DNA of 64,000 nt from IMG/VR virus record IMGVR_UViG_3300035070_003584, positions 29,032 through 93,031 of that record; one strand, written 5' to 3'. Position 1 is the first letter of the stretch; every line of letters begins with the position of its first letter. Source of the DNA: a virus. Its lineage: Duplodnaviria > Caudoviricetes. This document shows, in pieces, positions 1 to 64,000 of this stretch. The position numbers and the translations under genes were made by a program. The notes beneath the pieces are model-generated. The model searched no databases. It saw only the letters and a list, made by a program, of their open reading frames with translations, and had not been told where the DNA came from.

Positions 1-1
1 G

Positions 2-592
2 CGTGGCTTTATCGAAGAGTTTGCAAATAACTGCCGATTTATTCTTACATGTAATTTTAAAAATCGTATCATCGAACCTTTGCATTCTCGGTGTGGTGTA
101 TATGAATTTAATACAACTAAAAAAGACATGGCTCAACTTATGTCTAACTTTATGGATCGTGTAACTGCTATCCTTGAGGCAGAAAAAGTTGAATGTGATA
201 AAAAAATCCTTGCACAACTTATCATGAAATTTGCACCAGATTGGCGTAGAGTTTTAAATGAGTTACAAAGATATAGTATCGGTTCAAGTAGCATTGATTC
301 AGGTATTCTAGTAAATATCTCTGATAAAAACTATGATGATCTATTCGTCTATCTAAAATCAAAAGACTTTAAAAAAATGCGCGGTTGGGTTGTCAATAAT
401 ATTGATACAGATGCTTCTGCTATCTTTAGAGCAATGTATGATCGAATGAGTGATAAGGTTGAACCACAATCAATTCCTCAATTGGTTCTCATTCTTGCAG
501 ACTACCAATATAAAAATGCCTTTGTTGCAGATCATGAATTAAATGTTGTTGCATGTCTTACGGAGGTAATGGCCAATGTCCAATTCAATTAG
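2..592 (+). CDS. gp44: Sliding-clamp loader large subunit (T4 gp44-like), 5'-truncated by the window edge
   Basis: Frame open from base 2: RGFIEEFANNCRFILTCN..IIEPLHSRC (RFC SRC motif); C-terminus ADYQYKNAFVADHELN. Confidence 0.93.
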   Translation, partial: RGFIEEFANNCRFILTCNFKNRIIEPLHSRCGVYEFNTTKKDMAQLMSNFMDRVTAILEAEKVECDKKILAQLIMKFAPDWRRVLNELQRYSIGSSSIDSGILVNISDKNYDDLFVYLKSKDFKKMRGWVVNNIDTDASAIFRAMYDRMSDKVEPQSIPQLVLILADYQYKNAFVADHELNVVACLTEVMANVQFN

Positions 593-866
593 ATTAACAC
601 TTTATACTCAAACAAATTGTGTATTTTGTGAGATCATGAAATCTAAACTTGATGATTGGGGTTACAAATATGATGTAGTCAATATCCAAATTCGTACTGA
701 AGCAAAAGCTTTTATGAAAATTGCTGGCCATAAAACTGTACCTCAACTCTACTGGAATAAAGTTCATTTGAATAAAGTTGATACAGATGACTTTACCAAG
801 GAAATCCTAGAAGATCAATTGGATCTAGACAACTATGCTGGTGGGGTAGAATACTTTGGCAGATAA
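576..866 (+). CDS. Glutaredoxin
   Basis: CVFC active site and TVPQ motif. Confidence 0.85.
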   Translation: MSNSIRLTLYTQTNCVFCEIMKSKLDDWGYKYDVVNIQIRTEAKAFMKIAGHKTVPQLYWNKVHLNKVDTDDFTKEILEDQLDLDNYAGGVEYFGR

Positions 867-1020
867 GGAAACCACTACATTTATTATCGCAATGATGCTA
901 GGACTTTTAAGTAGCTTTCATTCATTATGGCTTGGATGGGTTGTAGGTCTAGGCGCATATATCTTTTTTCGTTGGGTACAGCGTGGACCAAATAATGGCT
1001 GGGATGAGGATCAACTATGA
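856..1020 (+). CDS. Small membrane protein (54 aa, TTG start; not in ORF track)
   Basis: Read manually: MADKETTTFIIAMMLGLLSSFHSLWLGWVVGLGAYIFFRW..; fills the gap and its stop overlaps the gp62 start (ATGA). Confidence 0.55.
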   Translation: MADKETTTFIIAMMLGLLSSFHSLWLGWVVGLGAYIFFRWVQRGPNNGWDEDQL

Positions 1021-1394
1021 ATCCATTTGATTATTTAAATGCAATTAATGATACCAAAAAAGATATCATGGTAGATGACATTGCTGAAAAGGGTTATGCA
1101 CCATTTATGGTAAATCGTGGCCTTTCTTATTTTAATGATACTGTTCTATTCGCTAATGAGATGAATCGCTACCACCACCTAGATCATAGGCTACAATTTG
1201 ACTTTTATATAAATATAATTCGAAAGCGTAAACGGTTCTCTAAATGGATGAAACCTGATACTGCTAGTGACGTGGAAGTTGTTAAGGAATATTATGGCTA
1301 TAGTAATGAAAAAGCCCGCCAAGCCTTGACCCTTCTCACATCTGAACAGATTAATGAATTGAAGAAAAAGGTTTATAAAGGTGGAAGAAAATAA
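1017..1394 (+). CDS. gp62: Clamp loader small subunit (gp62-like)
   Basis: PFDYLNAIN, PFMVNRGLSYF, RKRKRFSKW, YYGYSNEKA; synteny gp44-gp62-regA. Confidence 0.92.
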   Translation: MNPFDYLNAINDTKKDIMVDDIAEKGYAPFMVNRGLSYFNDTVLFANEMNRYHHLDHRLQFDFYINIIRKRKRFSKWMKPDTASDVEVVKEYYGYSNEKARQALTLLTSEQINELKKKVYKGGRK

Positions 1395-1794
1395 TAACAT
1401 TGTCGAATGGACACCAGGATCAATGCTGGAAATAACATTGAACGAGCCTGATGATTTCCTAAAAGTTAGAGAAACACTTACGCGTATTGGTGTTGCATCT
1501 CGTAAAGATAGAAAACTATTTCAGTCGTGCCATATTCTACATAAGCAAGGTAGATATTTTATTGTGCATTTTAAAGAACTCTTTCTATTGGATGGTAAAA
1601 AATCCAATTTAGAAGAGAATGATATTGCTCGTAGAAATACAATTGCACAATTGATGAGTGATTGGGGTTTGATTAGTATTGAGGTTGGTGGTAATATCGA
1701 ACCACTTGCTCCAATGAGACAAATTAAAATTATTCCTTTTAAAGAAAAGAATGATTGGGAACTTTGTCCAAAATATAATATCGGAAATAAATAA
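1381..1794 (+). CDS. regA: Translational repressor RegA
   Basis: DDFLKVRETLTRIGVAS..QSCHILHKQGRYFIVHFKELF. Confidence 0.96.
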   Translation: MEENNNIVEWTPGSMLEITLNEPDDFLKVRETLTRIGVASRKDRKLFQSCHILHKQGRYFIVHFKELFLLDGKKSNLEENDIARRNTIAQLMSDWGLISIEVGGNIEPLAPMRQIKIIPFKEKNDWELCPKYNIGNK

Positions 1795-1863
1795 AAGTTT
1801 TATATATATTATCGGATGCCGAGAGATCGGGTCCACTCAACTGTCCATAAAACGGAGGTTAAC

Positions 1864-2331
1864 ATGACAGGAACTTACGCACTGCCTAGACAGGCATTTA
1901 TTGGGTTCGATCGTATGTTCGATCAACTCGAAAATATCCACAGCCAAGCAAAGGATACTTATCCACCACATAATGTTGTACGAGAAGAAGAATTTAAGTA
2001 CATCGTGGAACTTGCCGTTGCTGGATTTTCTGAAGATGATATTACCCTAGAAGTGAAGGATCATATCTTAACCGTATCTGCTTCTCGTGAACAGAGACGT
2101 GAACAAGATAAGTATCTTCATAAGGGTATTTCAGCGAGGAAGTTCAAAAAGTCATTTCGTCTCTCAGAATATACTGAGGTACGAGGAGCTGAAATGAAGG
2201 ATGGAATTCTTGCCATTGGATTGGAAGTAGTCCTACCTGAAGAGAAGCGTCCCCAGACAATTAAAATTAATAGTCATAAGGGGAAATCAAATGACACAAA
2301 TAGCACTAAAAGGTTGTTCTCTCGGTCTTAA
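1864..2331 (+). CDS. hsp20: Small heat-shock protein Hsp20 (IbpA-like)
   Basis: FIGFDRMF, YPPHN, ELAVAGF, YLHKGISARKF, GIL; SD GGAGG before ATG 1864. Confidence 0.93.
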   Translation: MTGTYALPRQAFIGFDRMFDQLENIHSQAKDTYPPHNVVREEEFKYIVELAVAGFSEDDITLEVKDHILTVSASREQRREQDKYLHKGISARKFKKSFRLSEYTEVRGAEMKDGILAIGLEVVLPEEKRPQTIKINSHKGKSNDTNSTKRLFSRS

Positions 2332-2506
2332 CCTTTTTAAGGGAGTTTTCGGAATCTTTGATCGTATTGGCACAGCCATTATGATTTCAAGACAAATTGA
2401 AGCAAATCGCATCATTGCAGAAAGAATGATTCACGAGTATCCAGGACATACTGTCGAAAGTTTGGCAGCTGAACTCAATCGTCAGACTGTGCAGGGGTGG
2501 AAATAA
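2291..2506 (+). CDS. Hypothetical protein
   Basis: ORF with SD, coupled to neighbours. Confidence 0.6.
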   Translation: MTQIALKGCSLGLNLFKGVFGIFDRIGTAIMISRQIEANRIIAERMIHEYPGHTVESLAAELNRQTVQGWK

Positions 2507-2619
2507 TGACTTTTATTTGGAAATTCCTATTTAAAAAGGCAGGTTGCACTGCAGACTCTATTGCAGAAATTGAACGTCAGATTAATGCTGATATCAATAG
2601 ATATGATAGATACTGCTAA
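2506..2619 (+). CDS. Small hypothetical protein (37 aa, MTFIWKFLFKKAGC..)
   Basis: TAATG stop/start overlaps at both ends. Confidence 0.5.
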   Translation: MTFIWKFLFKKAGCTADSIAEIERQINADINRYDRYC

Positions 2620-2679
2620 TGTGGCCGTACACCGAAGAAGAAAACGATAGACTAAAATAAAACAAAGAGGAGAATAGTG

Positions 2680-2835
2680 ATGAAGGGTACTGAACGTCAA
2701 TGTCAAAAATGTGGCCACCGGTGCCATTGCTATTCTCCTGATTGCTCTGAATGTCACAATGATGTTTGTACTGTATGTGACTGTGATAAACCTAATTTAA
2801 AAGATATACCAGATTCTTTTACAAAGGAGACATAA
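2680..2835 (+). CDS. Cys/His-rich metallothionein-like peptide (51 aa)
   Basis: MKGTERQCQKCGHRCHCYSPDCSECHNDVCTVCDC..; SD GAGGAG; stop overlaps lysozyme start. Confidence 0.65.
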   Translation: MKGTERQCQKCGHRCHCYSPDCSECHNDVCTVCDCDKPNLKDIPDSFTKET

Positions 2836-3278
2836 TGAATATCGACCAATTACGCGAAGAATTGAAAATTGATGAAGGAGTAAAGTATGAGATATATTTG
2901 GATCATCTGGATTTACCTACTTTTGGCATTGGGCATTTGGTGCTCGATTCAGATCCTGAGTTTGGAGAGCCAATTGGAACTCCTGTCTCAGAAGACCGAG
3001 TCAACGAGTGCTTCGATCAAGACGTTGAAGTGGTGCTTGGAGAATGCAGAATCCTCTACCCAGACTTTAACGATTTGCCAGAAGAAGCCAAACTAATCAT
3101 TGCCAACATGATGTTTAATATGGGTCGCCCTCGCTTATCTAAGTTTAAAGGTATGAAACGTGGAGTAGATGCTCGCGATTGGAATGCTGCAGCAGATGAA
3201 ATGGTTGACTCTGCATGGTACCGTCAGGTAACAAATCGTGCAGATAGATTAGTTGAAAGAATGAGGGCTTTGGCGTAA
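2835..3278 (+). CDS. T4-type lysozyme (GH24)
   Basis: DEG..YLD....TFGIGHL catalytic motif; NMMFNMG; SAWYRQV..RA.R. Confidence 0.92.
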   Translation: MNIDQLREELKIDEGVKYEIYLDHLDLPTFGIGHLVLDSDPEFGEPIGTPVSEDRVNECFDQDVEVVLGECRILYPDFNDLPEEAKLIIANMMFNMGRPRLSKFKGMKRGVDARDWNAAADEMVDSAWYRQVTNRADRLVERMRALA

Positions 3279-3285
3279 TTAGTTG

Positions 3286-3314
3286 TTTACAAACCACCAG
3301 GAATAGTGTATAAT
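3286..3314 (+). promoter_or_regulatory. Sigma70-type early promoter for gp43
   Basis: TTTACA-N17-TATAAT. Confidence 0.75.
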
Positions 3315-3336
3315 AGTACATGTTATTGGAGGTTTT

Positions 3337-5859
3337 ATGTCATTTTATACTTCGGTTGCCAGATATGGTAACAGCATGCTCTACCGCGGTTACGATCAAG
3401 GCGGTAATAGAGTAACTAAAAAAGAAACATTCTCACCGGTCTTTTTTGTACCATCAAAGACAGATACTGGTTGGCGTGGCCTTGATGGTGCACCCATTGG
3501 GCCCGTCAACTTTGAGAATATGCGTGAAGCAAAAGGTTGGTTGGAACAATATACAGATGTTTCCGGCTTTAAGATCTATGGTACTACCAACTATATTCAT
3601 CAATATTTGCGTGAAAAGTTTCCACGTGATATTGAGTTTGACAGAGATAAAATCAATGTCTCTACTATTGACATCGAAACAGAATACAATGATGGGTTTC
3701 CTCATCCAGAAGTAGCAGATCAAAAGATCCTTGCTATTACTCTAAAAAATAATATTGACAATATCTATTGGGTTTGGGCTTATGGCGACTATGATGTAGA
3801 TGCCGCTCTAATTAAACCAGTACGATATATGAAATGTGATTCCGAGGCAGATCTATTACTTAACTTCCTTGATTTCTATTCACGTGAGGACAAATGTCCG
3901 GATGTGATTACTGGTTGGAATGTTAGATTCTTTGATATTCCATACCTTGTAAATCGTACTGCCAAAGTCCTTGGTTTAGATATGATGAAAAAGTTCTCGC
4001 CATGGGGACTAGTTGAGCATCGTACAGTCACAAAACGTAACAAACAGGAAATGACCTTTGAATTACGTGGTGTACAGATTCTTGATTATTTGGAATTATT
4101 TCAAAAATTTGGCTATACCTATGGCACACAAGAGTCATACAGACTTAATCATATTGCATATGTAGTCCTTGGCGAAAGAAAATTATCATTTGAGGAATCT
4201 GGTTCACTAAAAAATCTATATGTAGATGATTTTCAAAAATACATTGACTATAACATGAAAGATGTTGAGTTGGTGGATCGCCTCGAGGATAAGATGGGTC
4301 TTATCACTCTTGCCATGACTGTGGCTTATAAGGGTGGGGTAAATTACCAGGATACATTTGGTACCACTGCTATATGGGAATCAATTATCTATCGTAAATT
4401 GATGAGTCAAAAGACAGTACCAGCTATTGAATTGGACCGACATGTTAAAACTGCCTTTGTTGGTGGTTATGTTAAAGATGTCCAAACCGGAATGCATGAT
4501 TGGGTTGTGTCATTTGACTTAAATTCACTTTATCCAAACATTATTGTTCAGTGGAATATGTCACCCGAAACATTGCTTCGTAGTCCTAGAGACCAAGTGC
4601 ATGGCGGTATTGATCACTTCCTTAATTTTTATGGCAGTGTAACCGATCCATTACACCCAGTAGTGCGTGAAAGCAATGTTGCAGTTGCTGCTAATGGTTC
4701 GGCATATCGTAAGGATAAGGATGGTGTGATTCCAGGCATTATTATTGATTACTATGATGAACGTCGTAGTGTTAAAAATATGATGTTGGCGGCAGAACAA
4801 TCATACCAAAAGGGTAAAACCTTCGAGTTGGAAAAAGAAATTAATCGCCTTGAAAATCAGCAGATGGCTATTAAAATTCTTATGAATTCACTTTATGGTG
4901 CTCTTGGTAATCAACACTTCAGATACTTTGATCTACGAATTGCCGAAGGTGTTACCACAACTGGTCAGTTGGTCATTCAATGGGCCGAACGCGCTATGAA
5001 TGATGCAATGAATAAGGTAATGAAGGATGATAAAGACTATGTCATTGCCATGGACACAGATTCGTTATATGTTAACTTTGGTCCTATGATTAAACACCTT
5101 GCACCAAATGATCCTGTAAAGTTTCTGGATAAAATCTGCAAGGAACATTTCGAACCTGCTCTTACCAAAGCATATGAAAATCTCTTTGAACGTCTTAATT
5201 GCCATAAACCTAGAATGGAAATGGCACGTGAGGTAATTGCAGACCGTGGTATCTGGACTGCCAAAAAACGCTATATACTTAACGTGCACAACTCGGAAGG
5301 TGTGCAATATGCCGAACCTAAACTAAAGATTATGGGTATTGAGGCTATTAAATCTTCTACACCAGAAGTGTGCCGTGGTAGGTTTAAAGAGATATTTAAC
5401 ATTATTATGACACAAGGAGAAGAAGCAACACAAAACTATATTCGCAATTTTAAAACTGAATTCTTTTCTCTACCAGCAGAAGAGGTTGCATTTCCTAGGT
5501 CTGTGTCTAATATTACAGAATATCATGATCGGAAACTTATCTATAAAAAGGGTAGTCCAATTCATGTCCGTGGCTCGTTACTATATAATAAACATCTTAA
5601 GGATGCAAAACTAACTAAAAAATATGAGTTAATTGAAAATGGTAGCAGAATTAAATTTTGTTATTTAAAAATGCCAAATACAATCAAGGAAAATGTGGTT
5701 GCTTTTCCAAATGAATTACCTAAAGAGTTGCAACTGGATCGCTATATAGATTATGAACTACAGTTTGAAAAAACTTTTATTGACCCATTAAAACTTATAC
5801 TGGATGCAGTAGGTTGGTCTGTCGAGGATCAAATGACATTGGAGGACTTTTTTATATGA
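3337..5859 (+). CDS. gp43: Family B DNA polymerase (gp43)
   Basis: ExoI DIET, SFDLNSLYP, KILMNSLYG, DTDS, KKRY. Confidence 0.98.
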   Translation: MSFYTSVARYGNSMLYRGYDQGGNRVTKKETFSPVFFVPSKTDTGWRGLDGAPIGPVNFENMREAKGWLEQYTDVSGFKIYGTTNYIHQYLREKFPRDIEFDRDKINVSTIDIETEYNDGFPHPEVADQKILAITLKNNIDNIYWVWAYGDYDVDAALIKPVRYMKCDSEADLLLNFLDFYSREDKCPDVITGWNVRFFDIPYLVNRTAKVLGLDMMKKFSPWGLVEHRTVTKRNKQEMTFELRGVQILDYLELFQKFGYTYGTQESYRLNHIAYVVLGERKLSFEESGSLKNLYVDDFQKYIDYNMKDVELVDRLEDKMGLITLAMTVAYKGGVNYQDTFGTTAIWESIIYRKLMSQKTVPAIELDRHVKTAFVGGYVKDVQTGMHDWVVSFDLNSLYPNIIVQWNMSPETLLRSPRDQVHGGIDHFLNFYGSVTDPLHPVVRESNVAVAANGSAYRKDKDGVIPGIIIDYYDERRSVKNMMLAAEQSYQKGKTFELEKEINRLENQQMAIKILMNSLYGALGNQHFRYFDLRIAEGVTTTGQLVIQWAERAMNDAMNKVMKDDKDYVIAMDTDSLYVNFGPMIKHLAPNDPVKFLDKICKEHFEPALTKAYENLFERLNCHKPRMEMAREVIADRGIWTAKKRYILNVHNSEGVQYAEPKLKIMGIEAIKSSTPEVCRGRFKEIFNIIMTQGEEATQNYIRNFKTEFFSLPAEEVAFPRSVSNITEYHDRKLIYKKGSPIHVRGSLLYNKHLKDAKLTKKYELIENGSRIKFCYLKMPNTIKENVVAFPNELPKELQLDRYIDYELQFEKTFIDPLKLILDAVGWSVEDQMTLEDFFI

Positions 5860-6182
5860 GAGTAAGCATTAATGATATTGGTGGAGAGGTTATCAAAGAT
5901 AATGAAACCTATCTGCTAAAAGATAATAAGACGCTAAATAATTTGGTACTCAGTAGTACTGATTTAAAATCAAAAATGAGTACACGTGGTCATAGCCATG
6001 CCGGCCAAGAGGAAGTGTATTATTTTGTAAAAGGTTCTGGTAAAATGGAACTAGATGAAGAAGAAATTGCAGTTAAGGCTGGAGATGTAGTCCTTATTGA
6101 GGATGGAGTATTCCATAGGGTCCATGCTGGACCACGTGGTTGTTATTTTGTATGTGTATTTGATGGAAAGAGAAATCACTAA
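5856..6182 (+). CDS. Cupin-domain protein
   Basis: GHSH..QEEVYYFVKGSG and GDVVLIEDGVFHRV cupin motifs. Confidence 0.85.
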   Translation: MRVSINDIGGEVIKDNETYLLKDNKTLNNLVLSSTDLKSKMSTRGHSHAGQEEVYYFVKGSGKMELDEEEIAVKAGDVVLIEDGVFHRVHAGPRGCYFVCVFDGKRNH

Positions 6183-6559
6183 TGAGTAATTTTACAGACG
6201 TAGGCACTTTCATGAAAACTTTTGGTCAGGAAGTAAAAACAGTACCAGAATTTCCTGATAAGGATACCATTGAACTTCGTATTGAGTTGATTGGTGAGGA
6301 ACTAAATGAGTTTTGGGATGCCTGTGACCAGAAAGATATTGTTGCAGCGGCTGATGCCCTTGCAGATATTCTATATGTAACCTATGGTGCTGCCCATGCA
6401 TTTGGTATTGATGTTGATGCATGTTTTGCCGAAGTACAAAGATCTAATATGTCCAAGTTAGGTGAGGATGGCAAACCTATCTATAGAGAAGATGGTAAGG
6501 TTTTAAAAGGACCAAATTATTCTGAACCAGACCTAAAAAGTGTTTTACAAATCGACTAA
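6182..6559 (+). CDS. MazG-like/PRA-PH-family nucleotide pyrophosphohydrolase
   Basis: LIGEELNE..DALADILYVTYG..EVQRSNMSKL..GKVLKGPNY. Confidence 0.88.
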   Translation: MSNFTDVGTFMKTFGQEVKTVPEFPDKDTIELRIELIGEELNEFWDACDQKDIVAAADALADILYVTYGAAHAFGIDVDACFAEVQRSNMSKLGEDGKPIYREDGKVLKGPNYSEPDLKSVLQID

Positions 6560-6572
6560 TTTGTGGTATAAT
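6544..6572 (+). promoter_or_regulatory. Early promoter giving a probably leaderless mRNA
   Basis: TTTACA-N17-TATAAT with ATG 5 nt after the -10 box; no SD. Confidence 0.7.
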
Positions 6573-6577
6573 ATACT

Positions 6578-7531
6578 ATGTTAAATCCAAAATATCCAAT
6601 TTATATTATTTCGAAAGGCCGTTGGGATTCTAGACAGACCCAACGGACACTCGAAGAACTAAATGTACCTTACCGTATTGTGATCGAAGAATCAGAATAT
6701 GATAAGTATGCAGAAAATGTTCCAGAAAAAAAGATCCTCACGTTACCTACAGATTTTCGTGAGAATCCACTCTATGCTATTCCAGATGAAACTACTGGCT
6801 TTATCGGTGGTTCTATTCCGGTCCGTAACTTTGTTTGGGAACATTCCAAATCTGAAGGTCACGCTCGGCACTGGATCCTAGATGATAATATGAGACACAT
6901 TTATCGGTTAAATCGTAACCTTAAAACTCGTATGCAATCCGGTTCGTCATTTGGTATCATAGAGCAATTTGTTGACCGATATGAAAATGTCAGATTGGCT
7001 GGTATGAACTATGCATTCTTTGCTCCTGCCACAGTAAAGAAACCACCATATTATACCAATACTAGAATTTACTCTTGTATCCTAATTGACAATTCACTTA
7101 AACATCGGTGGCGTGGCAGATACAACGAGGATACCGATTTGTCATTGCGTGTGCTCAAGGATGGTGATTGTACCATGTTGTTCAACAACTTTCTGGTTGG
7201 TAAGGCAGCAACAATGACAATGAAGGGTGGTAATACCGAAACCGTCTATAACATTGATGAAACCGGCGATCGCAATAAACGTGGTGGTAATGAATTTGAT
7301 AATCGTAAAGAGTTTGCCGAATCACTTATTGCCCAACATCCGGATGTTGTCAGACTTGCATTTAAATGGGGTCGTTACCACCATGATGTTAACTATTCAG
7401 TGTTTGTTCAAAAGCCAGTGAAAAAAGAAGGTCTAAATATTCCACGTGGACTAAATGAACACGGATTGGTTTTAAAGCCAATATCGCCAGAAGATCACAG
7501 TGATGAAGGAGAAGAAAATTATGGCGACTAA
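6578..7531 (+). CDS. TET-associated/GREB1-like (TAGT-type) glycosyltransferase, putative DNA-base glycosyltransferase
   Basis: YPIYIISKGR, RNFVWEH, HWILDDN, YSCILID, WRGRYNEDTDLSLRVL, TMKGGN. Confidence 0.75.
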   Translation: MLNPKYPIYIISKGRWDSRQTQRTLEELNVPYRIVIEESEYDKYAENVPEKKILTLPTDFRENPLYAIPDETTGFIGGSIPVRNFVWEHSKSEGHARHWILDDNMRHIYRLNRNLKTRMQSGSSFGIIEQFVDRYENVRLAGMNYAFFAPATVKKPPYYTNTRIYSCILIDNSLKHRWRGRYNEDTDLSLRVLKDGDCTMLFNNFLVGKAATMTMKGGNTETVYNIDETGDRNKRGGNEFDNRKEFAESLIAQHPDVVRLAFKWGRYHHDVNYSVFVQKPVKKEGLNIPRGLNEHGLVLKPISPEDHSDEGEENYGD

Positions 7532-7805
7532 TAAACTAAATGTTGATAATGTATCTAATAACTTGTTCATTCTTTCAGGTGATGAAGAAGAACGTACACC
7601 TTATGATTGGGATAATATGCCAGAATTTGTACAAGATGAATCCGAGCCGTATGCAAAAATTGTCGTACGGATTCGTAGTGAAGAAGATCTAAAAAAGTTC
7701 ATTGAATTGATGGATCAACCTATTACACCAAAGACTAAATCAATTTGGTATCCAGCATTGGATCGGTTCCGTAATTCTCTACTTCGTTGGATGGATGACG
7801 AATAA
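7521..7805 (+). CDS. Hypothetical protein coupled to the glycosyltransferase
   Basis: WDNMPEF..T.KTKSIWYP; overlaps the upstream gene. Confidence 0.7.
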   Translation: MATNKLNVDNVSNNLFILSGDEEERTPYDWDNMPEFVQDESEPYAKIVVRIRSEEDLKKFIELMDQPITPKTKSIWYPALDRFRNSLLRWMDDE

Positions 7806-7809
7806 GTTG

Positions 7810-7838
7810 TTTACTTTTAACTAGTAATGTTGTATAAT
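7810..7838 (+). promoter_or_regulatory. Early promoter giving a probably leaderless mRNA
   Basis: TTTACT-N17-TATAAT then ATACT-ATG. Confidence 0.65.
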
Positions 7839-7843
7839 ATACT

Positions 7844-8770
7844 ATGTTGTCACTAACCATATTCAATTCTTTATTTGATAATAAAACCAACCAACGCGTT
7901 GATTTGCCAAACTTTGATGCGTTTGAAAAGGTTTTATATCAATTGTCAGAAAAACCTCGCGTCAGTAAAAAAGACGCAGAGTTAATATCTCCTGCCATCT
8001 ATGTCAAGGATACTACTAGAGCAAATGCTAATGTTATCGAATGGGCTGGATGGTGTTGTGTTGATGTTGATGAATACATACCAAATGGAGATTTAAAAGA
8101 TGATTTATGTAATAAGTTTGCTCACCTTAGGTTCGTTTGTTACAGCACTGCTAGCAGTACGGTGGATCAACCTAAGTTCAGATTGGTGTTTCCTTTGCGA
8201 ACACGAGTGGGAAGAGAGTCAATCAGACACTTCTGGTATGCACTCAATAGAGAACTCGGAGAGCTTGGAGACGCTCAAACTAAAGACTTATCACGCATGT
8301 ACTATATCCCTGCGAAATATTCTGGCGCTTTCAACTTTATTTTCAGTCATGATGGCGATACAATTGATGTTTATGATCTTCTAGGAAAACACCCTTATGC
8401 CGAAAAAGCCAATCTCAATAACTTCTTCGACCGACTCCCAGATGAACTCCAAAAACAAATCATCGAACACAGAAAAGGACAAATGGATAACACTAACGTG
8501 GTGTGGTCGTCCTATCGTGACTGTCCCTTCTTCCCTCGTAAGCTCGAAGCGGAATACAGACTCATAAACAATACCGGTTGGTATCATAAAATGTACCAAA
8601 TAATGGTTGCTGTTGCCGGTAATGCCATTAAAAATCAATATCCAATTACAGCCAATGAAATATCAAAATTGTGTAGAGAATTGGATACCGAAACCGGTAA
8701 CTGGTATAAAAATAGACCATTAGACAAAGAGGCAGATCGTGCCCTGGAATACGTCTACAAAAATATGTAA
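7844..8770 (+). CDS. AEP-superfamily primase/prim-pol-like protein
   Basis: CVDVD (DxD), YSTASST..PKFRLVFPL, DLSRMYYIP; helical C-terminal domain. Confidence 0.72.
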   Translation: MLSLTIFNSLFDNKTNQRVDLPNFDAFEKVLYQLSEKPRVSKKDAELISPAIYVKDTTRANANVIEWAGWCCVDVDEYIPNGDLKDDLCNKFAHLRFVCYSTASSTVDQPKFRLVFPLRTRVGRESIRHFWYALNRELGELGDAQTKDLSRMYYIPAKYSGAFNFIFSHDGDTIDVYDLLGKHPYAEKANLNNFFDRLPDELQKQIIEHRKGQMDNTNVVWSSYRDCPFFPRKLEAEYRLINNTGWYHKMYQIMVAVAGNAIKNQYPITANEISKLCRELDTETGNWYKNRPLDKEADRALEYVYKNM

Positions 8771-8787
8771 TAAAACGAAATTAGTTG

Positions 8788-8840
8788 TTTACAAATGCAT
8801 TTTTGTATGATATAATAGTATAATAATCAAAAAGAGGAGC
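8788..8840 (+). promoter_or_regulatory. Early promoter plus conserved leader cassette
   Basis: TTTACA-N17-TATAAT then AGTATAATAATCAAAAAGAGGAGC. Confidence 0.8.
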
Positions 8841-8847
8841 ATTGGTT

Positions 8848-9300
8848 ATGGTATTTAATGAATTAAATGATCTAGTAAAAACTATAAAAAATTTAAATTT
8901 GGATAGCATTTTATCCAAAAAAACATTAATGAAATCTGTAACAATTTATAGCAATTTAACCACATCCGGTCTTAAGGATAAATCCGGCGCCAGTAAAAAA
9001 CATGGAGTATATATCCATTATTATAATGGAAATCCATTATATGTTGGTAAGGCCGAAAGACAAAGTATTTCCATTAGACAATCTCAACATTTGGGTGCAT
9101 TTAGAAATCCAAAAAGTATTGCCGAAAGAAGTGGTAAAAAATATAGAGATTTTCTAAATGAAAATAAATTAGAATCAATGAAAATTGATATTTGGTATCT
9201 GGATCTCTCTGATTATCCAAAATGTATTATACCAATGTTAGAATTGGAAATTATGGATTATCTTAATACACCATTTAATAAGGAAAATCAAAATTCATAA
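8848..9300 (+). CDS. GIY-YIG family endonuclease
   Basis: GVYIHYY..LYVGKA..R...H..E; very AT-rich. Confidence 0.7.
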   Translation: MVFNELNDLVKTIKNLNLDSILSKKTLMKSVTIYSNLTTSGLKDKSGASKKHGVYIHYYNGNPLYVGKAERQSISIRQSQHLGAFRNPKSIAERSGKKYRDFLNENKLESMKIDIWYLDLSDYPKCIIPMLELEIMDYLNTPFNKENQNS

Positions 9301-9338
9301 TTCGCTATATACTAAGACATTAAATTAAGGAGACGCAA

Positions 9339-10163
9339 ATGAAAAATATTGCAATTATTGGACACGGCTATGTTGGTAAGGCCGTTGAATATGGATTCCA
9401 AACTCAATGGGTGAAACAGACACTTATTGATCCAGCACTCTATGGCAACAGCCTAAGTGATCTACGAGGTACACGAGTTGATGTCGCATTTGTTTGTGTA
9501 CCTACTCCTATGGGTGAGGATGGTTCTATTAACTCATCTATTGTAGAACAAACTGTAAGAGATTTATCTGCAATTACAACTGGACTCATTGTTATTAAAT
9601 CAACTGTTGTACCAAGTGTTGTTGCAGAATTGTCTGAGTCCAATCCGCAGGTAATTTATAACCCTGAATTCCTTACAGAAAAAAATGCACTAGATGATTT
9701 TATTAATCCACCAATGCATGTGTTTGGTGGTGAAAAAGGTGCCACTGCAAAACTAGAAGAGATTTATAAGGAACATTCTCGGTGTAAACCATGTCAAGCA
9801 TATCACATGACTGCAATGGAAGCATCATTTGTAAAATATGGAATTAATTCATTCCTTGCAACCAAGGTATTGTGGATGAACCAGTTCCAAGATCTTTGTG
9901 ATAATTGGCATGCCAAATATAATGTTGTTGCAAATGCAATTGGTTCGGATGCCAGAATTGGTCACAGTCATATGCAAGTGCCTGGTCCGGATGGTCGTAA
10001 AGGCTACGGTGGGGCATGTTTTCCCAAGGACACAAAAGCCTTTTCACATTTTGCCGAAGGTCAGCTTACAGTCTTAGATGCAGTCATCGAAGAAAATAAC
10101 ATATATCGTGCTATGTATGAGTTGGATGATCGCGAGAAAGAACAAAATGTTGTTTACATTTAA
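9339..10163 (+). CDS. UDP-glucose/GDP-mannose dehydrogenase family protein (lacks C-terminal domain)
   Basis: GHGYVG, FVCVPTP, IKSTV, YNPEFL, GYGGACFPKD. Confidence 0.92.
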   Translation: MKNIAIIGHGYVGKAVEYGFQTQWVKQTLIDPALYGNSLSDLRGTRVDVAFVCVPTPMGEDGSINSSIVEQTVRDLSAITTGLIVIKSTVVPSVVAELSESNPQVIYNPEFLTEKNALDDFINPPMHVFGGEKGATAKLEEIYKEHSRCKPCQAYHMTAMEASFVKYGINSFLATKVLWMNQFQDLCDNWHAKYNVVANAIGSDARIGHSHMQVPGPDGRKGYGGACFPKDTKAFSHFAEGQLTVLDAVIEENNIYRAMYELDDREKEQNVVYI

Positions 10164-10181
10164 CCTATAGTATGGTATAAT
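10153..10181 (+). promoter_or_regulatory. Early promoter
   Basis: TTTACA-N17-TATAAT. Confidence 0.7.
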
Positions 10182-10205
10182 ATACTATATTATTTGGAGG
10201 AATAT

Positions 10206-11162
10206 ATGGCTAAAATTGCAATTACAGGTCTGGCCGGCTTTATCGGCTCGACACTAGCACATAAACTACATGCCGATGGTCATCACGTTATCGGCTTTGA
10301 TAATTTTAATGATTATTATGATCCGGAACTTAAAAAAGCTCGTGCCGCAAAACTCATTGATGATTGTGGTGTTGTTGTTGAAAAAGTTGATCTAAATGAT
10401 GCCGAAAATCTAAAAGATTGGATGTACCATAAACGGCCAGACATTGTAATGCATTTGGCAGCCTATGCCGGTGTTCGCCATTCCATGGTTGAACCAGGAA
10501 AATATATCGATAACAATGTTGTTGGTACTCATAGCCTTATTGAGGCTTGTTGGAATGCCGGCGTCACTAAGGCTGTGTATGCATCAACATCATGTGTAAT
10601 GGCTGGTAACAAATTACCATGGACAGAAGATGAAAAACTTGGTTATCAATTAAATCCATATGGTTATACCAAGGCTACTAATGAGTCACAGTTTATGGCG
10701 TCAGCTATCCCATCTACAGTGGGCCTTAGATTCTTTACAGTCTATGGTCCGTGGGGTCGGCCTGACATGGCTTTGTTTGATTTTACCAAAAATATCATTG
10801 CTGGTAATGAAATTGAACTATTTAATTATGGTGATATGATCCGTGACTTTACATATGTAGATGATATTGTCCAAGGTATTAGTATTATTCTAGAAAAAAC
10901 CTTGGCCGAGGACCATGCTAAACAGATATATAATATTGGCAATGGCAGACAAGTTCAACTTATGGAATTTGTTGAGAACATTGAAAAACAACTTGGTCGT
11001 ACGGCAAATAAAAAACTTGTACCAAAACACCCAGCAGATACTCAGGCCACATGGTCAGATTGTACTAAACTTAAGGCATTAGGTTATAGTCCAGAAACAT
11101 CTATCGAAAAAGGTGTTGAAAATTTTGTCACTTGGTATAAATCTTATTATGGAGTAAATTAA
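10206..11162 (+). CDS. UDP-glucuronate 4-epimerase-like NAD-dependent epimerase
   Basis: TGLAGFIG, HLAAYAGVRHS, YGYTK, RFFTVYGPWGRPDMA, RDFTYVDDIV. Confidence 0.9.
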   Translation: MAKIAITGLAGFIGSTLAHKLHADGHHVIGFDNFNDYYDPELKKARAAKLIDDCGVVVEKVDLNDAENLKDWMYHKRPDIVMHLAAYAGVRHSMVEPGKYIDNNVVGTHSLIEACWNAGVTKAVYASTSCVMAGNKLPWTEDEKLGYQLNPYGYTKATNESQFMASAIPSTVGLRFFTVYGPWGRPDMALFDFTKNIIAGNEIELFNYGDMIRDFTYVDDIVQGISIILEKTLAEDHAKQIYNIGNGRQVQLMEFVENIEKQLGRTANKKLVPKHPADTQATWSDCTKLKALGYSPETSIEKGVENFVTWYKSYYGVN

Positions 11163-11578
11163 TGATTGTAGCACTTACTGCATCTACATTTGATCTATTA
11201 CATGCAGGTCATATTGCAATGTTAAGAGAAGCAAAATCACAGTGTGATTATCTTATTTGTGCATTACAAGTAGATCCATCAATTGACCGGCCAGAAAAAA
11301 ATTCTCCAGTACAGACAATAGTAGAAAGACATGCCCAACTTTCGGCAGTAACCTATGTTGATGAAATCATACCATATTGTACTGAGGATGATCTATTGGA
11401 TATTCTGAATATGTATCCAATTAATGTTAGAATTTTGGGTGAAGAATATAGGGATAAAGACTTTACTGGTAAAGACGAATGCCGTAAAAGAGGTATTCAA
11501 TTGTATTTCAACAAACGTGAGCATAGATTTAGTTCTAGTGACTTGCGTAAGAGAGTAGCTTCCAAAGAGAAGGAATAA
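11162..11578 (+). CDS. Glycerol-3-phosphate cytidylyltransferase-like (TagD family)
   Basis: TFDLLHAGH, R.H.FSSSDLR. Confidence 0.88.
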   Translation: MIVALTASTFDLLHAGHIAMLREAKSQCDYLICALQVDPSIDRPEKNSPVQTIVERHAQLSAVTYVDEIIPYCTEDDLLDILNMYPINVRILGEEYRDKDFTGKDECRKRGIQLYFNKREHRFSSSDLRKRVASKEKE

Positions 11579-11582
11579 TCAA

Positions 11583-11798
11583 ATGTCTCAGATTCACGAG
11601 CCTCATGAAGTATATATGAAACGTAAATTAAAGGAAGAAAATATTGGTGTTAATACTGAATATACCAATATGAGATTAACAGCTGAAATTGAACAGCTTA
11701 AAAATAGAATTAAACAACTTGAGACAGACATGGCATATAATACTTATGCCACTAGTCCAGAAGAACAACGTATTTATGATTTAAGGAGAACAGATTAA
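11583..11798 (+). CDS. Hypothetical coiled-coil protein
   Basis: ORF with SD between tagD-like gene and uvsX. Confidence 0.6.
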   Translation: MSQIHEPHEVYMKRKLKEENIGVNTEYTNMRLTAEIEQLKNRIKQLETDMAYNTYATSPEEQRIYDLRRTD

Positions 11799-12848
11799 AT
11801 GTCTATTATGGACAAACTCAAAAAGAATTCCAAGTTGAAACATACTGAGATTCTTTCTGAATCCAAATTTTTCAATGAAAAAGATATGGTACCTACTCGA
11901 GTACCTATGGTAAACGTTGCTCTATCTGGATCAATTGATGGTGGTCTTGCGCCTGGACTTACTGTCCTTGCTGGACCATCAAAACACTTTAAAACATCAT
12001 TTGCACTCCTTATGGCTGGTGCATATATGCAGAAATATCCAGATGCTGTAATGCTTTTTTACGATTCAGAGTTTGGTTCACCACAATCTTACTTTGAACA
12101 ATTTGATGTCGACACATCACGTGTTCTGCATACACCAATCACAAATGTAGAAGAACTTAAATTTGATCTGATTGGCCAACTTGAAGGCTTGGATCGCAAG
12201 GATAAAGTTATTGTAGTCATTGACTCTATTGGCAACCTTGCATCCAAAAAAGAGATGGAAGATGCCATTAATGAAAAATCAGTGGCAGATATGTCTCGTG
12301 CAAAGGCACTCAAAGGTTTGTTCCGTATGACAACACCTTATCTTGCCATGAAAGATATTCCACTTCTTGCAGTTAACCATACTTATCAAGAGATTGGATT
12401 GTTTCCTAAGGCTATTGTATCTGGTGGTACCGGCATTTACTATTCTGCCGACAACATTTGGATCCTAGGCCGTAGACAAAACAAAAAAGGTACCGAAGTT
12501 ACTGGTTATGATTTTGTTATTAATGTAGAAAAGTCTCGGTATGTAAAAGAAAAGTCCAAGATTCCTATTACAGTATCTTGGGAAGGTGGTGTTGCTCAAT
12601 GGTCTGGTCTACTTGATGTAGCACTGGCTGGTGGTTATGCACAGAAACCAAGCAATGGTTGGTATGAAGCACTTGATCCATCTACCGGTGAAATTCTAAC
12701 TGGTAAGACTCGTGAAGCTGGTACACTAGAAGAAGAATTCTGGACACCACTCTTTGAAAAAACTGACTTTAAAGAGTTCATCAAAAAGTCATACACAATT
12801 GGTCATAAATCAGAAATTGATATGGATGCGTTGGTAGATGAAGCATAA
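11799..12848 (+). CDS. uvsX: RecA-like recombinase UvsX
   Basis: AGPSKHFKT, YDSEFG, DSIGNLASKKE, SGGTG..YSAD. Confidence 0.96.
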   Translation: MSIMDKLKKNSKLKHTEILSESKFFNEKDMVPTRVPMVNVALSGSIDGGLAPGLTVLAGPSKHFKTSFALLMAGAYMQKYPDAVMLFYDSEFGSPQSYFEQFDVDTSRVLHTPITNVEELKFDLIGQLEGLDRKDKVIVVIDSIGNLASKKEMEDAINEKSVADMSRAKALKGLFRMTTPYLAMKDIPLLAVNHTYQEIGLFPKAIVSGGTGIYYSADNIWILGRRQNKKGTEVTGYDFVINVEKSRYVKEKSKIPITVSWEGGVAQWSGLLDVALAGGYAQKPSNGWYEALDPSTGEILTGKTREAGTLEEEFWTPLFEKTDFKEFIKKSYTIGHKSEIDMDALVDEA

Positions 12849-13134
12849 AGAAAATCAAACTTATCAATTGGTTCCGGGTGAGGAGGGCGATCAGCATTGG
12901 CTGGTTCGCTTCCTCGAAGGACCATATGCTGAAACAGTAATTCAGTATGGTTCTATTAGTGTGAATGACGAAGAAGAAGGTACTATGTCCTTTAATTTCT
13001 TTGTTGAATCATCTCCAGATTCTGAATTAACTTCCGAAGATGTTGATTTGCAATTATGGGCTGGTGATGTTCTTCAAGAGATTCTTAGAGAAGCCATTAT
13101 GGATGGTTCGGCAGTATTACAAGAACAAACATGA
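12838..13134 (+). CDS. Probable gp40-like head-vertex assembly chaperone
   Basis: Position between uvsX and gp41; acidic; L.GPY..T.I.YG motif. Confidence 0.55.
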   Translation: MKHKENQTYQLVPGEEGDQHWLVRFLEGPYAETVIQYGSISVNDEEEGTMSFNFFVESSPDSELTSEDVDLQLWAGDVLQEILREAIMDGSAVLQEQT

Positions 13135-13622
13135 AAATATTAATATTTGGATTGCCGGGTTCTGGTAAAAGTACATTGGCCAAACCATTGGCTGAGTTAT
13201 TGGGTGGTATACACATTAACGCAGATGTAGTTCGAACGAGCTATGATGACTGGGATTTTAGCTCTGAAGGAAGAATACGTCAAGCACAACGTATGAAACA
13301 CTTGAGTGATGGTGTCATTATGGCTGGCAAAATTGCAGTTGCAGATTTTGTTTGTCCAACAAATATAGCTCGTATAGAATTTAATGCAGACTACACAGTA
13401 TGGATGGATACTATTAAAGAAAGTCGTTACGAAGATACTAATGCTATGTTTGAAAAACCAATTGATGTTAACTATCATGTTAATGGATGGTTTGATGACA
13501 CACATAAACAACTTGTAGCAGTTGTTAATAATTATATGAAACGCCAAGATGATATTCGTAATGACCGCGCCGAAGGTACTAGTATGGTAAATTTAGAAAT
13601 AAAATCCAATAGGAAAAAGTAG
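13131..13622 (+). CDS. Adenylylsulfate-kinase-like P-loop kinase
   Basis: GLPGSGKS, NADVVR, DFS.EGRIRQA.RM, ADFVCP, FEKP. Confidence 0.75.
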   Translation: MKILIFGLPGSGKSTLAKPLAELLGGIHINADVVRTSYDDWDFSSEGRIRQAQRMKHLSDGVIMAGKIAVADFVCPTNIARIEFNADYTVWMDTIKESRYEDTNAMFEKPIDVNYHVNGWFDDTHKQLVAVVNNYMKRQDDIRNDRAEGTSMVNLEIKSNRKK

Positions 13623-14008
13623 TGGATTTTGATCCCCTCAAACCAACAGTACAAATGCTTGGTCGTTGGCAACCATGGCATACTGGTCATACAGAACTTT
13701 TTAAAAGGGCTCATGCAAAAACCGGCCAAGTCTGTATACAGATTAGGCAAGTGCCAGAACAATATGACAACCCATTTAATATTGATATAATAAAAATTAA
13801 TATTATTGAAGCATTGGCAAAAGAGGGGTTTACAATTGCAGTAGATTATATTATAATGGTACTACCAAATATAACTGATATTGCGTATGGTCGAAAGGTT
13901 GGCTATACATTTACAGAACATGATTTAGGTGAGGATATACACAATATATCAGCCACCAAAATTCGTAAACAAATGAGAGAAGAAGGTACCCTTGCAGACA
14001 AATCTTGA
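13622..14008 (+). CDS. HxGH nucleotidyltransferase-like protein
   Basis: GRWQPWHTGH, YGRKVGY, ISATKIR. Confidence 0.78.
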   Translation: MDFDPLKPTVQMLGRWQPWHTGHTELFKRAHAKTGQVCIQIRQVPEQYDNPFNIDIIKINIIEALAKEGFTIAVDYIIMVLPNITDIAYGRKVGYTFTEHDLGEDIHNISATKIRKQMREEGTLADKS

Positions 14009-15377
14009 ACAGACTATTCTTCGTAATCTTTTAACTGATGAAAAGTATATGCGTAAGGTATTACCTTTCATCAAACCAGAATATTTCCAAGGAGTATATC
14101 GTACACTCTTTAAAGAGGCTGGTAAATATGTAGCAAAATATAATAAATTGCCTACATCAGAAACATTGGTTATTGAACTACAAGAATCAACTAATATGTC
14201 TGACGAACAATTTCAGATGTCGATGAATATTGTTCCACAGCTGTATTCTGGTGAGGTAATTGATCCGGATTGGTTATTAAACTCTACCGAGAAATGGTGC
14301 CAGGATAGAGCAATTCATATTGCCATTATGGAATCTATTTCTATTATTGACGGTAAACATGAGTCAATGACAAAGAATGCACTACCTGACCTTCTCAGTA
14401 AAGCTCTTGGTGTGTCATTTGATAATAGTGTTGGACACGATTATGTTGATGATTTCGAACAGCGTTATGATTTTTACCATACAGAAGAAGATAGGATTCC
14501 ATTTGATCTCGACTATTTTAATAAAATTACAAAGGGTGGTGTACCGCGTAAAACACTTAACATTGCCCTTGCAGGTACTGGCGTTGGCAAGTCTCTATTC
14601 ATGTGTCATGTTGCTAGTGGCGCTTTGGTAGAAGGTAGAAATGTACTATACATAACTATGGAAATGGCTGAGGAAAGAATTGCCGAACGTATTGATGCTA
14701 ATCTTCTCAATGTACCTATCGACCAACTTGAAAACCTTTCGAAGGATATGTTTAGAACTAAAGTTGAAAATATTGCACGTAAGACAACCGGCAGATTAAT
14801 TGTAAAAGAATACCCAACAGGCTCAGCTCATGCTGGTCATTTTAGGGCTTTGTTAAATGAATTAAAACTGAAAAGATCATTCGAACCAGATATTATCTTT
14901 ATTGATTATTTGAATATCTGTTCTTCTTCTCGAATGAAAGCCATGGGAGGATCAATCAATTCTTATACATACATTAAGGCGATTGCTGAGGAACTTAGAG
15001 GACTGGCGGTGGAGTTTAATGTACCGATTTTCTCGGCGACTCAAACGACGCGGTCGGGCTATGGCAATTCGGATGTCGGTTTGGAAGATACATCTGAGTC
15101 TTTCGGTCTACCAGCTACGGCGGATCTTATGTTCGCTCTTATCTCTACTGAAGAACTTGAAGGGCTCGGGCAGATGATGGTCAAACAATTGAAAAATAGA
15201 TACAATGATCCAACATCAAATAAAAGATTTGTAATTGGAGTTGACCGATCTAAGATGAGATTATATGATGTTGATGAAACAGAACAAAATCTAATGAAGG
15301 ATGATACTCCAGTATTTGATAAATCTGTATCAGCAGAAAAAATTAGTGCAGAAAAGTTTAGGGAGTTTAAACTATGA
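13992..15377 (+). CDS. gp41: Replicative DNA helicase (gp41)
   Basis: AGTGVGKSL, ITMEMAEE, FIDYLNI, SESFGLPATAD, KQLKNRY. Confidence 0.97.
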   Translation: MQTNLEQTILRNLLTDEKYMRKVLPFIKPEYFQGVYRTLFKEAGKYVAKYNKLPTSETLVIELQESTNMSDEQFQMSMNIVPQLYSGEVIDPDWLLNSTEKWCQDRAIHIAIMESISIIDGKHESMTKNALPDLLSKALGVSFDNSVGHDYVDDFEQRYDFYHTEEDRIPFDLDYFNKITKGGVPRKTLNIALAGTGVGKSLFMCHVASGALVEGRNVLYITMEMAEERIAERIDANLLNVPIDQLENLSKDMFRTKVENIARKTTGRLIVKEYPTGSAHAGHFRALLNELKLKRSFEPDIIFIDYLNICSSSRMKAMGGSINSYTYIKAIAEELRGLAVEFNVPIFSATQTTRSGYGNSDVGLEDTSESFGLPATADLMFALISTEELEGLGQMMVKQLKNRYNDPTSNKRFVIGVDRSKMRLYDVDETEQNLMKDDTPVFDKSVSAEKISAEKFREFKL

Positions 15378-15580
15378 TCTATAAAGGGCCAGAGGTTAGC
15401 ACCTATTGGGGTGATGAGGAATATTCAAACCGTAAAGCAGTTGTGATGAAAGATGACAACGGATTTTATGTTGAATTTTATAAAGAAGAAAAACTTTGGG
15501 AACGACGAAACGTCTATGATCATAGTGAAGTTTATGCAGAAAATGCTGCCGAAAACTTTGTAATGGGAATTATTCAGTGA
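15374..15580 (+). CDS. Hypothetical protein
   Basis: Coupled ORF; HSEVYAENAAENFV. Confidence 0.65.
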   Translation: MIYKGPEVSTYWGDEEYSNRKAVVMKDDNGFYVEFYKEEKLWERRNVYDHSEVYAENAAENFVMGIIQ

Positions 15581-16290
15581 ACATTTATTGGAGTTCTTAT
15601 ATACCTGAGAGAAATAAAAGAATTCTTTCGGATATAAGATATCACGCGCCAGAACATGCTACGGAATATCTTAAGAATAAGGTTAATCCAGAAATAAGAG
15701 AATCAGATTTTCTAAGATGCCCTGCATTTGCTAAACAGCAAAAAAACCTCTATGCATTGAAATTTTCTTTTTCTTATGAACTACGAATGGAAAATGGTGA
15801 GTTAAAGTCAGACAAGTATGATCAAAGGTTCTTTGACGATTTTGTAAGCGTTAGGGATCATGATAATTGTATGATATCTTTTCCAATGAGTTATGTGTTT
15901 ATTGCAGAAACTCCTGTAGATATGGAGTATACTTCAGCATATAATGTAAGTAATGGTTTTGTTGATAATTCAATAGTCATTCCAGGATCATTTGATATTG
16001 GAAAATGGTATAGACCTTTAGATTTGGCATTCCTTATGAAAGATAAAGAAAAGGGAGTTTCGTTTAATGAAAATGATGCATATGCCTTTGTCAACTTTCA
16101 TACAAATAAAAAAGTAAATTTAATTAGATTCGAAACCACACCAGAACTTGTTGGTCTATTTAATTCTATATTACTTAGCAAATTTGCAAAATCAAAAGAA
16201 GTTAATGCTCTCAGTTGGTTTTATACTCTATTAGAAAAATCACAATATAAGAACAAAATATTGAAATTAGTGAAAGAGAATGTGTTATGA
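15577..16290 (+). CDS. Hypothetical protein (RCPAF..IPGSFDIGKWYRP)
   Basis: 237-aa coupled ORF, AT-rich. Confidence 0.7.
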   Translation: MNIYWSSYIPERNKRILSDIRYHAPEHATEYLKNKVNPEIRESDFLRCPAFAKQQKNLYALKFSFSYELRMENGELKSDKYDQRFFDDFVSVRDHDNCMISFPMSYVFIAETPVDMEYTSAYNVSNGFVDNSIVIPGSFDIGKWYRPLDLAFLMKDKEKGVSFNENDAYAFVNFHTNKKVNLIRFETTPELVGLFNSILLSKFAKSKEVNALSWFYTLLEKSQYKNKILKLVKENVL

Positions 16291-16934
16291 CCGTAAATCT
16301 AATTAGTTATTCAAAGGGAGAGAAAGATGAAAGTCTCCAGGACATCATTGCGTATACAGCCCGTGTCTCGAATCCATCCAACCAAGACAACACCGAAACG
16401 TCAGAAAGACTACTACGATACCTCATCCGAGAAAAACACTGGTCACCATTTGAAATGGTTAGCGCTTGCTTGGAAGTAACTACAACTCGTGATATTGCTC
16501 GTCAGTTATTGAGACATAGATCATTCTCTTTTCAAGAGTTTTCTCAACGGTATGCAGATCCTACAAAGGATTTACAGTTTAAGATGAAAGATGCAAGGCT
16601 TCAAGATACAAAGAATAGACAGAATAGCCTAGATGTAAATGATCCTAATCTACAATTAAATTGGTACAAACAACAAGCGGAGGTCGTCAATGCAGCAAAG
16701 AAATCATATGAATGGGCAATTGAAAATGGTATTGCCAAAGAACAAGCTCGTGCAGTTCTACCAGAAGGTATTATGGAATCTAGATTGTATGTTAACGGTA
16801 CCATCCGGTCCTGGATCCATTATATCGACCTACGCTCTGGACACGGTACACAGAAAGAACACATAGAATTAGCTCGAGCTTGTGCAACAGCACTCGAACC
16901 TATCTTTCCTATGATCAAAGAGTTTTGTCATTAA
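16287..16934 (+). CDS. thyX: Flavin-dependent thymidylate synthase
   Basis: HWSPFE, RHRSFSFQEFSQRY, EQARAVLP, TQKEH. Confidence 0.96.
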   Translation: MTVNLISYSKGEKDESLQDIIAYTARVSNPSNQDNTETSERLLRYLIREKHWSPFEMVSACLEVTTTRDIARQLLRHRSFSFQEFSQRYADPTKDLQFKMKDARLQDTKNRQNSLDVNDPNLQLNWYKQQAEVVNAAKKSYEWAIENGIAKEQARAVLPEGIMESRLYVNGTIRSWIHYIDLRSGHGTQKEHIELARACATALEPIFPMIKEFCH

Positions 16935-17301
16935 ATATTTAATTATATTCTTTTGTCTATTTACTACCAGTGTATATGCCGAAGGTCGTATGTATACTGG
17001 TAGTGAAGACAAAACTCACTGTACTCTATGGAACACAAGCCCATTACGATGGCCACAGACTATTTTAGGACTCGAGCCAATGGAATGTAGACGTAAGGCA
17101 GTACCTCCTACAACAACCAATACTATAAACTGTAGACTCAAAAGACAATATGTCGATCCTGAGACCGATGAACGTATGTGTATATACGAAAGAGGAGCCA
17201 CAGGACATGGCGATCTTACAGTAGCGATGGATAAGTACTTCCATTGCCCTCGTACACAAAACTGTACACAGAGTCCAGGTTCTGATGCTACTTTGGATTA
17301 A
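16930..17301 (+). CDS. Cys-rich, probably exported protein (ATG at 16990, or ATT start at 16930 adding a signal peptide)
   Basis: Six Cys; in-frame upstream IKYLIIFFCLFTTSVYA. Confidence 0.6.
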   Translation: MKYLIIFFCLFTTSVYAEGRMYTGSEDKTHCTLWNTSPLRWPQTILGLEPMECRRKAVPPTTTNTINCRLKRQYVDPETDERMCIYERGATGHGDLTVAMDKYFHCPRTQNCTQSPGSDATLD

Positions 17302-17353
17302 AAACTATTTTACTACTGGTTGTTTTTATTAAATAAAATTGTGCGTTTTTTTG

Positions 17354-17413
17354 TTTACAAACCTCTTTTTATATGATATAATAGTATCATAATCAAAAAG
17401 GAAGAGGAGCCTT
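17354..17413 (+). promoter_or_regulatory. Early promoter plus conserved leader cassette
   Basis: TTTACA-N17-TATAAT, AGTATCATAATCAAAAAGGAAGAGGAGCC. Confidence 0.85.
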
Positions 17414-17415
17414 AC

Positions 17416-17649
17416 ATGTCTAAACCAATTTCAAATGCCGCTTTTAAGCGTATGATTAAATCTGCTTCTGCAGAAAAGCGTCAGGAAATTCTTGAGCGCC
17501 AACTCAGAGTTCTTCCACAGTTTATTATGGAAGAAGTTGCTCGTATTCCTCAGTTACCTACATCACCTAAAGTGATTAAGGATTTGGAATCACGGCTTAA
17601 GTTGGTTCGGACAATGTGGACAGAGGAACTTATTCGGAGACATGCATAA
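17416..17649 (+). CDS. Early hypothetical protein
   Basis: Directly after promoter/SD cassette. Confidence 0.7.
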   Translation: MSKPISNAAFKRMIKSASAEKRQEILERQLRVLPQFIMEEVARIPQLPTSPKVIKDLESRLKLVRTMWTEELIRRHA

Positions 17650-17819
17650 TGGCTTATCATTATATTAAATTAGAAAAGTTTTTTATGGCATTGGCAAAAG
17701 ATATGTCAGAAGAAAACATGCGTAAGCAACTTTTAAGTCTTACATCAGATGAGGTTCGTAAATTAAAGGATCTCATGGATATTCATAATCTTACATATAA
17801 CCATGAGGTTACTAAATGA
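17649..17819 (+). CDS. Early hypothetical protein
   Basis: TAATG coupling. Confidence 0.55.
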   Translation: MAYHYIKLEKFFMALAKDMSEENMRKQLLSLTSDEVRKLKDLMDIHNLTYNHEVTK

Positions 17820-18361
17820 AGCGTTATGTTTTTCTTGGTGCCATGGCGGCATCATTTTTAGGTGGTCTTGTGAGTGGTAAATCGGCATTTGGTGCAGAAG
17901 CAAATGCAGGTTTACTACACGATTCTGTATCAGAACAGAAATGTCTGGCAGATAATATATACTTTGAGGCCCGTAACCAAATACATAGGGGAATGATTGG
18001 TGTCGCTCTTGTCACTCGTAACCGTGTTCTTGATAGTCGGTTTCCTCATTCATATTGTGAGGTTGTTAAACAAGGACCTGAAAGACCATCATGGAAGCAA
18101 AATGGGACCATGGTCCCTCTTCGCCATCGCTGCCAATTTAGTTGGTATTGTGACGGCAAGTCTGATGATATTGGTTATCACGATACTGCTGTCTATGAAC
18201 TTGCTCGTGCCATCGCTTTTAAAGTCTATCACGGAGAATTTCCCGACTTCACAGATGGTGCCACTCATTATCATGCCGATTATGTTAGACCAGAATGGGC
18301 ATCAACCAAAACCAAAACAATGAAGATTGATCAACACATTTTTTATAGATGGGAAAAATAA
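17816..18361 (+). CDS. SleB/Hydrolase_2 family cell-wall hydrolase
   Basis: Signal peptide; CLADNIYFEAR, NRV, CQFSWYCDG, GATHYHA.YV.P.W, HIFY. Confidence 0.92.
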   Translation: MKRYVFLGAMAASFLGGLVSGKSAFGAEANAGLLHDSVSEQKCLADNIYFEARNQIHRGMIGVALVTRNRVLDSRFPHSYCEVVKQGPERPSWKQNGTMVPLRHRCQFSWYCDGKSDDIGYHDTAVYELARAIAFKVYHGEFPDFTDGATHYHADYVRPEWASTKTKTMKIDQHIFYRWEK

Positions 18362-18684
18362 TGCAAAGACTATTTCCAGAAGATAGTATTGAAAATATGC
18401 CAGACTTTAAATTTAATGAGGACATGTATATCGATGAGATCTCTGACTATATCATTGCGACATATAGTCAACACTACTCAAAGAACAATTTTCAAGCATC
18501 AGAGTTTATCTATGATGCTGGTCATGGTACTGGATTTAATATGGGTAATGTGATGAAGTATGCCCAGCGATATGGTAATAAGGGTACTACCGATGATCAT
18601 CGGAAGGATCTGATGAAGGTGATTCATTACGCGATTCTTCAGCTTCACGTACACGATACTTCGCAAGAAGAATTGCTTCTTTAA
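18361..18684 (+). CDS. DUF3310-like protein
   Basis: HY..GFNMGNVMKYAQRYG.K..DLMKVIHY. Confidence 0.7.
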   Translation: MQRLFPEDSIENMPDFKFNEDMYIDEISDYIIATYSQHYSKNNFQASEFIYDAGHGTGFNMGNVMKYAQRYGNKGTTDDHRKDLMKVIHYAILQLHVHDTSQEELLL

Positions 18685-18817
18685 GGTGTTCTATTTCAAG
18701 TTCTAGTTCTGTCTTTGGTGCCTTAATATCTTCTAATGTCTTATCATAAAGATAAGCATTAAAGAAAAGTATTGCTACCAGTAAAGCAATGATTGACAAT
18801 AGTATTACCTCTGACAT
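18587..18817 (-). CDS. Small membrane-anchored protein
   Basis: N-terminal TM helix and coiled coil; last of three minus-strand genes. Confidence 0.5.
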   Translation of the reverse strand: MSEVILLSIIALLVAILFFNAYLYDKTLEDIKAPKTELELEIEHLKEAILLAKYRVREAEESRNESPSSDPSDDHR

Positions 18818-18824
18818 TTACCAT

Positions 18825-19031
18825 TTACTTAGTTAACATACCAGCTGGGAGTGTTCTGCATTCCCAGCTTCTTGGTTTGTATCCCTTCATATGTATATGC
18901 ACATCTTCGGCCATTTGCAATGCACGGGCCTTACACACACGCTCAGATTCGTATGGTCCACGTTGATCTTCTAGCATAATGCAATAGTTTGGATTGCTCA
19001 TCAGGCATGCATATACAATTGCTTGTATCAT
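18825..19031 (-). CDS. Cys-containing hypothetical protein (MIQAIVYACL..GPY....C..RA)
   Basis: Start coupled to the stop of 19031..19510. Confidence 0.6.
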   Translation of the reverse strand: MIQAIVYACLMSNPNYCIMLEDQRGPYESERVCKARALQMAEDVHIHMKGYKPRSWECRTLPAGMLTK

Positions 19032-19510
19032 CAAACTGCCGTATACATTACAAAAATAAGTGCGGCGCCACCAAGGATGACACATCCACCAATAATCATC
19101 ATCATCTTAATCATTTCCCAGAACTCTTCATCTTCTTTTCTCTTTTGAATTCTGGCCAGTCTTTGCGCCTCTTTTGCTTCTACTATTCTTTTTTGTCTTT
19201 CATCCAAAATCTTTTGCCAAGTTCCTGGACCAAACCGCATATCAATTAGATTGCGCATCTCTTGCATCTTCTCTTCTGCAAGTTTGGCGTCAATCATTTC
19301 TTGGGCAACTGATTGGATACCGAACTGATCTTTCAGTCCCATACCGGATTTTTTGCCTCTTTTCTTCTGTACCTCTTCGGTACCTTTGAACATACCATCA
19401 ATTGCACCAGCAATTTCACCAATGTCTTTTGCGGTGTCAATATTTGATTTTATAAATTCTACACTTGCCTTTACAAGTGCAATTCCTGCTAAAATTTCTG
19501 CTACAGGCAT
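19031..19510 (-). CDS. Membrane protein with C-terminal TM helix
   Basis: 159 aa; SD upstream; RFGPGTW motif; downstream of a minus-strand late promoter. Confidence 0.75.
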   Translation of the reverse strand: MPVAEILAGIALVKASVEFIKSNIDTAKDIGEIAGAIDGMFKGTEEVQKKRGKKSGMGLKDQFGIQSVAQEMIDAKLAEEKMQEMRNLIDMRFGPGTWQKILDERQKRIVEAKEAQRLARIQKRKEDEEFWEMIKMMMIIGGCVILGGAALIFVMYTAV

Positions 19511-19579
19511 TTTGATCTTCCTTCTACTGAAGTTAGATGTATGTCACTGTTGCCATATAATTAAATTCGCTCTCACATA

Positions 19580-19587
19580 TATTTATA
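19580..19587 (-). promoter_or_regulatory. T4-type late promoter (minus strand)
   Basis: TATAAATA consensus in intergenic DNA. Confidence 0.65.
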
Positions 19588-19629
19588 TTTACAAACGTAT
19601 CTAGATGTGTTATAATATTAATATAAATA
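19588..19629 (+). promoter_or_regulatory. Tandem early and late promoters for the tmRNA
   Basis: TTTACA(19588)-N17-TATAAT(19611) and TATAAATA(19622). Confidence 0.75.
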
Positions 19630-19633
19630 AAAA

Positions 19634-19695
19634 TGATTCGGTGAAACTGGATGGATGTAGGCTGGACGTGGGGGCAGTACCCACCGCCTCCACCA
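19634..19695 (+). ncRNA. ssrA: tmRNA acceptor piece (permuted two-piece ssrA); 5' end approximate
   Basis: T-arm GTGGG-GGCAGTA-CCCAC (alphaproteobacterial T-loop), then CGCCTCC-A-CCA; TGATTC, ACTG, TGTA and CTG blocks pair with the coding piece. Confidence 0.93.
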
Positions 19696-19715
19696 TAAAC
19701 ACACTAGAGGTAAAT

Positions 19716-19841
19716 ATGTTAGAAGCATTTGCAAATTGGGTATCAAAGTTTATTAAAGTTAAACCACAACCAGGATATCTTGGTAGGGATATGGCAAAAC
19801 ACAGAGTCCATAGTGTAAAATATGAAGACCTTTGCAAGTGA
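19716..19841 (+). CDS. 41-aa ORF inside the tmRNA intervening segment
   Basis: SD GAGGT, ATG; MLEAFANWVSKFIKVKPQPGYLGRDMAKHRVHSVKYEDLCK. Confidence 0.65.
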   Translation: MLEAFANWVSKFIKVKPQPGYLGRDMAKHRVHSVKYEDLCK

Positions 19842-20071
19842 AAATAACACCAGAGAATACACCAAACAAATATGTAAGGTGGTTTTGTTGGTTCATACAA
19901 TTTAAATACGTATGGGACATTCAAACCTTATTTGAAAAATATCTTCCTATGGAGAAAGTGTATAGATTCCTAGGGTTTTATTTATTTTGGTTTATTTGGT
20001 TTTGTACACTATTACTTGTCTTATACAAGATTACTGGTAGTATGGAATTTCTTCTCTGGTTTGATGAATAG
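19838..20071 (+). CDS. 77-aa aromatic-rich membrane protein inside the tmRNA intervening segment
   Basis: GTGA overlap with upstream ORF; TM segment FLGFYLFWFIWFCTLLLVLY. Confidence 0.65.
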   Translation: MKITPENTPNKYVRWFCWFIQFKYVWDIQTLFEKYLPMEKVYRFLGFYLFWFIWFCTLLLVLYKITGSMEFLLWFDE

Positions 20072-20083
20072 TGTGCTTATGAT

Positions 20084-20225
20084 GGGGGCGAAATAGGATC
20101 GACAGATGCAAGAAGGCAGTGGAGAATCACAAACGTAAATGCAAACGATAACTTTGCTCCTGAGATGCGCCTAGCGGCATAATCTCTGGGCTGGCAACTT
20201 GCCTTGAAACAGAAAAGTTGCAACT
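20084..20225 (+). ncRNA. ssrA: tmRNA coding piece, tag ANDNFAPEMRLAA* (20141-20182); 3' end approximate
   Basis: 5' GGGGGCG pairs with CGCCTCC giving G3.U; AAATAGGATCGAC; TAAAT-GCA resume context; LAA-stop degron. Confidence 0.95.
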
Positions 20226-20242
20226 TACCCAAGGAGGGTGCT

Positions 20243-20581
20243 ATGAAATACTACCTAATAATGTTCCTTATGCTATTTGCAACATCTGCATTTGCTGAAG
20301 TAGAAACTCGTTCAAAACCAGTTCAATGTGGAGGTATAGAAGGTCTTCTTACTATCATTGATCAAGCAGAAGAAAAGGCTTTACTTGGCGCTTTAGGTGA
20401 AGTCACAATGCCTGATATGACTAAACAAATCTTGCCAATCTATGTGTTTGCAAATACAGATACAGGCACATTTACTATCTTTGAAATGCATCCCGACAGT
20501 AATGAAGTTTGCTTAATTGGTTATGGTACTAGTATTGATTTTAATGTACAGGGATATTTTGAACCTAAAACAAATAGTTAA
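20243..20581 (+). CDS. Exported hypothetical protein
   Basis: Signal peptide ..SAFA; KPVQC..C pair. Confidence 0.75.
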   Translation: MKYYLIMFLMLFATSAFAEVETRSKPVQCGGIEGLLTIIDQAEEKALLGALGEVTMPDMTKQILPIYVFANTDTGTFTIFEMHPDSNEVCLIGYGTSIDFNVQGYFEPKTNS

Positions 20582-22065
20582 TGAATCACTGCTTAATTAT
20601 GAACATCGAGGAACGAAGTCACACACGTTCTTTAGGCCCATATAGAATAGCTCATTGGCTAAGGGATAATGGGTGGGATACTGAGGTAATAGACTATTGC
20701 GCTCATTGGTCACATGACGAGTTAATGGAGTTATGTTTATCTCGAATTAATGATAATACGCGATTCATAGGATTTTCATCCTTATTTACTGGATGGACAA
20801 ATCATATGGAAATATTTTCACTTTTTCTTAAGAAACATTATCCAAATATAGTACAAATTTCCGGTTCATCTAGTCTTCCAAATGCGGATATGTCAGCAGT
20901 TGATTATCACATATATGGGTTTGGTGAAAAGGCTTTAGATGTTTTACTTAAATATCTATTCTCAAATGGTGAGGCACCCCGAGCGACAAATTATTTTAAT
21001 ACACAATTAATTGATGCATCTCATTATCCAGCATATCCACTTAAGGAATATACTGTTCTCTATGAAGAAAGAGATTATCTTCAACCATGGGAATTTCTTT
21101 CAATTGAAACCGGCAGAGGCTGTAAATTTAAATGTAGTTTCTGTAACTTTTCAGTACTTGGTGTAAAGGGAGATTATAGCACTTCACAAGATAGTTTTGA
21201 AAAACAATTAAATGAAAACTATGATAGATGGGGTATTAAAAACTATGTGATTGCCGAAGAGACATTCAATGACCGTACAGAAAAAGTTGAAAAATTTAGC
21301 CAAGTAGTACAAAGATTGAATTTTGAACCATGGTTTGCTGCATATATTAGAGCTGATTTACTTATATCTAGAAAGCATGAAGTAGAACATTTGGCTAATA
21401 TGAATGTATTCGGCCAATTTTATGGAGTTGAATCTTTTAACCAAAAAACCTCTAAAGCCATTAAAAAAGGCATGGACCGAGGTAAAATGAAAGAAGGTCT
21501 TCTTAAAGTAAAAGAATATTTTGAGAAAAACAATAATAGATATCGAGGCAATATATCTCTTATTGTAGGCGCGCCATATGAAACAAAGGAATCTTTATAT
21601 AGTTCTCTCGATTGGCTAGTTGATAACTGGAAGACCCAAAGCTTTACTGCATATCCTCTTGGAATCCCAATTTATGGAAGACAATCTATATTAAGTGGTT
21701 CTTATGGTGAAAACGAATATGAAGAAATATCAGCAGAAGAATTGTATCAAAAGCATGATAAAACATATGTCGATAAAGTATTAAAAAAGAATAACATTAT
21801 AAAAGACAATAAAATACTTGAAAAAAAATGGCTAATGTGGAAAAATAAACAAATGGATGTTGTTGAAGCATTTAAAATACATGATCATATGTGTGATGTA
21901 ATGCGAAAAGAGAAATTTAAAAAATCCACATTTGCTGTAGCAGAATTTAGTGGTAAAGAATCTACTATTGATGATAAATTAAAATTGGATGTAAATGCTG
22001 TAAAAACATTTAGAGATGAAGAATTGCAATGGGTTGAGGAATATAAAAAAAAGAAATTATCATGA
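20581..22065 (+). CDS. Radical SAM protein with a cobalamin-binding-like N-terminal domain
   Basis: ETGRGCKFKCSFC (CxxxCxxC), EETFND, YIRADL, GVESF; N-terminal LGPYRIAHWLR..G.D.EVID. Confidence 0.88.
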   Translation: MNHCLIMNIEERSHTRSLGPYRIAHWLRDNGWDTEVIDYCAHWSHDELMELCLSRINDNTRFIGFSSLFTGWTNHMEIFSLFLKKHYPNIVQISGSSSLPNADMSAVDYHIYGFGEKALDVLLKYLFSNGEAPRATNYFNTQLIDASHYPAYPLKEYTVLYEERDYLQPWEFLSIETGRGCKFKCSFCNFSVLGVKGDYSTSQDSFEKQLNENYDRWGIKNYVIAEETFNDRTEKVEKFSQVVQRLNFEPWFAAYIRADLLISRKHEVEHLANMNVFGQFYGVESFNQKTSKAIKKGMDRGKMKEGLLKVKEYFEKNNNRYRGNISLIVGAPYETKESLYSSLDWLVDNWKTQSFTAYPLGIPIYGRQSILSGSYGENEYEEISAEELYQKHDKTYVDKVLKKNNIIKDNKILEKKWLMWKNKQMDVVEAFKIHDHMCDVMRKEKFKKSTFAVAEFSGKESTIDDKLKLDVNAVKTFRDEELQWVEEYKKKKLS

Positions 22066-22634
22066 TACATTATTTACCTATTAACATACCTAGATTACCA
22101 CCAATTAAATATGATGGAATGAGAACTAGTCATTATGCATGGTGGAGCATGATTAAGATAACAGAAGAGACTGAAAATCGTTATGATGATTCTGTTATTA
22201 AGCCTGAATTTCTAGAAATGAATCCACATTTTAAACAGTGGTTAAAACATCTTCCTATAAAAAGATTAATCAATATCAAATTGCATATGCAAGATAGAAA
22301 AGCAGATCCGCATATTGATTTCAATAAACCAAATGAAAATTTGGATTTATATAGAGTAACTCGAGCAAATGAACCTTGTGGTTATAGAGTTGTTATAAAT
22401 GGTTCTAATAAAAATTGTATGTATGTTATAGATAATAATGGTAATAAAATTTATACAGAATTGCCGACTGAAACAAATACGTATGCAATAAATCATACTC
22501 AATGTATACATGGTACAACGGATGATATTGATAGATGTATTATGTTCTTTCAGTTTGAGGTAGATTCTCAAAAACATACTCAATTAATTAATCAAAGTGC
22601 ATTGGTATTTAAGAATTATGTTATTTCTATATAG
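22062..22634 (+). CDS. Putative 2OG-Fe(II)/cupin-fold oxygenase
   Basis: PHIDF (HxD) and distal HG..R. Confidence 0.55.
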   Translation: MIHYLPINIPRLPPIKYDGMRTSHYAWWSMIKITEETENRYDDSVIKPEFLEMNPHFKQWLKHLPIKRLINIKLHMQDRKADPHIDFNKPNENLDLYRVTRANEPCGYRVVINGSNKNCMYVIDNNGNKIYTELPTETNTYAINHTQCIHGTTDDIDRCIMFFQFEVDSQKHTQLINQSALVFKNYVISI

Positions 22635-23205
22635 TTATATTTTATATTATATCTTAGCTTCAATTGGTATTACTTTTGGATATCATAGATATTTTTCTCA
22701 TAAAGAATTTAATGCCCCAAAATGGCTAGAATTTATTTTTTTATATTGTGGTTTATTATGCGGTGGTAGATCTGCATTAACATGGTCAGCCGTACATAGA
22801 ATGCATCACGCTTATTCAGATACACCAAATGATCCACACTCACCAAAATATAAACGATGGTATGAAATACTTCTTTCACTTTGGAAGGTAAAAAAAATAC
22901 CGAGAAGGTTTTGTAAAGACTTACTTAATAACAAATTAGTAATGCATTTTCATAATGATGGCTGGAAATATATGTTCCTTACATATTTTTTTGCTCTTAT
23001 GATAGGATGGCAATATCTAGTAATGTTTATTTTCGTCTTTATTTTATCATATATTTCGTTTGGTCTTTTAAATTATCTAGGACATAATAATAACGGGCCT
23101 ATAAATAATATTATAATCAATATATTTGCACCATTTGAAGGAAATCATAAAGATCATCATGAAAAATCTAAGAAGAAGATATCTGCCAAACTTCGCAACT
23201 CTTAA
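22618..23205 (+). CDS. Membrane fatty-acid desaturase (delta-9-like)
   Basis: His boxes HRYFSH, HRMHH, EGNHKDHH; DPHSP. Confidence 0.88.
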   Translation: MLFLYSYILYYILASIGITFGYHRYFSHKEFNAPKWLEFIFLYCGLLCGGRSALTWSAVHRMHHAYSDTPNDPHSPKYKRWYEILLSLWKVKKIPRRFCKDLLNNKLVMHFHNDGWKYMFLTYFFALMIGWQYLVMFIFVFILSYISFGLLNYLGHNNNGPINNIIINIFAPFEGNHKDHHEKSKKKISAKLRNS

Positions 23206-23902
23206 TAGCGAATATAATTTTGACGTAGAAAAATTAAAAGAATCTTATTTTTATAGTATTAATAAAAACAAAGATGAAGGTATGAACCATCATTTTACTA
23301 TTAATGATGTTGAAAATAAGGATAAGAAAAAATTTTATAACACAGACGAATCTGGTTATGAACAAGTAAATCTTACTTCTTATAATGAAGTTGATACATC
23401 GGATGGATATGAAAAATCACAGTGGCAGTGGTGGAATTCTAGAAAAGATTTAACACTAGCAGAACGCAAATCATTCTATCGAAGAGCATTACAAAATAAA
23501 TTAGATGGTTTGGAATCAACTCTAGAAACATCTTATGCAAAGATGAATGCATTATCTGATGGTTATATGAAAGATATTCTTCAACAATTTAAAGGTAAGG
23601 TAACTCGAGTAAGATGGGCAGTTGCAAATCCCGGCATGGAAATGCAACCACATTTGGATTATGATACAACATATGCTGTAAGATTCCATTATCCCATTAT
23701 TACAAACCCGGATGCAATTATCTGCGTTGATCGTCATAATGAGGGTGTTCAAAAAATTCACATGCCGGCAGACGGTAGGGTATTTTTTATCAATCAGGGG
23801 TTTAAGCACTGGATTGAAAATAATGGAGATACACCTAGAGTTCATTTAATTGTAACTGTCGTTGGTCAAGAAGATATGGTAGAATGCTCTCCTATTCTTT
23901 AA
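23159..23902 (+). CDS. Asp/Asn beta-hydroxylase-like 2OG-Fe(II) oxygenase
   Basis: PHLD, RFHYPIITN, HWIEN.G..PRVHL. Confidence 0.82.
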   Translation: MKNLRRRYLPNFATLNSEYNFDVEKLKESYFYSINKNKDEGMNHHFTINDVENKDKKKFYNTDESGYEQVNLTSYNEVDTSDGYEKSQWQWWNSRKDLTLAERKSFYRRALQNKLDGLESTLETSYAKMNALSDGYMKDILQQFKGKVTRVRWAVANPGMEMQPHLDYDTTYAVRFHYPIITNPDAIICVDRHNEGVQKIHMPADGRVFFINQGFKHWIENNGDTPRVHLIVTVVGQEDMVECSPIL

Positions 23903-24642
23903 AATTAAAACTAATTTGGCTAATAGCAATGTGTATAAGTGCATATTGGTTGATGACTACTACAATGCCATGGTGGTTGATATTATTGGTGTTTTATGCC
24001 TCTGTTTTTATTGCAAGAGTTGGTGGTGAAATAAGCTATCATAGATATTTTACCCATAGAGCATTTAAAACTAGTAAAATTATGCATAATATATTATTAT
24101 GGTGGGGATCTTTATTAGGTGTTGGAAGTTGTATATCATGGTCTTGTATGCATAGAGCACATCATGCAACTGCAGATACTGATGATGATCCACACAGTCC
24201 ACATAAAATTGGCATTTTAAAAACTTTCTTATTATCACCGGATACCTCAAAGCTTACATTTAAGAATGTTGGAGATTTATTCAAAGATCCAATGCAAAAG
24301 TTTATTCATAAAAATTATTTTAAAATCATATTTATCTGGATCGTTTCACTTGGTATAATAACACAATGGTCAATGTTACCTTTGGTTTTATTTTTTGCAC
24401 TACCAGTTTCTTTTTTATGGATTATGTCTGGCATTACAAACTGTTTTGGGCATATGCTGGGTTATAGAAACTTTGAAACAAAAGATCATAGTACTAATCA
24501 CCATTTAACTAGATGGTTATTATTAAATGTCGGTTTACATAATAATCATCATTATAAACCTACAGCAATAGATCATAATCTAAATAAAAAATGGTATGAA
24601 TTTGACTTAGAAAGTTATTTTATAAAAATTATAAAATCATGA
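23884..24642 (+). CDS. Membrane fatty-acid desaturase (second paralog)
   Basis: HRYFTH, HRAHH, DPHSP, LHNNHH. Confidence 0.9.
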   Translation: MLSYSLKLKLIWLIAMCISAYWLMTTTMPWWLILLVFYASVFIARVGGEISYHRYFTHRAFKTSKIMHNILLWWGSLLGVGSCISWSCMHRAHHATADTDDDPHSPHKIGILKTFLLSPDTSKLTFKNVGDLFKDPMQKFIHKNYFKIIFIWIVSLGIITQWSMLPLVLFFALPVSFLWIMSGITNCFGHMLGYRNFETKDHSTNHHLTRWLLLNVGLHNNHHYKPTAIDHNLNKKWYEFDLESYFIKIIKS

Positions 24643-25193
24643 TTACAACACATCATATATCAGATGCGCCTCTTATGGAAGTAAAAACTTGGATAAGAAA
24701 TAATGCGCATGGTAAACATTCTGAAAACTATAGGAATATTGAGCTTAATAGTGATCATAAAGCCATATCAATTGAAAGGTATGATGGAAAAAATATTACC
24801 TGTGTTTCCACCATATACAATAGAGATTATTATCCAGAAAGCTGTGTAAGAATTTTTAATAAATGGCTAGCAATCCGTAAAATTGGTGGAACAAAAAAGA
24901 ATATATTATCTGACAGAGCAATTCAAATGGCAACTCAGCAGATTCATTTTTCGGAAATGATGGGATATACTTCATTCTTTATTTCATATCATAGTTACAT
25001 TCCAAAATTTTGTAATGAATTGACTAAAAGGTTAAATGAAAAAACAGAATGGAATTGGAATCACGAAGAATTAGTAAGAGTTGCTCCTGGAGATAATAAG
25101 AAATGTTATCAACATGTAATTTATGCCGGTGAAGGAATAGAAAAACTTATAAATAGAAAAATGGATATACAAACTTGGAGATCATTGTGCTAA
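24639..25193 (+). CDS. Hypothetical protein (possible GNAT-like fold)
   Basis: Coupled ORF within island; fold is a guess. Confidence 0.55.
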   Translation: MITTHHISDAPLMEVKTWIRNNAHGKHSENYRNIELNSDHKAISIERYDGKNITCVSTIYNRDYYPESCVRIFNKWLAIRKIGGTKKNILSDRAIQMATQQIHFSEMMGYTSFFISYHSYIPKFCNELTKRLNEKTEWNWNHEELVRVAPGDNKKCYQHVIYAGEGIEKLINRKMDIQTWRSLC

Positions 25194-25813
25194 AATTATT
25201 TGAAAACTTAGACTTTTCTGAGTCCATTTCAATCACAAAAGAATTACCGGCATATAAAAAGATTGCAACAGATCTACCGGTTACAGAACTACTTGCTGAA
25301 ATGAATTTCTTTTGTACAGAAGAAAACAAATATCCGGATAATTCTCCATGGTTTAGTGTATACGGGCCAGACGTAACTATGAGTCGAGCTGATTTAGCAT
25401 CTATAGGTTTATTACACTATTATCAGCAATGGCAGATGACAGAAAAACAAATTGAAACTCCATGGCAAAATTGGAGAGCAGGCATTGGTGCTTCTACAAA
25501 AACTATTTTTGAAACACAATTATCAAGTTTTCATAGACCTAGATATGTAGAAGTAGGTCCTGGTTGGGAAGTAACCAATCACAAAGATTGGACAGATAAT
25601 AATAAATTAGGTCTAAGATGTCATTTGATTCTCGAGACGAATGATCAATGCATGCATTATGTTACGGATGATGCCGGTATAGAACATGAATTACATTTTG
25701 TTCCTGGTGATGTATGGTTTTATGATATTTCTAGAATGCACAGAGCACATAATCTAGGTACCACAATTCGTAAGAGTATCAGTTTTGAATTATTTAATGA
25801 TGATCTTCTTTAA
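25187..25813 (+). CDS. Asp/Asn beta-hydroxylase-like 2OG-Fe(II) oxygenase
   Basis: NHKD, RCHLILETN, HRAHN.G..R. Confidence 0.72.
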   Translation: MLKLFENLDFSESISITKELPAYKKIATDLPVTELLAEMNFFCTEENKYPDNSPWFSVYGPDVTMSRADLASIGLLHYYQQWQMTEKQIETPWQNWRAGIGASTKTIFETQLSSFHRPRYVEVGPGWEVTNHKDWTDNNKLGLRCHLILETNDQCMHYVTDDAGIEHELHFVPGDVWFYDISRMHRAHNLGTTIRKSISFELFNDDLL

Positions 25814-26246
25814 CACATCCTACAATATGTATTCTTTCATCATCTGATGCATTAATTGCTGTATGGATTTTAGTAGTATCTACTAGATACCAATTGCCAT
25901 CGGCTGGATATCTATAAACTTTATCATCAATAATAAACATACATTTATCATTTGTAATAAGTGGTATATGAATTCTTTTAGTTAAATCATAATGATAACT
26001 ATAACAAACTCTAGGTTTCATTCTCATTAATCTAGTTCTATACATACCAAGTTTTTTAATAATAGAATTTGTATATGGTATATCAAAAAGAGGATAGATA
26101 AATTCTTCTTCATTATGATTTAATTCTAAAACCTTACCAACACCATAAAATGGATCACCATTAGGCTCAACACCTTGCAATGATATTTGAGTTTGTTCTG
26201 GTACTAATTCCAATTCCAGTAAAATTCTATCTACATCGATGGACAT
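25794..26246 (-). CDS. Asp/Asn beta-hydroxylase-like 2OG-Fe(II) oxygenase
   Basis: YHYD..RIHIPLITN, HTAIN...RIHIV. Confidence 0.82.
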   Translation of the reverse strand: MSIDVDRILLELELVPEQTQISLQGVEPNGDPFYGVGKVLELNHNEEEFIYPLFDIPYTNSIIKKLGMYRTRLMRMKPRVCYSYHYDLTKRIHIPLITNDKCMFIIDDKVYRYPADGNWYLVDTTKIHTAINASDDERIHIVGCVKEDHH

Positions 26247-26671
26247 ATAGTTAACTCTTTTACTCTATAAGGTTGGTAGATAACCCAATCAATCACTTCT
26301 GCCACATATTCCAAAGGTAATTTAGGCTTATCTACATGAGCAGATCTTTCTGTATCAAAGTAACCAAAATTTAAAATGGTGGTATTTATACCCTGCCAAA
26401 ATAATTGATCGTTCACCTTACGAAGAGTGTGTTTCTCAATTCCATAACGAAAATTATCTTTATAACCTTTTGTCCAGTCTGAGGCAGCACTTCCTATATT
26501 AATAATTCTTTTATTAAGCTTTGCTGCTTTGTAGAGTAATTCTACTTGCTCAAAACCATCGTGTTTACAGTTAATAAAGATGTCACTTTCCTTCAGTGAA
26601 GAGACTGTCGGGTAAGTGTCGCTCAACAATTTCCCAAGACCCCTTCTCGTACCAGTGATATAAAACTTCAT
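26231..26671 (-). CDS. Minimal short-chain dehydrogenase/reductase
   Basis: ITGTRRGLG, IINIGS, YGIEK (YxxxK). Confidence 0.8.
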   Translation of the reverse strand: MKFYITGTRRGLGKLLSDTYPTVSSLKESDIFINCKHDGFEQVELLYKAAKLNKRIINIGSAASDWTKGYKDNFRYGIEKHTLRKVNDQLFWQGINTTILNFGYFDTERSAHVDKPKLPLEYVAEVIDWVIYQPYRVKELTICPSM

Positions 26672-27209
26672 AATATGATTTAATCTCTTCTATATTGGTA
26701 AAATATTCTTCATAATTTATATATTTCGAAAATTTTATAAGTGAAGTTTTCCATTCTATATCTTCATAATATATAGTGTCATAGTTAAAATCATCTAACC
26801 AATATTGCCAAGTCAGAAATAATTTAAGCGTATTTTTGTAGTTAATAGCTTCTTTTGGTGTTTTATCAATCTTAAGTGGATTTTCACACCAAGTAAGTTT
26901 CCATTTATTCTCGTGCTGATATAAATGACTGAGGTATTGATTCCATAGATTTCTTCTCTTTAGAATATAGATTTCTTCAAATTTATAAAAATTTTGAAAC
27001 CAATTTATATGTTTTTTAATCTGATGCACGTGTACTTTATAACAATATTCATTACCTAATTTTCTTTCACTTTCTAGAAACTCAATAGGATTATTATTAT
27101 GTAGAAATGGCTCTTCATGTGAGGTGTGCAGTAATTGAGATTCTTTTCTTAGCCATTTTATGGCACAAGTTGAACCAGATCGAGGTGTACACAATATGAT
27201 TTTTTTCAT
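26583..27209 (-). CDS. Sulfotransferase-family protein
   Basis: TPRSGST 5'-PSB loop, EPF, LKRRNL..Q.LS, IYYEDI. Confidence 0.75.
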   Translation of the reverse strand: MKKIILCTPRSGSTCAIKWLRKESQLLHTSHEEPFLHNNNPIEFLESERKLGNEYCYKVHVHQIKKHINWFQNFYKFEEIYILKRRNLWNQYLSHLYQHENKWKLTWCENPLKIDKTPKEAINYKNTLKLFLTWQYWLDDFNYDTIYYEDIEWKTSLIKFSKYINYEEYFTNIEEIKSYYEVLYHWYEKGSWEIVERHLPDSLFTEGK

Positions 27210-27241
27210 AGATGTACCATTACCTCAAACATAACTCTATT

Positions 27242-27360
27242 ATTATACCATAGTACATCGTACATGTAAACAAAAAAAAGTTTAAATAAAACGAAATTAG
27301 TTGTTTACAGCGCCGTTTTTTTGTGATATAATATATGTATAATCAAAAAGGAAGAGGAGT
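27242..27360. promoter_or_regulatory. Back-to-back divergent early promoters
   Basis: Minus: TTTACA(27270)-N17-TATAAT(27247); plus: TTTACA(27304)-N17-TATAAT(27327) with TAATCAAAAAGGAAGAGGAG. Confidence 0.8.
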
Positions 27361-27366
27361 TCTATT

Positions 27367-27516
27367 ATGATTAAATGCTTTATTATTACCGCAGTTCTTA
27401 ATACTGGGGAAATTTGGGAAACAGTTCGTCATACCAAGGATGGCTTAACTGATTACATTCAAAATATCCTTTCTGATGAGGCTGTAATTAAATTTACAGT
27501 TGAGGAGCGTGTATAA
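27367..27516 (+). CDS. Small early protein (49 aa)
   Basis: Read manually after cassette SD: MIKCFIITAVLNTGEIWETVRHT.. Confidence 0.65.
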   Translation: MIKCFIITAVLNTGEIWETVRHTKDGLTDYIQNILSDEAVIKFTVEERV

Positions 27517-27593
27517 TGAAAAAATTTGAATTTATTGCTGGTATATTGTTTATTGTTGTAATGTCATCATTACCAATTCTAATGTTTATATAG
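27516..27593 (+). CDS. 25-aa hydrophobic peptide
   Basis: TAATG coupling, SD GAGGAG; MKKFEFIAGILFIVVMSSLPILMFI. Confidence 0.5.
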   Translation: MKKFEFIAGILFIVVMSSLPILMFI

Positions 27594-27601
27594 GAGATTA
27601 C

Positions 27602-27778
27602 ATGATTGAATTTGAATTTCAGAACCCGGATCAAAATGATATTTGGAGAGAGATTATTGAGTTTTGTATGTCTCAACCAGAAAACACATCACCAGCTGCC
27701 TTACAATACTTGGTAGCTAAGGAACTTGGTTATATTGCAAGTAAAACAGCTTGTGCTCTGGCAGCAATTAGATTTTAG
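27602..27778 (+). CDS. Small early protein (58 aa)
   Basis: SD AGGAG; MIEFEFQNPDQNDIWREII.. Confidence 0.6.
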   Translation: MIEFEFQNPDQNDIWREIIEFCMSQPENTSPAALQYLVAKELGYIASKTACALAAIRF

Positions 27779-27787
27779 GAGGTTTAT

Positions 27788-27988
27788 ATGGGAATGTCAA
27801 ATTATGTTTTGGATCAAGAAGAAAAAATGTTTGATGTTATTGAACAGGCAATTATAACCTGTGATCATCTCACAGAGGTAATGCAAGAAGCTGTTAAGAA
27901 TAAGTCTCTTGTACCACATTGGACTGTACAAGAAATTGAAGATGCCTGTAGTGAATATTGGGAAGAGTATTGGGCGAGTAAAATATAA
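27788..27988 (+). CDS. Acidic early protein, paralog of 52200..52400
   Basis: SD GGAGG; alignable over the full length with the second copy. Confidence 0.8.
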   Translation: MGMSNYVLDQEEKMFDVIEQAIITCDHLTEVMQEAVKNKSLVPHWTVQEIEDACSEYWEEYWASKI

Positions 27989-28003
27989 TGAAGAGAAGGA
28001 GAT

Positions 28004-28117
28004 TTCTAAACTACTTACTAGATACGTCCGTGTAGAGGCGTTGATCAGCTAAAAGCACTATCTCGAAAGAGGTGTTAGTTTATACTAGCTCGGGCGTATC
28101 TAGTAAGTGGTTTAGAA
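28004..28117 (+). ncRNA. Candidate structured RNA closed by a 27-bp stem
   Basis: 28004-28030 is complementary to 28091-28117 with two G.U pairs; inner hairpin with GAAA tetraloop. Confidence 0.55.
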
Positions 28118-28145
28118 TTAGGTTTTTATTAAGAGGAGTTTTATA

Positions 28146-28349
28146 ATGCTGCACTTTGTTGGTTTTCGAAATGATAATGATTATCTGGCTGCTGTTAGGG
28201 TTTTTGGTAAGCCTGACTTTGTCCATGTTACTCATGATCATCGTATGTATGGTGATGTTGATAGAGATAACGATACTGTTGTCTTTTCACATAAAGCAGA
28301 TCCTGATCGTGTTTCTCAATTCACTGATCAGGATCATGAGAGGCACTAA
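28146..28349 (+). CDS. Hypothetical protein
   Basis: SD GAGGAG; HFVGFR..A.RVFGKPDFVH..HD.R. Confidence 0.75.
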   Translation: MLHFVGFRNDNDYLAAVRVFGKPDFVHVTHDHRMYGDVDRDNDTVVFSHKADPDRVSQFTDQDHERH

Positions 28350-28546
28350 TGGCACATCAATCGGAACTTATTAATACCAAAGGCCATCCATTTGTGGGTG
28401 TCCAATGGGAGGTCGAAGGCAGTAAGGGCAATCAATATCTGGTCGGTATGTATGATTCCGGATTTGATTGCACTTGTATCGCCTTTCGTAAATGTAAACA
28501 TATTAAAGCAGTAGAGGAGAGAATCTGTGAAGAACCCAGTTGCTAA
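28349..28546 (+). CDS. SWIM zinc-finger protein
   Basis: GSKGNQY.V..CTC...RKCKHI. Confidence 0.8.
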   Translation: MAHQSELINTKGHPFVGVQWEVEGSKGNQYLVGMYDSGFDCTCIAFRKCKHIKAVEERICEEPSC

Positions 28547-28799
28547 ATATTTGATGTGTTCGTATGCATATTATAAAGAGGATGATCCTTTAATTTCTGA
28601 CGCAGAGTTTGATGAATTGGGTAAATGGATGCTCGAGCATTGGGATGCAATTGATCATCCTCATAAGAAATACATCACAAGACATGATCTAACTGCTGGT
28701 ACATTTTTGGGTAAATATCCATCGATGATTCCTGGTGCGGTTAGATCATACCGTGAGATGAAGAAAAAAGAAGGAACTCTTGAAAACTTTTTTAAATAA
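28527..28799 (+). CDS. Stand-alone NAD-ligase domain-Ia-like protein
   Basis: YAYYKEDDPLISDAEFDEL. Confidence 0.65.
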   Translation: MKNPVAKYLMCSYAYYKEDDPLISDAEFDELGKWMLEHWDAIDHPHKKYITRHDLTAGTFLGKYPSMIPGAVRSYREMKKKEGTLENFFK

Positions 28800-28814
28800 A
28801 ATGCATTTTAGGGG

Positions 28815-28870
28815 TTTACAAATTAAACTAATTATGGTATAATAGTTACATAATCAAAAAGTGAAGAGGT
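28815..28870 (+). promoter_or_regulatory. Early promoter plus leader cassette
   Basis: TTTACA-N17-TATAAT, CATAATCAAAAAGTGAAGAGG. Confidence 0.8.
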
Positions 28871-28877
28871 TTATATT

Positions 28878-29834
28878 ATGGCACATATGGTAGAAACAAT
28901 GGCTTATGCCGGTCAGGTTCCATGGCATGGATTAGGTGTTCCTGTCTCTAATGATTTGACACCAGTTCAGATGATGCAAAAAGCTGAACTAGATTGGAAA
29001 GTCCGTGAAGTGGAATCATTTATTGAGTTCGATGGTAAAAAAATGCCAACCGGACAAAAATCATTGGTACGCGAAACCGATGGTAAAATTTTAACAAATG
29101 TTGGTGAGAATTGGAAATCTGTTCAGAACGAACAGGCCTTTGAATTCTTTCATGAGTATGTGATGGCAGGTGATATGGAAATGCACACTGCAGGTTCACT
29201 CAAGGGTGGTCAGATGGTCTGGGCTCTAGCCAAGATTAATTCTTCCATGGATTTCTTTAAGGGTGATCAGGTAGATTCATATCTGCTCTTTTCTAATCCT
29301 CACCAATATGGTAAGACGATTGACATTCGTTTTACACCAATCCGTGTTGTGTGTAATAATACACTGACACTTTCACTAGACCAAAAGACAGAACAATCAG
29401 TTCGTGTTGGCCATAGAGTAGAGTTTGATGCATCAACTGTCAAACGTGCTCTTGGCATTGCTAGTGAGAAAATGGGTGTATATGGTGAAATGGCTAAATT
29501 CCTTGGTAACAAGAGATTTACTGAGGATTCATATATCGAATACCTTAATACGGTATTTCCCCGTACTTCCGATAAGCGTGTACAGGACAAGCAGTTATCA
29601 GCTGAAACCCTATCACGTAACGCCAAGTTGGCCTATGATGTCCTTGACACACAGCCAGGCGCGGAATATGCTCGTGGTACGTGGTGGCAGGCATTTAACT
29701 CTGTCACATATATTACAGATCATGTTCAAGGTCGGAATGCCGATAATCGCCTTTATTCATCATGGTTCGGTGGTAATCAATTACGGAAACGTGATGCACT
29801 CCAAACCGCAATTGAATTTGCAGAGGCGGCGTAA
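28878..29834 (+). CDS. DUF932/DUF945-family phage/plasmid protein
   Basis: MAH.VETMAY..PWHGLG, VQN..AF.F, TAGSL.GG..VW, TPIRVVCNNTL, GTWW.AFN.VT...DH. Confidence 0.88.
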   Translation: MAHMVETMAYAGQVPWHGLGVPVSNDLTPVQMMQKAELDWKVREVESFIEFDGKKMPTGQKSLVRETDGKILTNVGENWKSVQNEQAFEFFHEYVMAGDMEMHTAGSLKGGQMVWALAKINSSMDFFKGDQVDSYLLFSNPHQYGKTIDIRFTPIRVVCNNTLTLSLDQKTEQSVRVGHRVEFDASTVKRALGIASEKMGVYGEMAKFLGNKRFTEDSYIEYLNTVFPRTSDKRVQDKQLSAETLSRNAKLAYDVLDTQPGAEYARGTWWQAFNSVTYITDHVQGRNADNRLYSSWFGGNQLRKRDALQTAIEFAEAA

Positions 29835-29918
29835 TGGGAATAATCGTAACAGCCTACGGTCTTTTGATCGTAGGCAATTTTGTCATAAGTGGAATAACAG
29901 TCACCTTTGGAGGTTAAC

Positions 29919-30131
29919 ATGAGTATAGAACGTAGTATTGAACGTGATGTCAAGGTAATGACTAAAGGTTCATTTGGTGTTGATTGGGAAATTGCCATGT
30001 TAGAAGGCAATCAAAAATTAAGAAAAGCAGAACGAAAGCGCCTAGAGCGGCTTCGGGCAGTTAAAGTTCAGATGGTAGAAAATCCAGATGAATGTAAAAA
30101 ATTGGTAAAACGATATAAGGAAATGTCATGA
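29919..30131 (+). CDS. Hypothetical protein
   Basis: SD GGAGG, ATG 29919. Confidence 0.65.
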   Translation: MSIERSIERDVKVMTKGSFGVDWEIAMLEGNQKLRKAERKRLERLRAVKVQMVENPDECKKLVKRYKEMS

Positions 30132-30289
30132 AGGCACATAGTATTGAACAGACAGCCGCTTGGGCTAAGAGTTGGAATATGAAAGGATATGAACACCTGT
30201 ATCCAGAAAACCGTGAAAAGGCTCGTCAATTTGCTATTAAACTAGTTAATGATCAGAGACGAGATAAGGAAAATCAAAAATCGTCTTAG
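30128..30289 (+). CDS. Hypothetical protein (53 aa)
   Basis: ATGA overlap; MKAHSIEQTAAWAKSWNMKGYEHLYP.. Confidence 0.55.
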   Translation: MKAHSIEQTAAWAKSWNMKGYEHLYPENREKARQFAIKLVNDQRRDKENQKSS

Positions 30290-30386
30290 AATATTTAACA
30301 AAAGTTTAATATAACAGGATCATTGGTTTGGTTAAATATTATTGAGGCGGTTGAGCGCCTCTTTAATTTTAACAAAGGGAAAATAA

Positions 30387-31289
30387 ATGAAAAAATTAAT
30401 CTTTACACTAGCTCTTGTACTAGCGTCCTCAAATGCGCATGCAAGAGACACAATCACTTCGGTCGGTTCATCGACTGTATATCCATTCACAACTATTGCT
30501 GCTGAAAAGTTTGCTCAGAGCACAGGTAGTAGAATTATTGTGGAATCAACCGGTACCGGTGGAGGAATGAAACTCTTCTGTAATGGTATTGGAATTGAAC
30601 ACCCAGATATGACTGGCGCATCACGTGCTATTAAAGATAAAGAAGCAAAAATGTGTGCCAAGAATAATGTAACATTTGACGAAGTAAAGATTGGTTTTGA
30701 TGGTATCACCATTTCAAATTCAAATGAAGCACCAAAAGCAGCATTTACCAAACAACAACTCTTTAAAGCAGTATCAGACCCAAATATGAAGATGTGGTCT
30801 GATATTGATCCATCATTACCAAACAAAGAAATTTCTATTATGGTTCCTCCTCCAACCTCAGGAACAAGAGATGCATTTGTCGAACTTGTAATGCATGGTG
30901 CCTGTAAGGAAATGGGAATGTCAAAGAAGGAATATAAAGCAAAATGTTCTTCATTCCGTGAAGACGGTCAGGTAATTGTAATGGGTGAAAACGACAATTT
31001 GATTGTTGAAAAACTTGTTGCAGATCCTGACATGTTTGGTGTATTTGGATTCTCTTTCCTTGATCAGAATCTAGATAAGGTACATGGTGCAACTGTAAAT
31101 GGTGTAGCTCCTACATTTGAAACCATTGCAGATGGATCATATAAAGTCTCACGCCCACTTTATGTTTACTTTAAGAAAGAACATATGGGTGTAATTCCTG
31201 GATTGGCAGAGTTTAAATCTTTCTATATTGATTTAGCAGCAGATCCAACCTCACAACTTGCTGAGGCTGGTCTGATTCCACTTAAATAA
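30387..31289 (+). CDS. pstS: Phosphate ABC transporter substrate-binding protein
   Basis: Signal peptide; GSSTVYP, ESTGTGGG, ASR.IK, PPTSGTRDAF, Y.VSRPLYVY.K. Confidence 0.94.
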   Translation: MKKLIFTLALVLASSNAHARDTITSVGSSTVYPFTTIAAEKFAQSTGSRIIVESTGTGGGMKLFCNGIGIEHPDMTGASRAIKDKEAKMCAKNNVTFDEVKIGFDGITISNSNEAPKAAFTKQQLFKAVSDPNMKMWSDIDPSLPNKEISIMVPPPTSGTRDAFVELVMHGACKEMGMSKKEYKAKCSSFREDGQVIVMGENDNLIVEKLVADPDMFGVFGFSFLDQNLDKVHGATVNGVAPTFETIADGSYKVSRPLYVYFKKEHMGVIPGLAEFKSFYIDLAADPTSQLAEAGLIPLK

Positions 31290-31306
31290 TCCTACACTCC
31301 CAGTAG

Positions 31307-31333
31307 AAAAGACGGCTTCGGCCGTCTTTTTTT
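31307..31333 (+). terminator. Rho-independent terminator after pstS
   Basis: AAAAGACGGC-TTCG-GCCGTC-TTTTTTT. Confidence 0.92.
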
Positions 31334-31334
31334 G

Positions 31335-31363
31335 TTTACATTAATGTATAAATAGTGTATAGT
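31335..31363 (+). promoter_or_regulatory. Late promoter nested in a sigma70-like promoter
   Basis: TATAAATA at 31347; TTTACA-N17-TATAGT. Confidence 0.65.
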
Positions 31364-31394
31364 TAACTATGATTAACATACCGAGGTACATAAG

Positions 31395-32234
31395 ATGAAT
31401 AGACTTAAAACATTTATTAGGGAGATGGCAGCCGTGAAAACATCTAATTTAGATGCAGCCTTTCTGAAAAGAGCACAAAAGGTTACATCATTTAATTTAA
31501 GGGCTGCAGATTTTGAATCAACACAATATAAAGCAGAGATTCAACATCTATTTAGAACACATCTATTTCCGGACTTTGATTTAAGTCAGACCATGGTTGG
31601 ACCACCAAATGTAGCTCAATTGAATAAACGAATTGATATACTAAAAAGACAAAATTTTGGTAACTATAATAAACTACATTTCTATAATCTAAAAGGGGTA
31701 GGGCCGGGAGAGGCAACTCTTTACTTTCTTTTAGATGATGCACATCTAGGTGGTGGTGGATCTGCTGGTGTGGATTTGATTGTAGGTTCAAAACAGTATG
31801 AAGTAAAGGCATCACTCTATTCTGCTGCCGATAGTACTGTGTATGGATTTAAATTGGGTGGTACTGCTGCCCTAGGTAAAATGGTTAATGAATTGGTGAG
31901 ATTAAAAAATGAATTAGGACTAAAATCTGCCGGTAAAGGACAGAATGAAGTCGGACCAAAAAACCTTGAGGCCATTCAAAAGGCTTATCCTAATGAATAT
32001 AGAAAATTGGAAAATGATTATGCTAGAACTGCCGGACAATATTTTGGTAAAACTCCAGTAATCTTTATTAATAATAACGCTAGTGTAAAATTGGATCCGG
32101 ATGATCCAGTTGAAAAAGTAAGATTGTTGAGTAATGCAGCTGGTAATGTCCTTGCAATTAAATCTGTAAATACAAAAGATATTAAAATCCAAACAGTAAC
32201 TCAAGGCACTATTAAACCAAGAGTAAAAATTTAA
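31395..32234 (+). CDS. Late protein, possible PD-(D/E)xK nuclease fold
   Basis: G.GPGEA...GVDL....YEVK; CTS-like N-terminus. Confidence 0.55.
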   Translation: MNRLKTFIREMAAVKTSNLDAAFLKRAQKVTSFNLRAADFESTQYKAEIQHLFRTHLFPDFDLSQTMVGPPNVAQLNKRIDILKRQNFGNYNKLHFYNLKGVGPGEATLYFLLDDAHLGGGGSAGVDLIVGSKQYEVKASLYSAADSTVYGFKLGGTAALGKMVNELVRLKNELGLKSAGKGQNEVGPKNLEAIQKAYPNEYRKLENDYARTAGQYFGKTPVIFINNNASVKLDPDDPVEKVRLLSNAAGNVLAIKSVNTKDIKIQTVTQGTIKPRVKI

Positions 32235-33040
32235 TGGCACAGTATTCAGTCAGTCGAGGTAGACACTACAATCGAAACGCTAATCGCGATATTCATGAAG
32301 TGGTTATGCTTTCGGATAAAGATGGAAATATTCTCAATACATATGGTCCATCTGCTAATATTCCAATTGCAGATGGTTCGGTAGAAGGTTATTCAGTAAG
32401 AAACATTTTTGGTGGTACTGGTGCTAGCACTTATATTGTAACCACCGAATTTAGAACTCCATGGGAATTAGCAAGTAATTACGCATTTCCTGTTAGTGCA
32501 TCTACAATGAGTTTGGTAAGTACGAGTACATCAGATACTGCTGTAACGGTTTTAATTTTAGGACTTGATGCAAATTATAATCAAATAAGTGAAACTCATA
32601 CACTCACTGGAACCACACCCATTATCACAACGAATAATTTTTTCAGAATCAATGATATGGTATGTACGGCTGGTAATGCAGTGGGTGATATTACGTTAAG
32701 TGTTGGTGCTAATGTTTATTCAAAAATCTTAGCAGGAAACGGAAGAGATCAAAAGGCGGTATATACTGTTCCTGCTGGCTATTGCTTTTTCTTGACTCGT
32801 ATTGATGCTTTCTGTACTGATGCGAATGGTGGCAAGGCAGCGCGATTTAGAAACTATTTAAGATCACCAAACGGTAGAGAATTAAGAGTTGCTGATACAA
32901 CGTTTTTTGAGAACATGAGTATTATGAGGCAAGCGCCGTTTAAGTATGATGAAAAAACAGATATTGAAATGCAACTTCGTTCCTTATCTGGATCTACATT
33001 TGGGTCAATTTTTGCCGAAGGGATACTGGTGAAGCAATGA
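32234..33040 (+). CDS. Beta-rich virion-associated protein
   Basis: Ser/Thr-rich; GLDANY, L.GTT, YTVPAG. Confidence 0.6.
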   Translation: MAQYSVSRGRHYNRNANRDIHEVVMLSDKDGNILNTYGPSANIPIADGSVEGYSVRNIFGGTGASTYIVTTEFRTPWELASNYAFPVSASTMSLVSTSTSDTAVTVLILGLDANYNQISETHTLTGTTPIITTNNFFRINDMVCTAGNAVGDITLSVGANVYSKILAGNGRDQKAVYTVPAGYCFFLTRIDAFCTDANGGKAARFRNYLRSPNGRELRVADTTFFENMSIMRQAPFKYDEKTDIEMQLRSLSGSTFGSIFAEGILVKQ

Positions 33041-34263
33041 GTTTTAAGGATTTTATTACAGAACAAAAGAATACTCATATGACTCATATTGAGGATTTAG
33101 TTCTCTATGGTGGTGTCAAAGGGACAAGAGATGCTATTATGGCATTACGTTCAATGAGAGATATGTTAGGAGGAGTGCATGATGGAAATGTATCTGTTAA
33201 GTGGGACGGAGCTCCTGCTGTGTTTGCTGGCACTGATCCTAGTGATGGAAGATTCTTCGTGGCGAAAAAAGGGATCTTTAACAAATCTCCCAAAGTATAC
33301 AAGAGTAATGCTGATATTGATGCTGATACTTCTGGTGACCTTAATGCAAAGCTTAAACTTGCTCTACAATATTTACCTGAATTAGGAATTAAAGGAGTTA
33401 TTCAAGGTGATTTTCTCTATGGCCCAGGCGATATCCAAAAATCTAAAATTAAAGGTAAAGACTATATTACCTTTCACCCCAATACAATTGTATATGCAGT
33501 ACCGGCTGGGACGGACATGGCCAAGCAAGTTACGTCAGCAAAAATTGGAATCGTATGGCATACGAGCTACTCAGGATCCTCATTCGAAACAATGAAACAA
33601 AAATTTGGTGTTGATGTATCCAAATTAAAAAAATCAAAGAATGTTTGGTCACAAGATGCAATGTTAAGAGATATGACACAATTTAGTATGTCTAAAAAAG
33701 ATACAGAAGAAGTAAATGTGTTATTGAGTGAAGCAGGAAAAATATTTAATAAGATTAGTGGCACAACTCTACGGCAACTTGAAAAAAATCAAAACCTTGC
33801 CAGAACAATAGAACAATTTAACAATACATATGTCAGAAAAGGTGAAGTTGTTATTAATACAACTCAACATGTCAATAAACTCATCTCTTGGATCAAAGGC
33901 AGATATCGTGCCGAAATATCTAAGCGATCAACCGAAAAAGGTAAGGCTGCACAACAATCTAAATTAGATGAGGTTCTTTCATTTTTCTCTGCAGAAAATA
34001 AAAAATCACTAAAATTTATGTTTGATTTACAGAAATACATTATTCTGGCAAAACTAAAACTTATAAATATACTTAATAAGTTAAATGGTGTTCAAACGTT
34101 TTTAAAGACAAATAAAGGATATCGCACAACAGGCCAAGAAGGTTATGTTGCAATAGATAAACTTGGTGGTGATGCAGTGAAAATTATTGACCGGATGGAA
34201 TTTTCATTCGCCAACTTTTCACCGACTATATTAAAGGGATGGGATAAACCAGGAAGGAATTAA
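33037..34263 (+). CDS. Conserved T4-like phage protein (DUF6267-like; ligase-like KWDG motif)
   Basis: KNTHMTHIED, VKWDGAPA, QGDFL, FHPNTIVY, EGYV, DRMEFS. Confidence 0.75.
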   Translation: MSFKDFITEQKNTHMTHIEDLVLYGGVKGTRDAIMALRSMRDMLGGVHDGNVSVKWDGAPAVFAGTDPSDGRFFVAKKGIFNKSPKVYKSNADIDADTSGDLNAKLKLALQYLPELGIKGVIQGDFLYGPGDIQKSKIKGKDYITFHPNTIVYAVPAGTDMAKQVTSAKIGIVWHTSYSGSSFETMKQKFGVDVSKLKKSKNVWSQDAMLRDMTQFSMSKKDTEEVNVLLSEAGKIFNKISGTTLRQLEKNQNLARTIEQFNNTYVRKGEVVINTTQHVNKLISWIKGRYRAEISKRSTEKGKAAQQSKLDEVLSFFSAENKKSLKFMFDLQKYIILAKLKLINILNKLNGVQTFLKTNKGYRTTGQEGYVAIDKLGGDAVKIIDRMEFSFANFSPTILKGWDKPGRN

Positions 34264-34265
34264 CG

Positions 34266-34793
34266 ATGGCAAAATTGCTTCGTTTTAAAGATCTATTAGA
34301 GATGGACGGACAGTCTCCTCTAGAACAAAAACCATTATCATTTAATGATATGCATTCGACTGAGTATCGTCCTGGTGAGGACGAGCTTACGAATTATCGT
34401 GCGTATCGTAGAAGAAAATTTGGTGTTGGTACTGGCGAAGGTGGCCCAATCGGTGAGTCTGTCGAGACAGATGAGGCCCTTGATATCCGTCAAAGACTTG
34501 CTAAGTCAAGAATGTTTAGAAGATTTAAATCAAAAATTAAATTAGGCCGCGATCGCGCCAAACGCCGTATGGCAAAACCTTCTGTTCTTAAAACAAGAGC
34601 AGATAAAGCCGCAAGAAAATTTATTCTTAAAAAAATTACAAAAGGTGTAGATAAGAGTGATCTTTCTTTTGCCCGTAGACAAGAAATTGAAAAACGTCTC
34701 GAGAAACCTGCCGTAAAAGCTAGAATTAAGATGTTAGCTAAAAGGTTATATAAAGATGTACGGAAAAAAGAAGTTGAGCGGAAAAAAGGTTAA
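34266..34793 (+). CDS. Basic putative internal head protein
   Basis: Acidic N-terminus ending in E; Arg/Lys-rich C-terminus. Confidence 0.65.
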   Translation: MAKLLRFKDLLEMDGQSPLEQKPLSFNDMHSTEYRPGEDELTNYRAYRRRKFGVGTGEGGPIGESVETDEALDIRQRLAKSRMFRRFKSKIKLGRDRAKRRMAKPSVLKTRADKAARKFILKKITKGVDKSDLSFARRQEIEKRLEKPAVKARIKMLAKRLYKDVRKKEVERKKG

Positions 34794-36031
34794 TGATTAA
34801 TTCATTTAGTACATTTTTGGTTGAAGAAGAAAAAACTCTATACTTCGTGTGGGGGCGAATGAATCCGCCTACCGCTGGTCATGAGAAACTTTTAGATTTT
34901 TTGAAATCAAAAGCTGGTAGGAATCCATTTAGAATCTATCTGACACAATCCGAGGATAAAAATAAAAATCCAATTCCATTTGTGCAAAAGGTAAAGTTTG
35001 CACGGAAGGGATTTCCTCAGTATGCACGTCAGATTATGCTTAATAAGAAATTAAAAACAATTTTTGATGCAATGACATCCTTTTATGATGAAGGTTTCAG
35101 ACGCGTTGTCATTGTTGCTGGCAGTGACCGTGTTAATGAGTATGACATCACACTAAATAAGTATAACGGTGTGAGAGGTAGACACGGTTTCTATAACTTC
35201 GAAAAGATTACCGTGATGAATGCAGGTAATCGTGATCCAGAGTCAAAAGGTGTTGAGGGTGTATCCGGTACCAAATTGAGAGGATATGCCGAGAGTGGTA
35301 ACTTTACTAAGTTTGTCCAATATATGCCTAAGAAACTTTCAAATTCAGATGTAAAGAAAGTATTCAATGCAGTTCGTAAAGGCCTAGGTCTAAAAGAAGA
35401 AAAAGAATTTAAAAATCATGTACAATTAGAGCCTGTGAATAATCTCCGTGAATCATATGTAAATGGAGAATTGTTTAAGGAAGGTGATCAGGTTGTAATA
35501 AAAGAATCAGGTGAAATTGGAACAGTCAAGAGACTTGGTTCTAACTATGTAATCATCGAAGGTTCTGGTAATCAATACCGTAAATGGCTTGATGCAGTTG
35601 AGTTGGTTGACGAAACACAGACCAAATATGAAATTGCTAATTTTTCTACCAAGATGGAATCCCTTAGTGAATCCATGCAAGAACGTGAAGATCCAGACAT
35701 TGGAGATCGTAAGGGATCACAACCTGCAAACTACCATGCTGGTTTAAAAAAATCAACAAAGCTTGCACGTGATCGTCAGTTTAAAAAACAAGCAAAAATG
35801 GCTGATGATAACCCAAAGGCTTATAAGCCGGCTCCAGGCGATAAAAAAGCTAAAACAAAACCAAGTAAACACACCATGAAGTTTAAACAAATGTTCGGTG
35901 AGAATGAAATGCAATCACTTGCAAAAAAGAGAATCGAACGTGAAAAACAAATGGATAAAATTAAACACGATCGTATGATGGATCGTGCACGTACCAGAGA
36001 TACTATGAAAAAAAATAAGGAAACCAAATGA
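34793..36031 (+). CDS. Phage cytidyltransferase-like (HxGH) protein with extensions
   Basis: GRMNPPTAGH, VAGSDRV, AG.RDP..GVSGTKLR. Confidence 0.8.
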   Translation: MINSFSTFLVEEEKTLYFVWGRMNPPTAGHEKLLDFLKSKAGRNPFRIYLTQSEDKNKNPIPFVQKVKFARKGFPQYARQIMLNKKLKTIFDAMTSFYDEGFRRVVIVAGSDRVNEYDITLNKYNGVRGRHGFYNFEKITVMNAGNRDPESKGVEGVSGTKLRGYAESGNFTKFVQYMPKKLSNSDVKKVFNAVRKGLGLKEEKEFKNHVQLEPVNNLRESYVNGELFKEGDQVVIKESGEIGTVKRLGSNYVIIEGSGNQYRKWLDAVELVDETQTKYEIANFSTKMESLSESMQEREDPDIGDRKGSQPANYHAGLKKSTKLARDRQFKKQAKMADDNPKAYKPAPGDKKAKTKPSKHTMKFKQMFGENEMQSLAKKRIEREKQMDKIKHDRMMDRARTRDTMKKNKETK

Positions 36032-36279
36032 TTAAATTTAGCCAATATCTTTCAGAAGAAGAAAAAAAGGGCCTTGCGGCTAAGGCTGAAAAGTCTGGCA
36101 TGCCAATTGGTATTCTCCGTAAAGTCTATAACCGCGGCATGGCGGCATGGAAAACAGGACATAGACCAGGCACAACCCCACAGCAATGGGGTATGGCAAG
36201 GGTTAATTCATTTGTAACCAAATCTTCAGGTACTTGGGGTAAAGCAGATAAAGACCTAGCAGCAAAGGTAAGAAAGTAA
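36028..36279 (+). CDS. Small basic putative internal protein
   Basis: VYNRGMAAW.TGHRPG.T.QQW..ARVNSF. Confidence 0.7.
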   Translation: MIKFSQYLSEEEKKGLAAKAEKSGMPIGILRKVYNRGMAAWKTGHRPGTTPQQWGMARVNSFVTKSSGTWGKADKDLAAKVRK

Positions 36280-36280
36280 C

Positions 36281-36913
36281 ATGAAAACATTTTTTGAACT
36301 CAGAGAAGGTTATGCTTCTAATGAAAGTTTGGAAGACAGAATCAAGGCAGATGTTAAAGCAGGAACTGGTACAGCACTAATAGTTAATAAGCACAAAAAT
36401 TCTGTTAAAAACACAAATGATATTCATAAAATAATTCACAATGTTAGATCAAATATGAATAAAAATGAAGATTCAGATGCTGTAAAGGCATTCCTTGCAA
36501 AGGGTGGTAAAATTAAAAAACTTCCACCAGCAAAAGCTCAAGGTTACCATGGTAAGGATGATCCAGGTAAAGGCATGCATGGTATGCTTGATAGACCGGA
36601 TACCAAAAAGATTGGTACTCGTAAAAAGGCCAGGTCGATGGAAGCTACTGAAAACTATCAAGTTCAGCAATATAAAGATGGTAAAAAGGTCGGTTCTCCT
36701 AAATCATTTGGTGGTAACCTGAAAAAAGCCACTGCACATGCAGACAAAATGGGCACAGATCATAGAGTCCATAAAGAAAATAATGTTGATGAACAAGGTG
36801 CAGGATTATGGGCAAACATTAGAGCTAAAAGAGCTCGTGGTGAGCGCATGCGTAAACCTGGTGAAAAAGGTGCACCAACACAGGCTGCATTGGACAGAGC
36901 AAAAGGTAAATAG
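36281..36913 (+). CDS. Modular basic putative internal protein
   Basis: MKTFFELRE; AFLAKGGKIKK; GLWANIRAKR. Confidence 0.7.
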   Translation: MKTFFELREGYASNESLEDRIKADVKAGTGTALIVNKHKNSVKNTNDIHKIIHNVRSNMNKNEDSDAVKAFLAKGGKIKKLPPAKAQGYHGKDDPGKGMHGMLDRPDTKKIGTRKKARSMEATENYQVQQYKDGKKVGSPKSFGGNLKKATAHADKMGTDHRVHKENNVDEQGAGLWANIRAKRARGERMRKPGEKGAPTQAALDRAKGK

Positions 36914-36914
36914 G

Positions 36915-37142
36915 ATGAAAACACTAGATCAAATTAGAGAACAAAAAGATCCTGGTGAATATGACCAAGAAGGGGATATGGCAAAAACTCAATTAAGAAC
37001 AATTATTGATGCAGCCAAGGAACTTCACAATATGCTCGGTAAGGATGATAATTTACCAGAATGGGTTCAGAATAAAATCACAAAAGCAACTGATTATATT
37101 GACTCAGCAAGAGATTATATTAAATCAGAGAAGGCAGACTAA
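36915..37142 (+). CDS. Putative internal protein
   Basis: MKTLDQIRE; EGDMAK.QL; LPEWVQ.KIT.A.DYI. Confidence 0.7.
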   Translation: MKTLDQIREQKDPGEYDQEGDMAKTQLRTIIDAAKELHNMLGKDDNLPEWVQNKITKATDYIDSARDYIKSEKAD

Positions 37143-37885
37143 TGAAAAAGTTTAAACAATTTTCTGAAGAAATGACCTTTAAAGTAGAGGTTGAGGGGTT
37201 ACCTTCACTCTTTATGTCTGGTAATTCTCCTGGGCAAGTGAAAAACCATCTTCGTAAATTGATTAAACAACCTTCAATGATTAAATCTGTGGAACGTCAA
37301 ACAAAACATGATGTAAAGAAAACATATCGCGCCAAAGCTCAAGGTAAAGATATTGATGAAAACCTAAAAATTGAATTAGATGAAATAGCAAAAGATACAA
37401 TAAGCAGATATAAGAAGGCAGCATCAAAAAGTAATTATGCCGCTGCTCAAAAATATGCTCGTGTTGCAGCATCTCCTACATCACGGAAATATAAGAATAA
37501 AGAGATGGATCGTCTAGACAATATCGGCCGTAAACGTAAGGCTGGTCTTGCTATGGCTGACAGAAAAGAATCTTTAGACGAAAGAACCCCAATTCGTCCT
37601 ACTATCCAAGATCCAAAATTAAAAAACTTACGTGTACCCAACCCAAAATATAAAGATGCTATGAAACGTAAGAAAGAGAATGAAAGATCAGCAGACAAGT
37701 TTAGAGAAGATAATGTCAGTGAAAAATTGACCATTGGAAAAATTCGGAGGGCAGCGTATAAAACCGCAAAAGCGTTGGGCGATGTACAAGCAGTCAAAAA
37801 AGGTAAGGTTGCCAGACGCGTAAAGAATCGTGTGGTAGGTAAATTACTCGGTAAAGCAGTAGGTAAATTAGGACTTTTTAAGTAA
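37142..37885 (+). CDS. Basic putative internal protein
   Basis: MKKFKQFSEE; repeated LDE-type junctions. Confidence 0.7.
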   Translation: MKKFKQFSEEMTFKVEVEGLPSLFMSGNSPGQVKNHLRKLIKQPSMIKSVERQTKHDVKKTYRAKAQGKDIDENLKIELDEIAKDTISRYKKAASKSNYAAAQKYARVAASPTSRKYKNKEMDRLDNIGRKRKAGLAMADRKESLDERTPIRPTIQDPKLKNLRVPNPKYKDAMKRKKENERSADKFREDNVSEKLTIGKIRRAAYKTAKALGDVQAVKKGKVARRVKNRVVGKLLGKAVGKLGLFK

Positions 37886-38166
37886 TGGATAAATTTAAAA
37901 CATTTATGGAAAAAGATTCAAAGGGACATTTTCGTCCTACTGAAAAAGGTGCCGGCATGACACAAAAAGGTGTTGATGCATATAATAGAAAAACCGGCGG
38001 CAATCTTAAAACTGCAGTTACTGGTAAAGTAAAGCCTGGAAGTAAAGCAGCTGGTCGTAGGAAATCATATTGTGCTCGTAGTGCAGGCCAAATGAAAATG
38101 TTTCCTAAAGCTGCTAATGATCCAAATAGTAGATTACGTCAAGCTCGTAGAAGATGGAAGTGCTAA
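37885..38166 (+). CDS. Small basic protein
   Basis: RRKSYCARSAG..PNSRLRQARRRWKC. Confidence 0.75.
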   Translation: MDKFKTFMEKDSKGHFRPTEKGAGMTQKGVDAYNRKTGGNLKTAVTGKVKPGSKAAGRRKSYCARSAGQMKMFPKAANDPNSRLRQARRRWKC

Positions 38167-38444
38167 TGGCTGATACAACTAATCATAGACTCGATCGTAT
38201 TGAAGAAAAGATAGATCAATTAGCAACTGCAATGGTATCTATTGCTCGTGCTGAAGAAAAGATTGCTGCTATGCAAGAATTTCAGCAGAATCAAATTGAA
38301 CGTGTAAACAGATTGTCTGTAAAATTAGATGATATCGAGAAAAAGGTGGATGAAAATCATCGTACCGTTTGTCTTATAAATAAACTTGTATATGCCGCTT
38401 TAATCGCAGCGGTTGGAGCGTATGTGGCTCAATATTTTACTTAG
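38166..38444 (+). CDS. Coiled-coil protein with C-terminal TM helix
   Basis: RLDRIEEKIDQL..; hydrophobic C-terminus. Confidence 0.7.
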   Translation: MADTTNHRLDRIEEKIDQLATAMVSIARAEEKIAAMQEFQQNQIERVNRLSVKLDDIEKKVDENHRTVCLINKLVYAALIAAVGAYVAQYFT

Positions 38445-38453
38445 GAGAAGAAA

Positions 38454-39395
38454 ATGGATTTTAATCCTTTCAAGAGTGGTTGGGCCACACAAGAAACGGT
38501 CCAAGAGAATTGTGAAGGCATGATATGTAAATCATGTGGTGATGAATATGGTAAACCTACCAATGAAAAATGTATGTATGATTCAAAGGACCCAAAGGGT
38601 AAAAATTGGATCAAAGCAGAAACAAAGAATGAAGCAATGGATCCTGTAGACAAAAAAGAATTAAAAGGTAAACATGCCGATCGTAAAGATAAAGATCTAG
38701 ATAACGATGGTGATGTTGATTCATCTGACAAATACCTTCACAAACGTAGGAAAGCAATTAGTAAAGCTATGGAAAATACAAATAAAGAAGGTTACTATAA
38801 AGACCTTGAAATTAAAAAGCAGGATAAAGCAATGGGCGCCAAACCAGTTCCTAAAAAGAAAAAGAATGAAGCAAAGGGTGGTGGTAAAGAAGGTGATGTG
38901 TCTATGAATCCTAAAATGGATGATGGTAAAACAGAACAAAAAGAATCACGTATTCGTTCGGCTTTGAAATCTGTTCTTGAGTCAAGAGATAAGCATTATG
39001 AAAAAGCTGGTCCTACCGAAACCATGAAAGATATGCGTAAAGGTAAGGGTGCTGAAGACATGATGAAGGATGCAGATGCAGAGATTGCTAAAGGCCCTGA
39101 TGCTCATTTAAATGAGCCTGAAATTGATGTTAAAAACTTTCAGAACATGACAAAGAATGTTCCAGCAACAAAGTCTCGTACTAATGATAATAAGCAAGGC
39201 GATAAAAAGGTTGTTCCTGGTGGAACTCAATTTAAAGATCCTGCAGCAATGAAACCAGAAGAATCTCTCACAAAAGCAGATGATAAACAATCTGGTGGAT
39301 TTGTGAAAAAAGAATCTGTCTCATTTGCTCAATCAATTCAGAATATGAGAAATGTATATGCTGAAATGAACTCTCCAAAGAACGAAGAGGAATAA
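38454..39395 (+). CDS. Low-complexity Lys/Glu-rich protein with DxDxDG motif
   Basis: DLDNDGDVDSSDKYLHKRRKAI; CxxC. Confidence 0.7.
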   Translation: MDFNPFKSGWATQETVQENCEGMICKSCGDEYGKPTNEKCMYDSKDPKGKNWIKAETKNEAMDPVDKKELKGKHADRKDKDLDNDGDVDSSDKYLHKRRKAISKAMENTNKEGYYKDLEIKKQDKAMGAKPVPKKKKNEAKGGGKEGDVSMNPKMDDGKTEQKESRIRSALKSVLESRDKHYEKAGPTETMKDMRKGKGAEDMMKDADAEIAKGPDAHLNEPEIDVKNFQNMTKNVPATKSRTNDNKQGDKKVVPGGTQFKDPAAMKPEESLTKADDKQSGGFVKKESVSFAQSIQNMRNVYAEMNSPKNEEE

Positions 39396-39397
39396 AA

Positions 39398-39745
39398 ATG
39401 GGATATTTAGATAACGCAATCGCAACCACGCGCGGATGGGTATCACCTAAGGGTGAGTTGTTAAAAGCACAAAAAATGTCAAAGGCAGAAGTTGATGCGC
39501 ATAATGGTGTAAAACCAACACCTGCACCAAAGGCTGCTCCAAAAGTTGATATGTCTGCAGTAATGGAAGAAGCAGAAATGGAAAATGAAATTCAACAATT
39601 AAATGAGGCACCAGTTAATGGTAAATCACTTGAAGAAATGAATAAACTTGAACTTGAGTCAATTGGTCGTCAACATGGTGTAGAACTTGATCGTAGGGAA
39701 AAGAAATCATCATTGTTGAGTCAAGTTAAAGACCTTATGGGTTAA
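39398..39745 (+). CDS. Hypothetical protein with Rho-N/HeH-like C-terminus
   Basis: LEEMNKLELE..GRQHGVELDRR.KK. Confidence 0.65.
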   Translation: MGYLDNAIATTRGWVSPKGELLKAQKMSKAEVDAHNGVKPTPAPKAAPKVDMSAVMEEAEMENEIQQLNEAPVNGKSLEEMNKLELESIGRQHGVELDRREKKSSLLSQVKDLMG

Positions 39746-39760
39746 TAATATATAACCTTT

Positions 39761-40126
39761 ATGATGAACAATATTTTAACTGATGATACGCTATTTCTCT
39801 ATGCGGCAAAGCATTATTATAAACCTCAATTTTCTGATATAGAAGAATTTTTTGAGGACTTGAAAAGATTTAAGTATATTAAGCGATTGGTGAATAGATA
39901 TTTAGAAACAGATACCTTTCCTGATCGCTTATTACTTAATCATGTTATAATTATTTTTAATGTTTTTGGTGTAGAAGCTACATTAAAGATTTTAGAATTG
40001 AGATTAGAAGATAGACATTGGCCTGTGATTAAACCAATTTTGTTATATTTAAATTATATTAAAAATGATCAATACACTGGAATTGTAATGGATCCATATG
40101 TAGTAGATTTTTTGAGGAAACTTTAA
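39761..40126 (+). CDS. Conserved T4-like hypothetical protein
   Basis: YAAKHY..EEF.EDLKRFKYIKRL..RLLLNH.II.FNVFG. Confidence 0.75.
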   Translation: MMNNILTDDTLFLYAAKHYYKPQFSDIEEFFEDLKRFKYIKRLVNRYLETDTFPDRLLLNHVIIIFNVFGVEATLKILELRLEDRHWPVIKPILLYLNYIKNDQYTGIVMDPYVVDFLRKL

Positions 40127-40713
40127 TGGGGTTAGTAAAACGAGCTGCCGATCTGGCATATACCTTTAGATTCATACGTATGCTCGTATTAGACTGGAAG
40201 GAATGGGATGCTTTTAAACTTGGCATTATTGATGCAGAAGGTAAAAGAGATAGAAATACCAAACTTGACAGTGATGAGAAAAAATCGGCCTATACTCCAT
40301 TTATTCGGTTATGTGCCAACATTAAGAGACTTGTTGCGAATTTACCTGGTGGTAGCAGTAAGCTTGGCAGTTTTGCATCTGCTTTGTATCTCATTAAAGA
40401 GCATTATGGCCTAAAGGATAATCAAATAGAAAGTATTACAAAGAAATTTGGATTGGATACTATAGATTTTATTTTAGAAGGTAATGATTGGATTCTATTA
40501 GATGATGGTTCTATTGGGCCTGGTGTGTATAGAATTAAAGAAAATAAGCTTTTGAGTAAAACACTAGATGAAATGGCTTGGGCCAAAGATCAGATAAGAA
40601 TTAGTGAAAATTGTTATCCAGTTGGTGATGTTTTTGGAATTCCAATTTACGAGGCAACTCACATGAAAACTAATCAGAAGATTCATGTAACTATAAACGA
40701 GATTTACAAATGA
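40126..40713 (+). CDS. Conserved T4-like hypothetical protein
   Basis: FRFIRML..W.AFKLGIID..G; AYT.F.RL..NIKRL; ALYLIKE. Confidence 0.72.
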   Translation: MGLVKRAADLAYTFRFIRMLVLDWKEWDAFKLGIIDAEGKRDRNTKLDSDEKKSAYTPFIRLCANIKRLVANLPGGSSKLGSFASALYLIKEHYGLKDNQIESITKKFGLDTIDFILEGNDWILLDDGSIGPGVYRIKENKLLSKTLDEMAWAKDQIRISENCYPVGDVFGIPIYEATHMKTNQKIHVTINEIYK

Positions 40714-42089
40714 GTAAAATTAGAGATATTACCAAATTCCTCAGCTTAACTGCAGCAGAGAATCCAACAAACCAACCATTGGCGCCAACAGATGCTGCTC
40801 TCGACTCAGCCGAAGCATTGGCATTGATTACCGGTGGTAATGCAATTACAATTACATCTGGTGTTGTTAATCATGATGACACTTCATCACAATCCTCAGT
40901 CAACAACTCTGGATCAAACTTTATTCAAGATATTACACTTGACACCTACGGCCATGTGACTGCAATTACATCTGCAGAAGCAGGTGGTGGTGGTGGTCTA
41001 GGAGATTATGGGGCAGCAAACTCTACAGGCACTGCTGCATCTGCTACAGGTACAGACGCTATTGCAATCGGTGAAGGGGCGGCAGCTGGTGGATCAGATG
41101 GCATTGCAATTGGTTCAGGCGCATATGCGCATAATCAACAGGATAATATTTCAATTGGCAAAAACACAATGTCTGGTAATACAGGATCGTTAAATGTTGC
41201 AATTGGAAGAGAAGCCGCTAGGAACTCAGGCAGTGCAAATTCATCTGTATACGTGGGGCATTGGTCTGGTGATGGATCAAACGGGCACTCAAGCACTTTT
41301 ATAGGTTATGCTGCTGGCAATAACGTAGACAATTACGGTAATACCGCAATTGGATACCAAGCCATGCAAAACAACACCACCGGCGGAATACTAAACACTG
41401 CAGTTGGTCATAAGGCTGGGTTTGATATATCAAGTGGCAATTGGAATACTTGTATTGGAACCAGCGCTGGGTGGAATATAACTACTGGAAATAATAACGT
41501 TATTGTTGGCCAAGGTGCCGGACAGGCGTTGACAAGCGGTGGCGCTAACACAATGATTGGTGCAAACGCCGGTATCAATTCTACTGGCGAGTATCACGTT
41601 ATGGTTGGGTTCAGTAGTGAACCTTCTACTAACACTACTTCATATGAAGTAGTAGTTGGTTACAATTTGACTGGTAAGGGTCAAGGTCGCGGTTATTACG
41701 GCGGCGTTAACGGAGTATATAATGAAGCAAACAGCTCCACTTGGACTACAACATCTGATGAGCGTATCAAGACAAACATTACAGATTATACCCTTGGGTT
41801 AGACACTCTTGGTCAAGTAAATGTAAAGACATATAATTACCTTTCTGATTCAGCAATTGCTGCAGCACATCCTGAACTTGCAGATAGCGATGGTTTGGTA
41901 AAAGAGAGACTCAATACAGAAAAAACTGTTGTTGGTATTATGGCCCAGGAACTTGAAGCAGTATTACCAAATTCGGTTGAAACTCGCGACAACGGTATCA
42001 AGTCTGTCAATAAGGATGAATTGTTCTGGGTGATGCTTAATTCAATCAAAGAACTCAAAGCAAGGGTGGAAGCACTGGAGAATGCATAA
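40710..42089 (+). CDS. Tail fibre/spike with Gly-rich beta-helix repeats and C-terminal intramolecular chaperone (peptidase S74)
   Basis: Repeated N.AIG..A units; SDERIKTNI, GIMAQELE...P..V, IKELKARVEALE. Confidence 0.88.
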   Translation: MSKIRDITKFLSLTAAENPTNQPLAPTDAALDSAEALALITGGNAITITSGVVNHDDTSSQSSVNNSGSNFIQDITLDTYGHVTAITSAEAGGGGGLGDYGAANSTGTAASATGTDAIAIGEGAAAGGSDGIAIGSGAYAHNQQDNISIGKNTMSGNTGSLNVAIGREAARNSGSANSSVYVGHWSGDGSNGHSSTFIGYAAGNNVDNYGNTAIGYQAMQNNTTGGILNTAVGHKAGFDISSGNWNTCIGTSAGWNITTGNNNVIVGQGAGQALTSGGANTMIGANAGINSTGEYHVMVGFSSEPSTNTTSYEVVVGYNLTGKGQGRGYYGGVNGVYNEANSSTWTTTSDERIKTNITDYTLGLDTLGQVNVKTYNYLSDSAIAAAHPELADSDGLVKERLNTEKTVVGIMAQELEAVLPNSVETRDNGIKSVNKDELFWVMLNSIKELKARVEALENA

Positions 42090-42268
42090 TGAGTAAAATA
42101 AAAGAAGATGCACCAACAGTAAACACTTCAGCAATTCCAGATCCAAAGACAACTGCGCAGGGTCCTAGGTTTAAACCAAAAACTATTCACGATCGCCGTA
42201 AGAAAAAGGGTACTCCTCTTTTGTTAAAAAGATTTAGAGATTACTATAACGATAAAGGTATAGGGTAA
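42089..42268 (+). CDS. Small basic protein (59 aa)
   Basis: TAATG coupling at both ends; MSKIKEDAPTVNT..DRRKKKG. Confidence 0.65.
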   Translation: MSKIKEDAPTVNTSAIPDPKTTAQGPRFKPKTIHDRRKKKGTPLLLKRFRDYYNDKGIG

Positions 42269-44025
42269 TGGCAAGTGTAAATAGAGATATTGCAAAGATT
42301 CTAGGTAGAACCGAAGCAGTAAATACAGATAATGTTGCACTTGGTAGTGGTTCAGGTTTGACTGTATATGCCACACCAAATTTATTACCAACATCAGGAT
42401 TTGCAGCAGGTGACCAAGCATTTGTAACCAGCAATAACAGAATCTACATTTCGAATGGTTCTGGTTGGTACAATGTTGCCTTAATTAATTCCACGCCGAC
42501 ATTTACGAGTGGGCCTGCAGGATCTTATGCACTAGCAACTGACCTAACACCAACAGTTATTACTCTAGTTGCGCAAGATAGCGATGGACAGGCGGTAACA
42601 TATTCCGGAACTCCAAGTGGAATGGATGGTATTGCTACATTAAGTCAGGATTCGAGTGTATTTACTGTCACACCGCTTACAGATAGTGCTGGCGGTAATA
42701 TCGGATCATTCACAATTACCTTCCAAGCAACTGATGGTATCGGTATTGCATCTGCGCTATCTACATTTACTTTATCATTTGGTCCTGATTGGTCTGCAAC
42801 ACCCACTGAAAGTATTCTCAGAGCATCAGATGCACAAGCGGATGATTGGTTTGCATGGCAAGTAGCAATAAGTGCCGATGGAAATTACGCTATTGTTGGT
42901 GCACGATATGAAGACACAGGTGGATCTAATGCTGGTGCAGCGTACATCTTTACAAGATCTGGATCAACTTGGTCACAGCAACAAAAAATAACTGCATCAG
43001 ATGCACAAGCGGATGATTATTTTGGTTATTCAGTATCCATAAATTCTGATGCTACTTATGCTATTGTTGGGGCATATGGTGAAGACACAGGTGGAACTGA
43101 TGCAGGTGCAGCGTATATCTTTACACGATCAGGATCCACTTGGACACAGCAACAAAAAATAGTATCATCTGATATACAAGAAGGTGATTATTTTGGATTT
43201 TCAGTCTCAATCAATTCTGATGCTACTTATGCAATCTGCGGCGCAGAATATGAAGACACAGGTGGATCTAATGCTGGTGCTGCTTATGTCTTTACAAGAT
43301 CCGGGTCTACTTGGACACAACAGGCAAAAATAACTGCATCAGATGCACAAGCATCAGATTTTTTTGGTTATTCAGTATCCATAAATTCTGATGCTACTTA
43401 TGCTATTGTTGGTGCTCGTCAAGAAGATGGTGGAGCAGGTGATCCATTAACTGATGCTGGTGCTGCTTATGTCTTTACAAGATCGGGTTCTACTTGGACA
43501 CAACAAGCTAAATTAGTTTCATCAGATGCACAAGCAAGTGATTATTTTGGTTTAAACGTATCAATAAATTCTGATGGCACATATGCTATTGTTGCCGCAT
43601 ATGGTGAAGGTGATCCATTATATCGATCAGGCGCGGCATATATCTTTACACGATCTGGATCCTCTTGGTCGCAGCAACAAAAGATAGTATCATCAGATTT
43701 ACAAGCATCAGATTATTTTGGTTATGACGTATCAATAAATTCTGATGCAACAATAGCTATTGTTAGTGCATTGTTCGAAGATGGTGGATCTGGTGATCCA
43801 TTTAGTAATGCTGGTGCAGCATACATCTTTACTAGATCAGGTTCCACTTGGACAGAAGTTAAAAAACTAACTGCATCAGATGCACAAGCATCAGATCTTT
43901 TTGGTCAATCGGTATCAATAAGTTCTGATGGATCTTATGCTATTGTTGGTGCAAGGGGTGAAGACGGGGGCGCTGGTGATCCATTATCTGCTGCTGGTGC
44001 AGCATACATCTATGAAGCAGGTTAA
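42268..44025 (+). CDS. FG-GAP/integrin-like beta-propeller virion protein
   Basis: Seven repeats of ASDAQA.D.FG.SVSI.SD..YAIVGA..ED....AGAAYIFTRSGSTW. Confidence 0.88.
   Translation: MASVNRDIAKILGRTEAVNTDNVALGSGSGLTVYATPNLLPTSGFAAGDQAFVTSNNRIYISNGSGWYNVALINSTPTFTSGPAGSYALATDLTPTVITLVAQDSDGQAVTYSGTPSGMDGIATLSQDSSVFTVTPLTDSAGGNIGSFTITFQATDGIGIASALSTFTLSFGPDWSATPTESILRASDAQADDWFAWQVAISADGNYAIVGARYEDTGGSNAGAAYIFTRSGSTWSQQQKITASDAQADDYFGYSVSINSDATYAIVGAYGEDTGGTDAGAAYIFTRSGSTWTQQQKIVSSDIQEGDYFGFSVSINSDATYAICGAEYEDTGGSNAGAAYVFTRSGSTWTQQAKITASDAQASDFFGYSVSINSDATYAIVGARQEDGGAGDPLTDAGAAYVFTRSGSTWTQQAKLVSSDAQASDYFGLNVSINSDGTYAIVAAYGEGDPLYRSGAAYIFTRSGSSWSQQQKIVSSDLQASDYFGYDVSINSDATIAIVSALFEDGGSGDPFSNAGAAYIFTRSGSTWTEVKKLTASDAQASDLFGQSVSISSDGSYAIVGARGEDGGAGDPLSAAGAAYIYEAG
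42820..44020 (+). repeat. Intragenic tandem repeats (about 170-185 bp units) encoding propeller blades; ends approximate
   Basis: Recurrent GCATCAGATGCACAAGC and AATTCTGATGCTACTTATGC blocks. Confidence 0.85.
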
Positions 44026-44027
44026 TT

Positions 44028-44414
44028 ATGATTAAACTTTATATTGCGATCTTTATTGTTTCTCTCCTTGCTGGTTTCGGATATAGTGCCAAATACTATT
44101 ACGACACTACACAGAATACTATTGCTACACTACGAGAAAATAATGTAAAACTTGAAACTGCAGTCCAAGCAAAAGATGCAGCAATTAATCAACTTGAGAC
44201 TGATGCAAAAGTACAGGCTCAACTCAATAGTAAACTCACAAAAGATTTACAGAAATCAGAAGCATACAGAGATACATTAACTGCCAAATTGGCAAAGCAT
44301 AATCTCACACGCGACAGCTTGATGAAACCTGGTCTAGTTGAAAAGGTAATTAACAATGCTACTAAGAATGTCTTTAATGATTTTAGGGATATCACTGCTC
44401 ACAGCGTGCAGTAG
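44028..44414 (+). CDS. Inner-membrane spanin (Rz-like)
   Basis: N-terminal TM, long coiled coil, overlaps a lipoprotein gene. Confidence 0.75.
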   Translation: MIKLYIAIFIVSLLAGFGYSAKYYYDTTQNTIATLRENNVKLETAVQAKDAAINQLETDAKVQAQLNSKLTKDLQKSEAYRDTLTAKLAKHNLTRDSLMKPGLVEKVINNATKNVFNDFRDITAHSVQ

Positions 44415-44730
44415 TTATAAACCTGAAAAAGAAATTGTAACTGTAGAAAAGATCATCAAACCACAGATTCAAGTGGTTGAGAGACCTAAACCAGTACAGA
44501 TGAACGACATCAAGTTCTATGTCGTCACAGAACAAAATCTTGATGCATTTATTGAACGATTCGGCAAAGAGAATGGAGAGATTGTCTTTTATTCTATTTC
44601 TGTCCGTGACTATGAGAACATGGCAGTAAACTTAGGTGAATTAAGAAGATACATAGAACAACAGAATAGTGTTATCTTATATTATGAAACCGCTGTTAAT
44701 CCACCAATCGAAGAAAAACCGGTGGAATAG
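44356..44730 (+). CDS. Outer-membrane spanin lipoprotein (Rz1-like)
   Basis: Lipobox LLTAC; Pro-rich stretch; overlap with i-spanin. Confidence 0.75.
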   Translation: MLLRMSLMILGISLLTACSSYKPEKEIVTVEKIIKPQIQVVERPKPVQMNDIKFYVVTEQNLDAFIERFGKENGEIVFYSISVRDYENMAVNLGELRRYIEQQNSVILYYETAVNPPIEEKPVE

Positions 44731-44812
44731 AAAACAGAAAAAAAGTTATCCTAAAATAGTTTTTACCAAAAAATATTTTTAATAAAAGGCGACCTAGAAC
44801 GTAAACTAATGG

Positions 44813-44841
44813 TTTACAAAGGTTGCCTTTTGATATATAAT
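44813..44841 (+). promoter_or_regulatory. Early promoter for the ribonucleotide reductase
   Basis: TTTACA-N17-TATAAT. Confidence 0.7.
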
Positions 44842-44881
44842 AGTACCAGAATAAAAAAATCAAAACAATCGAGGTAACATA

Positions 44882-47101
44882 ATGGCTACACCAAATGTAG
44901 ACACGAGGGCATTTTTGTCTCAAACGAAATTTTACGAAGGCTATTCCCGCTTTAAAGAGACCGGAAATGGCGGTTATGAATCATGGGATGAAGCTGTTGA
45001 TCGTGTAATTGAAATGCACGAAAATAATTATGCAGATAATGAAAAGGATCTTAGACCATTTATTGAAGAAGCTCGTACAGCTTATAAAGAGCAGCGTGTA
45101 CTTGGAGCTCAACGTGCACTACAGTTTGGTGGTGATTCACTATTGAAACATCAGATGAGAATGTATAATTGTACTTCATCATATGCAGATCGTCCTGCAT
45201 TCTTTGGTGAATTTTTCTATATTCTATTGTGTGGTGCAGGTGCAGGTTTCTCTGTGCAAGAACATCACATTTCAAAACTTCCACAAGTACAACAAAGAAC
45301 CAAACAAGCCAAAGGTCACGTTGTAGAAGACTCAATTGAAGGTTGGGCCACTGCACTTGATGTTCTTATGGCATCATATTTTGTTGGTGGTGGTAAATAT
45401 CCAGAATACGAAGGACGTAGAGTATTCTTTGATCTAACACAAATTCGTCCAAAAGGTGCTAAAATCTCTGGTGGATTTAAGGCTCCTGGTCCAGAAGGTC
45501 TTCGTAAATCACTTGATAAGATTGAATTGATCCTACAGAGTCTTGTTATTGATTCAAAAGAGCCGGTTGAAATTCGTCCTATTACTGTGTATGATATTTG
45601 TATGCATGCGGCTGATGCAGTCCTTTCAGGTGGTGTTCGCCGTTCTGCAACCATCTGTCTCTTTTCACCAGAAGATGATGAGATGATGAATGCAAAAACT
45701 GGTAATTGGTTTATGGATAACCCACAGCGTGGACGTAGTAACAACTCCGCAGTGATTGTCCGCGATGAAGCAACACCAGAAATGTTTGCAAAGATTATGG
45801 AATCTGTAAAATCATTTGGTGAGCCAGGATTCTATTTTACAACATCAAAGGAACATACTACTAATCCTTGTGTAGAGATTGGTATGTTTCCACAGTATAA
45901 TGGTGAATCAGGTTGGCAAGGTTGTAACCTAACAGAAATCAATGGTGGTATGTGTAAGACCGAAGAAGATTTCTATAAAGCATGTAGAGCAGGTGCTATT
46001 CTTGGTACACTACAAGCTGGTTACACAGACTTTAAATTCCTTTCACCAGTATCAAAACAAATTTTCGACCGTGAAGCATTGTTGGGTGTATCAATCACAG
46101 GATGGATGAATAATCCTGATGTACTTTTTAATGAGAAAATCTTAGAAAAAGGTGCAAAGATTGTTAAAGACATCAATAAAAAAGTTGCTGCAATCATTGG
46201 GATTAATGCTGCTGCTCGGACTACTTGTGTTAAACCATCTGGCAATGCTTCAGTCCTACTCCAAACCGCCAGTGGAATTCACGCAGAACATTCACCAAAA
46301 TATATTCGCAACATTCAAATGAATAAAGAATCTGAAATTACACAGGCGATTATTAAATCAAATCCATATATGGTTGAAGAATCAGTATGGTCTGCCAATG
46401 GTACAGATGTTGTAATTTCATATCCTATTATTCCAAATAAAGGTTCAATGTATAAGGATGATTTGCTTGGTGTAAAACATCTTGAACTAGTTAAGACTGC
46501 CCAAAAACATTGGGTAATTGCTGGTACCAATGAAGATCTTTGTGCAGATAAGGGTATCCGTCACAATGTATCAAATACCATTATTGTTGATGATTGGGAT
46601 GAAGTAGAGAAGTATGTATTTGAGAATCGTTATTCATTCTCTGGTATCTCTTTCCTATCTATGTCTGGTGATAAAGATTATAATCAGGCACCAAATACTG
46701 CAGTCATTGATGAAAAAGAAATGGTGAAAAAATATGGTGCAGCATCTATCTTTGCATCAGGTCTTGTTGTAGATGCATTGAAAGTATTCCCTAACTTATG
46801 GGATGCTTGTTCTACTGCACAAGGTTTTGGTATGGATATTAGTTTGGAATCATCAGAAAATTCTGCCAGACAGGATTGGGTACGCCGATTTGAAAACTTT
46901 GCTACTAGTTACCTTAAGGGTGATATTAAGAAAACAGAGCATTGTTTAAAGGATGCATATCTATTCCACAAATGGAATAAAATTCAACAACATTTACAGC
47001 TTCCTAATTGGAATGAAGATCTCACAGAACAAGTATTTACCGATGTGGATACTATGGCTGCAGCGGCATGTGCTGGTGGAGCATGTGAAATTGATTTCTA
47101 G
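44882..47101 (+). CDS. nrdJ: Class II (adenosylcobalamin-dependent) ribonucleotide reductase
   Basis: MYNC, GGVRRSA, TNPCVEI, CNLTEIN, TCVKPSG, C-terminal CAGGACE; no small subunit adjacent. Confidence 0.88.
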   Translation: MATPNVDTRAFLSQTKFYEGYSRFKETGNGGYESWDEAVDRVIEMHENNYADNEKDLRPFIEEARTAYKEQRVLGAQRALQFGGDSLLKHQMRMYNCTSSYADRPAFFGEFFYILLCGAGAGFSVQEHHISKLPQVQQRTKQAKGHVVEDSIEGWATALDVLMASYFVGGGKYPEYEGRRVFFDLTQIRPKGAKISGGFKAPGPEGLRKSLDKIELILQSLVIDSKEPVEIRPITVYDICMHAADAVLSGGVRRSATICLFSPEDDEMMNAKTGNWFMDNPQRGRSNNSAVIVRDEATPEMFAKIMESVKSFGEPGFYFTTSKEHTTNPCVEIGMFPQYNGESGWQGCNLTEINGGMCKTEEDFYKACRAGAILGTLQAGYTDFKFLSPVSKQIFDREALLGVSITGWMNNPDVLFNEKILEKGAKIVKDINKKVAAIIGINAAARTTCVKPSGNASVLLQTASGIHAEHSPKYIRNIQMNKESEITQAIIKSNPYMVEESVWSANGTDVVISYPIIPNKGSMYKDDLLGVKHLELVKTAQKHWVIAGTNEDLCADKGIRHNVSNTIIVDDWDEVEKYVFENRYSFSGISFLSMSGDKDYNQAPNTAVIDEKEMVKKYGAASIFASGLVVDALKVFPNLWDACSTAQGFGMDISLESSENSARQDWVRRFENFATSYLKGDIKKTEHCLKDAYLFHKWNKIQQHLQLPNWNEDLTEQVFTDVDTMAAAACAGGACEIDF

Positions 47102-47246
47102 TCCTTGTGTAAAAATTTGCACTTTGATAGATAATATTTGTATAGGATGCGGTAGATCACCCTCGGAAATTAGAGAGTGGTTTACTGCATCCGATGCACG
47201 TAAAGAAGAAATAAGGAAAATCAGTGGAAAACGAATTCAGAATTGA
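47085..47246 (+). CDS. DUF1289-like Cys-rich protein
   Basis: SPCVKICTL..ICIGCGRS..EI..W; GTG start inferred. Confidence 0.75.
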   Translation: MKLISSPCVKICTLIDNICIGCGRSPSEIREWFTASDARKEEIRKISGKRIQN

Positions 47247-47364
47247 ATGTGAAGAATGTGATAACATCACAATTATTCTAGTAGAATCTGGTGATACTCC
47301 TGAATTCTGTCCTATCTGTGGACGAAGAGCAGACGTAGAGGACATTTCAGAACCTAATATATAA
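47224..47364 (+). CDS. Zinc-ribbon protein (46 aa)
   Basis: CEEC..PEFCPICG; GTG start. Confidence 0.65.
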   Translation: MENEFRIECEECDNITIILVESGDTPEFCPICGRRADVEDISEPNI

Positions 47365-47368
47365 GTAT

Positions 47369-47797
47369 ATGTGGTATTATAATGAAAAGCCTTACGAAGA
47401 AACTCCAGAAGAATATCAAGGATTTGTGTATCAGATTACTGAACTTGATACCGGTAAAAAATATATTGGTAAAAAGAACTTTTGGAAACCAAAAATCTTA
47501 CCAAAGAACTCTAAAAGGACTAGACGGGTACGAACTCGTGTTGAGTCCGACTGGCTCACTTACTTTGGTAGTAGTGAAGAAGTCAAATTACTCATCGAAG
47601 AAAAAGGTGAAAAGAACTATAAGAGAGAGATTCTTCGCCTTTGTCAGACAAAAGGTGAGATGTCGTATTATGAGGCAAAACTCCAATTTGAAAGGGACGT
47701 ACTACTCAGCGATGAGTACTACAATAGTTTTATCGGATGCAAGATACACAAGAGACATTTACCCAAAAACTTATCGAATACTACGGTGACCGATTAG
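47369..47797 (+). CDS. GIY-YIG (Seg-like) nuclease-domain protein
   Basis: GFVYQIT..GKKYIGKK, ESDW..Y.GS, REIL..C, YYEAK.QF, YYN. Confidence 0.85.
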   Translation: MWYYNEKPYEETPEEYQGFVYQITELDTGKKYIGKKNFWKPKILPKNSKRTRRVRTRVESDWLTYFGSSEEVKLLIEEKGEKNYKREILRLCQTKGEMSYYEAKLQFERDVLLSDEYYNSFIGCKIHKRHLPKNLSNTTVTD

Positions 47798-47848
47798 TCG
47801 ATCCAAATCTATACCCAAAAACTTTTGACTATCAAGTGCAGATTTTTG

Positions 47849-47896
47849 TTTACATTTACGGAAAAGTATGATATAATAGTATCATAATCAAAAAGT
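47849..47896 (+). promoter_or_regulatory. Early promoter plus leader cassette
   Basis: TTTACA-N17-TATAAT, AGTATCATAATCAAAAAG. Confidence 0.8.
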
Positions 47897-47910
47897 GTAA
47901 AAGGTATGTT

Positions 47911-48150
47911 ATGTTTCAGACTGGTGATAAAATAAAACTCAAAGGCAAATCGCGGCACGGTAAAAATCGTATTCATCAATTTGGTGATTCATTTACTGTA
48001 GTTGATATTCGACCCCGAATCCAAACAACTGCGCATCGGGAATGTGTTGGACCATTTGCTTTTTTAAATTGCGCACAACCACATTTATTGGCTGGCAGCC
48101 GTTGGATAGCGCTTAGTAATGATGACCCAGACTTTGAGGTGGTACAATGA
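47911..48150 (+). CDS. Early hypothetical protein
   Basis: LKGKSRHGKNRI.QFG..RW....DPDFEV. Confidence 0.7.
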   Translation: MFQTGDKIKLKGKSRHGKNRIHQFGDSFTVVDIRPRIQTTAHRECVGPFAFLNCAQPHLLAGSRWIALSNDDPDFEVVQ

Positions 48151-48998
48151 TATTAATGGACTTCAGTGGTATTGCAATTGCAACGATTGCAGTAAATAAA
48201 GTAAATGATGAGAATATGCTTCGGCATATGATTCTAAATTCAATTCGTATGTACAATAAAAAGTTCAAGGCCGAATATGGTCAAATGATCCTTTGTTGTG
48301 ATGGTCCAAATAATTGGCGTAAAACATATTATCCACAATATAAGGCCAATCGTAAAAAGTCACGTGATGAGTCAGGCTTTGATTGGCAAGAAGCTTTCCG
48401 GATTATGCACTTGGTCAAAGAAGAGATCAAGGAAAACTTTCCATATAAGGTATTGCATATCGACCAATGCGAGGCAGATGATATCATTGGTACTCTTACC
48501 GAAAACACACAAGAGTTTGGCCAATACGAAAATGTTATGATTGTATCATCTGACAAGGATTTTCTACAATTACAACAATATCCTAATGTTCGTCAGTGGT
48601 CACATATGCAGAAAAAAGAAATGAAGGATGCCAACCCAAAGGTTAACCTTATCGAAAAAATCCTTACTGGTGACTCTGGCGATGGTGTGCCTAATGTATT
48701 ATCACATGATGATACCTTTGTGAATGGTGAGAGACAAGTGCCATTGTCTAAAAAGAAAAAAGAAGCTATTATAGAGGATTTGGCAGATGGTGAATTATTA
48801 TATGCAGCTTCATGGTATCGTAACTATCAGCGTAATGAAACACTTATTGATCTAAATAAAACACCGGTCGCCATAAAAGAAGAAATAATAAAAGAATTTA
48901 ATTCCCAAAATCCTAAGGATAATGGGGCTCGTGTGTTTCCTTATCTTATAAATAAAAATATGAAAATGCTAATTGAATCCGTGGAGGAATTTCTATAA
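48147..48998 (+). CDS. rnh: T4-type RNase H / 5'-3' exonuclease
   Basis: WRK..YP.YKANR, EADDII, SSDKDF.QL, GDSGDGVPN. Confidence 0.95.
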   Translation: MILMDFSGIAIATIAVNKVNDENMLRHMILNSIRMYNKKFKAEYGQMILCCDGPNNWRKTYYPQYKANRKKSRDESGFDWQEAFRIMHLVKEEIKENFPYKVLHIDQCEADDIIGTLTENTQEFGQYENVMIVSSDKDFLQLQQYPNVRQWSHMQKKEMKDANPKVNLIEKILTGDSGDGVPNVLSHDDTFVNGERQVPLSKKKKEAIIEDLADGELLYAASWYRNYQRNETLIDLNKTPVAIKEEIIKEFNSQNPKDNGARVFPYLINKNMKMLIESVEEFL

Positions 48999-48999
48999 A

Positions 49000-49419
49000 A
49001 TGCCTAAGTATGTATTTGAAGTTTTACAAGAAGTAGTAAAACAAAAAGCAAAAGATGACAAGGTCCGTGTTCTTAAACAGAATGAATCATGGGCTTTAAA
49101 AGATGTTCTAAGGGGGACCTTTGATTCGAAGGTTGCATGGAATTTACCTGAAGGTGAGCCGCCATATGAGGCATCAGAGCCGCATAACCATCCATCAAAT
49201 CTTATCCGTGAACATAAGAAATTCAAATATTTTGTAAAAGGTCTTAAAGAAAGTGAACAGCTACCTAAATTCAAAAGGGAAAGACTCTTTTTGGCAATGC
49301 TAGAGAGTGTACACCCAGATGATGCAAAGTTGCTTATTGAAATGATTAATAAAAGACCACCTAAAAAGCTAAGTCGCTCTATCGTAGAGGAGGCGTTTCC
49401 TGGTCTACTCAGAGATTAA
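49000..49419 (+). CDS. Conserved T4-like hypothetical protein
   Basis: LPEGEPPY, KRE.LF..MLE.VHP.DA, V.EAFP. Confidence 0.75.
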   Translation: MPKYVFEVLQEVVKQKAKDDKVRVLKQNESWALKDVLRGTFDSKVAWNLPEGEPPYEASEPHNHPSNLIREHKKFKYFVKGLKESEQLPKFKRERLFLAMLESVHPDDAKLLIEMINKRPPKKLSRSIVEEAFPGLLRD

Positions 49420-49445
49420 TCCTCTCTCATTTCTAATCTCAACTG

Positions 49446-49479
49446 CGAGTGTGTGCTTATTTGTGCGCGCTCGTTTTTT
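49446..49479 (+). terminator. Terminator-like hairpin
   Basis: CGAGTGTGTGC..GTGCGCGCTCG followed by T6 (several G.U pairs). Confidence 0.55.
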
Positions 49480-49498
49480 CTTTACCAAAGGAACTCAC

Positions 49499-49666
49499 AT
49501 GCCAATCATGCAACTCGAAAGACTTAAGAACGATCTTATTGAACTTGAGACATATGCCGAAAAGCTTATGAAAAAGGGTAGGTCAATGGAAGCAAAAAAC
49601 ATTCTTAAGAAAAGAGATTTTATGATGCGAACGCTAATATCACAGGGAGTTCAAATTTCTTCTTAA
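49499..49666 (+). CDS. Small hypothetical protein
   Basis: SD AAGGA before ATG 49499. Confidence 0.55.
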   Translation: MPIMQLERLKNDLIELETYAEKLMKKGRSMEAKNILKKRDFMMRTLISQGVQISS

Positions 49667-49682
49667 AAACACAAATAAGTTG

Positions 49683-49711
49683 TTTACAAGACAGTGATTA
49701 TTTGGTATAAT
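49683..49711 (+). promoter_or_regulatory. Early promoter
   Basis: TTTACA-N17-TATAAT. Confidence 0.7.
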
Positions 49712-49745
49712 ATAATATATTAATTATGCGGAAGTGGTATACATT

Positions 49746-50330
49746 ATGAATATTTTTGTTTTGTCTCAAGACCCAGTTGTTGCTGCACAAATGCAATGTG
49801 ATAAACATGTTGTAAAAATGATAGTAGAGTCAGCACAAATGCTATCAACTGCTCATCGGATGTGTGATGGCCATAAATCAAAGCGGCCATCCAAATCTGG
49901 TAAGCGTATGGTATGGTACTATGATCTATATGAAGGTGCCGATGACCTAGAAGCAGAATTGCTCTACTATAAAGCAGTACATCATTATCATCCTTGCACT
50001 GTCTGGACCATGGAATCAGATACCAATTATCGTTGGCACTATGAGCATTTTATTGCACTTTGTGATGAATATACATATCGGTATGGTAAAATTCATGGTA
50101 CCGACTCTAAACTAAGAAATGCATTATGGACAATGCCAAGAAATATTCCAAAAGGTCCATTGACAGAATTTAAATTGGCTATGGCATCCAATCCGGAATG
50201 TTTCTTTTATAATGATCCAGTTAAATCGTACCGAGCATTTTACCAAACAAAACAAGATCGGTTCAAAATGGAATGGACCAAACGGCCTGTACCATCATGG
50301 TTTATACAAAAGGAAGAATGTAATGGATAA
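49746..50330 (+). CDS. Pyrimidine-dimer DNA glycosylase (DenV-related) family protein
   Basis: MNIFVL, DKHVVKMIVESAQMLSTAH, HPCT.W, EYT.RYGK.H. Confidence 0.75.
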   Translation: MNIFVLSQDPVVAAQMQCDKHVVKMIVESAQMLSTAHRMCDGHKSKRPSKSGKRMVWYYDLYEGADDLEAELLYYKAVHHYHPCTVWTMESDTNYRWHYEHFIALCDEYTYRYGKIHGTDSKLRNALWTMPRNIPKGPLTEFKLAMASNPECFFYNDPVKSYRAFYQTKQDRFKMEWTKRPVPSWFIQKEECNG

Positions 50331-50499
50331 ATTAGACCAAATTGATATTATTGAAAATGAAATTGCATACGCAAAGTCGTGTTTGCAACCACATGATACT
50401 GGTCATATTAATACTGCTATTGCTTGGATGCAAAGTAGAATTACTGCAATAAAGGAAGAGATCAGAGAAGATGCCAGTCTATACCTTAAAAGATACTAA
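50323..50499 (+). CDS. Hypothetical protein
   Basis: PHDTGHI.TAI motif; coupled. Confidence 0.6.
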   Translation: MDKLDQIDIIENEIAYAKSCLQPHDTGHINTAIAWMQSRITAIKEEIREDASLYLKRY

Positions 50500-50707
50500 A
50501 ACGGATAAGGAAATAGAAGTAAATTGCAGTTATGATGAATTGCAAGAGATTCTTAATGCAGAATCCGATTTAGTTAAAATGCTTTCTACTCCTTCATTTG
50601 TTTCATCAACAAAGACACATGCCAATTCTGGCACATCCGACGGTTGGAAAGACCTTTTAGGCCGCATCAATAAAGGTGCCGGCAGACAGAGTAAAATTAA
50701 AACATGA
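50471..50707 (+). CDS. FmdB-like small protein
   Basis: MPVYT..; DGWKDLL.RI; lies just before phoH. Confidence 0.6.
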   Translation: MPVYTLKDTKTDKEIEVNCSYDELQEILNAESDLVKMLSTPSFVSSTKTHANSGTSDGWKDLLGRINKGAGRQSKIKT

Positions 50708-51384
50708 CCAGTAAATCTCGAGCAACAATTAATGATTTGGTTATACACGAACCGATCACTGAAAACCAAGTTAAAGCATATGAAGCTTGGGATAATGGCG
50801 ATAATTTAGTATTGGCTGGTTCTGCCGGTACTGGTAAGACATTTGTCGCAATGTATTTAGCACTTGAAGCAATGTTGGAAAAGGCAACACCATACGATAA
50901 AATTATAATCTTTAGATCAATTGTCCCTACACGAGACATCGGTTATTTACCTGGTAGTTTGGATGAAAAGAAAGCACCATATGAAATCACATATCAAGGT
51001 ATGTGTACACAGTTGATTGGTGATGCGGCCGGCTATAATAGACTTATCTCATCCAAACAAATTGAATTTCATACTACTTCTTTTATTAGAGGTATGACTA
51101 TTGATAATGCAATTATTGTTGTAGATGAGATGCAGAACTTAAATTTCCATGAATTGGATTCTGTAATTACTCGTGTTGGTGAAAATTGTCGTATTGTGTT
51201 TAGCGGTGATTACAATCAATCTGACTTTAAAGATGGATTTGAAAAAGAAGGAATTCAAAAGTTTCTAAGAATTGTAGAACATCTTAAAAACTTTACTATT
51301 GTGCAATTTGGATGGCATGATATTGTTCGTTCTGACTTTCTTCGTGATTATATTATGGCTAAAGAGTTTCTTGGCTATCGGTAA
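50704..51384 (+). CDS. phoH: PhoH-family ATPase
   Basis: GSAGTGKTF, IGYLPG, FIRGMT, VDEMQN, GD..QSD, DIVRS. Confidence 0.95.
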   Translation: MTSKSRATINDLVIHEPITENQVKAYEAWDNGDNLVLAGSAGTGKTFVAMYLALEAMLEKATPYDKIIIFRSIVPTRDIGYLPGSLDEKKAPYEITYQGMCTQLIGDAAGYNRLISSKQIEFHTTSFIRGMTIDNAIIVVDEMQNLNFHELDSVITRVGENCRIVFSGDYNQSDFKDGFEKEGIQKFLRIVEHLKNFTIVQFGWHDIVRSDFLRDYIMAKEFLGYR

Positions 51385-51390
51385 TAGTTG

Positions 51391-51419
51391 TTTACTTTTT
51401 GGCTAAATTGTGATATAAT
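51391..51419 (+). promoter_or_regulatory. Early promoter
   Basis: TTTACT-N17-TATAAT. Confidence 0.65.
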
Positions 51420-51449
51420 AGTATATTATAATAAAAAAGGTTAGGTTAT

Positions 51450-52124
51450 ATGAGGGAATTTATTCATGAGAAAATTGATCTTGGATACGAGGATTTGGTT
51501 GCAGACACACGTCCATCAGGCAGAACTTATAGTACTCCTGACGGTAGTCGGTACCCTAGCATTACTACAGTATTAAGTATTTTATCAGAAGAAGCAATTG
51601 CTAAATGGAGGGCTCGAGTTGGGATCGAGGAAGCAAATAAGATCGGTCAGAGAGCTTCTGGCCGTGGAACCCTAGTACATTCAATTATTGAAAGGTATTT
51701 GCTAAATGAAGACACTAAAGACTTTCTTCCACACATTAGACAATCTCTCGAAAATGTTCGTCCAATCCTTGATGAAAGACTTGGAACGATATATGGTCTT
51801 GAGGTACCTCTTTATTCTAGTTATCTTGGTCTCGCTGGTAGAGTTGATTGTGTTGCCGAGTTTGATGGTGTACCATCTATCGTAGATTTTAAAACATCCA
51901 AACGAGTAAAGAAGAAAGAACACATTTCTAATTACTTTGCTCAAATGGCTGGTTATGCCGTAATGTGGGAAGAACGCACTGGCATACCAATTACCAATAC
52001 AGTGGTTATCATGGATGTTGATGATAATGAACCATTAGTGTTCAAAGAACATCGTGATAACCACATCCAACTCCTCCTTGACACCAAAAAAGAATACGAT
52101 CGCCGTAAACTTTTTTTTAATTAA
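51450..52124 (+). CDS. PD-(D/E)xK exonuclease
   Basis: YPSITTVL, RGT.VH, AGRVD, IVDFKTS, Q..GYA. Confidence 0.9.
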   Translation: MREFIHEKIDLGYEDLVADTRPSGRTYSTPDGSRYPSITTVLSILSEEAIAKWRARVGIEEANKIGQRASGRGTLVHSIIERYLLNEDTKDFLPHIRQSLENVRPILDERLGTIYGLEVPLYSSYLGLAGRVDCVAEFDGVPSIVDFKTSKRVKKKEHISNYFAQMAGYAVMWEERTGIPITNTVVIMDVDDNEPLVFKEHRDNHIQLLLDTKKEYDRRKLFFN

Positions 52125-52138
52125 TTACATTTTAGGGG

Positions 52139-52192
52139 TTTACATACCGATAAAAGTGTGATATAATAGTACCATAATCAAAAAGGAAAGGA
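52139..52192 (+). promoter_or_regulatory. Early promoter plus leader cassette
   Basis: TTTACA-N17-TATAAT, AGTACCATAATCAAAAAGGAAAGG. Confidence 0.8.
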
Positions 52193-52199
52193 AAAGATT

Positions 52200-52400
52200 A
52201 TGGGAATGAGCTCATATGTATTAGATCAAGAAGAAAAGTTGTTTGATCTTATTGAAGATACTATCAAAAACAGTGAACATCTTACTGATGTAATGACAGA
52301 AGTCGTTAAACAAAAAAATCTAGTGCCACATTGGTCAGTGCAAGAGATTGAAGATTGTGTAAGTGAATGCTGGAATGATTATTGGGAGAGCAAAATATGA
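52200..52400 (+). CDS. Acidic early protein, paralog of 27788..27988
   Basis: MGMSSYVLDQEEK..LVPHWSVQEIED..YWESKI. Confidence 0.8.
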   Translation: MGMSSYVLDQEEKLFDLIEDTIKNSEHLTDVMTEVVKQKNLVPHWSVQEIEDCVSECWNDYWESKI

Positions 52401-52912
52401 CAATTTATCTAGATATGGATGGTGTAATTACAGACTTCTTTGGTGGTGTTGCTAAAAAGTTTGGTGTTGATCATTGGAAATCAATCCAGGATCGCGAGAT
52501 TGCTTTTGCTACTCTTGCCAATACTGACTTCTTTTACGATCTTGATATCTTTCCTGAGACATATTCAATTGTTAAATTTGTCAAAGAAATCTCTGGTGGT
52601 GATTGGGGTATCTGTTCATCACCAATGCGCGGTGATATAATGAATTCAGCCTATTGGAAAAGACAATGGTTGAATCGTTGGGATATTACACCACCTTTGG
52701 TAGAGAATATGATCTTTACTTCTAATAAGCATAAGTATGCAATGAATAAATTAGATCGTACTCGTAATATTTTGATTGATGATAAACTACAAAATATTGA
52801 TCGTTGGAATCAAGCTGGTGGTATTGGTATTCGCTTCCAGTGTAATGAAGATGATACTAATGAATACTTATTCCCAGCTATTAAAGAGGCACTACAATAT
52901 GCAAATCGCTGA
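52397..52912 (+). CDS. HAD-family 5'(3')-deoxyribonucleotidase-like protein
   Basis: YLDMDGV..DF, K..W, LIDD..N...W...GG.GI. Confidence 0.85.
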   Translation: MTIYLDMDGVITDFFGGVAKKFGVDHWKSIQDREIAFATLANTDFFYDLDIFPETYSIVKFVKEISGGDWGICSSPMRGDIMNSAYWKRQWLNRWDITPPLVENMIFTSNKHKYAMNKLDRTRNILIDDKLQNIDRWNQAGGIGIRFQCNEDDTNEYLFPAIKEALQYANR

Positions 52913-53147
52913 ATTGTTAAATATGAGAACAGACTTTGAAAACACTATTGAGGATTTTAAAATACCTCAAGAATATTCGGGTTCTGATATAAATAGTCTT
53001 AATTGGTTTATTGAGAACGGGCATAAGTCTAATTCACTTCGTGATGGATTCACAAAAGCTCTGCAAATTGCAGAGGCAATCACAACGGAGTACTATAATG
53101 ACAGAGCCGACGAAGGAAGCAATTGCAGCAGCAAGGAAGACTATTGA
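52899..53147 (+). CDS. Hypothetical protein
   Basis: Coupled ORF; INSLNWF..NG.KSN..R. Confidence 0.55.
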   Translation: MQIAELLNMRTDFENTIEDFKIPQEYSGSDINSLNWFIENGHKSNSLRDGFTKALQIAEAITTEYYNDRADEGSNCSSKEDY

Positions 53148-53466
53148 TGGTCTAGACGATGCTGATACCAATGGCGATGGGCATATCACTGCAGAAGAGC
53201 TTGATATGCATCTCGAGTTTAAAAGAAAAGAACTTGAAGATGCAGATGCACAAAGAGATGCTATGAGAAAAATGACTTGGTTTGCATTATTTGGTATGTT
53301 ACTATATCCTGCCATTATCTTAATCACTACGATTATGGGGCAGGATAAAGCAGCACAACTTATTAGTGATATTGCTCCAACTTATTTTGTCTCTATTTCT
53401 GTTTTGGTTGCTGCCTTTTTTGGTGCTGATGCAGTCAAAGGTAAAACGGCGGCTCCTAAGAAATGA
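53098..53466 (+). CDS. EF-hand plus two-TM membrane protein (holin-like)
   Basis: DADTNGDGHITAEEL; two hydrophobic helices; TATAAATA upstream near 52988. Confidence 0.65.
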   Translation: MTEPTKEAIAAARKTIDGLDDADTNGDGHITAEELDMHLEFKRKELEDADAQRDAMRKMTWFALFGMLLYPAIILITTIMGQDKAAQLISDIAPTYFVSISVLVAAFFGADAVKGKTAAPKK

Positions 53467-53930
53467 TGGATCTAGAAAATATACCAAAGATCATTGCCAT
53501 TGTTACTGCTTCATTTGGTGCTGTTGGTGGTGGTTATACGTTGTGGGATAAACTGCAGTCAAAGGATATCTTAACATGGGCACCAGAGCATTTTCAAGTA
53601 AGTAATGCATCAGTCAATGGATCTTTTGATGTTGTAGTTGCAAGAGAAAAGCATAGAGATGATTGTAAGGTAACTGGATTCAGACTTGAAGTCAAAGACA
53701 GTAAATATCATGTCCATAAAGCAATTCCAAGTATAGCAAAGTTCAGTGGTCCGGCAAGTGAGAAGATTGATAAGTTTGGTTTCTCATTTACAATAGACCA
53801 AGAACATAAAGATATGATTAAACCAGGAGAAGCAATTCTATTGGCACATATTGACTATGAGTGTCCTGAAGGTCCAGTCGTAGTGAACTATCCTGATCAC
53901 GAGAATTTGAGATTTATGATAACAAACTAG
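53463..53930 (+). CDS. Membrane-anchored periplasmic protein
   Basis: N-terminal TM; two Cys. Confidence 0.65.
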   Translation: MMDLENIPKIIAIVTASFGAVGGGYTLWDKLQSKDILTWAPEHFQVSNASVNGSFDVVVAREKHRDDCKVTGFRLEVKDSKYHVHKAIPSIAKFSGPASEKIDKFGFSFTIDQEHKDMIKPGEAILLAHIDYECPEGPVVVNYPDHENLRFMITN

Positions 53931-53970
53931 GTTAATATATAATATTAGTTATGTAATAAAGTGAGTAATT

Positions 53971-54765
53971 ATGAAAAGATTGATTTACCAAGTTGCTGTT
54001 GGTGCAAAGTCTAGACTATATAAACACTGTATCCAATCGTGCGCAGAATATTGTGCAAAACATGATATTAATCATATTGTACAGACCATACCAAAATTAA
54101 GAATTAAACCAGATATCTTTGTTACAAATCGTAGTAAAGAGTCATATGAAAAGCATGGTGGATTCCTTCCAATCTATGAGAAGGAAAATGCCTTTTCATA
54201 TTTTGACCAATACGATCAGATTGCTATTATTGATGCCGATATCTATATCCGTACAGATGCTCCAAATATTTTTGATGACCTAAAACCAGAAGCAGATTTT
54301 GGTGGAGTTGTCGAAGCATCCATGCCTATTCTACCATGGTATGTGCAAAAAATTTCCAATTATTCTAAAATGCAATATGGTCAATTAAAAATCAATTGGC
54401 AATATAATGAAGCAACTGGATTCCCATTTATGAATATGGGAATGATGGTAATGAATAAATCATTTGCAAAATATCTGAATGGACAGACACCAGAACAATT
54501 TATTCGCCGCGAAGAGTTTAAAAAGTTTGTTGATGGTATGGGTGGTTGGAAATGGTCTACAGACCAAACACTACTTAATTACTGGGTAAATACGTGTGGT
54601 ATGACCGTGCAGAAGCTTGATTGGAAATGGAACGCACTTTATACTGCAATAGATAATAGTAAAATTAAAGAAGCAAATTTTGTACATTTTTTCCTAAAGG
54701 ATAAACTACCAAACCGCGGTGAAGATGTAAAAGAATTAATGAAACAAATTGGAGTAGACGAATGA
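53971..54765 (+). CDS. GT-A fold (GT8-like) glycosyltransferase
   Basis: IIDADI (DxD), NMGMMV, DQTLLN, WNAL, FVHF. Confidence 0.82.
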   Translation: MKRLIYQVAVGAKSRLYKHCIQSCAEYCAKHDINHIVQTIPKLRIKPDIFVTNRSKESYEKHGGFLPIYEKENAFSYFDQYDQIAIIDADIYIRTDAPNIFDDLKPEADFGGVVEASMPILPWYVQKISNYSKMQYGQLKINWQYNEATGFPFMNMGMMVMNKSFAKYLNGQTPEQFIRREEFKKFVDGMGGWKWSTDQTLLNYWVNTCGMTVQKLDWKWNALYTAIDNSKIKEANFVHFFLKDKLPNRGEDVKELMKQIGVDE

Positions 54766-55904
54766 GAATTATTGTATTAGGTGGTGATGGGTTCTGTGGT
54801 TGGCCTACATCGTTAAAGTTATTGGATGAAGGTCATGATGTTCTCATTATTGATAATCTTGTTCGGCGGAAGATTGATAAAGAACTAGGTTCAAATTCAC
54901 TTACCAATATTAGTGACCCTGGCCAGAGAATTAAAGTTGCCCGCGCAATGATTGGTGGTAGCATTGATATCGTCAATACTGATATTAATAATTATGATGA
55001 GTTATTAGATATTATTTCTGTTTTTTATCCAGATACCATCATCCATTTTGCCGAACAACGTGCTGCTCCATATTCAATGATTAATTCTACAACTCGGCGC
55101 TATACGGTTGATAATAATATCACCAACACACATAATATTCTTTCTGCAATTGTAGAAGTAAATCCAGATATTCACTTGGTACATTTGGGTACAATGGGTG
55201 TATATGGTTATTCGAAAGAGTTTGGCGATATTCCAGAAGGTTATCTGAATGTAAAGATTAACTCTACCGAAAAGGATGTTGATATTCTATATCCTACAAA
55301 TCCTGGTAGTGTTTATCATATGACCAAATCTATGGACCAATTGCTATTCCAATTCTATAATAAGAACTGGGGGCTTAAAATTACTGATCTACACCAAGGT
55401 ATTGTTTGGGGAACACAAACCGAACAAACTAGAAAACATGAGACGCTCACCAACAGATTTGATTATGATGGAATCTATGGTACTGTGTTAAATCGTTTTA
55501 TCTCTCAGGCAGCAACTGGTAATGATATTACTGTCTATGGTATTGGTGGTCAAAAACGCGCCTTTATTCATATTGAAGATACTGCTCGGTGTGTTGCACT
55601 GGCCGTACAAAATCCACCAAGTAAAGGTAAGGTTCGTATCTTTAATCAAGTTTCAGAGGTTATGTCTGTAAAACAACTTGCCGAATTGTGTGCAGAATCG
55701 TATGGTGGTACTATTAAGTATGTCGATAATCCTCGTAAAGAACTTGCAGAGAATGATCTATCTGTGAGTAATGAAGGGCTTAAAAGCCTAGGGTTTAAAC
55801 CCATTACATTAAATAAAGGTTTGGTTGATGATGTAAAGTTTATTGCAGAAAAGATGAAAGATAATCTAAATGTAAATAATATTCTTACATCACCAAAGTG
55901 GTAA
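54762..55904 (+). CDS. sqdB: UDP-sulfoquinovose synthase
   Basis: GGDGFCGWPTSL, HFAEQRAAPYSM, HLGTMGVYG, PGSVYHMTK, TDLHQGIVWG, RFDYDG.YGTVLNRF, P..R.E..EN.L. Confidence 0.93.
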   Translation: MRIIVLGGDGFCGWPTSLKLLDEGHDVLIIDNLVRRKIDKELGSNSLTNISDPGQRIKVARAMIGGSIDIVNTDINNYDELLDIISVFYPDTIIHFAEQRAAPYSMINSTTRRYTVDNNITNTHNILSAIVEVNPDIHLVHLGTMGVYGYSKEFGDIPEGYLNVKINSTEKDVDILYPTNPGSVYHMTKSMDQLLFQFYNKNWGLKITDLHQGIVWGTQTEQTRKHETLTNRFDYDGIYGTVLNRFISQAATGNDITVYGIGGQKRAFIHIEDTARCVALAVQNPPSKGKVRIFNQVSEVMSVKQLAELCAESYGGTIKYVDNPRKELAENDLSVSNEGLKSLGFKPITLNKGLVDDVKFIAEKMKDNLNVNNILTSPKW

Positions 55905-55906
55905 TT

Positions 55907-56716
55907 ATGAAAACACTGATATATCAATGTTGGGATGGTACTGAACGACCTGGTAATATGGCTGGTATTGAAGCCATGGAACAGTATGCCAAAAGAATTG
56001 GGGCAGATCATAAGTACGAACACAATCCAAAATTTAGGACAGACTTAGGTTCCTATTCTGCAAATTATGGTAAATTTAAACCAATATTCGAAGATGAATA
56101 TTCTGAATATGATTATATTATGTATGCAGATTGCGATGTTGTACCAACAGATATTTGTAATGAAAACATTTTTGAACAATTCTATGGTACTAATTTTGAA
56201 ATTGGTATCTGTGAAGAAATTAATGCACCATTGACCAGAAAAAAATATACTATTGGTGGTGGAATTAATAACGCCAATGATGAAAAATGGGTAGCACTTA
56301 TTGAAAAAAAGTGGCCAGTAAAAATGCCACGTACTACCGATGGTCTACCTAAGGTTTATAATACCGGTGTTATTATTTACTCTAAGGCTGGATTGGTAAA
56401 AGCAAGAGAAAAGTTATACGATTTTGCAAAATATGTAAATTTAGCTAAGGTATTTAATCTGCCGGCATTCTATACTTGTGATCAACCTTATTTTCATGCA
56501 ATGTTAGAAGTATGCGCATTTGATTGGTTGACCATGGACTATAAATGGAATAGTTCTGTCCACTTTGATCCAGGGAATAAACAACAACCAAGGCCAGTAA
56601 TTGATTTAAGAAAAAATGCAAATATGGTACATATTCAATTAAATGGTGCAGATAATTGGCCGGCCGATAAAATTAAACGAGTAGTAAATCTACCTGTTTC
56701 TGAATGGAATCTATAA
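55907..56716 (+). CDS. GT-A fold glycosyltransferase
   Basis: YADCDV, YNTGVI, DQPY, WN, VH. Confidence 0.78.
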   Translation: MKTLIYQCWDGTERPGNMAGIEAMEQYAKRIGADHKYEHNPKFRTDLGSYSANYGKFKPIFEDEYSEYDYIMYADCDVVPTDICNENIFEQFYGTNFEIGICEEINAPLTRKKYTIGGGINNANDEKWVALIEKKWPVKMPRTTDGLPKVYNTGVIIYSKAGLVKAREKLYDFAKYVNLAKVFNLPAFYTCDQPYFHAMLEVCAFDWLTMDYKWNSSVHFDPGNKQQPRPVIDLRKNANMVHIQLNGADNWPADKIKRVVNLPVSEWNL

Positions 56717-57366
56717 TGAAAAATATTATTTTACAGCATTGGCATGGTGATATGCCTAGATGGGCAAATATTTGTAAAAATAGTATTGAAGACTATTCTA
56801 GAAGAATTGGAGCAGATTATGAATTGCTTCAAGGATTTCCTATGGGTGACTGGTTTCCCAATACAAAAACAAAGCCATGGTTGGTAATTCAAAAAATCTT
56901 TATGTTGAATGAAAAATATGATGAGTATGATAATGTACTTATGTTAGATATGGATATGTTATTTACTGGTAAATTGGATAATATTTTTATTCATAATGGT
57001 ATTGGACGGCTTCATAAAGTCGGTATGCGAAATATCAGTGGTAGTAAAAATGGTCGTAAATGGCCAAAACTCTATACCAGACAACAGCCTATGTTCTTTG
57101 GCAATTGTGTTAAATTTACTAGAGAACAACGAATCAATCTTAGAAAAGAATTGAATACTGACGTAATACATAATAGTATGTCATCCGATGGATTACCACC
57201 AAACGATGAGATCATAATGCATTATTTAATTGTGCAATCAGGCATTTTAGATAATAAAATAAAATTAGAAATTCCTCATGATAAATTTTGTGACCTACCA
57301 GAGGAAGCTGCTCCGGATGCTACACTAGTACATTATTGTGGAAACAGAAAGAACTATATAAAATGA
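56716..57366 (+). CDS. GT-A fold glycosyltransferase
   Basis: MLDMDM, DE..MH, LVHY. Confidence 0.72.
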   Translation: MKNIILQHWHGDMPRWANICKNSIEDYSRRIGADYELLQGFPMGDWFPNTKTKPWLVIQKIFMLNEKYDEYDNVLMLDMDMLFTGKLDNIFIHNGIGRLHKVGMRNISGSKNGRKWPKLYTRQQPMFFGNCVKFTREQRINLRKELNTDVIHNSMSSDGLPPNDEIIMHYLIVQSGILDNKIKLEIPHDKFCDLPEEAAPDATLVHYCGNRKNYIK

Positions 57367-58064
57367 AAAATATTATTCTACAACACTTTCACCCATTTCG
57401 GCCAAATGTAATTCAAGAGATGGAATCTCGTGGTGGTAGGTTACCATTTATCGTAGAAAAGAGTGTAGAGAATATTAAAAAGTATGCCGATAAACTTGGT
57501 GCTGAATATAAGCTCTTGGATGGAGAACCATTCCAAAAAGGTTTAAGAGGTCAGTGTCAAAAGTGTGCTGCAATTAATGAAGAATATGATGATTATGATA
57601 CAGTAGTTGTATTGGATACCGATAAGTTTGTCACAACTAGTTGTACCGAAAATGTATTTGAAGCAAAAGGCATTGCACCATTTGATCAGATCCACCGTGA
57701 GAGACAATTACCTGCATTCATTAATGAGTTTCCTAGATTGGGCAATCCAAACTATCCTATGTGGTCTGGTGCCATCTATGTTATGCCTAGAGAATTTAGA
57801 CAATTAATGAGGGCACAAATTAATCCGGCCATGAGAAAAGTATTTGAACAGATTAGCCCTAGGCCGTATGTTGATGAAGGTATCTTCCATGTTCTGTGTG
57901 TAAAAGCTAACTTTAAACTAGATAAATATTTGGATGAGAAATGGGATTACAGTAGCTATCTTCCAAATCCGGAAAAGGCTAATATGATACACATCAGACA
58001 CAAGCCTAAGAGTAGAGAAGAAAATTATATTGATCTGGTAAATGCCGGAATTATAGGAGAATAA
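57363..58064 (+). CDS. GT-A fold glycosyltransferase (paralog of the upstream gene)
   Basis: Shared MKNIILQH start; VLDTD, DEGIFH, IHIRH. Confidence 0.72.
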   Translation: MKNIILQHFHPFRPNVIQEMESRGGRLPFIVEKSVENIKKYADKLGAEYKLLDGEPFQKGLRGQCQKCAAINEEYDDYDTVVVLDTDKFVTTSCTENVFEAKGIAPFDQIHRERQLPAFINEFPRLGNPNYPMWSGAIYVMPREFRQLMRAQINPAMRKVFEQISPRPYVDEGIFHVLCVKANFKLDKYLDEKWDYSSYLPNPEKANMIHIRHKPKSREENYIDLVNAGIIGE

Positions 58065-58065
58065 A

Positions 58066-58752
58066 TTGGCTAGAAATATGGAAAGACCTTGTACTACGGT
58101 TATTAATGAAGTAATTAATGCTGGATATAACATTGATGTAGTATATGATATTGGTGCTAATGTAGGTAGATGGACCCAGGAATGGCGAAAGCATATTCCT
58201 AATGCCAAATATATTATGTTCGAAGCCAATCCAAATAATAAATGTGCAATTTCATTAAATAATGATATGTATATGCATCAGGTATTATCAGATGCAGATG
58301 ATAGAACAGTGGAGTTCTTTTTAGCTAATAGTGGTAAGGCAAGTACTGGTGATAGTTATTATAAGGAATTAACTGTTAATTATTCCGAAGGTAAATCTGT
58401 ACTGTTAACTACAAAGAAACTTAATACAGTAATTGAAGAAAAGAATCTACCTTTACCAGATTTTATTAAAATGGATACACAGGGTGCTGAGGTAGATATT
58501 ATTAATGGTGGCTCTGATGCAATGGAACATGCCAAAGTAGCAATATTAGAAATGCCAATAATGCCATATAATAAAGGTGCACCAAATTTTAGTAAATATA
58601 TTGACACAATGTATGCTAATGGTTTTATTCCAACTGGAGTTGATCACATTGCAATGAGACATAATGTTGTAAATCAGATGGATATTGTCTTTATTAAGGC
58701 CGATATTAATCATAAAATTTCAGGGCATAAAAATAGATACAGAGGTTTCTAA
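58066..58752 (+). CDS. FkbM-family methyltransferase
   Basis: YDIGANVG, FEAN, PDFIKMDTQGAE. Confidence 0.92.
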   Translation: MARNMERPCTTVINEVINAGYNIDVVYDIGANVGRWTQEWRKHIPNAKYIMFEANPNNKCAISLNNDMYMHQVLSDADDRTVEFFLANSGKASTGDSYYKELTVNYSEGKSVLLTTKKLNTVIEEKNLPLPDFIKMDTQGAEVDIINGGSDAMEHAKVAILEMPIMPYNKGAPNFSKYIDTMYANGFIPTGVDHIAMRHNVVNQMDIVFIKADINHKISGHKNRYRGF

Positions 58753-58753
58753 T

Positions 58754-59452
58754 ATGTTAGATGCATATGCCATAACATTAGCAAATAGTGAAACATCACA
58801 GGTCGGAACAAATAACCTTATTAAATCGTCAAAAAAAGTAAAAAATAATTTTGATATTAATATATTTGATGCTGTGACACCTGATATGGCACATACTATT
58901 ATGATCGGCAATGGTCTTAAATGGAAATATCCATGGGAAGGTAAAGAGACAGACCTTAGAACTGGTCTTGTTAAGTCTGCATATCAGACATCAAATAAGA
59001 ATAGTAGAATTGCATGTGCAATGAGCCATTGGTTGTTGTGGCATAAATGCGTCACAATTGATAAACCAATACTTATTATGGAACATGATGCATTGTTTAT
59101 TGAAAAATTAGATTATAAATCTATCCTTAAGAGTAACTATGATATCATTGGCATTAACTCTCCTGCGTCAGCTACGCGCCGTGCGCATCAATTCCATGAT
59201 ATTGTACAGAGTAAACCAGCATGGGTACAACCAGTACCAGATATTGATGAGTTCAATATTCCTCAAGGCCTTGCCGGAAATTCTGCATATATAATTAAAC
59301 CTAAGGGTGCTAAAAACTTACTTGAGGCAGTCAAAGAACATGGTGTTTGGCCAAACGATGCAATAATGTGTAAGCAAATTATTCCTAACTTGGGTGTGAC
59401 TAAACTTTATTTTACAAGAGTTCAAGGACTCCCATCAACTACGGTGAATTGA
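58754..59452 (+). CDS. GT25-family glycosyltransferase
   Basis: FDAV, ACAMSHW.LW, IMEHDA, AYII.P.GA. Confidence 0.85.
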   Translation: MLDAYAITLANSETSQVGTNNLIKSSKKVKNNFDINIFDAVTPDMAHTIMIGNGLKWKYPWEGKETDLRTGLVKSAYQTSNKNSRIACAMSHWLLWHKCVTIDKPILIMEHDALFIEKLDYKSILKSNYDIIGINSPASATRRAHQFHDIVQSKPAWVQPVPDIDEFNIPQGLAGNSAYIIKPKGAKNLLEAVKEHGVWPNDAIMCKQIIPNLGVTKLYFTRVQGLPSTTVN

Positions 59453-59453
59453 T

Positions 59454-60104
59454 ATGAAAGCCTTTGTAATTACAATTATGGATAATCCTCAGTCTGTAAA
59501 GGCGGCAGAAAGATGTATTAAATCTGCCGCCAAATATGGACTTGAAGTTAATATGCACAAAGCATATACTCCTAAAGACAAACCATGGGAAATTCTACAT
59601 AAGAAAGGTATTTCTCCTCACGGATTTGTTGAACGATACTCTCGATTAGAAAATTGTATGTCGTGCTTTTTATCACATCATTCACTATGGGAGATGGCAG
59701 TTGAAAATGATGAGACAATTGTAGTCTTTGAGCATGATGCTGTTATTACCGGCCCAGTCCCAGTAAATGAGAAATTTGATGGATGTATGACATTCTCAAA
59801 ACCATCATATGGTAAATTTAATACACCAATAAAGCTTGGAGTTGATGGACTAGTTCAGAAACAATACTTTGGTGGTGCACATGGTTATATGATTAATCCT
59901 GTTGGTGCAAAAAAGTTTATTGCTAAAGCATTAATTAATGCCGCACCGGCTGATACATTTATTAATCTTCAAAACTTCTCATGGTTGCAAGAATATTATC
60001 CTTGGGTTTGTATGGCCGTGGATAGTTTTACTACTATTCAGAAAGAAGACGGCTGTATCGCAAAACACAATTATAAAGATGGATATGAGATAATCAATGC
60101 CTAA
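59454..60104 (+). CDS. GT25-family glycosyltransferase
   Basis: CFLSHHSLW, VFEHDA, GAHGYMI.P.GA, PAD. Confidence 0.85.
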   Translation: MKAFVITIMDNPQSVKAAERCIKSAAKYGLEVNMHKAYTPKDKPWEILHKKGISPHGFVERYSRLENCMSCFLSHHSLWEMAVENDETIVVFEHDAVITGPVPVNEKFDGCMTFSKPSYGKFNTPIKLGVDGLVQKQYFGGAHGYMINPVGAKKFIAKALINAAPADTFINLQNFSWLQEYYPWVCMAVDSFTTIQKEDGCIAKHNYKDGYEIINA

Positions 60105-60780
60105 GATGCCCGAAAAATTAATTGTTACTGGATGTGATAAAAAAACTGAATGGCAATTGCCATGGTTTTTAGATAACTATTTTAAGCATAATACCATACC
60201 AATTGCAGTTGCCAATTTTGGTATGTCAGAAGAAATGAAAAAACGTGTCTATGATAGGGCTGGTGTTTTTTGTTACATGGATATTAATAAGGGTGATGAG
60301 AACTATGACAAAGGTTGGTTTCATAAACCAGCTGCAATGTTATCCGCACCAGGTCATAATGTGTTTTGGATTGATACTGATTGTGAAATACTAGGTAATA
60401 TTGAAAATATGTTTAGATATATTCAACCAAATAAACTTACAATGGCAATTGATAGACCATGGTTGTTACGGCGTAATGAACAATGGCACAATTCTGGTGT
60501 TGTTGGTTTTCATCAGAAACCAGATATTCTAAAACAATGGGCTGAAGCTGTAAAAAGAAATCCAGCAGTTGGTGATCAAGAAGTGTTACATAGTATGTTA
60601 AACCCTATTACTATGATTACCTATATCGCCGAACTACCAAACATATATAATTGGTTACGACTACAAGTTGAAGCTGATAATGAAGATAGTCCAAATAAAA
60701 AGATTATGCATTGGACTGGTGAACAAGGTAATGATAGGATTAGAGGTAAAATGAAAATTATGGAGGCTCTACGTGGCTAA
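60097..60780 (+). CDS. GT-A fold glycosyltransferase
   Basis: WF.KP, WIDTD, NSGVV, GDQEVL, YNW, HWTG. Confidence 0.8.
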   Translation: MPKMPEKLIVTGCDKKTEWQLPWFLDNYFKHNTIPIAVANFGMSEEMKKRVYDRAGVFCYMDINKGDENYDKGWFHKPAAMLSAPGHNVFWIDTDCEILGNIENMFRYIQPNKLTMAIDRPWLLRRNEQWHNSGVVGFHQKPDILKQWAEAVKRNPAVGDQEVLHSMLNPITMITYIAELPNIYNWLRLQVEADNEDSPNKKIMHWTGEQGNDRIRGKMKIMEALRG

Positions 60781-61468
60781 GACAGTACATGTGGTGGGTA
60801 ATGGGGATTCCGCAGTATTCTATAATGAAGCTCCTAGAAAAGGATTAAAACTAGCGTGTAATAAAGCACCATTTCCTATTGAGAATTGCTATGCATCGTG
60901 CATGGTGGACTTTAAGATGATGAAGACTATTCATAAGGGTGATGTTGATGTACCAGGAGAATGGATCCTAGGAGCAAGACCTAAGGTATATATGGAAAAA
61001 CATCCAGGATTTCATATGCAAAGGTCACATCAGATTAAAATGTTCTATACCAAATTGCCAAAATATGCTGCAAATTATACCGATCTAAATTGTGGTCACA
61101 TGGCAGTATATTTTGCCGCTCAACATCTAAAGGCAGATAGAATCCATATGTATGGATTTGATTCAATTTTTGATTTTAATCTAAGAAGTTACACTGACAT
61201 CTATATCAATTCTGATAGAGGTAATATGAATAACAATAGGTTAACAAACAATTGGAGGCCTTTGTGGCAAAATATCTTTAAAGATTTTAATGGTTCTGGT
61301 AAGGAACATCGGTGTGAATTTATTCTTCACCATATGCATGATAATCTAAAGTTTAAATTACCAGACAATATTGTAATTGAAAAGTATGGCCGCCGCGGCG
61401 AGATTGTGGAAAAACCAATGAAAGATGAAAGTATTGGTTGGAGACCACCAGCTAATGGAATACTATAA
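60773..61468 (+). CDS. Sialyltransferase/Maf-like Rossmannoid sugar-transfer protein
   Basis: VVGNG.S, ACN, N.GH.A, IHMYGFD. Confidence 0.55.
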   Translation: MAKTVHVVGNGDSAVFYNEAPRKGLKLACNKAPFPIENCYASCMVDFKMMKTIHKGDVDVPGEWILGARPKVYMEKHPGFHMQRSHQIKMFYTKLPKYAANYTDLNCGHMAVYFAAQHLKADRIHMYGFDSIFDFNLRSYTDIYINSDRGNMNNNRLTNNWRPLWQNIFKDFNGSGKEHRCEFILHHMHDNLKFKLPDNIVIEKYGRRGEIVEKPMKDESIGWRPPANGIL

Positions 61469-61474
61469 AAGGGG

Positions 61475-61526
61475 TTTACATCTCCGAAAAAGTATGATAT
61501 AATAGTATCATAATCAAAAAGAGGTG
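61475..61526 (+). promoter_or_regulatory. Early promoter plus leader cassette
   Basis: TTTACA-N17-TATAAT, AGTATCATAATCAAAAAGAGGT. Confidence 0.8.
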
Positions 61527-61530
61527 TCTT

Positions 61531-61956
61531 ATGATTTTTGTAGAAGGTGGAAGTAAACGGCAAAGAGAAATTGCATTCGAGTGTGCATCATTCACTTGGC
61601 GACAATTAATGCCTCGAATCAAAAAATGTGAAATTAATATCACACTAAGGAAACTCAAAGGTTATCACGGTACATGTCTAGATATTGGTAAAAGAGAATA
61701 TCAAATTGATATTGACAAAAAACTAGGCCTAGGTGATGATTTTACAACCACTATCTTTCATGAGATGGTACACGTTAAACAATTAGTCTATAAGGAATTC
61801 TTTACTGAATGTAATTTCTATAGCAGTCATGAAGAATATATGAATTTACCGTGGGAGATAGAAGCATATGAATTACAGGAGGTTTTATTAGAACAATGGC
61901 AGAATTTCAAGATCACGAACAATCGGAAACGGAACTTTTTCGGAGGGAAATTATGA
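61531..61956 (+). CDS. HExxH zinc metallopeptidase-like protein
   Basis: FHEMVHVKQ, Y..LPWEIEAY. Confidence 0.8.
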   Translation: MIFVEGGSKRQREIAFECASFTWRQLMPRIKKCEINITLRKLKGYHGTCLDIGKREYQIDIDKKLGLGDDFTTTIFHEMVHVKQLVYKEFFTECNFYSSHEEYMNLPWEIEAYELQEVLLEQWQNFKITNNRKRNFFGGKL

Positions 61957-62129
61957 ACAGAGATGGACATATTGAACTTTTGGAAAAAAATGTCTACGAA
62001 TTACAAGAACAATTGCAGAATGCATATAAGCGAATTGATGAATTAACTAATCAGATTGCTACAACTAAAGTATGTGAGTGCCCACCAATTGTGGTATCTG
62101 GTGTAGATGGTAGTGGTAACCCATATTAA
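61896..62129 (+). CDS. Coiled-coil hypothetical protein (start 61896 or 61953)
   Basis: LQEQLQNAYKRI.EL. Confidence 0.6.
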   Translation: MAEFQDHEQSETELFRREIMNRDGHIELLEKNVYELQEQLQNAYKRIDELTNQIATTKVCECPPIVVSGVDGSGNPY

Positions 62130-62158
62130 AATAAATTAAAAAAAATGCATTTTAGGGG

Positions 62159-62218
62159 TTTACATATTCAAAAAAGTATGATATAATAATATCATAATCA
62201 AAAAGGAAGAGGAGCCTT
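62159..62218 (+). promoter_or_regulatory. Early promoter plus leader cassette
   Basis: TTTACA-N17-TATAAT, ATCATAATCAAAAAGGAAGAGGAGCC. Confidence 0.85.
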
Positions 62219-62220
62219 AT

Positions 62221-62523
62221 ATGTTTGCAAAATCACAAATCGCATTACGTGATCACATCGAATCAAAGAATGCCGAAGGTAAAAAGTGGATGGATGAAAA
62301 TCCTGGATCTTTTTACGGTATGACTGTCTCTGACCCAGCTCATTGGGCAGAACAAGGTATTACCACTGTTGAGCAGTACGAGTATCAGATGGAGTACTAT
62401 GGTCTGTTTGATTATATTGCAAATGTGACATCAAAGTCACATGCTCGGTATCTGTTGAGTCTTTGTTGTACCCTCGAAGATCTAAATGAGGTATATCAAC
62501 AGTTCGAAAAGAGGGCAGCATAA
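62221..62523 (+). CDS. Early hypothetical protein
   Basis: After cassette; DPAHWAE.GITTVEQY. Confidence 0.75.
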   Translation: MFAKSQIALRDHIESKNAEGKKWMDENPGSFYGMTVSDPAHWAEQGITTVEQYEYQMEYYGLFDYIANVTSKSHARYLLSLCCTLEDLNEVYQQFEKRAA

Positions 62524-62768
62524 TGGCTAAAGTACAAACATCTAAAGCATTTGGTTCTATGTTTACCACTCACCCTATTACTGGTTATGAATCGAACGGA
62601 GAACCTTCTGCATTAAAAGAAGCATTTGATATGCTTCGTGAAGATTACGAAACTGCTGGTAAAAAAGTAATTGGTATGCAGACATATTATAATAGTGGTT
62701 ATAATAGTGCGACCGATAAATACGAAGGTAAAAAAGAATTTGGTATTGAAGTTGAATGGATTTACTAA
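62523..62768 (+). CDS. Early hypothetical protein
   Basis: TAATG coupling. Confidence 0.65.
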   Translation: MAKVQTSKAFGSMFTTHPITGYESNGEPSALKEAFDMLREDYETAGKKVIGMQTYYNSGYNSATDKYEGKKEFGIEVEWIY

Positions 62769-62908
62769 TTTAGAAGATGCTCCTGTCTCGCTCCTCTCTC
62801 AGTAGAGCATCTTCTAAATCTTATAATGGTCTGGCCGACACCATGGGATAGCGTATTCCTTTCCGCTTGAACTAAAGTCAAACCTCTGCAGGGGGCGGCT
62901 AGATTATT
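62768..62908 (+). ncRNA. Candidate structured RNA(s) upstream of the tRNA cluster
   Basis: 15-bp stem 62768-62782/62805-62819; 13-bp stem 62825-62837/62896-62908. Confidence 0.5.
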
Positions 62909-62985
62909 GGTTCCGTAGCTCAGTTGGATAGAGCAATTGCCTTCTAAGCAATGGGTCAGGGGTTCGAATCCTCTCGGAATCGCCA
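62909..62985 (+). tRNA. tRNA-Arg(UCU)
   Basis: Cloverleaf; anticodon loop CTTCTAA; GGTTCGAATCC; encoded CCA. Confidence 0.95.
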
Positions 62986-62989
62986 ATTC

Positions 62990-63062
62990 GCTCGGTTAGT
63001 TCAGTGGTTAGAACCACGTGCTCATAACGCGTTTGTCGGGGGTTCGAATCCCTCACCGAGTA
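62990..63062 (+). tRNA. tRNA with CAU anticodon (elongator Met or Ile2)
   Basis: GCTCGGT/ACCGAGT acceptor stem; loop CTCATAA; T-loop TTCGAAT; followed by CCC. Confidence 0.9.
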
Positions 63063-63069
63063 CCCTATT

Positions 63070-63144
63070 GCGGGTATAGTATAATGGCTATTACTACAGC
63101 CTTCCAAGCTGAAGATCGGAGTTCGACTCTCCGTACCCGCTCCA
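63070..63144 (+). tRNA. tRNA-Gly(UCC)
   Basis: GCGGGTA/TACCCGC, U discriminator, CCA; loop CTTCCAA. Confidence 0.95.
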
Positions 63145-63162
63145 AATCTTTATGGAGGAAAC

Positions 63163-63318
63163 ATGGAACTAGAACATGAATTTAAAATAGAGTCAAAGGA
63201 AAAACGAATCCTTAAAAGTGAATCTGCCCGGAAGCGCCGGCGCGAGAGAAAAGATATTGCTGCCGAGGTACTACAAAGAGAATATTCTAAGAATAGAAAA
63301 ATTAGAAAGAATAAATAA
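63163..63318 (+). CDS. Small basic protein (51 aa)
   Basis: SD GGAGG; MELEHEFKIESKEKRILKSESARKRRRERK.. Confidence 0.6.
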   Translation: MELEHEFKIESKEKRILKSESARKRRRERKDIAAEVLQREYSKNRKIRKNK

Positions 63319-63324
63319 CGTAAT

Positions 63325-63461
63325 GGGTTGGTCCCCTAATAGACCCGATAGTCCTTACTGTCAGGGACGATAACAATAAAGGAGAATGCATCCTAGATCT
63401 ATAACTAGGCTCTGCTTAATAAGGGAAGGTTCACTGCGATGCGGGGTTCCTTCCCACTTTT
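63325..63461 (+). ncRNA. Candidate multi-hairpin RNA/leader
   Basis: Four GC-rich stems in an AT-rich intergenic region. Confidence 0.45.
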
Positions 63462-63490
63462 AACATCTAATAAAGAAAGATAATAATAAA

Positions 63491-63826
63491 ATGAAAAAAG
63501 TAATGGTTGCACTGTTTGCCGCTGGTTTCGCATCAGCAGCAAATGCTGAGTCTACAATCACAACAACTGTTGGTGTAGAGCGTAATCTCGACACAGAAGT
63601 TAACGAGATTTATTTTGGCCCATCAATCGCTTCTGGTGATTTTACTCTTGGTGTAACTACTAAGATGGTTGATACAACTGCTGATCAAGGCGCATTTAAT
63701 ATTAATTCATCAGACGTTGATATCAAGTATGCGGTAACAGATAATATTTCTGTATACATGGAAAATGATTTCGATGCAGACTTCAAGCAAACTGCCACAA
63801 TCGTAGGCGGTAAAATTTCATTCTAA
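63491..63826 (+). CDS. Small outer-membrane beta-strand (porin-like) protein
   Basis: Signal peptide ..AANA; amphipathic strands; terminal GGKISF. Confidence 0.72.
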   Translation: MKKVMVALFAAGFASAANAESTITTTVGVERNLDTEVNEIYFGPSIASGDFTLGVTTKMVDTTADQGAFNINSSDVDIKYAVTDNISVYMENDFDADFKQTATIVGGKISF

Positions 63827-63839
63827 TTGAGGAGACCCA

Positions 63840-63974
63840 ATGTTAAGATGGTATGATTATGTGATGGTAAGTATCTTTGCTTATCTAATTAGCCAAGGAG
63901 GATTTCTTTGGGCTATCTTAGCTTGGGTCTGCTTTGTCCAATATATGTACCAAAGGAGAGATGGGCATGTCTGA
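63840..63974 (+). CDS. Small membrane protein (44 aa)
   Basis: SD GAGGAG; MLRWYDYVMVSIFAYLI.. Confidence 0.55.
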   Translation: MLRWYDYVMVSIFAYLISQGGFLWAILAWVCFVQYMYQRRDGHV

Positions 63975-64000
63975 TAATATGTTTGATTTTGGTTTTACTG

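Follow-up and report, generated by a model that had tools for sequence, protein, structure and literature searches.

We consider it likely that an uncultured marine T4-like myophage carries, at 19588-20225 of the window (the whole 64,000-nucleotide stretch of DNA analysed here), an intact two-piece tmRNA gene of the circularly permuted alpha type, and that the interior of the gene's intervening sequence (IVS) is a recombination-tolerant slot for small genes. In the window, the slot would hold two independent phage genes, a KYEDLCK-family peptide (ORF1) and a membrane protein (ORF2), with ORF2 probably coupled translationally to ORF1 through the GTGA overlap. A conserved helix of about 11-13 bp appears to close the IVS and to stack on the acceptor stem, which would leave the interior free to vary. 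The initial annotation of this DNA knew of no such arrangement, and our literature search likewise found no published description of a protein-coding IVS in a permuted tmRNA.

Results

The gene order is that of a permuted tmRNA, with an acceptor piece ending in CCA followed by the IVS and then by the coding piece (Table 1), and GGGGGCG (20084-20090) at the start of the coding piece pairs with CGCCTCC of the acceptor piece. The third G of GGGGGCG faces U70 (the T of CGCCTCC), forming a G3.U70 wobble, and such a wobble in the acceptor stem is an identity feature of tRNA-Ala. The T-stem and the P2 pairs between the two pieces are present in the Rfam structure lines with few non-canonical positions, CCA is encoded, and the tag has an LAA end followed by a stop. 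Folding of 19630-20240 by RNAfold gave -161.6 kcal/mol (z -3.03 against 20 shuffles), and the MFE and centroid structures agreed in showing the T-arm, acceptor stem and closing helix.

The initial annotation had described a permuted two-piece phage tmRNA and had proposed ARAGORN or Infernal with the alpha tmRNA model as a check. The description was borne out by the Rfam model RF04321 (tmRNA_permuted), which matched 19637-20182 with 64.5 bits (gathering 47, E 3.7e-10) and handled the spacer as a loop insertion. RF01849 (alpha_tmRNA) matched 19584-20225 with 49.2 bits, the 388-nt insertion leaving it slightly short of the gathering score (50). ARAGORN reported three tRNAs only and no tmRNA in the window. 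The positions originally given for CCA, G1, the spacer, both arms, the Shine-Dalgarno sequence (SD) and both ORFs all agreed with the sequence. No SmpB was found in the 93-kb record (about 55% complete), so that host SmpB would be required for trans-translation. The next gene starts 18 nt past the 3' end of the tmRNA, and no terminator-like site was found in 19000-21000, including the stretch between the two.

Table 1. Features of the permuted tmRNA locus in the window
Feature	Position	Strand	Description and basis
Sigma-70-type promoter-like site	19588-19616	+	TTTACA, 17-nt spacer, TATAAT, TG before the -10 hexamer; consensus match only
T4-type late-promoter-like motif	19622-19629	+	TATAAATA, just 5' of the acceptor piece
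Acceptor piece	19637-19695	+	P2 3' strand, T-arm, acceptor 3' strand, discriminator, CCA; Rfam alignments
T-arm	19668-19684	+	GTGGG 19668-19672, loop GGCAGTA, CCCAC 19680-19684; Rfam alignments
Acceptor 3' end	19685-19695	+	CGCCTCC 19685-19691, discriminator A 19692, CCA 19693-19695; Rfam alignments
IVS	19696-20083		388 nt, from CCA (19693-19695) to G1 (20084)
5' arm	19696-19706	+	TAAACACACTA; C75 and A76 (19694-19695) pair too, with TG 20080-20081; covariation and fold
SD of ORF1	19707-19711	+	GAGGT, directly abutting the 5' arm
ORF1	19716-19841	+	41 aa; ATG 19716, TGA 19839-19841
ORF2	19838-20071	+	77 aa; GTG start 19838 overlaps the ORF1 TGA (GTGA); TAG 20069-20071
3' arm	20069-20083	+	TAGTGTGCTTA, then TG, then unpaired AT before G1; sequence and covariation
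Coding piece	20084-20225	+	Acceptor 5' strand GGGGGCG, P2 5' strand, tag frame; 3' end per RF01849 alignment
Tag reading frame	20141-20182	+	GCA 20141 to TAA 20180-20182; encodes ANDNFAPEMRLAA (20141-20179)
Next gene	20243-20581	+	112 aa, hydrophobic N-terminus, SD AAGGAGG

The ends of the spacer were found to be complementary as annotated, with CATAAACACACTA (19694-19706) pairing with TAGTGTGCTTATG (20069-20081) at 12 of 13 positions and a single A.C mismatch. The initial annotation had also proposed to examine the closing stem in relatives. Among the matches listed, 99 unique related phage IVSs of at least 26 nt showed in-register pairing in 991 of 1089 cells (91%) compared to 34-55% in nine other registers; helix positions 2-10 were paired in 88-99 of the 99 IVSs with three to six pair types each, and the IVS tail TGAT was conserved in 84. 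The closing helix is real and above chance, being conserved, covarying and continuous with the acceptor stem. Where the 3' arm is made of ORF1 codons, the 5' arm matches them (AAG TAA/CTTG, AAA TAA/TTT, and ATG TAA/CATG). The stem is no adaptation to the cargo, since bacterial and cargo-free phage IVSs also have it. We also considered ORF1 and the stem as an autonomous module, which was rejected as ORF1 copies standing free of a tmRNA have no equivalent or consistent flanking inverted repeat.

ORF1 belongs to a family of 35-50 aa peptides with the C-terminus ..HR.H[ST][TV]KYEDLC[KM] followed by a stop, its own end being ..AKHRVHSVKYEDLCK, and a profile built from a three-sequence alignment identified 285 viral loci of this family. 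Among the best 80 of these 285 loci, 14 were inside an IVS and three closely preceded a tmRNA gene; an Rfam scan of 19 regex-negative ORF1 loci found no tmRNA at 18 of them. For ORF2, 31 relatives were found, and at 7 of the 31 loci they are ordinary genes away from any tmRNA. An AlphaFold model of ORF2 (pLDDT 79) has helices at residues 11-35 and 40-66, and hydropathy gives a single transmembrane segment at approximately residues 44-64; ORF2 is predicted to be a helical-hairpin membrane protein.

Differences at codon positions 1/2/3 of ORF1 were 1/0/8 compared to L274, 5/2/11 compared to L275 and 14/6/21 compared to L282, and those of ORF2 were 9/3/30 compared to L133 (dN/dS 0.04) and 0/1/8 compared to L123. 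Both ORFs had dN/dS of approximately 0.02-0.26 against several partners wherever this was computable, with an excess of third-position changes. Judged by this pattern ORF1 and ORF2 are genuine genes, and the lack of coding-type conservation that the initial annotation had named as grounds for refutation is contradicted by the same values as well as by the numbers of relatives. That the IVS is instead a structured non-coding RNA, open by chance and with untranslated ORFs, is exceedingly improbable; although IVSs of GC-richer phage relatives do look non-coding (one of 21 cargo-type at GC of at least 0.39, among the matches listed), the low dN/dS and third-position excess argue against this explanation, as do the presence of SDs, the homologues that are ordinary genes in other contexts and the location of all cargo-type ORFs on the tmRNA strand.

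Searches of Pfam (E<=0.1) and PHROGs (E<=0.01) assigned no family to ORF1 or ORF2, and a protein-cluster search with ORF1 led to six unnamed clusters. Across the family and fold searches, which included eight further cargo peptides beside ORF1 and ORF2, the only similarity was a sub-threshold one of the L103 cargo to DUF2061 (E 1.2e-3, 19.6 bits, below the cut-off of 23.1). There was no ESM Atlas entry at 0.9 or above for ORF1 and ORF2 (scores 0.86 and 0.80), the best BFVD match of the ORF2 model by Foldseek had an E of 4.6, and tblastn with ORF1 and ORF2 against GenBank phages gave nothing at E<=1e-3.

The initial annotation had regarded the spacer as a cargo slot and had suggested comparing spacer length and ORF content among related phages. 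Relatives were gathered by an exact 25-nt motif, giving at least 120 loci whose frequencies are not a census. Among the matches listed, 104 unique phage IVSs were 3-388 nt long (median 95), compared to 3-139 nt (median 28) at 111 bacterial loci. At least ten unrelated small-ORF families fill the slot in the relatives. An SD-led ORF running from arm to arm was present in 17 of 57 unique phage IVSs of at least 90 nt among the matches listed, where 1.5 were expected from shuffles, and these cargo ORFs were on the tmRNA strand in all 17 cases and on the opposite strand in none. Moreover, near-identical tmRNA genes differ in content, carrying ORF1 alone (L276/277), ORF2 alone (L126-137 and others), both ORFs (the window and L274/L123), an ORF2-deleted remnant (L275) or a bare hairpin. 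The cargo-slot reading is supported by these swaps between near-identical tmRNA pieces, by the diversity of ORF families, by the co-orientation of the cargo and by the shortness of bacterial IVSs. Hence, the IVS interior would have become a recombination-tolerant small-gene slot in this phage lineage, and the two-gene form may have arisen by placement of ORF1 ahead of ORF2 within an ORF2-type IVS.

The cargo has the same geometry throughout the family. Its start codons are found 14-24 nt past CCA, preceded by an SD that either abuts the 5' arm or forms part of it, and its stops are located within the 3' arm (-15 to -1 relative to G1) or beyond G1 (+13 to +105). In the window the ORF2 stop TAG is formed by the initial three bases of the 3' arm, and in the 'C' family, with IVSs of 159-186 nt, the SD AAGGAG is itself within the 5' arm.

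It is conceivable that the two-gene insertion inactivated the phage tmRNA and that the flanking pieces are decaying relics, an explanation that would fit with the Rfam score being lower than the 90-121 bits of relatives and with the missing ARAGORN call. The lower score is, however, due to the insertion penalty, and the two pieces are well preserved: the acceptor piece is 100% identical to those of L274 and L277 and 98% identical to that of L080 (IVS of 29 nt), the coding piece is 95% identical to that of L277 (IVS of 152 nt), and the tag frame is the same in the window, L126, L277, L274 and L050. In addition, the arms have kept their pairing, the 388-nt two-gene form recurs in an independent contig (L123/L274) with almost exclusively third-position changes in its ORFs, and at least half of the words of the stretch were found in 14 DNA runs from nine studies. 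Decay of the gene is very improbable.

The sigma-70-like site upstream of the acceptor piece, with 11 of 12 consensus matches, was the best in 19000-21000. The motif TATAAATA, which we take to be a T4-type late-promoter motif, has its sole plus-strand copy in 19301-20400 at this position. Its late-promoter meaning is drawn from the methods of Buchholz et al. (PMC9004378), as given in the available part of that article. The initial annotation had named separate promoters as a refuting observation, and the IVS contained neither a promoter-like site, by a consensus scan of 19000-21000, nor a copy of TATAAATA. This bears on the alternative of two transcription units, in which one promoter would serve the acceptor piece, followed by ORF1 and ORF2 as its mRNA, and another the coding piece, the two pieces joining in trans with no excision of an IVS. 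The 388 nt leave space for a promoter, and no contig had at least 31 letters on each side of the IVS-G1 junction, the best one (20016-20100) reaching 17 nt beyond G1. Nevertheless, the covariation of the helix makes no sense unless the two arms share one RNA or are obliged to pair, and in close relatives whose pieces are identical the IVS has no space for a second promoter (3-30 nt among relatives). Together with the promoter-free IVS, this makes two units improbable.

In line with a single transcript, one metatranscriptome contig covers the ORF1/ORF2 junction (19666-19875), and metatranscriptome contigs from three runs in two studies extend 21-30 nt into the acceptor piece, which is below the 31-letter rule at the CCA junction. 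All of these are assembled sequences of which the ends and strand are not readable and for which DNA carry-over is possible, and the absence of contig cover at 19300-19623 and past 20295 is uninformative either way. The many contig 'joints' across 19695-20084 were considered as splicing and rejected, as they are relatives with other IVSs.

Discussion

We propose that the ssrA precursor, transcribed from the putative promoters at 19588-19629, would serve as the mRNA of ORF1 and ORF2 and, judging from the geometry, would be translated mainly before the 3' arm is made. The ribosome-binding site is flush with the 5' arm and the stop codon is part of the 3' arm, so that helix formation and translation would preclude one another. 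Once the helix has formed, tRNA-type processing, with RNase P acting at G1 and 3' trimming to CCA, would free both tmRNA pieces, and the same processing would remove the IVS and end cargo expression. The small mRNA may thus be released or destroyed on tmRNA maturation, as the initial annotation had suggested. The functional tie of the ORF1 and ORF2 proteins to tmRNA processing that it had added appears somewhat weakened, because ORF1 relatives mostly and ORF2 relatives partly lie off any tmRNA.

It can be speculated that the arrangement is regulatory, with ribosomes on the IVS ORFs keeping the closing helix, and at the stop also the start of the acceptor stem, unwound, so that translation gates maturation and processing shuts the cargo off. 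As a corollary, the phage tmRNA supply would be linked to host translation capacity, with the locus serving as a sensor or timer. The shared geometry of starts, SDs and stops, the SD of the 'C' family belonging to the 5' arm and the co-orientation of the cargo ORFs (17 to 0, among the matches listed) are all consistent with such coupling. On the other hand, the same ORFs are present elsewhere with no tmRNA nearby, cargo-free IVSs bearing the same helix are common, and genome compaction alone would also pack SD and stop against the arms. We regard regulatory coupling as possible but doubtful.

A reading of the IVS as a translation-gated processing switch, combined with self-tagging of non-stop cargo, a tie to host translation and cassette swapping by homology arms, is unlikely as a whole. 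If it were true, a ribosome on a cargo ORF would keep the helix open and each precursor would yield one burst of translation, followed by folding, the RNase P cut and tmRNA. In relatives with the cargo stop past G1, processing would make a non-stop message that would be tagged by the phage tmRNA. The supply of the ribosome-rescue RNA and the levels of small phage proteins would then both be tied to the translation state of the host, and the conserved tmRNA pieces would double as homology arms through which cargo cassettes are swapped between co-infecting phages.

The small genes nested in this RNA gene go unannotated, as exemplified by the GenBank record of phage Melnitz, which has a tmRNA feature and no CDS over the IVS. 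When applied to relatives, ARAGORN called the tmRNA in 5 of 13 tested and in none of the five with an IVS of at least 238 nt; ARAGORN-based surveys therefore undercount these genes and miss the cargo-rich ones. The nesting places a protein-coding mRNA inside a helix belonging to a stable-RNA precursor, for which we found no earlier description, and a discarded spacer between strongly conserved flanks can turn into a hotspot at which abundant marine phages gain, lose and exchange genes. Since the arms overlap with the ribosome-binding site and the stop, the locus offers a natural system for competition between translation and tRNA-type processing on one transcript. The slot also points to a tolerated insertion site and self-releasing expression cassette for engineering of T4-like marine phages.

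Comparison with known systems

Small ORFs are co-transcribed with tRNA genes in the tRNA cluster of phage T4 and in the tRNA-tufB operon of E. coli, where RNase P and further tRNA-processing enzymes part the mRNA from the tRNA-like RNAs of the shared transcript. The window resembles such operons in that the downstream gene follows the tmRNA with no terminator, whereas its IVS-borne mRNA lies inside a single RNA gene, between halves that must pair, and is enclosed by a helix on which the flanking RNA depends. In alphaproteobacteria, the permuted ssrA gene reportedly consists of acceptor piece, IVS and coding piece, transcribed as a single precursor that is cut by tRNA-processing enzymes. As in the window, many bacterial IVSs have a closing stem at their end, with TGAT or TGAC behind it. 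In contrast to the window, bacterial IVSs are simple hairpins, and those of Pelagibacteraceae are stemless and 7-12 nt long (111 loci). No convincing ORF was found in bacterial IVSs, with three of 27 of at least 40 nt passing the formal rule through 15-25 codons running into the coding piece.

Buchholz et al. (2022, PMC9004378) previously described a two-piece tmRNA in phages of the same kind, namely pelagimyophages and the Methylophilales phage Melnitz. According to the available part of that article, Melnitz shares with the window an alpha-type permuted ssrA, an early-type promoter upstream and an operon with downstream genes. When 19500-20300 was used to query the DNA of GenBank phages, the sole match was a 41-nt part of the acceptor piece, 95% identical, in four Melnitz records. 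The available article text and the GenBank record give one 453-nt tmRNA feature with no internal ORF, and the word 'intervening' occurs 0 times in that text (PMC9004378). We found, however, that the 142-nt IVS of Melnitz has a closing helix, an SD and an ORF that is related to the N-terminal part of longer ORF1-family members (e.g., L060) and reads on into the coding piece. While a glnA riboswitch was reported on the Melnitz ssrA in the available text (PMC9004378), the window had no glnA motif at E<=1 in 19400-20700. A riboswitch at the window locus was rejected, as there was no Rfam match.

Inserts in the IVS of permuted tmRNA genes are on record in the available part of another article, where one IVS contains a tRNA-Ala gene and the longest, in a gene of 1152 bp, contains a repetitive element (PMC11915505). 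These cases and the window have in common that the IVS tolerates foreign inserts; the recorded inserts, as far as described in the available text, are RNA or repeat elements and single curiosities, whereas the window cargo is protein-coding. Protein-coding IVS cargo is unmentioned in the available main text, where 'orf' occurs 0 times (PMC11915505). Group I introns, some with homing-endonuclease genes, are described there in the T-loop of tmRNA and tRNA genes (PMC11915505). A group I intron in the window tmRNA was rejected, as no intron family matched at gathering or E<=1 (Rfam) and the insertion lies between CCA and G1. Like the introns described in that text, the window locus has a protein gene nested in an RNA segment that would be removed from the tmRNA precursor; unlike them, its cargo is no mobility gene, its site is the CCA-G1 junction and not the T-loop, and its removal would proceed by end processing without ligation and not by self-splicing.

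The tmRNA gene and its spacer

We checked the tmRNA pieces, spacer, arms, SD and ORFs located by the initial annotation against the sequence, and their coordinates proved exact (Table). The spacer (IVS) between the CCA of the acceptor piece and G1, the first base of the coding piece, is 388 nt long, its arms pair at 12 of 13 positions, and the TAG stop of ORF2 supplies the leading three bases of the 3' arm.

Table. Features of the tmRNA locus and its surroundings (window coordinates)
Feature	Position	Remark
159-aa ORF	19031-19510	- strand, divergent
Sigma-70-like site	19588-19616	TTTACA, 17 nt, TATAAT with TG; 11/12 matches
TATAAATA motif	19622-29	directly upstream of acceptor piece
Acceptor-piece CCA	19693-19695	
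5' arm of closing helix	19694-19706	CATAAACACACTA
SD GAGGT	19707-19711	directly 3' of 5' arm
ORF1, 41 codons	ATG 19716 to TGA 19839-41	KYEDLC-family peptide
ORF2, 77 codons	GTG 19838 to TAG 20069-71	GTGA overlap with ORF1; membrane protein
3' arm of closing helix	20069-20081	TAGTGTGCTTATG
Coding-piece start GGGGGCG	from 20084	
Tag frame	20141-20182	ANDNFAPEMRLAA then TAA
494-aa ORF	20581-22065	after tmRNA operon
tRNA genes Arg-TCT, Met-CAT, Gly-TCC	62909-63144	clustered, 5-6 nt apart

The proposed permuted tmRNA was confirmed by the Rfam permuted-tmRNA model, which matched 19637-20182 at 64.5 bits (gathering 47, E 3.7e-10) and handled the spacer as a loop insertion. The Rfam alphaproteobacterial model gave 49.2 bits over 19584-20225, slightly under its cut-off of 50, and ARAGORN reported no tmRNA at this locus of the window. 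The tmRNA core is intact, with a T-arm (GTGGG/CCCAC), an acceptor stem (GGGGGCG/CGCCTCC; U70 opposite G3), an encoded CCA and a tag frame. RNAfold placed the T-arm, acceptor stem and closing helix of 19630-20240 in the MFE and centroid structures alike (-161.6 kcal/mol, z -3.03). Among relatives, ARAGORN called a permuted tmRNA in 5 of 13 tested loci and in none of the five with an IVS of at least 238 nt; Rfam RF04321 detects these genes, that of the window (19637-20225) included. The related loci concerned include L080, L277, L060, L103, L126, L050, L023 and L274.

Promoters were assigned as consensus matches; neither a sigma-70-like site nor a TATAAATA motif was found in the spacer interior, and no terminator-like site between the tmRNA and the next gene (20243). 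The IVS is present in assembled metatranscriptome contigs of three libraries from two studies, and one contig crosses the ORF1/ORF2 junction (19666-19875); the contigs extend 21-30 nt into the acceptor piece, slightly under the 31-letter rule at CCA. DNA carry-over is possible throughout, and the contigs weakly suggest transcription across the IVS.

The window derives from a 93-kb virus record with T4-like genes (gp43-type polymerase, UvsX, replicative helicase, ribonucleotide reductase and tail fibre). A minus-strand TATAAATA motif at 19587 faces the divergent 159-aa ORF, and the 126-nt gap between this ORF and the tmRNA may therefore carry promoters both ways. The 494-aa ORF bears a CxxxCxxC motif of the kind characteristic of radical SAM enzymes, and its PHROG search gave no match at E<=1e-5. 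Three clustered tRNA genes lie elsewhere in the window (Table).

Spacer length and closing helix in relatives

An exact 25-nt acceptor-piece motif was used to sample at least 120 viral contigs, so that the fractions below are not a census, and the coding piece was located downstream in 119 loci (the window, Melnitz and 117 of 120 scanned contigs). Among the matches listed, these loci hold 106 unique spacers, whose lengths run from 3 nt to the 388 nt of the window; the remaining three scanned contigs have a 72-nt spacer (L088), a 4-nt spacer (L101) or stop at the contig end (L058). Bacterial IVSs (one genome per species, looser motif; coding piece downstream in 111 of 120 loci listed) span 3-139 nt (median 28 nt), compared with a median of 95 nt for 104 unique phage IVSs (window and Melnitz excluded), 45 of which reach 100 nt and 26 of which reach 140 nt, all among the matches listed. 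The typical bacterial IVS is a small hairpin with a TGAT or TGAC end, and that of Pelagibacteraceae measures merely 7-12 nt. One 60-nt phage IVS (L099) is a tandem repeat in which a 22-nt unit (AATGTGCATTAGGACTACTGCC..) occurs about 2.7 times.

The closing stem, which had been suggested to clamp the spacer, covaries throughout this set. Counting spacer position i from CCA and j back from G1, 991 of 1089 cells (91%) were paired in the tested register j = i+4 across 99 unique spacers of at least 26 nt among the matches listed, as against 34-55% in nine other registers of the same spacers. Helix positions 2-10 are paired in 88-99 of the 99 spacers with three to six pair types each, and the TG of the conserved TGAT tail pairs with C75 and A76 in 94 and 98 of them, respectively. 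Since the helix occurs in IVSs with ORFs (cargo), in cargo-free ones and in bacteria, it is part of the tmRNA precursor and not of the inserted genes. Where the 3' end of the cargo serves as 3' arm, the 5' arm tracks its sequence, most clearly in IVSs with ORF1 only, where the ends ..AAG TAA TTA, ..AAA TAA TT and, in a single IVS, ..ATG TAA TT go with the 5' arms TAATTACTTG, TAATTATTT and AATTACATG, respectively. No comparable flanking repeat was found around free-standing ORF1 genes.

Conservation and genomic context of ORF1 and ORF2

Judged by their conservation and distribution, ORF1 and ORF2 are genuine genes, neither of them bound to tmRNA. Both showed coding-type conservation, with an excess of third-position differences and dN/dS of 0.02-0.12 where given, obtained by simple counting on short genes. 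Differences in ORF2 concentrate at third codon positions (first/second/third 0/1/8, 9/3/30, 7/4/20 and 21/11/39, dN/dS 0.02, 0.04, 0.06 and 0.12, against L123, L133, L124 and L150, respectively); for ORF1 the counts were 1/0/8 against L274, 5/2/11 against L275 (dN/dS 0.10) and 14/6/21 against L282 (dN/dS 0.12).

ORF2 has 31 related loci, in 24 of which the gene lies within a tmRNA IVS, once in the 388-nt two-gene form and 23 times alone (260-267 nt). Three further loci carry it directly upstream of the tmRNA gene. In the remaining four it is an ordinary gene and more divergent (59-68% identity), and the available flanks (1.5 kb where the contig permits) contain no tmRNA. The upstream homologues are those of L130 (about 1340-1900), L124 and L125; in L130 a second copy of the 3' end of the gene before it (homologous to window ORF 18349-18684) borders the ORF2 homologue, an arrangement that resembles an insertion or recombination scar. 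In the predicted structure of the ORF2 protein (mean pLDDT 79), two helices (11-35 and 40-66) form a hairpin; the protein has a single strongly hydrophobic segment at residues ~44-64.

A three-sequence alignment search returned 285 viral loci related to ORF1, and the best 80 of these encode 35-50-aa peptides, all ending ..HR.H[ST][TV]KYEDLC[KM]. By motif search, 14 of the best 80 lie in a tmRNA IVS, 3 (L287-289) just upstream of one and 63 in neither context; Rfam, with L275 as positive control, found no tmRNA in 18 of 19 motif-negative loci, the exception being L287. Neither ORF matched Pfam, PHROG or GenBank phage records, an Atlas cluster above noise level or a viral fold.

The IVS as a cargo slot

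The suggestion that the spacer acts as a cargo slot was upheld, in that near-constant tmRNA pieces carry ORF1, ORF2, both or a 29-nt hairpin. ORF1 stands alone in 152-nt IVSs whose arms fit its 3' end (L276, L277), ORF2 alone in 267-nt IVSs with arms as in the window (L126, L133 and others), and both genes share the 388-nt IVS of the window and of one independent contig (L274/L123). A 183-nt IVS (L275) is a deletion derivative of the two-gene form with the same arms and ORF1 intact, in which just a few codons remain at either end of ORF2. Relative to the window, the acceptor and coding pieces are 100% and 95% identical in L277 and 92% and 88% in L126, both sharing the tag, and the acceptor piece of the hairpin-bearing L080 is 98% identical. 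Other sampled phages add at least eight more cargo types without relationship to these, one of which is a second arrangement of two ORFs. In the simplest mechanism, phages that infect the same cell would exchange cargo by recombining through the conserved tmRNA pieces on either side of the slot.

ORF content was scored by a strict rule (SD, start codon no more than 30 nt from CCA, one ORF extending to the 3' arm), which undercounts because it passes over the two-ORF family as well as several cases with a weak SD. Among the matches listed, 17 of 57 unique phage IVSs of at least 90 nt were cargo-type against 1.5 expected from interior shuffles, as were 14 of 34 of at least 120 nt (0.5 expected), and none was on the opposite strand in either set; 3 of 27 bacterial IVSs of at least 40 nt were formally cargo-type, with 15-25 codons each. 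Cargo-type IVSs are AT-rich, numbering 16 of 36 at GC <0.39 and 1 of 21 among GC-richer ones (matches listed).

In the second two-ORF type (L108, L121, L064, L076, L102, L037, L048, L055, L082; IVS 159-186 nt), one ORF specifies a short acidic peptide (..GDSDEEP..); the other, which overlaps it, specifies a membrane peptide of 38-44 aa (..YI.WSICADI..; dN/dS 0.03-0.36 where computable). The SD AAGGAG belongs to the 5' arm, the second start lies within a GGGG...CCCC hairpin, and the conserved TGAT tail supplies the TGA stop. Some long GC-richer IVSs (L024, 140 nt, GC 0.60; L046, L026, L104, L051) have many internal complementary stretches and no ORF signal, and may be structured non-coding RNAs freed on processing. 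In L141-L143 (1-760) a cargo-bearing tmRNA gene lies directly 3' of a six-tRNA-gene cluster.

Probable course of cargo expression and tmRNA processing

The window holds one intact tmRNA gene with a helix-closed IVS and two selected genes on the tmRNA strand. The ssrA precursor probably serves as mRNA for the cargo. Every cargo IVS has its start codon 14-24 nt past CCA and its stop in the 3' arm or beyond G1. Given general ribosome footprint sizes, an initiating ribosome would sit over the 5' arm and a terminating one over the 3' arm, and helix and translation would therefore be mutually exclusive. The nascent RNA would be translated before the 3' arm exists, after which the helix would form, RNase P would cut at G1 and the 3' end would be trimmed to CCA, freeing the two tmRNA pieces and ending cargo expression. 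No SmpB was found in the phage record (about 55% complete), and host SmpB would therefore serve. That translation in turn controls tmRNA maturation seems to us rather unlikely.

In many cargo IVSs the ORF stop lies past the RNase P site, at +13 from G1 (L069, L084, L018, L044, L006), +42 (L057, L075, L081, L028 and Melnitz) or +15 to +105 (L092, L021, L071, L025), and falls in the conserved coding piece, as the TAG within GAAATAGG or later. The processed cargo mRNA would then be stop-less and itself a tmRNA-tagging substrate.

Comparison with known tmRNA genes

Two-piece tmRNAs of the same type were reported for Melnitz and pelagimyophages, and neither that paper nor its GenBank record mentions an IVS ORF (PMC9004378). 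Among the IVSs treated in a 2025 tmRNA database paper, one contains a tRNA gene and one a repeat element; the main text notes no ORFs among IVS contents (PMC11915505). We likewise found no description of a coding IVS in full-text searches on permuted or two-piece tmRNA. The gene type and processing logic are already known, and the reuse of the stem-bounded IVS as a protein-coding cargo slot is new as far as the searchable literature extends. The IVS of Melnitz (L001, MZ577097; 142 nt at 2535-2676 of the locus, inside the annotated 453-nt tmRNA feature, with no CDS annotated over its ORF) is likewise bounded by the closing helix (TAAACACTT / AAGTGTTTA) and contains a reading frame related to ORF1, preceded by an SD (GGAGAAG). 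This ORF (MFKWLSK..) is akin to the N-terminal region of the longer proteins in the ORF1 family, that of L060 among them, and, having no stop in the IVS, runs 42 nt into the coding piece.
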